Shown here one piece after another: positions 1-64,000 of a stretch of 64,000 bases of DNA. A program made the position numbers and the translations under genes. Numbering within the stretch: position 1 is the stretch's first letter; every line of letters begins with the position of its first letter. The stretch comes from the human T2T-CHM13v2.0 reference genome, Homo sapiens, in contig CP068257.2 of assembly GCA_009914755.4 (NCBI GenBank), forward strand, positions 33,440,001 through 33,504,000, given 5' to 3'. Below the pieces are notes generated by a model. The model was not told the DNA's origin, did no database searches, and saw nothing but the letters and a program-made list of their open reading frames with translations.

Positions 1-2049
1 ATTTCACTGAGTATTTATTTTCTAGCCATGGACAAGATGAACCTGGTTGGTTATACTTAGAAGAAGGTTTACAGTCTTATAAGCCATTCACATTGGAAAT
101 GAATGAATAGCAAATACTGAAAGCACAGGTATGGCCAGGATTAAAACTAGGGTAAGGTGAGTGAGGCTCCCAGGATGCAAAATTTAAAGAGGCATCGACT
201 CTCAGTGTCGACCCCGTGTCGCACAACCTGAAGGGTGAGGGCTTCCTTAAATTTTGCACCTTAGGTGCCTCTCTTGCCTTGCCATTGTCCTGACCTTGGG
301 TATGGCTCATGAAACTAAGCAGAGACCATGAGCTGGGCAGAGGGCGGTGTCTGAGTCAGGAAGGGGTTTTGTGGCTGAAAAACTTGTAGCCACAAAATAA
401 TGGAGTCCTGAGCTGGACCTTGACAACATATGCAAGTTTCATTTTGTCTGTACTAGACGTGTACAGTTTTGACCGACAAAAGAACAGGGGGAGGAGAAAG
501 AAGGGGAAGGGCTATGAGGTGAAAGGCAGATCAGAAATAAGCCCAGCTTGGAAGAAAGTGAGGATCCCAACCTGGCAGAGAAAGAGGAGCTGATGAAGGA
601 GACTAGAGAAGGACCCGTCTGGAAATACAGAACTTGGTCCAAGTAAAGGAGGACCTTGAAGGTCAGGCTGACAAATTTGCTTTTATTCTGTGCATAATGG
701 GGAGTCACCAAAACCCAGGAAAGTGAGGGGATGAAATCAGAACTTTTGGAAAATTGATCCAGTAGTGGCATCTATGATTATTTGATTAATCTATTGACTC
801 TTGATAGCAGAGGTCTTGGCTATTTTTGCTCATTACTGTATCTCCAGCATCTATCACTGTGTTTGATATGCAGAAACTTTTTGATGAATGAATTAATGGA
901 TAAATGGATGGATGAGGCTTTATTAGGACTAGAGGCTGGGGAACCAGAGGTTGTAGTATTCAGCTATGGAGTAACGAGCTCCTTAACTAAGGATGTGGGT
1001 AGCAGGAATGGAAAGCAATGGGACTGTGATAGTTGACTGCATTAAGAGCCTCAGTTTTTTGGACCTCCTTGTAATCTTTCCCTTTGCCCTGTAACTGTGG
1101 TCTCATCCCACTCTGACCCTGAGCTTGGCCTTATGACTTGCTTTGGGACAGTCACAAACTTGATGTAACCAGAGGCTTAAAATGGAAAAGTGCTTCCACA
1201 TCAGAATATGCTGGGCTGGTGTATGGGAAGGTGAGACACATGGAAGACAAGAGCCAGTCTTCCCAGCTGAGGCTATCCTAGACCAGCTGATAGCTAGCTG
1301 ACCACTGGCCACTTAACTGAGCTCCAGCCCAATGTAGAAGAACTGGCCAGCCAAACCCAGCCATGACCAGCAGACTGCCTTGCTTTCTCATAGAAACACG
1401 ATCAATAATACAGGATTGTTGTTTCAAGCCATAGAGTTATTGGGTGGCTTGTAAGACTGAATTATTGTGGCAATAGTTCCTGCAGAAGAGGTAGAGATTC
1501 TGAAAGCATCAGAATGGAGCTGCAGCTGTGGCTGCAAGACTGAGTCAGTTAATTTGCAAAGTAAAAGAGAATATAAAACTGAAGGTGGGGAATGAATAAA
1601 AGAAAGGAGTAGGAGGAGAAAGGAGCCAGAGGAAGGCTGGCAAGTGAAGTAGGACAAAGATAAAGGGAGTACAGTGCAAGCCAAGGGAGGAAGAATTGTC
1701 AAGGGAGGGAAGGGAAACAGAGTTAGATGCTGAAAACAGAGAGGCATGAAAAACAAAGACTATGGAAAGGTCAACAGATTTGATAAGAAAGAGTTACTTG
1801 AGGTCTGTTCCTTCATGACACCTCATCAGACTAAACAGAAGGGTGACATCCAATTTTGCTGGCATGCAGATGAGCAGTTCTTCCTCTGCTTGAATAGAAA
1901 GTTAATATGAAGTTAATGATTACTCTTTTGATGTTGTTCGAATATATATGTTGATTATATGGCTTTTCTGTTTCAATTTAATTCAAAAATATTAATATAG
2001 CATGTACTTGATAGAACAGAGATAAATTACATGTAAAGAAAGATTTTGA

Positions 2050-4044
2050 GTACTCCTTGTTCCTGCTTTTTTTAAAAAATTTTTTATTCTTATTTTTAAT
2101 TCAAGTTTTATTTTAGGTATAGAGGGTACATGTGCAGATTTGTTACATGGGTGTGTTGTACCCAGGTAGTGAGCATAGTACCTAATATGCAGTTTTTTAA
2201 TCCACAGCCCACCTCCTTTCCCACTCTAGTAGTCTGCAGTGTCTATTATTCCCAAGTTTATGTCCATGTGTGCCCAGCATTTAGCTCCCATTTGTAAGCA
2301 AGAACATGTGGTATTTAGTTTTCTGTTCCTGCATTAATTCACTTAGCATTATGGCCTCTAGCTCTATCCATGTTGCTATAAAGGACATGATTTCACTCAT
2401 TTATGGCTGTGTGCTATTCCATGGTGTATGTGTACCATAGATTCTTTATCCAGGCTACCACTGACGGGCACCTAGGTTGATTCCATGTCTTTGCTGTTGT
2501 GAAAAGTGCAGCGATGAACATATGAGTGCATGTGTTTTTCGGGTATAATGATAGTAGCTCTGTTTCAAGTTCTTTGAGAAATCTCCAAACTGCTTTCCAT
2601 AGTGGCTGACCTAACTTGCATTCCTATCAATAGTTTATAAGCATTCTCTTTTTCCCACAGCCTCGCCAACATCTGTTGTTTTTTGACTTTTTAATAATAA
2701 CCATTCTGACTAGTGTGAGATGGTATCTCATTGTGGTTTTGATTTGCATTTCTCTGATGATTAGTTACAGTGAGCAATTTTTTTATGTTTTTGGGCCACA
2801 GATATGTCTTCTTTTGAGTAGTGTCTGTTTATGTCCTTTGCCCACTTTTTAATTGGTTGTTTTTTGATTGCTGATTTGTTTAAGTTCCTCATAGATTCTG
2901 GGTATTAGACTTTTGTCAGATGCATAGTTTGCAAATAATTTCTCCCATTCTGCAGGTTGTCTGTTTAATCCATTGATAGTTTCTTTTGCTGTGCAGAAGC
3001 TCTTTAGTTTAATTAGGACCCACTTGTCAATTTTTTTTTTTGTTTCAATTGCTTTTGGGGACTTAGCCAAAAGTTATTTGCCAAGACCAATGCTGAGAAG
3101 GGTATTTCTTAGGTTTTCTTCTAGGATTTTTATAGTTTGATACCTTACATTTAAATCTTTACCCCATCTTGAGTTAGTTTTGGTATATGGTGAGAGCTAA
3201 AGGTCCAGTTTCATTCTTCTGCATATGGCTAGCCAGAAATCCCAGCATCAGTCATTGAATAGGGAGTCCTTCCCCATTGCTTACTTCTGTTGGCTTTGTC
3301 AAAGGTCAGATGGTTCCAAGTGTGCAGCTTTATTTCTGAGTTTTCTATTCTGTTGCCTTGGTCTACATGTCTGTTTTTGTACCAGTACCATGATGTTTTG
3401 GTTACTATAGCCTTATACTGAAGGCTATACCCAACTTGAAGTTGGGTAGTGTGATGTCTTTGGCTTTCTTCTTTTTCCTTAGAATTGCTTTGGTTATTTG
3501 GGCTCTTTTTTGGTTCTATATAAATTTTATAATCGTTTTCTCTAATTCTGTGAAGAATGACATTGGTAGTTCGATAGGAATAGTGTTGTAAATTTCTATG
3601 GGCAGTATGGCCATTTTAACAATATTGACTCTTCCAACCTATGAGCATGGAATGTTTTTCGATTTATTTGTGTCACCTCTGATTTTTTTCCGTGGTATTT
3701 TGAAGTTCTCCTAGTACAGATCTTTCACCTCCTTGGTTAGCTGTATTCCTAGGTGTTTCATTTCCTTTGTGGCTATTGCACATGGGATTGTGTTCCTGAT
3801 TTGACTCTTAGCCTGGACATTATTCGTGTATAGATATGTTACTGATTTTTGTACACTGGTTTTGTATCCTGAAACCTTACTAAAATTGTCTATCAGTTAG
3901 TAGTCTTTTGGCAGAGTCTTAAGGGTTTCTCTATATAAAATCATATCACCAGTGAAGAGAGATAGTTTGTCTTCTTCTTTTCCTATTTGGATACCTTCTT
4001 TCTTTTGCCTGATTGCTTTGGCTAGGACTTCCAACAGCTAGATT
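2050..4044 (-). mobile_element. L1 (LINE-1) 3' portion, about 2 kb, 5'-truncated, antisense orientation
   Basis: The reverse complement matches the L1 ORF2 C-terminus and 3' UTR, with a T-rich tail at the left end near 2050-2100. The 73-aa ORF at 2849-3070(-) reads as an L1 ORF2 C-terminal peptide (..[17 protein letters not shown]..). The element ends at the ORF2 motif ttggaagtcctagcc at ~4044. Confidence 0.9.
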
Positions 4045-6219
4045 TTGAAAGCATGTTCGAGATGGGCTGTTGTGGGGTAAATAGGGATGGTCCTTCAAAA
4101 AGAAGGACAGTTCACAGCAGCTGTAGGTGATGAGTCTTGGCAGGATGCTGTGGCCACTGGTGCTATTAAGATATGATGAATATGGGATAACAGAGTGAGG
4201 TGTCCAGGGATTTCCAAAGAGTGTTCAAGAACTATTTGGACACCTGATCCTCAGGGAAGATATAAAAAGGTCAAGAGTGGGCACTGAAGAAGGAAGTCTT
4301 TGAAGAGAGTGATTGAAATGTAACTGATGCACTCGTCTTCTCCGACCTTAGTGACCAAAGCATAGAGGGGAGCCTGTCTGTCACATGAAATCTAGCAAGA
4401 GGGGCTTGAATCGGATCATGCAGGGAGCATGCGTCCATCAGTCGAGGTCTGACTTATCCCCTGGGAGAGTGGAAGTGTCCTCTTGTAAAGTAGGATAGAC
4501 AGGGATAGCATTAGGAACTTCCCACATGCCCCTTTAGGAATCCTCAAATATGGAATCCCTAAACGAGATGTTGGCTAGGCATTGTTTTAAAAGGGATTTT
4601 GCCTAAGAAGGTGGACTTTTCAGGCAAGGAGATTTTAGCCCAAAGAGGTTATGATACAGACCACTGGGAGCAGCAGCCAAGAAGGAAGGGAGGAGGGGCC
4701 GATAGCCTAGAGAGGGTACAGCTTCTGTAAGGGCAGTTTCAGCAGAAGGACCCTAATGGGAGTGCCAATCAATGTGGAACCCATGAGAGTACACAGGGCA
4801 GAAGCAATTGGCAATAAACATCTATGAGGCCCAGAGAGAGCTGAGCCATCTGATACTAGCAGCAGACAAGCAGCCTCCCCATCCTCCTCCCTGTCTCCCT
4901 TCACCCTCCCCAGCATGGCAGTGTGAGATGTCTTGGTTAGCAAGGAGTAAGGGTGGATGGAGGAATCTAGGCTGCTGGAAGAAAGGAGCTTGGCCACATT
5001 CCATTAACCCAACCAAGCAGTCGCCCCAGTAGGCTCCAACTGTGGCTATGGGAGTCAAATCAAGTTTTCAGTTTTGATGATTTGAGATTCTGCGATTTAG
5101 AGTGACCATAGGACTTTTCTTATCTAAGTGAGAGGCAGAGAAAGGATCGCCCACATTGAATATATTTAAAAGAATAGTGAAAGACAAAAATCAAGTGAGT
5201 TTTCAAAAAGTGGAAACAATACAATGTGTCCATTGAGTCGAATGGATGAATGGATAGAAAAAATGTGGCGTACATGTAAAGTGAAATATTATTCTGTCCT
5301 AAGAAGAAGTGAAATTGTGATGTGCACTACAACACGGGTGGACATTAAAAGCATTATATTTAGTGAAATCATCCAGACACAGAAGGACAAATATTGTACG
5401 ATTCTACTTATGTAAGGTAGCCAAAATAGACAAATTCATAGAGACAGAAGGTAGAATAGAGGCTACCAGGGGCTGACAGGTTGAGGGAAAGGCAAACCAT
5501 TGTTGGATGAGCATAGAATTTCAGATTGGAAAGATAAAATTCTGGAGATGGATAGCAGTGATAGTCGCTTAACAAAGTGAATGTAATTAATGGCACAGAA
5601 TTGCACACGAATGAATAGTTAAAATGATAAATATTATGTATATTTTACCACAATAAAAAAAATTAAGTGGCTTGTATGATTAGAATTCTTTGTGTTTAAA
5701 ATAACTCTTTATATCCATGATAAGACTCTTATATAATGGTTTATATAATGGTCTGTACATCTTCTGGGTGAGTAGCAGTGGATTTATTTATTAATTATTA
5801 CTCATCCCCTTCCCCTTATCAATGCTGGGTTGGACAGTTGGATATAGATATGGCCAAGACCCGGCTCTTGGCTTTAGGTGATTGGGTTAGTGTAGTCTAT
5901 CTTTTGTCGTGAGACCCTCAAGAAGGCTTGTTTAATTCAGTGTGCAACACAGTTAATATAATACTTCTTAACTCATTGGCATTACTAAATCTTTATTATT
6001 TTTATGATAATTAGAGGAAGCAATTAGAAGACTGTCCAGCAAAATGATTCTTCAGAAAGTTTCTGATTTAGCTGCATTCTCTGTGGCACTCTATACCTGC
6101 TGTCTACTTACAGAGGAACGTAGAGTTGTGTCTTAATTGAGAAAAATAAAACTTAAAATCATTTTTTTCTAGAATATAAATTACTATTATTAGGGTTGAC
6201 TGCAAAAACTCTACAGACC

Positions 6220-6370
6220 CACAAACTCAGACACACACACAAACACATACACACATACATACACACACAAACACAAACACACACACAAACACACATACAC
6301 AAACACACACACACAAACACACACAAACACACACACACAAACACACACACACACACACACACACACGCGC
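6220..6370. repeat. Compound (AC)n/(ACAAAC)n microsatellite, about 150 bp
   Basis: Direct read of acacacacacaaacacatacacac... ending in gcgc. The Cys/Val-rich ORFs at 6159-6433 are translation artefacts of this repeat. Confidence 0.9.
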
Positions 6371-7221
6371 TTTAGTCCAGGATATTGATTTCACTTTAAA
6401 CTCTGGCCTCACTTGGCACGAATGTTTGGGCAAGCCCTAACATATTACCTTTGGGTATTCCCCATTCCTGTAGTTAGTCAACCACACAGAGGGCAGATCT
6501 AGAGGAGATAACTGATTTAATGATAAGTTAAAGGATTAATCCTTTTTCTGCAGCATCTTAATATGCAGAGATTATCTTGTCTGATGCCTGAGTTATAAAT
6601 ATATTGCCACTCGTGTTTAATCCCACACACCACCTATCTTTTCCTTGAATCTACTCAAGTGTTCAACAACAGCCTTCTAGGTTTCTGCCTCCCAGGTAAT
6701 TCAGATGAAACCAGGAAATCATGCTGATAAAATAGTTTCATCCTGCTTGGAATTGCGTACCTCGCAGTGCACCCTTTTCAGAGAAGCTAAAGGAAATTCA
6801 AAATAAGAGATGGAGTCATGACTCGGGGATGACAACTATGTCTCTGTGTTCTGCTGTATTCAGGACAGTGTGGATCATGGACTACCTAGGACCTGCTTCT
6901 GAAGGTAGTGAGAAGCAGACTCAACCATGAATTCCTTTAGACTCAGAACCCTTCACCTATTAATATATACAACATACACACATTTTAACTCCAAGACTTC
7001 CATTTTTATTCCTATCACTTATCCAATCTAGGGAGCTTTAGCTTACCCTCTCTTTTTGAGTGGACTGAAAACATTTGGATAAATCAGGTGATTCCACCGT
7101 ACTTCAAACCCTCACCTTAATGGAGAAACATATTTTTGGCCCATCACTTCCTTTGAATTTCAAGTTTATCCCTACCAAGGACATATTTCTCTGATGTACT
7201 AAGGGTAGGCTTGCCAGACTT

Positions 7222-7264
7222 AGCAAAACAAAACAAAACAAAACAGAAAAACAAACAAAAAACA
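7222..7264. repeat. (CAAAA)n pentanucleotide microsatellite
   Basis: aaaacaaaacaaaacaaaacagaaaaacaaacaaaaaacag. Confidence 0.8.
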
Positions 7265-7689
7265 GCATGTATTGTTAACTCTGAAGTTTTGAGAAACAAT
7301 GAATGAGTTTTTAGCATGTCCCAAATACAGCATGGGACACGGGTAAAGAATTATTCATTGCTTGTTTGTAATTCAAACTTAACTGGGCAGATTTAATTCA
7401 TTTACTTTAATTCATTTAATCTGGCAATCCCTGTTGACAGCCAAGATGTGAGACATGCATGTGGACACATTTCACCTAAGAAACAGAAAGCTTTGGGGGT
7501 TTATTTAAACATACAGGAGAAGATAATAGAGTACGCCATTGAACTTCAATCACTGCAGGCTGCTGTGGATTTTTTTTTTTCCTTTTTTCTTGCATCCTTT
7601 TCAAGGACCTGGAGAAGTGTTAAATACCAGGCTCACCCTGCTAATGGTTTACCCACCAGTAAGAAACAATGGCAAAAGGGATCATTTAC

Positions 7690-7990
7690 CTTGTTTTCTC
7701 CATGCGGGACTCACCTGCTTTCGGGTCCAGGCGAACTCGCTGTGGTATTGTTCTTCTCTGCTAGGTTTCCAAAGGAGAGCCCAGGCGCGTTAATTGCTGG
7801 GTGGCAGCTACACTAAATGCAAGTGGACGACAGCTGGGTGCCGGGCTCGCTCTGCAAGAGAAGGTTTGGGTTTCCATTGTAGTCCGCATCATAATCCGCA
7901 CCCTTCCATCTGCACTAACTGTTGTTTTAGGTCTCAAGTAATTGGCTGGAGCTGAAAACATAAACACCTCCACGCGCTTGCCCTTATCAT
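7690..7990. promoter_or_regulatory. Small CpG-enriched, non-repetitive block (candidate unmethylated regulatory element or promoter)
   Basis: I counted about 13 CpG in ~300 bp at ~50% GC (obs/exp ~0.7), against a strongly CpG-depleted background. Two GGGCGG GC-box motifs lie downstream at ~8062 and ~8108, and TAATTG/AATTGG homeobox-like motifs are present. This is sequence composition only. Confidence 0.3.
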
Positions 7991-8397
7991 TTTCTTTTTA
8001 TGTTGGTTTAGGAAATACACCTGAGAGACCAAATGCATACAATGAATCCAGCAATTACCAACCACCATGGGCGGACAGCAAATGCTCAAACAACAAAACA
8101 CCCAAGGATGGGCGGCTGCTGGCTTCTGACTTTCCTCATGGGGATGGGGGTCCCAGATCTGGGTCTAGGACTCCCTCCCACTTCTGTCCTGGGACAGCTG
8201 ATTTCAATACTGCCAAAGACGTGGAACTTTTCTTAAGAAGGTTCTCTCCTGATTTATTTTGAGTAAACAACTGATACAGGTTATGTATAGTGCTGGGAAA
8301 ACTAATGCAGAGAAAGAGGAGGGACATAACTAGTTTTGTTGTCATCTGTGGAACATTTAATTGCAAAATTGTTGAAAGGAAAATTAGACCTCTCTTT

Positions 8398-8417
8398 CCC
8401 CCTCCCCCCCCCCCCCC
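8398..8417. repeat. Poly-C homopolymer tract (C5 T C14)
   Basis: ccccctcccccccccccccc read directly. Confidence 0.9.
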
Positions 8418-8599
8418 AAGTATGGCTTTGGCAGAAAAATCCCAAAGAAAATTAGAAAGTGGAGATTAAGGGTGAAGATAGGGAGAGACATTCAAAAACA
8501 CCACCACCATTTCATACCTTTGGGGCTGAGTTCTTTAGTCATTCAACAAGCATTTCTTGACCACATTCTATGTATTGGACACCGTTTTACTGAGCAAGA

Positions 8600-8890
8600 C
8601 AATTTAGAATGAGGTTGTGAACATGAACTTGGAGCTACCTGGGTTTGTAATCCCAGTTCAGCCACCTACTAGCTACGTGTCCTTGAGCCATCTACTTAAA
8701 CTATCTGTGCCTCCTTTCTCTCACTTGTTGAATGGAAATAATACCATTAAGTCCTTCATAAGGTCTCTGTGAAATGGAAATAATAATATTTCTTACCCCA
8801 TAGGGTCATTGTGAGGATTAAATTGGTTAATGCCTGTGAAGCACTTAGAAAAATTCTTGGTACATATTAACTACCAAGTACATATTAGCT
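8600..8890 (+). mobile_element. MIR SINE (ancient tRNA-derived SINE) with a short internal tandem duplication
   Basis: Matches the MIR core ctgggtt..atcccagttcagccacctactagctacgtgtccttgagcca..tctgtgcctc.. and ..catagggtcattgtgaggattaaattggttaatg..cacttagaa. The segment aatggaaataata occurs twice in tandem. Confidence 0.75.
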
Positions 8891-9570
8891 CTTATTTGGT
8901 GGTGATGTTGTGTTGCTGTTTAACATGAACGAATGTGCCATGTGACATTTTGCGTAAATGATGATGAAAGGGAAGAAACATTACCCCAAACCTATTAGTG
9001 AAAGACTGGGTAGACATGGTTTTTACTCATGCTCCCTCCTGCAGATAGTAAATTACTTAGGAAGTTGTTTTTGTCACTTTCTACTTTGGTCCCCAAACAT
9101 CAAGAACATGGTTTCTTTAAATAATTCTTGAAAAATTGTTAGAACAACAATGATATGGGCTATCCATAGGAACATGTAGAAAGCATGTTTGCAATCACCT
9201 ACCTGAAAATTAGAATTATCATCTTGGGTATGTTAAATTGAATTAAGTTTGGCCCAAAGCTGCCTCCATCCATATTTTAAGGTTGGCCTAACAGCTTCTC
9301 CACGCATAGCAAACTGTAACCTAACCTGATGGTTAAACAGACAGTAGCCTACGATTGTAACAAGTAGCCAAGTCTCAGTCAATCTGAGCAGTTGAGTTTC
9401 AGCCAATCATGGGGACCAACTGTTCAACCTGTGTTCTTAAAAGGCGAACACTGAGCTATCACCAATTCAGCTGTTTCTGTACCCACTTCTATTTTGTGTA
9501 CGTCACTTTTCTTTTTCTGTCTGTAAATATTATCCATGCAGCAGTCCTGGGGTTGCTCTGAATCTATTCT

Positions 9571-9604
9571 GGTTTGGGGGTGGGGCGGGGTGGGGGGGTG
9601 CCCG
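9571..9604 (+). other. G-quadruplex-forming G-run cluster
   Basis: ggtttgggggtggggcggggtgggggggtgcccg contains four or more runs of G>=4 separated by 1-nt loops. Confidence 0.6.
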
Positions 9605-10034
9605 ATTCATGAGTCGTTGTTTGTTCCTACATTCTGTTAAATTGAACGTGTCTAAAGTTTTTCTTTGAACAGGTAGTGGGACTGAGCTACTATTCAGAAT
9701 ATTCTCTGTGCCCCACTGTGGCTCGCCATCATACCTTCTGTATCTTTTGCTTATCTTCCTGTCATGAGACTAGCAAGGTCTTGACAGCACTCACCTGAAG
9801 CCATCAATCAATCAACTGAGGAAGACATCAATCTCTGTGATTGTAAACTACTGAGATCGGGTAGTTTGTGTAGTTTGTGGCCTTAATCTAGCCCACCCTG
9901 ACTGACACATTGACTCTAACCAATGACCACCTAACCCATTGTTTTATCTTTATTTGATGCCAGGATTGCCTTTTTGTTAGTTGGTTGACTCTTACAGGAA
10001 GAGTAGATGTTCATGTATTAAAAAGTAAAGCTTG

Positions 10035-10337
10035 GCCAGGTGCGGTGGCTCACGCCTGTAATCCCAGCACTTTGGGAGGCCGAGGTGGGCGGATCACGAG
10101 TTCAGGAGTTCAAGATCAGCCTGGCCAACATGGTGAAACCCTGTCTCTACTAAAAATACAAAAATTAGCTGGGGGTGGTGGCGCATGCCTGTAATCCTAG
10201 CTACTCAGCAGGCTGAGGCAGGAGGATTGCTTGAACCCGGGAGGCGGAGGTTGCAGTGAGCTGAGATAGCACCACTGCACTCCAGCCAGGGTGACAGAAT
10301 GAGAGTCTGTCTCAGAAAAAAAAAAAAAAAAAAAAAA
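10035..10337 (+). mobile_element. Alu SINE (AluS-like), full length with an A17 tail
   Basis: ggccaggtgcggtggctcacgcctgtaatcccagcactttgggaggccgaggtgggcggatcac...gtctcag(a)n. Approximate flanking duplication aaagctt/aaggctt. Confidence 0.95.
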
Positions 10338-11689
10338 GGAAGGCTTACATCCCAAATAATTTGTGTTTCCTTAGTAAATTACTATGGATCCGCTACCCAT
10401 GCATTCATCTAAGTTCACCATCATTTTACTTATTCACTTATTTAACAGACCTTCTGTTAGTAACTAGTTTATATTGGACTTGGGTCTTGGTTCTGGGGGA
10501 AGCAGGTAAGTGGTTCAGAAATGCGTAAAACAGGGTTCCTGTCCTCAGCATGCTTATCAAGAGTGCAAAAATCTGTTTTAGGTGACATAAAGTTCTAGAC
10601 ACTTATTTGCTGGGCAAAGTAGAGTTGTGTCCTACTTGTACCACTCTGTTTAAACTTCAAGCCCTTCCCCCTAGCTACCAATATTTTATGAGTTGGCATT
10701 GACTTAGTGGTTACTCTAATTTGTAGTCTTCACAAGGGTTAAAATGTAAATCACATCTTTTGCACCTTGACTTTTCAGACTAAACATGTGTGTTTATTTA
10801 AATTAATCTCTCATTGACTGTCCTCACTATCTTCATAATGTTAGTTACCCCTTATTTGGCTATTTAAACCTCAGTAGTTTTTTTCTCTTTGGGGCAGATA
10901 TCTAGCTTAAGCAAATCTCTCCAGATTTTGACACCCTGTGACTTTGTTGGTGAGTTTTCTCTGTAATTTTTTTATTTTTTCAAAAAATATCCAGATGATA
11001 AACACTGTAAATATATTTTTGATTTATGTCAATTTCTGGCCAGAATTTTCTAGATAATAACTTCAGTCTTCTGTTATTTTTCCCCTTGTCATTCACTCAT
11101 GCTTGGGATTTTATATGCACTGGGGTCTGGGATAAGGGAGTAAAATTTACTTAACTTTGAGCACATTGTCACTTTTTCCAGCATCTTGGGTATATTACAT
11201 ATCTTATTAATTGCCAAATGACTCCTCTTTTAATAAGTTCTCAAATCTTTTAGTAGATCTAAGCTCTTAAACAAATAAACCCAATATTTCTTGTAGACAT
11301 GGACAAATGAAGTTTTGCATTTCAACCAAAGTAAGAGAATAGTCTTTAAAACACATATAAAATAAGAATAATAACAGGAAATGTTTTCTCTTCCTCTAGT
11401 GATCATATTTTCACTTGGAAAGATTTTTTTACATGAACAGAAAAGGAAAGTAATAATCTTATTTATTTTAATTATCAAATTAACCATCGTTGATGACTTA
11501 TAAAATACTGCTGTTTTAAAAAAGAGAATTAAAAATTAATAAAAGACAAAAATATTTAATGTTGATGTCTTCAACTATGAAATGCATTAAGAGTTTGCTA
11601 GTTATATATTAGCTGCCATAGATTGACTCTCTCGCTAAGCACCTTACATGGATTACCTGATTTAATCTTCATAATCCCTTTTTCATCTT

Positions 11690-12160
<471 letters not shown>

Positions 12161-12804
12161 CAAGCTATTCTTTACCTTTCCTTTTTGTTTTTGTTCTTAA
12201 TCCAAGACTCAGTTAAGATAGGAAAGAAGAGATTTGTTTCAATAGGAATTCAAATTTCACATGCTTTGTAGATGAACACAAGGATCATTTGCTTCAGATT
12301 AATAGAAATATTTTCTCTAAAGTTCAGAGGGTTTGTAGGAGGTGGCTTCCAAATTTTCTTGTCTTTCTTGTCTCCACGATTTACATTGTTTATAAGGTGT
12401 TCAATTATACTACAAAGGGGCCATACATTTCTTTTGGAGATTTAAAATTATCGTTGAGGGATAATATAAGTTGACCATGTCCAGGCCTACTTTTTGTTTA
12501 TAAAAGTCAGAATACAGTTAGGTTACTTTAGATTTTATTCAATGAGAGAGGGTGTGAGTTAGCAGTTCTAGATTGTGCCGTAATTCAAAATGATCAATAA
12601 ATCTTTCCTTTCTCAAAATACTCTGAGCACTTTTTATCACTCATTAAATTAATATCGTGTACCACCCTAGACTATATAGCTATAGTCTTATCTTCCCTGA
12701 CAGATTGTAAAATTTGGAGGTTACAGGGGATATCTAATTCATTGCTCTGGTGCCTTTCAAAATTGGAAAGCTGTAGGAGCCCATCACGTTTTTGTTTAAG
12801 TGGT

Positions 12805-13330
12805 GTATCAGTTATCTATTGCTACAATCATGCTGCAGAACAAACATGCCAAAAACCTACGTGCATTCAACAATGAATGTTTATCATTGTTCACACCTTA
12901 TGCCTCAGCTGGGCAAATTTTCTGGTCTCAGCAGAGCTCACTCACGCAACTGTGGTCAGCTGAAGGTGGGTGAGCAGTTCTGTTGATATTGGCTGGGCTC
13001 TCTCACATGTTGGGGCCAGCTAGCCTAGGACAGCCTCAGCTGGGACACCTGGACTAACCTCCATGTGGTCTCTCATCCTCCAGGATGCTAGCACAGTCAC
13101 GTTCACATGGAAGTGACAGAGAAAGTAAGCAGAAATGTGTACAGCCTCTGCAGGTCTTAAAGCTTGGAACTGGCACATTGCTATATCAACTACATCCTAT
13201 TGGCCAAAGCAAGTCATAAGGCCAGCCCTGATTCAAAGGGTGGGAAATAGACTTTGTCTCTTAACTGGAAGAGATTCAAACTCACATTACAAAGGGTGTG
13301 TGTACAAGGAGGGCTGAAGAGTTGGGGTTA
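12805..13330 (-). mobile_element. ERVL-MaLR solo LTR (MLT1-type), antisense
   Basis: Begins ggtgtatcagttatctattgctacaa.., the reverse-complement form of a MaLR LTR 3' end (..tgtatcagtt.gctag.gctgc..aacaaa.taccacaaact..ggcttaaaacaac..). Confidence 0.55.
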
Positions 13331-40439: not shown

Positions 40440-40620
40440 CCTTGGCATACCCCTATGAGATATGCACCGTTACAGGCTCCATTCAACTGATAAGGACACT
40501 TAGGTTCAGAGATGTTGAGTGATTTGTCCATGATCACACAGCTGTCAGAAGTGGAGCTGGGACTCCAACCCAGGGAGGACGTCTACAGAGCCTAGTTCAC
40601 ACATCTCTGTTCTTCCATCC
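40440..40620 (-). mobile_element. MIR SINE fragment, antisense
   Basis: ..gataaggacacttaggttcagagatgttgagtgatttgtccatgatcacacagctgtcagaagtggagctgggactccaacccagggaggacgtctacagagcc matches the MIR reverse complement (..gaggcacagagaggttaagtaacttgcccaaggtcacacagctagtaagtggcagagccgggattcgaacccagg..). Confidence 0.55.
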
Positions 40621-43600
40621 TTAAACCTTGTAGAATGCAGTGGAGGAGCAAGGCAAGCTGCGGGCCATGGGGATTCTTTATTCTGATTATCTGAAAAGAC
40701 CAAAGAGTTTAGACTGCTCACTGGGCTTCCCTTCTCCCCACTGTCCATGGAGAACAATGTCAAGGTCAGCTTTAAATTTCACCACGTATGGTCTCATTGG
40801 AACAACTGATGAGTAGAATAGTCCATTTATTGTCTTATTTGAGAACTCTGTAGAGATTAGTTTTATAACATTAGTAAAATACACCTCAACATTTTGACTT
40901 TTTGCCTCAAAGATCATTTTAACAATTTGAGTCACTGTGATGGGAGTTTAATATTTTTAAGCAGCATATTGACAAGTGTTTCATACACAAAGAAGCCAAG
41001 ACAGAATTGAAGCTTACAGTGTCAGGGAGATAGTTTGCCTACTGTTAATATTTGTGTCACTGGGTTTGTAACTTTACATATGATCACAAACGTTATGTTA
41101 CATATTAACATAAACATCCTCAATATTCAAATCTATCTGTGTTTCATTTGCATGGTGTAAGAGTGATAGCATCTGTCACTTAAAGAGGTTGCCTAACAGT
41201 CTTTAATCCAAAATAGAAATGTGTGAGATTTTATCCTTTTCTTTGATGCTTTGTAATTATACAAGTTATATTTTATCCAAGTTTATATCCATCAATTTTT
41301 ATCTAAGTTTATATCCATCAGGTACATCAAAATAAAAATATTTTAATTACCTCTTGAAATAATTTGTCCAAGTCAATAAGTGGCATGAATTACATCACTG
41401 AGGCCATAACAAGGATACACAAACATGGCAGAATCACACAGATTGTTTGTCTACACAAACAAGATGGTAGAATCCATCCTGTTACTGAGACTTTTCCAGA
41501 AAAGCCTATTATTTCTGCAAGCAGATGTGGTTTAATCTTATTTGAATGGTATTTTTGATATAACGTGCCTGGGAATTAGGTAATGAAATTGGCTGTGTGC
41601 ATTCATGTGTTCATTTGTTCAGGCATGTATAGAGCCTTCTGTAGTGAGCTTTATTCTGCAGGATAGACTATAATGGTACTTTCTTCATTGCTACAGTCTT
41701 GGCTTGCAATGCTTTTTTCTTGCTGACCTAAAACCCATCTCTAGACCTAAGGAAATTTATTTTCTAACACCTTGAGATAGTAATATGCTGTGTGTGGAGG
41801 AGATAAGATCATCACTTAAATAAAAGCTAACACTGAGACTTTCTCCTCCCTGGCCATCTGCACATTGGACAATACCTGACTCCAACCTAAAATAATCAAC
41901 TCCAGAGTTATACTTAATGCCTCTGGCAGGCCTGCCTATTGCCAGAGAGTTTTGGGCCTAGGAATAAAGGCAACAAGGATTGGCCATTTCTGGAGGTAGG
42001 AAGCAAATGGAAACTCATAATTTTCAGATGGCTCTGCATCTTTGGGGTAAGAACTGGATGTTTGGGGTGTTTTATAGACTATATTTATTTGTCCATCTAT
42101 AGCTCCCTACCCTCCATCTCCCTCTCTCTCTCTCTTCCTCTCACCCCTCCCATCTATTATTTATCTCATTTTAGGTCATTCTTAACATAGCTGTAGAAAA
42201 AGTAAACCTTCTGGTGTGTTTTAATTCTGGATCCCTCAGGGTGACCTTTGGTCTTTGGGAACTGTGGTTTATGCTGGTGCTGAGGGTGGCCATGCAGCTG
42301 TGGAGACAGGGAGGGATAGAGGGGGTGTAAATGCACTTTATCTTCATGGCACTCCATCTTGTGACTCCTGGCATGTCACAGTGTGTACTGCGGTCCCATG
42401 GACTCAACTGGGCTTTTATAAATAATTTGCATTGTTCATTTAGTTGCAGTTTAAACTACAATATATGGAGGTTTAAAGAAAAATCAAGTTACCACTGGGG
42501 TGTTTTGCTCTGTTTGCAAATAAACCTCTCTTCCTATATAGAGGAATATAAAAACTTAACCCAATAATATGATATAAAGAAAAAACTGTAGCCAATATGT
42601 TTGGGTTAGATTAAATAAACAAGTGTGCTTATTACACTTTTACTATTTTTTTTTTTGTGGTTTTATTATAAAGTAAGAAATCCCCTATCACAAATAATAC
42701 CTTATTTTTATAGACTCCTATCCTAGGGCTGTCAAAGAGCTTAATTCCAGGGATGAAACTTCATTCTCACAGGAATCACCTGGGGAAAATGTATATTTAG
42801 GCCTTTTAATCTCCATGTCTCAAAGCATAAAACTAGTGATGCCATAGATTAGCTCCTCCTTTCCCTGAAATGCAACATGCACTGTACATGCATGCGCTGT
42901 ACTGTAAAGGAGCATCACATGCATGTAGAGTGTGCAGGGAAGACAGGAAATGAAAATGCATCTCCCTGAGCTGTAGTTGGTTTAGGTAAGAGTTTATGGA
43001 AAATACGATTATTGACTGGTATGTATTTCAATGTGTGTTAGGTGGAGTTGCTCATGGACTCTTAGAGTTGAAGTGGAACAGACAGGTCTCCCAGCTCTCC
43101 AGCTCTGTTAAACAAGAGAAAGATGCTTGTGATGCCTCAGCTCAACTGTAATGAGGTCAACTCCTATCACTGCCGTTTCATCTCAGTGTTGATTCAGAAC
43201 GCTTCCAGTTAAGTCCAACGCCCAAATCATCCTCACAAATTCCGTTAAGCCACAGCTCCCTCATCTTACTCTACACCCCCTCAGAGGTTTATTCTCATTC
43301 CACCCACTCTTAATTTCCCGCGGTCCTCCCAGAACTTCGGTTCCTCCATTTGCTTTCAGTCCATCTGGATCCACCTGGCTTTACTTCCCTCTTTATCCAG
43401 CCCGGCCTCCTTGGTTGCCAGGGTTTGTCAGTTCTCACTGGTAATCTCTCTCCCTCCTTGTCTACTTGTCATTCAGAGCTGGCAAAATTCCACCTGGGAA
43501 CCCATACATCATTGGCCTTCTCCACTCTCAAGCCTGGGGGCTGAGCCCAGCTGGAGAAAATCACTAAGATCCTTCAACCAGTCCCACCAGGAAGCTCCCG

Positions 43601-45179
43601 CGGCTGTTCCAAGCTCTTGCCTCTCTCCCATGCTCTGCTTCACTGTCCTCCTGTCTCACAGCAGATTGTCCGGCCTCAGCTTCCTGCCTCAAATGCCCAG
43701 ATGAATGCATCTGTACCCAGACCCGTTTTTAATTCCTGCTCCTTATTTCCTCTCTCTCCTGCCAATCCCATCAGCCATGCTCTGACCTGCTTTCTCTCCT
43801 GCTTCCTCCAGACCTTGTTCCCTCAACCCTCTTCCCTCTCTGCAGTATCCTCATCTCCCTCTCTACTAGGCCTTCCCCTTAGCATAGAAGCACACTTACA
43901 TGTTTCCTCTGTGTACAAATAAACATAGCAATGAGTTTTAGAAAATGTTCCGTTCAACACGCTTTTCTTGACGTTCTCAATTTCATTGATTTCCAATTCC
44001 CCCAACTCCAGGCACACTCTCCTAGGGCCACACCCTGCATATTACCTGGAATTCTTCCTTCTCTGCCAGGATCCCTCTCACTGCCCATAATATTGTGTTA
44101 TCTTTTGTCATCATTCTGTGTGCCTACTACACCTGTTCTTTGATCTCTTAGGGGCTCCGATTGCTCCATTTCCTTGTTGCCTTCATTCCTATTGCTTAGT
44201 GGCCTGGATCTCATGGCTCTTGCCTTGAAGCCATGAAGCTCATGGCTTCAGCCTCTGTCTGTCTACATCTTCTTTCCCATTCTCATTTTTCCACCACACT
44301 CACTGGTAAACTCCATCCCTGGATTAATACAACCATCCACCCTTCCTACACCTGGACTACTGGTGAAGCTCACATACCATGAGGGTTGGTGCCCTATGCA
44401 GCTATAGCCTCCAGCTTGAACTGGAAGCTCAGCTATATCCCACTCTCCTTCCACAGGTCCCATAATACCTTCCTCTTCCATTCCCCTAAATCATTGTTTC
44501 TCTACAGTCTTCAAATCCCCCTTGGAACTATCTCTTCTCTTTCTTTTAGGGGGTGACAGGTCTTCTTAATACTCCAATTAATGAAAACTAACTCAAAGTA
44601 ACACCTTCAGTGCTCTGTCTCAAGCACTGGTTACAGATGCACCTACTCTCAGAGCCCTGAAATTTCCATGGAAAAAGTGATACCCACTTCTCACAGCTAA
44701 TGTTCCCACATGGACTCCAGATCCTATCCCCTACTTGCATCCTTCAGGGTCATGCCTTATTAATCATCTCATTATCTTTCATTTCTAGTAACTTTTGTTC
44801 TATTGCCTCTTCCCTCTAAGCACATATAATAACTATGTTTAAATCTCCATCCACAAACCAAATTAAAAATAAGAACAAAGCACAAAATTCATCCTTGATC
44901 TTATATCTTTCTATACTGTCCACTTTCTCTTTTGCTTCCATCACAGGCAAATTTTTGGAATTAATTAATGCTCTCCCTCATCTCATAAACCTTCTGGGGA
45001 CCTTGTTTCTGTTCCAGCATGCCACTCAAACTATCTTTAAATTACTGGGACTTTCCTATTCTCATGCACATTTGTTTCATGTTCTTCAACTTCTACAGGT
45101 GCTTTGTTGGGAGAAATTATCTCCTAGATTTCTATGATAGTTTACTCCAGGTTAACTCTTTCCTCCTCCCACCATTTCT

Positions 45180-45520
45180 TCTCATGATCTTCAACAGGTT
45201 TCTCTTCCTCTGCTTTTCTTTAAAGTGTTTCTCAATCCAAGAGCCCTATCGGAATCCTGCAAAACCTACCACTGAGTTCTCCTTGATGAAGTGTTTCCTA
45301 AATGAATCCCTTAACCAATTGAACTCTCTCATTTAGAGATACCCAATACTATGGAAATTTACCATCCTGATCATCATTTGTTCTTTGTATACTTTCCTTA
45401 TCTGGCCCATGAGTTCCTCATGAGCAGGGTCATGGCCCTATGTCTGGTTGTGGCTTACAGAGAAGACAGCCAGTCAGTACTTGTTTAATGTAACCCAGTT
45501 GAGCTGTTATCCTTTCTCTC
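45180..45520 (+). mobile_element. Probable L2 (ancient LINE) 3'-terminal fragment, sense
   Basis: ..gtgtttcctaaatgaatcccttaaccaattgaactctc.. and ..ggcccatgagttcctcatgagcagggtcatggccctatgtctggttgtggcttacagagaagacagccagtcagtacttgtttaatg resemble the L2/MIR shared 3' end (..ctgtaagctccatgagggcagggac..ggcacatagtaggtgctcaataaatatttgttgaatgaatg). Diverged and tentative. Confidence 0.35.
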
Positions 45521-46740
45521 TGTTGTCTGTTTACATTATATATTAGCTGCCCTTACAGAAGATCTGTCCTGCCTTTGTTCTTTTACTTGACTCTCATTTT
45601 AGGTCTTAGCAAATTTTGCAAACTTCTTTGAAGCACAAAGATTCTCAACACTATTTCTTACTTGCATTTATGTTCATCTTCTTTCCTTTTTTTTTTTTTT
45701 TTTTTGTACAAGTGTTCTTACGTCTGACTTTACCAGAGAATTTCCTGTTTGGCTACCTCTTGAGATACTTCCCCATTTTCTTCCCAGTCGGGATTGTGCT
45801 ATGAACAAGGACCCTTCCCTCTCCAGACTTGTTTCATGCTCACGTCTTAGAATTCCACCAATCTTTGCTCTAAGCTTTTAGAGTTCTGCCTCCTCAAAAG
45901 GCGGTCACCCACCTGACAATACCCAGCTCACCCATGGTTGGCTGTGGGAGGCTCTAGAGTAACCTGCTCCTTTTATCTCCAGGGCCCCCGTCACTTCCTC
46001 CTTGGTTAGAATAGATCCAGAGAAGCAGCTCTGCCTCGCTTCCTCTTTGGACTGAAGTCGATTTCTAGCAGCTGTCCCTGTGGGCTCCCTGCACCCGGGC
46101 CCCTCCCTCTGCAGTCACCCAACCTCTCTGGCAGCATCTGTGCTGTTTGATCCATGCCTGGAAAACATCAGTGCTTCCTCCATCTGGATGGGTGGTCTCC
46201 AGCATCGTCCCACTCTCCCTCCCTCCTTTAATCTTCAACCAAACTCTCTGTGCACATTCTTCCATCATGGTCACACATTTCACTCCAGGTGTATATGGCT
46301 TTGACTGGCTTAGCTATTGATCCTATTTCTTTTGAACATGGCATTTCCTAGACCTTGGTGTTCTAGGCCAATTAAAAACCTGCTTCCTTATATCCTGGTG
46401 AGGGCAAATAATGGTGTTTACCTTCCTGCATTAATATCCAACATGCATTTTATTTGTTAACTATATTTTATCCCTACTCATTTGGTACATGAACATAATC
46501 ACTCATTCTGTGCCTCTTCAAGTTATTCCTGACTGTGAATTACTTGACACCACTAGTATTATTTTTCTCTGTAAACTTTCCCAATATTTATTTGATACTA
46601 CACATTTTGCAGAACAAAGCCTCGATTATTTTTATTCTTTATTTTTTAATTTTGACTTTTAAAGTTCCTTATTTTCTATTTATTATTCTATTGTTCTATA
46701 CAACAAAGTTAATTATTACTGTTAACTTTTTAAAAAAAAA

Positions 46741-47170
46741 ACTTTTAAGTTCAAGGGTACAAGTGCAGGTTTGTTACATAGGTCAACTTGTGTCATAGGG
46801 GTTTGTTGTACAGATTATCTTATCACCCAATAGTTATTTTTCCTGATTGTCTCCCTCCTCCTACCTTCCAAACTCCAAAAGGCCCCATTGTGTGTTGTTT
46901 CTTTCTGTGTGTCCATGTGTCCTCATCACTTAACTCCCACTTATAAGTGAGAACTTGTGGTATTTGGTTTTCCATTCCTGTGTTAGTTTGCTAGGGATAA
47001 TGGCCTCCAGCTCTATCCATGTCCCTGCAAAGGACATGATCTTGTTCTCTTTTATGGCTGCGTAGTATTCCATCATGTATATGTACCATATTTTCTTTAT
47101 CCAGTCTATTATTTATGGACATTTAGGTTGATTCCATGTCTTTGCTATTGTGAATAGTGTTGCATAACTT
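46741..47170 (-). mobile_element. L1 (older primate L1PB/L1MA-like) 3'-terminal fragment, antisense
   Basis: acttttaagttcaagggtacaagtgcaggtttgttacataggtcaacttgtgtcatagg...cacttataagtgagaacttgtggtatttggttttccattcctgtgttagtttgctagggataatggcctccagctctatccatgtccctgcaaaggacatgatcttgttctcttttatggctgcgtagtattccatcatgtatatgtaccatattttctttatccagtctattatttatggacatttaggttgattccatgtctttgctattgtgaatagtg. Confidence 0.8.
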
Positions 47171-47285
47171 AGTTCAGCCATTGTGGAAGACAGTGTGACA
47201 TTTCCTCAAAGACTTAAAAACGGAAATACCATTCAACCCAGCAATCCCATTACTGGGTAAATACCTAAAGGGAGAACATTATTTT
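47171..47285 (+). mobile_element. L1 fragment in sense orientation, inverted relative to the adjacent L1 piece
   Basis: ..gccattgtggaagacagtgtgacatttcctcaaagacttaaaaacggaaataccattcaacccagcaatcccattactgggtaaatacctaaagggagaaca is sense-strand L1 (..ACCATTGTGGAAGACAGTGTGGCGATTCCTCAA..ACCATTTGACCCAGCAATCCCATTACTGGGTATATACCCAAAGGA..). In L1 coordinates it lies immediately upstream of the antisense piece. Confidence 0.6.
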
Positions 47286-47764
47286 TTATTACTATTATTA
47301 TTTGACCATTTTGGGAGGTTATCTTCACGATTTATACATGATTTTCAGGAACCCCTATTTCAGTACAATAATTTATGATGCAGAAAATTAAATCCCATCC
47401 TGAGGATAATAGTAATAGTAGTATTAGTGGCAACAGCACTAGCAATAGTAGTAGTTATTCTATTAAATATCCAATACATATTTATTAAGCACCTATTATG
47501 GGCCAAGCACCCTGTTATATGTAGGGGAGAAAACAGTGGAATACATTCAAACTGTCCCTGACCCAGTGGAGTCTGCTGTCTCCTGAGGGGCTCACATATT
47601 CACATGAATAAAAATAAAAGTTAGACCTATGGTACAGGCATGGCAGAGGCTACTGGTCACCCCCCACTAACCCAATCCATCTGTAGATTTTTAGGGGTAG
47701 AACCTCTGAGGTAGCTGGACTCATGGCTGCTCAGCCAGAGACAGAGGCCATATCTCCCTCTTAA

Positions 47765-48300
<536 letters not shown>

Positions 48301-48428
48301 CCTGTGTCTATGTATAGGCATAGATTTTTCAATATCATATGTGTGTGTGTACATACAACCTATATGTGTAAACACAAACCTGCAGACTGTGTGTATGTGT
48401 ACAGAGGTCACACCAGTCCTTCAATTAA

Positions 48429-48743
48429 TTAATTTATTTATTTATTTTTGGAGACAGGGTCTTGCTCTGTCTCCCAGGCTGGAGTGCAGTGGTGCTATCT
48501 CGACTCACTGCAACCTCTGCCTCCAGGGTTCAAGCAAATTCTTGTGCTTCAGTGTCCTGAGTATCTGGGACTACAACCAGGCACCACCACGCCTGGCCAT
48601 TTTTTTTTTTTTTTTTTGTATTTTAATAGAGATGGGTCTTCACCATGTTGCTCAGCCTAGTCTCAAACTCCTGAGCTCAGGCAAGCCACCCGCCTCAGCC
48701 TCCCAAAGTGCTAGGATTACAGGCGTGAGCCACCGTGCCTGGT
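48429..48743 (-). mobile_element. Alu SINE, antisense, with a (TTTA)n-modified tail
   Basis: (ttta)n ttttggagacagggtcttgctctgtctcccaggctggagtgcagtggtgctatctcgactcactgcaacctctgcctccagggttcaagcaaattcttgtgcttcag...caggcgtgagccaccgtgcctgg. Target-site duplication agtccttcaatt(t)aat at 48415-48430 and 48745-48760. Confidence 0.9.
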
Positions 48744-49513
48744 AGTCCTTCAATTTAATACTGCAAATTTAACCTTGCTTCACTGTACGGCATCAGCTCC
48801 TTGGACATCTACACGGACTGTGGACACCATTTGATCCAATGTATAGCTAGTTCTCCCCATGGCTATTCAACTATACGTGCCCCCAGTATTCAAAGGACAT
48901 TTGGAAACTCATCTGATATCTCCAAGTGCTGCTGCAAATAAGATCCTGATGCTGTTTTAGGCACCTGAGTAAAGTCAAAATCTAAGTACAACTATAACTA
49001 TGACAGTTTTAGAGAGATTCTTGGCTTACTGCTGTTGAGCCACTTACACAATTCTGCAGAGAATAAATGTAGGAGAGAGCAACCTCTTTCCTGCCACCTG
49101 ACCTTCACTTGGTGGTCAGTCGTGTGGAGCTGGACGTCACTGTCAGCTTCAGTGGAGTCCAACTGCTGACAGATAAGTGGGAGCACATGGCACGTGCGAG
49201 ATAAGAGCCTATAAGAGCCTGGCGGCCTGAAATAAATGGCAACAACAATGCTCTTCTAAGTGGTCTTCCGAGAAAGCCCTGTTATCATCAGCATTGTTCA
49301 CACTTAGTAACAACTTTCCTTGAATGGGGTTTTCAACATGTTTGTTCCTTTCAGTCTGAATTATCTGCCAGGGAAGAAACTCTTTCTAAAGTCCGTCAAC
49401 AGTTGTGAGATTGGGTTGAGGCTCTCAAAGGAGTTTCCGGCTGTTGTCAACACAGCAGGAAGGGGCAAGGATAAAGGGTGATTTAGGAGCCTGTGCCTGG
49501 GTAGGTCCTGCCA

Positions 49514-49576
49514 GAGCCAGCCCAGCCCAGCCCAGCCCAGCCCAGCCCAGCACAGCACAGCACAGCCCTGCCCAGT
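49514..49576. repeat. Pentanucleotide (CCCAG)6-(CACAG)3 tandem repeat
   Basis: agccagcccagcccagcccagcccagcccagcccagcacagcacagcacagccctgcccag. Followed by a CpG cluster (gtcacgcgagcgcc). Confidence 0.9.
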
Positions 49577-49856
49577 AGGTCACGCGAGCGCCATCAGCCA
49601 AGGCTTTTGGAAAAACCTATGACAAGGTTTTCAGCTTTTCAGAGATGTGCCAGGACTAACACAGTGTTACTGGGGAGAAATTAAGAATGTATCCGACGTG
49701 TGATTCCCAACTTCATTTTCTGCCTACTCGCTTTAAACAGCCAGTATACAAGAGGCCACTCAGCCATGGAGAAAGTCCCTGAAAGTTCTACGAGATATTC
49801 TGATCTTAGTATATTGGGTTCTTAATCTGAACCATATTGAAAATTCCACCATGTAG

Positions 49857-50197
<341 letters not shown>

Positions 50198-53029
50198 CCA
50201 TCATAATTTTTCTGTAACTCCCCAGGTGACCAGTGCATCTGGCACAGTAATGCTCAATAAACAAGAGTTAAAGTGAACGGAAGATGCTAAATGCCACCGC
50301 CGATTGTCATCTACTGATGTATGTTTGAGAGAAATCTTACGGTGATTTCCCACAGCTGTCCTGGAGTCATATAAAGAGATATTTTGAGGGATTAATTCTA
50401 AATATTGGGAATGGAAAGAGAGAAAAGCTCTGAGAAAACTTCTTCATTTCGGTGATCAGGAGAAGATGTGTAAAGTATCATGACTTGCATTTTTACTCTC
50501 TGGACGAAGTTGTTTTCTTATTATTTTTTACTTTCATTTGTTCATTCACTCATTTACTGATCCACAGGCTTTGGAGTCAGACCTAGGGCTGTACCATCCT
50601 ACTGTGCAGCTATGGTGGGCCATTGGGCAAGTCTCTGGTATCTCTAAGCCTCAATATCCCACCAAATGTAAAACTAATTCATTCAGTCAAGAGATGCTTT
50701 TAAGCACCTCCTAGGTTTCAGGTGTGGAAGAGAGTGAGCAAGAGAGACACAGGCCCTACTTTTGTGGAGCAACTGAACATGAAAGTATCAAATTAGAATA
50801 TAGGTTTGAAGAAATGTGGAATGATGCACACAGACACAACAAGACAGAAAATATGAAAGGGTGAATAAGAATGATAAGGACTAGTTAAAATTTCAAAACG
50901 AGAGACTAGAGAGAGAAGAAATGTTTGAGGATAAAAGGTTGATGATTTTTCAGGTATTAGGAAAGACAAAGGCCTTAGGTCCAGAGGGGACATTTGTCCC
51001 CTCTGGATCTGGAGATATTTGTATTATAGTGACATTACAAAATGCCAGAGATGATAAAAATAACTTAAAAGCAGCCCTAGAGAAATGACAGACATCAAAA
51101 GGAATAATAATCAGATCAACAGAAGTTTTGACAATAATGGATCCGCAAAGACGATAAAATTCTAAGAGAAAATAACTTTGCCAAGCCACTCTACCTTTCA
51201 AAAACAAGGTTGAACACATTTTCATATAATAAGATGTAAGGACTCTCACCTTGAAAAAAAATCCTCATGAAAGGAACTTCTAAAGGACATACTTCGGGGA
51301 AAAAGGACATAAATACAGAAGAAATATCTCAAACCTCAGATATGATCAAGAGTGTGAGCAAAGAAAAATTGGTAGCCACGTGGATAAATCCAAACATACT
51401 TTGACTGAATAAACCAATAGTCACATTAATAACAAATTATAGAATAGAAAACATTGTGGAACTAAAAACCTAACTAATTAAATAATGGTAATAGTTTAGG
51501 TGAGAGGAAGATGGCCTGTACTACAGGATGGACAACGAAGAAAGGACATTAGAAAGCATGTTAGAGCAAGTATTAATAAAACCTGGGAACTGGAGATGAA
51601 GGTAAAGAAGAGGGAGGATTCAGGGATGCTCAAAGTTCTTTTCTTGGGCAAATTAACTTCTCAAGACCTCAGGTTCCATATTAGAATAGTGAATGGACTG
51701 CACGAAATGACATAGAATTATTTTTATTCTGCTATATTAAGTGTTCAATATGTGCCAGCAATTATTACTTCCACAATATTGAGAGAGTGTTTTGTTTGTT
51801 CCCCATGGGTGAGACAAAGATGACCTGAACATGATCTAAGTGCTGAATAAGCTTAAAATGTGGTAAAAGAAATACATACACTACTAAGTCTATTTCAAGC
51901 CAGAGTGTGATCCACATGCCATCAGGGAAGAGCAAACGTTGTTTTGAAAAGCAAAGGAAGAGGAGATGATCCTGCAGTGAAATCCGGGGAAGATTTTCTG
52001 AAAATGTCAAATGGGGCCCTGAAGATTCTTTAGGATTTAAAAATACATAGTTCTTATTTTAATGGTAATATATACCTGTAGGAAATCTGAAAAATTAAAA
52101 TAGTATAAAAAAGAATGAAATTACTTCCAAATCCTATTATCCAGAAATAATCACAGACAACAGGCTACTAGGCATCTCATCAGACTTTTCAAACTCTGAT
52201 TCTCTGTTTCTATGAAATACCTTAACAGTGAATGTTGCATATAACATCATAAAATGTTATGCTTTTATAAAATTTTTAAAGCTCTAGAGGGTTCAATTGT
52301 ATGGATGTGTCATAGCGTAGTGAACCAATCCTGGATGATCAGACACTAATTTTGTTCCTAATCGTTTACTTTTGCCACGGTACTGACATGCACTTTGCAG
52401 TTTTACATACTAAGAATAGAAGAAAAATGAACAATCATGATAGGATGTCTCAGGCATAGAAATCAAGACAAATAGAGGTAGAGTGTGCTCAAGAACATTG
52501 GTTCTTTCCAGTTTCACCGAAATGAGAAGTTTGTGTACACGAATGTGTAGAAACTAGATAGGGGAATAGTAGATGAAACTAGAGCCCATCGTGATGGGTT
52601 CTGAATGAATGATGTGTTTGGACATGATTAGGAAAGTAACTGGGAAGTTGATGATCAGATGTGCAGTTGAGAAAGTTGTATGTAATTAAAAGCAATAGAC
52701 AGTGTATGTCAGTTAAAAATGCTTTCTGCTGCAAGTAATAGTAAACACTTCAAAAAAGTGGCTAATAAAGAGTGTTTATATTTTTCATATAACCCAAATG
52801 GTGACAGCCAGCGGTGGCTGATTGGGTTCAGATGTTCAGTGATATCTACAGAAGGCGCCGGGTCTTCCTGATGCTATGCTCTGTGATGCTTAGAGCACAT
52901 TATTGGCTTTGTGCTTCCTGGCCACAGGATGACTGGTGTAGCTTCAGGCATCATGGCCTCAAATAAGAGCCAGAATCAGGGGTGTTGTTATGGCAGAGAA
53001 AAACCTGCTTGTGTCCCTCTCATCTTTAA

Positions 53030-53525
53030 TCAGTACCTTAGTTTGCCAGGGTTGCCATAACAAAGTACCACAAACTGGTGGCTTAAAACAGCAGAAGTGT
53101 GTTCCCGAGGCTAGAAGTCGAAAAGCAAGGTTTTGGCAGGGCCACGCTCCTCTGAAGGCTCTAGGGAAGGATGCTTTCCTACATCTCTCCTAGCTTCAGG
53201 CGATTGCTGCAATCCTTGGCATCCCTTGGCTTGTAGCTGCATCACTCCAATTTCCGCCTCTGTCTTCACATGGTCTTCTTCCCTGTGTGTTTCCTCTGTG
53301 TCTCTGTATGTTCAAATCTACATCTTCTTACCCTTACAAAGATGCTAACCATTGGAATTAGGGTCCATGGTAATCTAGTATGACTTCATCTTAACTTGAT
53401 TAGATCTGCCAAGACCATATTTCCAAATAAGGCCACACTCCTAGGTGCCATGGATTAGGACTTGAACATACCATTGGGGGGGGGGTCAAAATTCAATCCA
53501 CTACAATTGGGGACCAAAAATTGTT
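53030..53525 (-). mobile_element. ERVL-MaLR solo LTR (MLT1-type), antisense
   Basis: The reverse complement of 53030-53160 reads ccttcagaggagcgtggccctgccaaaaccttgcttttcgacttctagcctcgggaacacacttctgctgttttaagccaccagtttgtggtactttgttatggcaaccctggcaaactaaggtactg, a canonical MaLR 3' end. The body (..cttggcatcccttggcttgtagctgcatcactccaatttccgcctctgtcttcacatggtcttcttccctgtgtg...atctgccaagaccatatttccaaataaggccacactcctaggtgccatggattaggacttgaacata..) is the same family as 20940-21410. Confidence 0.65.
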
Positions 53526-53747
53526 CTCACAATTTCCTGGTAGGTGCTCCTTCATAGCTCATGGCCAGTTCTGAGTCACTACTCATCCCTAGGCCTGGGG
53601 TGTACCCACTTTCTATGGATATTATGAGCTCTCTAGTTGATACTTGACAAAAGTCAGAATTCAAACAAGGGAGAAAAAAGGAGGAGTAGAGAATGTTTGC
53701 TAAATGGGCTACAGGATCTGCCACATAGAGGGACAACTTAGAAACAT

Positions 53748-53845
53748 ATATTCCATATATATGTTTATATATGGAATATTACATATATTACATAATATTA
53801 CATATATATGTTTGGAATATATATACATGGAATATATATATTTCG
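53748..53845. repeat. AT-rich imperfect tandem repeat (minisatellite-like, units around ggaatatatata / attacatatat)
   Basis: catatatatgtttatatatggaatattacatatattacataatattacatatatatgtttggaatatatatacatggaatatatatatttcg. Confidence 0.5.
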
Positions 53846-54999
53846 AAGGTTGGTGCAAAGTGCAGTTTTGCCATTGTTTTTAATGGTATATATATAGTTG
53901 GACAAGACATAGGGACTGAACTAAAACAAAAGGCATAATATGTCAACAATATTTGTGGAGATAGACTCAATATACCTTGGAAACTACAATTATGAGCACA
54001 AGGGTCTATGTGCGGGGATGAGACCAATCTAGAATCTGGGAGCTACGGATCTCTGTGACCTTGATATTAAAAGAGTGAATAGAGGGCAATTTGGAAAAGG
54101 TGAGAAATAATTGAGCTGTAGAGAAACATATGCATGGTTAAAGATACAGTTCTATTGCTTTTTTATTAGTAATTTCCATTTCTAGCTCCACACACTCACC
54201 CATCCACTCAACTGACCTAAAGTGGGAAGGATATTTCCAGCCTAATAAATCTCTGGCAAGAACAGCAGCTCTCTGGCAAAATACTCAGCACCTGCCATGG
54301 AAATTAGAAGGCATTGGGATGACAGTTGCTTTTGTTTGGAGGATGAACATCAGGAGTGCTTGAGAAGTGACAGTGGAACTGCTTCCCTCTCACCATGTCT
54401 GTATTTGGATGTACATAGAATGTTTTAACCATTCCTGAGGTCCCATCTCCACGTACCTGAGCCTCTGGGGTGCAGACACACACCTGTGGTTTTTTCTATT
54501 AGTCACTTCCTTGGTAGGCCTCCAGCTGGAAGGAGGAAAGGACAACGTTGGAAGCCAAAGTCACCGCTTTGATTCTGGTAACCTTGTTGGAGATGCTGCA
54601 CTCTGAAAACACAGTACATCCATTTCCAGAAAGTGAAGCCTGGAAAATTAGTGCCTAATCGATTTCATTCATAAATCCCCATCATGGCAGCTTACATGAC
54701 GTTCAAGGAAAAACTTCTCAAGCCTCTCCATTTAAAATAAATGTTAGCTTTTATAGTAACATTGAGCAAAAGATTTATGTCCATTTTCTTCACATTGTTT
54801 GACTTCTAAGTGTCTTCCCCCACTTTTCATCCAAGGTAAACTTTCAAAAATGTTTTCCTTGAGGCTGGGCCTGTAGGAAATAATACATAGTAATCCCAGT
54901 ACTTTCACTGGCTGTGTTTCTGTCAGGATCATCTAGTAAATTCAGTGCCTTTAGCAATCTTATCTCTTATTTAGTAGGAGATTAAAGAACACAGAGCCA

Positions 55000-55110
55000 A
55001 TTATCCTCATTTTCTGGATGAAAAGACTGAGGTACAAAGGAGTTTGAAGACTTAATGTGGTTGCCCAATAGCTAGTGCCAAGTCTGGGGAAAAAATTGAC
55101 TTTCCCATCC
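55000..55110 (-). mobile_element. Possible MIR fragment, antisense
   Basis: ..tcctcattttctggatgaaaagactgaggtacaaaggagtttgaagacttaatgtggttgcccaatagctagtgccaagtctgggg versus the MIR reverse complement ..ccccattttacagatgaggaaactgaggcacagagaggttaagtaacttgcccaaggtcacacagctagtaagtgg. Confidence 0.4.
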
Positions 55111-57406
55111 CCTAAGATGAAAAGGCAGCCTCTAGTTTTCCTGTGGTTGGGCACAAACATTGAGGAAGATAGTTAAAAACACTAAATGATCCTAAAATGC
55201 ACATATATTGAATTGACATAAGCTATGTGCAAATGCTGAACACATTGTATCTACCATGTAGAACATAATCTATAAAATTTAACTTCTGTTTTCCCAATCT
55301 TTACCTGAGTGTGCATTTTTATATTAACATTTAGGTTGGGTACTTTAATATACTTGAGTTTGAACACAGTAATATCACAGAGTGATTTTTTGACCTAAAC
55401 CAGAAATTATCTCTCCTTCCAGCTGAGCAGCTGAGCAACCTTCGTCTTCTGTAGAAGAAGGGAAGAACAGTCCTCGTCTGCTCGTTTATTGAGACAATTT
55501 AGAATCTGTGTTTTAAAATGGTCCATGTATACTTGAGTGTGTGAGGGAATAAAAGTGAATTGAAATATGAGGAACTGAGTTAACAATTGAGTTCATCATC
55601 TAGGAAGATTGATTCCTGGATCTGCCACTGCTTTTCTGGAGGTCTCTGGTGGATCACATCACCTGCTCTGAACCTGCCTTTCCAGTGGTTGAGGTTATTA
55701 TGATACAGGAGGTCTAAATTTCCTTTCAGCTACAGAGTTTGTTATGCTTTGGATTGTGTCTCTCCCAAATTCATACGTTAAAGTCATAACTCCCGGTACT
55801 TCAGAATGTGGTCTTATTTGGAGATAGGCCCTTTACAGAGGTAATAAAGTTAATATGAGGTCATTAGAGTGGCCTCTAATCCAACACGACTCATGTCTTT
55901 ATAAAAAGAAGGGGTAATTTGGACATGTAACCATGTGATGACACAGGGAAAAGATCATCATCTGCAAATCCAGGAGAGAGGCCTCACAGGAAATGACTGC
56001 TGCTGACATCTTGATCTTGGGTTTTTAGCCTCAAGCACTATGAGACAATACATTCATTTTGTTCAAGACACCCACGCTGTGGCACTTTGTTATAGCTTCC
56101 TTAGCAAACTAATACAGAGTTCTCTCATTCTACTCTGTTTAATTGTGTCATTACACATTTAGTACTAGTTAGTAGCATTTTTGTAAATGTTTATATGTAT
56201 GCATTATCTTACTGAACCCTGACATTGTGTGAGGCAGGAATTATTGTCCTAATTTCACAGGGATTAGACACTCCATTACAGTTTAAAGATAAGTAAAGGC
56301 AGGCTCTCATGTAATTTGACCAAACTCAATGTTCTGGGGGCAGATCTGGGTCACAAATAAGAGGGCTCTTTCCAAAATTCATGCTGTGTCTTCTATTTCA
56401 TGTTGCTTTTTGAAGGATCATAAGAGCTTGTGTAATTGTTATAATCAGAAAATACATGCTTAAAAAACAGAAATAGGGAAAGTTAAGGCAGCTCTCCTGA
56501 GAACTTAGAGAAACACTGTCTAAACCGAAGAAGTTGCGGGTATCATCCATGAATGGAGAAATACAATGGGAACTCTTTTCTCCTCAATATATCTCATTTG
56601 CTTGCTTATTTAGCCCAATTTGGCTGGAAAGATAATCGTTGAGGCCAAAATCCACAAGACAAAGGAAGACACGATCTTTCAGAGAAAAAAAAAATATTCT
56701 GAGTGAAATATTCCTGTTCGCAAACTGTTAAATGTGCAGCTCCAAGGAGCACCCTTTAATACATCAAGAAAGGATTTATTGTCCTCACAATGAGGAGACG
56801 GGGCACACATGCTGCAGGAAGGGCTGCAGGTTGGCAGAATGTTCTGGAAGGCAATTTGGCAGCATGTCCCCAAAGCCTCCATACCCTTTGATCCAGAGTT
56901 CTACTTTTAGGGGCTTATCCTACCAAAACAATGCAGTCCAAAGTGGGGAAAATATGTGTATGAGAATGTCCTGAGCAGCTCAGGTATCTACCTCAGTGGT
57001 CAGAAGAGGAGCATGAGGTGGAAGAAGAGAGCTAGGACTTGAGGGTGCCAGCACTGGGCACCCAGACTCAGGACTGACTGTCAAGCAATCATGGTGAATG
57101 TTGACATGGGCACATGTATGTCTAATAACACGTGATGGTGTTCATGACATATGTTAAATACTAACAGAAAACATAGTAAAAATAGTGTATGTCGTATGAC
57201 ATGGATATGTGTATCTATGTACATGTACACACATGTGCATCCATGTACATATCTGCACAGACATGTTTACATGTGTTTGTACACACATAAGGGGTAGCAG
57301 GACTCAAATGACACACACCAAATGCTGACTATGGTTGTCCTTGTATCATAAAACCATGAAAGATAGGTTTATTTTTTCCATTTTCTTTGCTTATATAGTA
57401 ATTTCT

Positions 57407-57706
57407 TTCTTTCTTTCTTTTTTTTTTTTTTTGAGACACAATCTCACTCTGTCGCCCAGTGCAGTGGTGTTATCTCGGCTCACTGCAAGCTCTGCCTCCT
57501 GGGTTCATGCCATTCTCCTGCCTCAGCCTCCTGAGTAGCTGGGACTACAGGTGCGTGCCACCACGCTTGGCTAATTTTTTGTATTTTTAGTAGAGACGGG
57601 GTTTCATCGTGTTAGCCAAGATGGTCTCGATCTCCTGACCTCATGATCCACCTGCCTCAGCCTCCCAAAGTGCTGGGATTACAGGTGTGAGCCACAGTGC
57701 CCGGCC
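57407..57706 (-). mobile_element. AluY-type Alu SINE, antisense, full length, with a (TTCT)n T-tail and a perfect 14-bp target-site duplication
   Basis: (ttct)n(t)n gagacacaatctcactctgtcgcccag..ggctcactgcaagctctgcctcctgggttcatgccattctcctgcctcagcctcctgagtagctgggactacaggtgcgtgccaccacgcttggc...tgtgagccacagtgcccggcc. Identical target-site duplication atatagtaatttct at 57393-57406 and 57707-57720. The gggttcatgccattctcctgc motif is AluY-diagnostic. Confidence 0.95.
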
Positions 57707-59060
57707 ATATAGTAATTTCTAAACTTCCTACAACATATATTTATCAATCTAGTAAAGAGAAATGTTTTTAATAAAGATTTGACCTGTTAATGTCTATAAT
57801 ATTGTCATGGTCATTATTTTTAATTTAACGTATCATCCAGGTCTTCCAAACTGTTGGATTCTTAGAGCTAATACCAATATTTGCTAAGAACATGAAGCAC
57901 TCTCTTATTTAACCTGGGCTGTCAGTCATTCTTTCTTTCTTTGATGCAGTTTGCCTTAACCCAAGTTCAGATGACATGAAAAGTCATTTGTATTATGTTC
58001 TTGGAAGCTTGGACAATTGTATTACTCACATTCTACATGTCCAGGGATAGCTAATGGTTAGTAGTTTTACTGAACCGTAAGGTCACCTCTGATGGAATAT
58101 TCATTGAGTACTGATACTATGTATCTTGTCTGTATTAGTAAGAGTTTTCCAGAGAAATAGAACTAATAGGATGTGTGTTTGTATGTGTGAGATGTTTGTG
58201 TATAAAGAGATTTATTATAAGGAATTGGTTCACATAATTATGAAGGATGAAAAGTCCGAAAATCTGCAGTTGGTAAGCTGGAGACCCAGGAGAGCTGATG
58301 GTATATTTCCAGTCCTAGCCTGAAGGCTATAGAACCAGGAGAGCTGATGGTGTAGGTTGCAGTTGAAAAGCTGGTAGGCTTGAAACCCCTGAAAAGCCAA
58401 TTTTTCGTTTTCAGTCCAAAGACAGGAAAAGACCAATGTCCCAGTTCAAATGGTCAAGTAGGAGGGATTTTCTTTTGCTCAGCCTTTTTTATTCTGTTTA
58501 GGTCTTCAATTGATTGGATGAGCACACCCACATTATGGAGGGCAACCTGCTCTACTCAGCCTACAGATTCAAATGTTAATCTTATCTAGAAACTTCTCAA
58601 AAACACATCCAGAATAATGTTTGACCAAATGTCTGAGCACTCTGTGGCCCAGTCAAGTTGACACATAAAATTAACCATCATATTGTCCAACATACAAATG
58701 TGTCTCAATGGGCATAAACTGTTGAACCCAAACCTCCTTAGGGGCTATTACCACTTGTCCTGTTAAGCTGGAAGACCCCATGGGCTGACTTACTCTTCTG
58801 TGGCCACTTCACGGGGTAGGTCCATAAGAGACCCTTGATAATATGGAAGACCAGGACTTAGTTATTGAAATGCACTTCTGTATATTTGCTCTGAATTAAA
58901 TTATATACAGCAAATGGACTCTATCAGATAAAAATTATAAAATGAATGCTTTAAATTCTCCACTGACTTTTATAAAATACTTCTCACTCTTTGGCTACCA
59001 GGTGATTTCGTTGGGTGTGTGCACAAATGCAAGCTCTTGCCACCATTAAATTGGCTATTT

Positions 59061-59236
59061 TATATATATGTGTGTGTGTGTATATACATATATATATACA
59101 CACACATATATACATATATATATACATATATACATATATACATATACACATACATACACATATATACATATATACATATATATACATATATACACACATA
59201 TATACATATACGTGTGTGTGTGTATATATATATATT
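59061..59236. repeat. Long compound (TA)n/(CA)n/(TATACA)n microsatellite, about 175 bp
   Basis: tatatatatgtgtgtgtgtgtatatacatatatatatacacacacatatatacatatatatatacatatatacatatatacatatacacatacatacacatatatacatatatacatatatatacatatatacacacatatatacatatacgtgtgtgtgtgtatatatatatat. The ORFs at 58984-59333 are artefacts of this repeat. Confidence 0.9.
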
Positions 59237-60439
59237 CTGCTCAGATTCAAATTCCCAAAAGCTGAGGGGTGGAGCTATTTACCTGCTTTCCCCCTGGGTG
59301 TTCCACCCTAGACACTTTGGCATTAAGAAATAAATGCTAAGGTACAGAGTTGGTTGTTTGGTCCTGAATTCAAGATTCTGTCCTAGCTCAACTCTCAAGT
59401 TTGAAGGATGGTGGCTCTCTCAAGGCAGAATTGGAACCAGGAATAACATCCACACATGGGGGCTAGGAGAAGTGACTTGGCTAAAGAAGAGGACATGCCA
59501 GTAGAGAGATCTAACCCAGTGTCCAAGCCATCTTATAATCTTGCCAACTCTGGAAACAGCCAGTTCTGGGTTTCCAACCTGAAGGCAGATCACCGATGTA
59601 GAAAATCCAGTGGGCTGAGGACTGGAGTGTGAGGCTGTGGTCACCAGGAATAGCTGTGCATGGATAGTAGGATCCAAGGTGAAGGCTGGGACAGAGAAAT
59701 GTAAGGCAGCTGTCCAGGGAAGGGCTCAACTGTAGTATGGCAGGGATTCAGGTCTAAATCCAGCCTAGTGGTTCTCAATTAGGGACTATTGGGCAATGTC
59801 TGGAGACATCTTGGGGCATTACAACTGGGATGATTGGCATCTAATGGGTGTCATCCTACAATGCACAAGATAGTATCCTACAGTAAAGAAGGATCTGTCC
59901 TCACATTTCAACAGTACCGAGGTGGAAAAACTCTGGTAACCTTCTAGGTTGGGACAGCAAAGACCTGGGCAGGCAAATATGGAAGGGCAGGAAGGAGAGC
60001 TGGGTCTGGGAGCAGATCAGCACCCTGAAAGCCACCACTGGCAGCCCCACATGTGGTCTGATTTGCAAGAATGAGCACCAAGTGGCAGGAGCCCAGTGCT
60101 GAAAATGGGGTCATGATCATGGGCTGAGCTTGGGGTTGTTTCTTGTGAAGACCCACAAGACATGAAGAAGGAAAATGAATCTTAAGACATGCCTCTTGCC
60201 TCAGGCAGGGATGACTCAGGTTGGGGTCAAGGTGAATGGTGGCGCATCACTGGGAGGCCCATTGAGGGGACATAAGAGAAGACATGGGCAATGGCAATGA
60301 GGCCTGAAGTCCCAGAAAGGAGCATGCAAAGACTTCCCATGAGGGACATTGGAAGAACTTTTCCTTTTCCTTCCAGACAGCCTCCCCTTGCATAGGTTAT
60401 CTGGGAAAGGAATGGACTGTGGTGATAAAGAGCATGTGC

Positions 60440-60950
<511 letters not shown>

Positions 60951-63900
60951 CTGTGTGGGTCCACTTATAGGCAAATTGTTTTCAACTAAACACAAATTGA
61001 AAATACCTGTGTGTGCTGAGGACTGTCTTCATACAGCAGGTTCTGAAAGCTTGACTGTGGAACTTGAATATGAGCAGATTTTGGTATATTGGGGGTACTG
61101 GAACCAATCCCCTCAGTATACCTTTATTTGCAAAGATAAGGGTAACAACTATGATATTTATAAATATATATATATATATTGCACACCCACCCATGAATGT
61201 AATATTTGTGAATATATATTTTCATATTTGTAAAGATGAGATGTGATAACTGTGTTTCTTAGTTTCTCAAAATAGATACTAGTTTATTTTCCACCTCTTA
61301 AAATTAAACATCTTGTGAAATTGAAACAAGAAAAAAGAAAAGTTTTTTGCTTCTGCTGTCCTTTTCTCAACACTCCCAGGTTCCCAGGGCTATGAGAATT
61401 GGGGTCAGTCACACCTTTCCTGTAGGGATAGCACAATGAGTGGGCTGTGGTCAGGGGTGTTGGTCAAAACTGCCTTGGAGTAATCCCGAGGACATATTCC
61501 TCCCTCCTCCCCGACTCCAGCACTGAAACAACACTCAGCTCAAAGAGTTTAGGTCAGACTTCCTATGTCCAGTCTGCCTCCCCATATCAACTTTAGTTGC
61601 TTGTCACAAAAACATTTTGCTCACAAAACATTCCAAAATGCGCAGGTTAGAGCAGGGATTTACAACCAAGGTAGTGTGAACCGCCATCCTGGCATCTGTA
61701 TTGAGTGCAGCTAATCAGTTACAAACGTGCACACTCACCAAACACAACTCTGTACCTCAAATGTGGGAAGGCCCCTAAATCCTATATCCAGCATATGAAG
61801 AAAATAAAGGGAAAAGCAATCATGCTGAGATGTATAATAAATCAGCATGACTTTGTTTTAAAATTTTGCTAAAGTTTAAACATGCACCGGGGAAGGTGTC
61901 TATTAATAGTCATTAATATGCATAGAGATCTTCACATATTTCACTCACTAATGCATGCCAGAATTTTTCTTTTCCTGCTGGGATTTTTCCCCCAACGAAT
62001 TTTTCTGTTGAGATTGTGCTTCTTAGAAAAAGATAAGGCAAATGTGGTTGAGCAAGTTGGACACTGGACACTTGACTGTGTGTGATGACTTCACTAATAA
62101 TTCTAGCTTGATTAAAACTGGTAATCTAGAAAGTGAATATAGTATTAAGAATTAGGCTTAGAGTTAAACAGCCAATCTAAGAGAATTGCAAATGATTTCT
62201 TATTGCCTATCAAGATTCAAATAATGCTCAGAACACTCATGGCTACTGGGTTTTTGTTGAAAAGTGATAGCTCTGGGTATGAAGAAAAGGATGACCTCAC
62301 ACACATCTTTCATCCCTGTGGCCTTGGGAAGGAAATCTTCAGTTGGAAGGTTTTTAGGCTACAAATAACATGAATGAGTAGAGTCGTAGCCCTTGTTTTT
62401 TCCTTTGTGATTTACACTGCAATGTTCTAAGGAGCGAGCAATGACCTTCGACATCCACATGGCCTTATTTTACAGGGGAGTTGAGAGCCACTGAATTTAT
62501 GTCCTTGTTTGAGCTTCCAAAACCAATTAGCATCAGAGGCAAGCCTTGATCATGCGGCTCTTGGTTCTCACTTCTGGGCTCCTTCCCTCACCCTGGGTGG
62601 GTCCCTTCTGGCAGAGACATCTGCTCTGGAGCATTCATGCCTAAAGAGTGACATGACATTTTTCAGCACCTATTACGGCCTGAAAACTGGAATCCATTGT
62701 GATGTTAAGATGCTGCACTTTGTGCCAATGAGTCTTTATTTCCCACTTTGCTTTAACTCAAACCTTGTGTGATACTTCCAAATGTCTGTCTCAATCCACT
62801 CTGATCTTCAACACCAGCAAGTTCCAATGGGAGATTTTAATTCCCAGTCTGCTCTTGGGAAAAGGATAAAAATTAATTCTCAGGTTCCTCTTCTCCCAGT
62901 CCATGTTTGAAACTGGAGATGCAAGTGGTACTCACACAATTAACCTTCTTTGTGACCATCTCTCCCAACGCCAGCTTTGCTGTCAAACTCTCTATACAAT
63001 TCAGTGCAAGAAACACACTATTGTGGGGATCCTATATAAGACGGTGGATAGGAGTCAGGACTAGCTTACAGCTCCCATGGGACAGACAGAGCAGTGTGTG
63101 GAGACTCACATCCCAAACTTTTGCTCCAAGAATGACCACAGAAACATGCCAGGAAAGCCGAGAGAATCCATAGACCCTTCAAAGGAACTGGGTTCACTAC
63201 TGTGGGCTCCCTGAGATGCTGAAAAGCAAGTCTGCTTGCTTTCTCAGAAGGGAGGCTTGTGGTGTGGGGCAAGTTCTCCACCCAGGTCACCAGCTGCTTG
63301 GAAATAGACTGGGTGCTGTTGGAGGGGGATGGTGGGAGTGAGACCAGCCTTTAGGACTGCGGGCTGTGTGGGAGTAGGGTGAGGCCTGTGATTGCTGGCT
63401 TTCCCCCACTTCCCTGGTGACCTGCACGACTCAGCAGAAGTAGCTATAATCCCCCTGGGAATACAATACTCCATTGGATTGGGAACCGCACCCTCATCCC
63501 CCACAGCAGCCATAGCAAGCCCCGCCAAAGGAGAGGCTGAGCTCAGACAAACCTATCCCTAACCCCACCTGGTGGTCTTTCTCTGCCTGCCCTGGTAGCT
63601 GAAAACAAAGGTCATAATCTTTTGGGAGCTCTGTGGCCCTGCCCACAGCCTGAGAAACCTGAACACTTAACCAGGTGTCCCTCAGACAAGATTGTATCCT
63701 CCCTATAGGACTGCAGCTAATGTACTCTTGAAAGTGCCACCCCTTGGCTGGAAGCCAAGCAACATAAAACCAGCACACTAAACAAAAACATAACCAAGGA
63801 CCCTGACATAGTCCACTTCATTCCCCTGCTACCTCCACCAGAGCAGGTGCTGGTATCCATGGCTAAAAGACCTGAAGACAGATCACATCACAGGACTCTT

Positions 63901-64000
63901 TGCAGACACTCCCCACTATCAGCCCGGAGCCCTGAAGCTCTGCTGTGTGGCTAGACCCAGGAGAGCAAAAACAATCACTACAGTTCAGCTCTCAGGAAGC

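What the first reader, a model, noticed from the sequence alone, without database searches (positions are those of the whole stretch)
7690..8130. Small CpG-enriched unique block with paired GC-boxes, a candidate promoter or developmental enhancer
The rest of the window is CpG-depleted, but 7690-7990 carries about 13 CpG in 300 bp (obs/exp ~0.7). No transposable-element match is visible there. About 70-120 bp downstream two GGGCGG Sp1-type boxes recur in the same context (ccatgggcggac ... gatgggcggctgc), and there are TAATTG/AATTGG homeodomain-type cores (taattgctgggtggcag, gtaattggctggagc). Retained CpGs imply germline hypomethylation, which is typical of promoters, lncRNA transcription start sites or poised enhancers. 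This is the most plausibly functional non-repeat sequence in the window.
Basis: seen in the sequence. Interest (0 to 1): 0.5.

Follow-up and report, generated by a model that had tools for sequence, protein, structure and literature searches.

The report
Conserved regulatory element upstream of RUNX1
The CpG-rich patch is real and sits inside a roughly 550-base non-coding element conserved across placental mammals, about 17 kb upstream of the distal promoter of the blood and leukaemia gene RUNX1; it is most likely an ordinary but so far uncatalogued enhancer or upstream promoter of that gene.

Summary
Window 7690-7990 carries 13 CpG (obs/exp 0.65, GC 51.5%), against 0.18 for this primate window. 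It is the densest non-Alu CpG cluster (corrected p about 3e-5). Both ATGGGCGG boxes and the TAATTG cores are present.

Orthologous DNA was recovered from spurious ORF calls in public assemblies: 12 further sequences, about 9 non-primate lineages, one of them the annotated Capra ibex chromosome. This places the window upstream of RUNX1 on its antisense strand. The finding lies about 17 kb upstream of the P1 (distal) promoter.

A conserved non-coding element spans about 7600-8150. Its core, 7896-8070, is 82-95% identical to non-primates, against 57-75% in the flanks. The two most divergent contigs align only here.

- **Invariant or near-invariant:** one TAATTG site, three E-boxes, a GATA site, and FOX- and SOX-like sites.
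- **Not conserved:** the two GC boxes are primate-derived. The 'AATTGG' core is really a CCAAT box.
- **CpG:** elevated in 9 of 12 orthologues, but 5 of the 13 CpGs are derived gains.

One E-box doubles as a perfect, conserved 5' splice site on the RUNX1-sense strand. A goat gene model uses it, so an upstream promoter or exon remains a live rival. The element is absent from published RUNX1 element catalogues. Its function is untested.

The parts
7600..8150 (-). Conserved non-coding element (CNE), about 550 bp. The RUNX1-sense strand is the window's minus strand.
   Evidence: Identity to 8 non-primate lineages is 0.66-0.95 per 25-bp bin, against 0.57-0.66 further downstream (below about 7595) and a more mixed 0.58-0.89 upstream (above about 8150). 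The divergent contigs L019 and L020 align to the window only at 8149-7541 and 8121-7599, apart from one 125-bp match at 7187-7065 for L020.
7896..8070 (-). Most conserved core of the element
   Evidence: 82-95% identity to non-primates, peaking at 95% in 8020-7996. 89.5% identity to Capra ibex over 7862-8061.
7705..7976 (.). CpG-enriched block: 13 CpG, obs/exp 0.69, GC 52.6%
   Evidence: The orthologous block (aligned to window 7690-7990) has obs/exp 0.43-0.72 in 9 of 12 other sequences, and 0.19-0.34 in L003, L007 and L020.
8108..8115 (+). GC box 1 (ATGGGCGG), primate-derived
   Evidence: The CpG is present only in the primates and L003. Most of the other sequences read CAGC(C)CCC here.
8067..8074 (+). 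GC box 2 (ATGGGCGG), primate-derived
   Evidence: Nine of 10 non-primate sequences have TG at the CpG. The inferred ancestral state is GCCGCCTGCCC.
8051..8058 (-). Invariant GTAATTGC (homeodomain-type TAATTG core)
   Evidence: Invariant in all 13 sequences.
8013..8026 (-). Invariant TCTCAGGTGTATTT (E-box CAGGTG)
   Evidence: Invariant in all 13 sequences.
7982..7994 (-). GAAAATGATAAGG (GATA-type site TGATAAG), preceded by the TATA-like CATAAAAAG at 7995-8003
   Evidence: At most one deviating sequence per column. Alignment.
7954..7965 (-). GTTTATGTTTTC (forkhead-like TGTTTAT)
   Evidence: At most one deviating sequence.
7941..7949 (-).
   Evidence: CCAAT is kept in 11 of 13 sequences and removed by a 5-bp deletion in L003/L007. 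The adjacent ATTA is not conserved.
7906..7913 (-). Invariant GCAGATGG (E-box CAGATG)
   Evidence: Invariant in all 13 sequences.
7791..7800 (-). CCAGCAATTA (second TAATTG core on the plus strand)
   Evidence: CAATTA is kept in nearly all sequences.
7716..7851 (-). Candidate non-coding exon body, between the acceptor-like ttgcag|A (first base 7851) and the donor. No reading frame is open across it.
   Evidence: The Capra ibex gene model P0020 uses these equivalent splice sites. The acceptor AG is lost in L003, L019 and L020, and L020 carries deletions in the body. Identity here is only 0.68-0.81.
7707..7718 (-). GCAG|GTGAGTCC: a perfect 5' splice site consensus (last exon base 7715) that is also a CAGGTG E-box
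   Evidence: Shares the top score (with two other sites) among 6632 GT sites in the window. GCAGGTGA is invariant and GCAGGTGAGTCC near-invariant.
7679..7693 (-). CAAG|GTAAATGATCC: a second donor-like site (last exon base 7690)
   Evidence: Together with the sites at 7657 and 7637 it forms the densest cluster of donor-like sites in the window (4 in 80 nt, corrected p about 0.002).
7661..7673 (-). GCCATTGTTTCTT (SOX-type CATTGTT)
   Evidence: At most one deviating sequence.

Best explanation
The finding is the CpG-richer half of a roughly 550-bp cis-regulatory module conserved across placental mammals. The module lies about 17 kb upstream of the distal (P1) promoter of RUNX1, inside that gene's upstream regulatory desert.

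**Shown.**
- The locus is RUNX1 upstream.
- The element is conserved.
- The exact motifs that are invariant are known.
- CpG content is raised in most lineages.

**Inferred.**
- The element works as an enhancer-type module. Sequence-specific factors would bind the invariant sites: homeodomain TAATTG, three bHLH/ZEB-type E-boxes (CAGGTG twice, CAGATG once), GATA, forkhead, SOX and CCAAT. The bound element would contact a RUNX1 promoter.
- It has been at least partly unmethylated in the germline for a long time. CpG content is therefore held near a higher equilibrium by retention plus turnover, not by site-by-site selection.
- This architecture, a CpG patch beside a cluster of factor sites, is the one described for orphan-CpG-island enhancers of developmental genes.
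- The motif mix, and the element's absence from catalogues built in blood cells, hint at a non-haematopoietic RUNX1 tissue. This is weak inference.
For: **Locus.**
- Capra ibex locus L015 is colinear with the window's minus strand over 24.5 kb.
- The next annotated goat gene is a 480-aa protein with Runt and RunxI domains.
- Its first 19 residues match the RUNX1c N-terminus MASDSIFESFPSYPQCFMR at 18 of 19 positions.
- The recalled human P1 5'UTR maps to L015 34867-34996 plus 35232-35349.
- The block maps to L015 16978-18311, which puts it about 17 kb upstream of P1.

**Conservation.**
- Thirteen sequences were aligned, covering about 10 lineages.
- The core is 82-95% identical, against 57-75% in the flanks.
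- Apart from one 125-bp match for L020, only this block aligns in L019 and L020.
- Invariant runs are GTAATTGC, TCTCAGGTGTATTT, GCAGATGG and GCAGGTGA.
- Near-invariant runs cover the GATA, FOX-like and SOX-like sites.
- Conservation is as high upstream of the candidate exon, and downstream of its donor, as inside it. An exon alone cannot explain that.

**CpG.**
- Obs/exp is 0.43-0.72 in 9 of 12 orthologous blocks.
- In L014 the whole element has 26 CpG (obs/exp 0.67).

**Context from papers.**
- RUNX1 lies in a 1.1-Mb domain whose upstream desert holds many enhancers (PMC8828719; PMC8395016 Table 1).
- Orphan CpG islands accompany factor-site clusters in poised enhancers of developmental genes (bioRxiv 10.1101/2020.08.05.237768).

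**Not coding, not a known RNA.**
- There is no frame through the block.
- The only protein hits are ORF calls on orthologous DNA.
- There is no Rfam family and no tRNA.
Against: - No chromatin, methylation, transcription or reporter data could be consulted. 'Enhancer' therefore rests on conservation, motif content and position only.
- Motif-to-factor assignments are consensus matches recalled from memory, not scored with a motif library.
- The element is missing from catalogues built from haematopoietic ChIP-seq, 4C and ATAC data. They list nothing between -42/-43 and -5 (PMC8395016, PMC8828719). It may therefore be inactive in blood progenitors.
- A conserved consensus 5' splice site, a cluster of donor-like sites, a conserved CCAAT box, a TATA-like box and the CpG patch are all oriented in the RUNX1-sense direction. 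These also fit a promoter with a first exon.
- CpG enrichment has been lost in three sequences (L003, L007, L020). Hypomethylation is therefore not universal.
- Species names are known for only one orthologue (Capra ibex). Independence of the other lineages is inferred from pairwise divergence.
Confidence: 0.55

Rival explanations
1. The element is an upstream alternative promoter plus a non-coding first exon on the RUNX1-sense (window minus) strand. Transcription would start somewhere in about 7850-8000. That is downstream of the invariant core, the TATA-like CATAAAAAG and the CCAAT box. The CpG block would be the transcribed leader. The exon would end at the perfect donor at 7715, with U1 binding there and at the back-up sites favouring productive sense elongation. 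The transcript could be a lncRNA or an alternative RUNX1 5' leader.
For: - CAG|GTGAGT at 7715 shares the top score in the window. It is conserved in 12 of 13 sequences.
- Four donor-like sites lie in 80 nt on the minus strand, the densest cluster in the window. There are none above 6.2 bits on the plus strand in 7400-8600.
- The order GC boxes, TATA-like box, CCAAT, CpG block, donor is promoter-like.
- CCAAT is kept in 11 of 13 sequences and CATAAAAAG in nearly all.
- The highest conservation lies just upstream of the CpG block, as at many promoters.
- U1 sites and polyadenylation signals are the current explanation of promoter directionality (PMC11230626, citing Almada et al. 2013).
Against: - No transcript evidence. 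Every recovered contig is colinear with genomic DNA across the donor.
- No spliced ORF other than the goat model turned up.
- The donor hexamer is also one of three invariant E-boxes, so its conservation need not reflect splicing.
- Sequence just downstream of the donor is as conserved as the putative exon.
- The GC boxes are not conserved.
- Polyadenylation signals are more frequent on the sense side (7505, 7420, 7411, 7397) than on the antisense side.
Confidence: 0.22
2. The block contains an internal non-coding exon (7851-7715, 137 nt) of a transcript that starts further upstream, near the conserved block at about 15.4-16.3 kb. That transcript would splice into the authentic RUNX1 exon-2 acceptor, giving an alternative RUNX1c 5' leader. 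This is what the Capra ibex gene model draws.
For: - Goat model P0020 (CapIbe_000874) joins three parts. The first is an exon at L015 10001-10105, equivalent to window about 15470-15372. The second is an exon with exactly the acceptor and donor equivalent to 7851 and 7715. The third is the acceptor at L015 35232.
- That last acceptor is the junction between the two pieces of the recalled human P1 5'UTR.
- The donor of the upstream goat exon is also conserved in the window (AAG|GTATG).
Against: - The goat model may be purely ab initio. It is an 85-aa 'hypothetical protein' with no homologues beyond orthologous DNA.
- The acceptor AG is lost in L003, L019 and L020. L020 also deletes 35 nt of the exon body.
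- The exon body is the least conserved part of the element (0.68-0.81).
- An internal exon does not explain the invariant core upstream of it, nor the CpG enrichment.
Confidence: 0.08
3. There is no function. On this view the patch is a chance or neutrally maintained CpG cluster, for example from GC-biased gene conversion, a young insertion or an old repeat fragment.
For: - Five of the 13 CpGs are lineage-specific gains, three of them after the split from Old World monkeys.
- The GC boxes are primate novelties.
- The block fails the stricter CpG-island definitions.
Against: - 82-95% identity across about 9 non-primate lineages, with 8-14-nt invariant runs, is far above the local background of 57-75%.
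- Only this block aligns in the most divergent contigs.
- There is no target-site duplication, no poly(A)-plus-duplication signature and no repeat match.
- The block is present at the orthologous position in all the mammals sampled, so it is not a young insertion.
Confidence: 0.05

Closest known systems
Catalogued RUNX1 regulatory elements (R1RE1-21: +23/+24 eR1, -58/-59, -43, -371, +110 and others; PMC8395016 Table 1, PMC8828719)
   Same: Conserved non-coding DNA inside the RUNX1 regulatory domain, upstream of or within the gene. It carries GATA and E-box motifs of the kind those enhancers use. By distance, the -43 and -58/-59 elements should lie in this same window.
   Different: Its position, about 17 kb upstream of P1, matches no listed element; nothing is listed between -42/-43 and -5. 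There is no factor-occupancy, contact or reporter evidence for it. The motif set is dominated by homeodomain, SOX, FOX and E-box sites. A RUNX site (ACCACA at about 7740-7745) is present in the window but is not well conserved.
Orphan CpG islands attached to poised enhancers of developmental genes (bioRxiv 10.1101/2020.08.05.237768)
   Same: A CpG-rich patch sits directly beside a conserved cluster of factor sites. It is distal to a developmental transcription-factor gene. CpG content is maintained across mammals.
   Different: It is much smaller and weaker (13 CpG in 272 bp) and fails the Takai-Jones and UCSC-type calls. Polycomb/H3K27me3 and hypomethylation are untested. It lies only about 17 kb from P1, whereas those islands act as long-range boosters.
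RUNXOR upstream promoter (lncRNA overlapping RUNX1, start site 3.8 kb upstream of RUNX1; PMC11311644, PMC6006856)
   Same: A possible RUNX1-sense transcription start upstream of P1.
   Different: RUNXOR starts at -3.8 kb and is described as unspliced. This element is at about -17 kb and carries a consensus splice donor.
Intermediate-CpG promoters and first exons of lncRNAs or alternative 5' leaders (general class; own knowledge)
   Same: CpG obs/exp of about 0.5-0.7 over a few hundred bp, a CCAAT box, GC boxes, a strong 5' splice site within about 150-260 nt, and no coding frame.
   Different: No evidence of a transcription start. The GC boxes are not conserved. Conservation extends well beyond the putative exon on both sides.

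Membership tests
CpG island | Gardiner-Garden & Frommer: at least 200 bp, GC at least 50%, obs/exp at least 0.6 | tested here: met
   7705-7976 is 272 bp with GC 52.6% and obs/exp 0.69. 7701-7900 has GC 55% and obs/exp 0.73.
CpG island | Stricter calls: Takai-Jones (at least 500 bp, GC at least 55%, obs/exp at least 0.65), or a contiguous UCSC-type +17/-1 scoring segment longer than 200 bp | tested here: not met
   The best 500-bp window has obs/exp 0.53 and GC 46%. The longest positive-scoring segment is 35 bp.
CpG island | Unmethylated in germline and early embryo | not testable with these tools
   Only indirect evidence: obs/exp is 0.43-0.72 in 9 of 12 orthologues, with CpG turnover rather than uniform decay.
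Conserved non-coding element / distal enhancer | Non-coding sequence conserved well above the local neutral level across distant mammals | tested here: met
   Core 82-95% against flanks 57-75%. It is essentially the only part alignable in L019 and L020. No open frame and no true protein homologue.
Conserved non-coding element / distal enhancer | Cluster of conserved transcription-factor recognition sequences | tested here: met
   Invariant TAATTG, CAGGTG twice and CAGATG; near-invariant TGATAAG, TGTTTAT and CATTGTT. Assignment to factor families is by recalled consensus only.
Conserved non-coding element / distal enhancer | Accessible chromatin, H3K4me1/H3K27ac, reporter activity, contact with the target promoter | not testable with these tools
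   No epigenomic or functional data are available here.
Published RUNX1 regulatory elements | Coincides in position with a catalogued element | tested here: not met
   About -17 kb from P1. The catalogue has -43, -42 and -5 but nothing between (PMC8395016 Table 1; PMC8828719).
RNA polymerase II promoter with first exon | Mapped transcription start (CAGE, RACE, cDNA 5' ends) | not testable with these tools
   No transcript resource. All recovered contigs are unspliced genomic DNA.
RNA polymerase II promoter with first exon | Strong 5' splice site shortly downstream, in the sense direction, and conserved | tested here: met
   CAG|GTGAGT at 7715 shares the top score in the window and is conserved in 12 of 13 sequences. 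The caveat is that it overlaps an E-box.
RNA polymerase II promoter with first exon | Conserved proximal promoter boxes (Sp1 GC boxes, CCAAT, TATA-like) | tested here: inconclusive
   GC boxes are not conserved outside primates. CCAAT is kept in 11 of 13 sequences. CATAAAAAG is kept in nearly all.
Protein-coding exon | Open reading frame across the exon, with homologues that are real proteins | tested here: not met
   All three minus-strand frames have stops between 7851 and 7715. The hits are ORF calls on orthologous DNA in shifting frames.
Transposable element or retrocopy | Match to a repeat family, other copies, target-site duplication, poly(A) tail | tested here: not met
   No match to the 11 recalled SINE consensus sequences tried. 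Unique in the window. No flanking direct repeat. No full repeat library was available, so this test is limited.
Known structured RNA | Match to an Rfam family | tested here: not met
   No hit at gathering scores in the window. No hit at E up to 10 inside 7690-8130.

The most novel reading that the evidence does not exclude
RUNX1 may have a third, far-upstream, placental-conserved promoter and leader system. Transcripts would start at conserved CpG-containing blocks about 25 kb and/or about 17 kb upstream of P1. They would pass through the 7851-7715 exon (or start just upstream of it), use the invariant donor at 7715, and splice onto the authentic RUNX1 exon-2 acceptor. The result would be RUNX1c with an alternative 5' leader under separate, possibly non-haematopoietic, control.
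Probability: 0.1. Interest if true: 0.6.

Novelty: new member of a known kind. Interest (0 to 1): 0.3.

Why it matters
RUNX1 dosage and promoter choice are central to blood formation and leukaemia. Its upstream desert is being mined for enhancers and disease variants (PMC8828719, PMC8395016, PMC12380610). A placental-conserved element only about 17 kb from P1, absent from the published element lists, is a concrete and cheap target for reporter and deletion tests. It also carries a CpG patch and a conserved splice donor in the RUNX1-sense direction. If it proves to be an enhancer for a non-blood RUNX1 tissue, or an upstream promoter, it adds one piece to a well-studied locus. It does not change any concept.

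Tried and rejected
1. **Known RNA.** Rfam at gathering scores over the whole window gave nothing. At E up to 10 over 7300-8500 there were only sub-threshold hits outside the block. One was mir-1302 in the MER53-like MITE. Another was ZEB2_AS1_3 at 8388-8479; its alignment is driven by a poly-C run, so I reject it as chance. No tRNA or SINE head was found.
2. **Coding exon.** There is no frame through the block. A word-indexed search with 556 aa of concatenated frames found nothing. A codon-usage scan showed GC-driven signal without frame specificity.
3. **Gene context from exons.** ORFs from 1-11 kb searched against PDB sequences returned only LINE-1 ORF2. I abandoned this route as costly.
4. 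**Orthologues by exact DNA patterns.** Four scans of metagenome and genome contigs gave zero matches.
5. **Literature search for six 15-17-mers from the block.** No papers.
6. **Retrocopy or young insertion.** There is an A-rich run on the minus strand at 7573-7598 but no target-site duplication. The block is orthologous in all the mammals sampled, so I reject this.
7. **ZNF143 and CTCF readings.** I considered both for the CCCAGCAAT and CCAGCAGCCGCCC stretches. By eye they are poor matches to the recalled consensus, so I dropped them.
8. **RUNXOR promoter.** Rejected on position: -3.8 kb against about -17 kb.
9. **What worked.** A full HMMER search of one 77-aa non-coding frame found ORF calls on orthologous DNA. 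Those led to the contigs and to the annotated goat chromosome.
Full report
**1. The observation**

The window is primate genomic DNA. It has GC 40.7%, CpG obs/exp 0.176, about 12 Alu copies and several MIRs.

Window 7690-7990 holds 13 CpG (obs/exp 0.65, GC 51.5%). The tight block 7705-7976 has obs/exp 0.69. After removing Alus it is the densest CpG cluster in the window. The Poisson probability is 1.5e-7 per 300-bp window, or about 3e-5 corrected. It passes the minimal Gardiner-Garden/Frommer thresholds. It fails the stricter CpG-island definitions.

The two GC boxes are real. ATGGGCGG occurs at 8067 and 8108, and the whole window has only six GGGCGG/CCGCCC sites. The TAATTG cores at 7791 and 7939 are real too. 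A third lies on the other strand at 8052. The longer word CCAGC(C)AATTA occurs four times in the window, three of them here.

The block is unique within the window. It has no target-site duplication. It lies between a MER53-like MITE (7190-7440, sub-threshold mir-1302 hit) and a MIR (8635-8870).

**2. Anatomy read from the sequence alone**

On the minus strand the features come in a promoter-like order:
- GC boxes (8115, 8074)
- a TATA-like CATAAAAAG (8003-7995)
- the CpG block
- a perfect 5' splice site CAG|GTGAGT, with last exon base 7715

That donor shares the top score (with two other sites) among 6632 GT sites in the window. Three more donor-like sites follow within 80 nt, the densest such cluster in the window. 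The plus strand has nothing comparable.

No reading frame with an ATG runs through the donor, and every frame has a stop between 7851 and 7715. No Rfam family or tRNA matches. At this stage a promoter with a non-coding first exon looked the best reading.

**3. Getting comparative data**

Several routes failed:
- exact-pattern scans of metagenome and genome contigs
- a word-indexed protein search with concatenated frames
- a literature search for 15-17-mers

A full HMMER search with one 77-aa non-coding frame (7994-7764, minus strand) succeeded. It found short 'proteins' that are ORF calls on orthologous DNA of other mammals. Searching again with them and fetching their contigs gave 20 loci.

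Pairwise identities sort the loci as follows:
- two Old World monkey-level primates (93% to the window)
- Capra ibex
- at least seven further mutually divergent lineages (71-82%)

**4. The locus**

One hit is an annotated Capra ibex 'hypothetical protein' on a 157-Mb chromosome.
- The 45-kb goat locus L015 is colinear with the window's minus strand, with L015 1-24582 equal to window 24464-57.
- The next goat gene encodes a 480-aa protein with Runt and RunxI domains.
- Its start matches the RUNX1c N-terminus at 18 of 19 residues.
- The human P1 5'UTR as I recalled it maps at 94-95% identity to L015 34867-34996 and 35232-35349.

So the window lies upstream of RUNX1, and RUNX1-sense is the window's minus strand. 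The finding (L015 16978-18311) sits about 17 kb upstream of the P1 promoter. P1 itself lies about 10 kb beyond window position 1.

**5. Conservation**

In a 13-sequence alignment, identity to eight non-primate lineages behaves as follows:
- 0.66-0.95 across about 8150-7600
- 0.82-0.95 in 8070-7896, peaking at 0.95 in 8020-7996
- 0.57-0.66 further downstream (below about 7595), and a more mixed 0.58-0.89 upstream

In the two most divergent contigs, apart from one 125-bp match for L020, only 8149-7541 and 8121-7599 align, although those contigs extend hundreds of bases further on both sides.

| Class | Sequence (minus strand) | Window coordinates |
|---|---|---|
| Invariant | GTAATTGC | 8058-8051 |
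| Invariant | TCTCAGGTGTATTT | 8026-8013 |
| Invariant | GCAGATGG | 7913-7906 |
| Invariant | GCAGGTGA | 7718-7711 |
| Near-invariant | GAAAATGATAAGG | 7994-7982 |
| Near-invariant | GTTTATGTTTTC | 7965-7954 |
| Near-invariant | GCAGGTGAGTCC | 7718-7707 |
| Near-invariant | CAAGGTAAATGATCC | 7693-7679 |
| Near-invariant | GCCATTGTTTCTT | 7673-7661 |

By recalled consensus they are a homeodomain core, three E-boxes, and GATA, forkhead-like and SOX-like sites.

**6. What is not conserved**

- Both GC boxes are primate-derived. At 8072, nine of ten non-primate sequences have TG, in the context GCCGCCTGCCC. At 8113, eight of ten have AG.
- The TAATTG at 7939 is not conserved as such, but the overlapping CCAAT is, in 11 of 13 sequences.
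- The acceptor-like ttgcag|A at 7851 is lost in three lineages.
- The candidate exon body is the least conserved part (0.68-0.81), and L020 carries deletions in it.

**7. CpG history**

The orthologous block has obs/exp 0.43-0.72 in 9 of 12 other sequences. In L014 the whole element has 26 CpG. Three sequences have lost the enrichment (0.19-0.34).

Of the window's 13 CpGs:
- six are shared with at least three non-primates (7975, 7973, 7897, 7848, 7828, 7786)
- five are derived gains (7885, 7788, 7732, 7722, 7705)

The pattern is maintenance of CpG density with turnover. That is what a long-term hypomethylated region would show. It is not strict retention. The hypomethylation itself is an inference.

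**8. Interpretation**

The best-supported reading is a constrained cis-regulatory module of the RUNX1 locus, of enhancer type, with an adjoining weak CpG island.
- Conservation is highest upstream of the candidate exon, and stays high downstream of its donor.
- The invariant pieces are short recognition-type words.
- The 'perfect donor' is one of three invariant E-boxes.
- The RUNX1 upstream desert is known to hold many enhancers (PMC8828719, PMC8395016).
- Orphan CpG islands next to factor-site clusters are a described enhancer architecture (bioRxiv 10.1101/2020.08.05.237768).

The main rival is an upstream promoter with a non-coding first exon in the RUNX1-sense direction. It is supported by the conserved full 12-nt donor consensus, the donor cluster, the CCAAT and TATA-like boxes and the CpG patch. 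The role of U1 sites in promoter directionality is reviewed in PMC11230626.

A third reading comes from the goat gene model. It uses exactly the 7851 acceptor and the 7715 donor for an internal exon, then joins the authentic RUNX1 exon-2 acceptor. That model may be ab initio. Its acceptor is not conserved.

Neutral origin is strongly disfavoured by the alignment.

**9. Comparison with what is known**

Published catalogues of RUNX1 elements list -371 ... -58/-59, -48, -43, -42, -5, +1, +3, +23/24 and so on. They list nothing near -17 kb (PMC8395016 Table 1; PMC8828719). RUNXOR starts at -3.8 kb (PMC11311644).

The element is therefore a new, uncharacterised member of a familiar kind. It may well already be flagged in epigenome browser tracks, which I could not consult.

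**10. Verdict**

It is right that this is constrained, probably regulatory DNA conserved well beyond primates. It is wrong about which motifs matter, and about this being the best candidate in the window. In the goat comparison 15454-16289 is more conserved.

Interest is modest. This is an ordinary kind of element at an important gene, and its function is untested.

Noticed in passing
window 15454-16289: A larger and more strongly conserved block than the finding. It is 95.5% identical to Capra ibex over 15565-15764 and 91% over 15936-16135. It overlaps the second-best non-Alu CpG cluster (15751-16050: 11 CpG, GC 57%) and contains another TAATTGC site (15846). The goat gene model's first exon maps just downstream on the RUNX1-sense strand (window about 15470-15372), with a conserved ATG and a conserved donor AAG|GTATG. 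The block lies about 25 kb upstream of RUNX1 P1.
   Followed up: partly
window 12132-12595 and 18313-18794: Two further blocks with raised identity to goat (up to 87% and 82.5% over 200 bp). They may be additional conserved elements in the RUNX1 upstream region.
   Followed up: no
window about 31-33 kb and about 45-48 kb (estimated): By distance from P1, the published RUNX1 -43 (R1RE11) and -58/-59 (R1RE10) elements should lie inside this window. Non-Alu CpG- or GC-rich patches at 43171-43700 and 45977-46217 are candidates. Not verified by sequence (PMC8395016 Table 1).
   Followed up: no
window 7190-7440: A palindromic MITE-like element with a sub-threshold Rfam mir-1302 hit at 7309-7349 (31 bits against a gathering score of 62). 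This fits a MER53-type DNA transposon relic rather than a miRNA gene.
   Followed up: partly
window 8635-8870: A MIR element that is present at the orthologous position in all non-primate contigs reaching that far. It therefore predates the placental radiation.
   Followed up: partly
window 8388-8479: A poly-C tract with a sub-threshold match to Rfam ZEB2_AS1_3 (26 bits against 55). The alignment is carried by the C-run and a short CTTTGGCA, so I judge it chance.
   Followed up: yes
window minus strand 7715, 9795, 21676: All three perfect CAG|GTGAGT sites in the window lie on the RUNX1-sense strand, and none on the other strand. Only 7715 is conserved in goat. 21676 is CAGGTGGGT in goat, and 9795 is not alignable.
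   Followed up: partly
window 49517-49575: A (CCAGC)n minisatellite of about 12 copies inside a moderately CpG-rich stretch (49121-49880), next to an Alu.
   Followed up: no
window about 2.4-3.7 kb, minus strand: LINE-1 ORF2 fragments. ORFs from this area match human L1 ORF2p structures at E about 1e-77.
   Followed up: partly
method: The word-indexed protein search with a long concatenated query missed the orthologous ORF calls. A full HMMER scan of a single 77-aa frame then found them. Spurious ORF calls on host DNA in public assemblies turned out to be a usable route to mammalian orthologues.
   Followed up: yes
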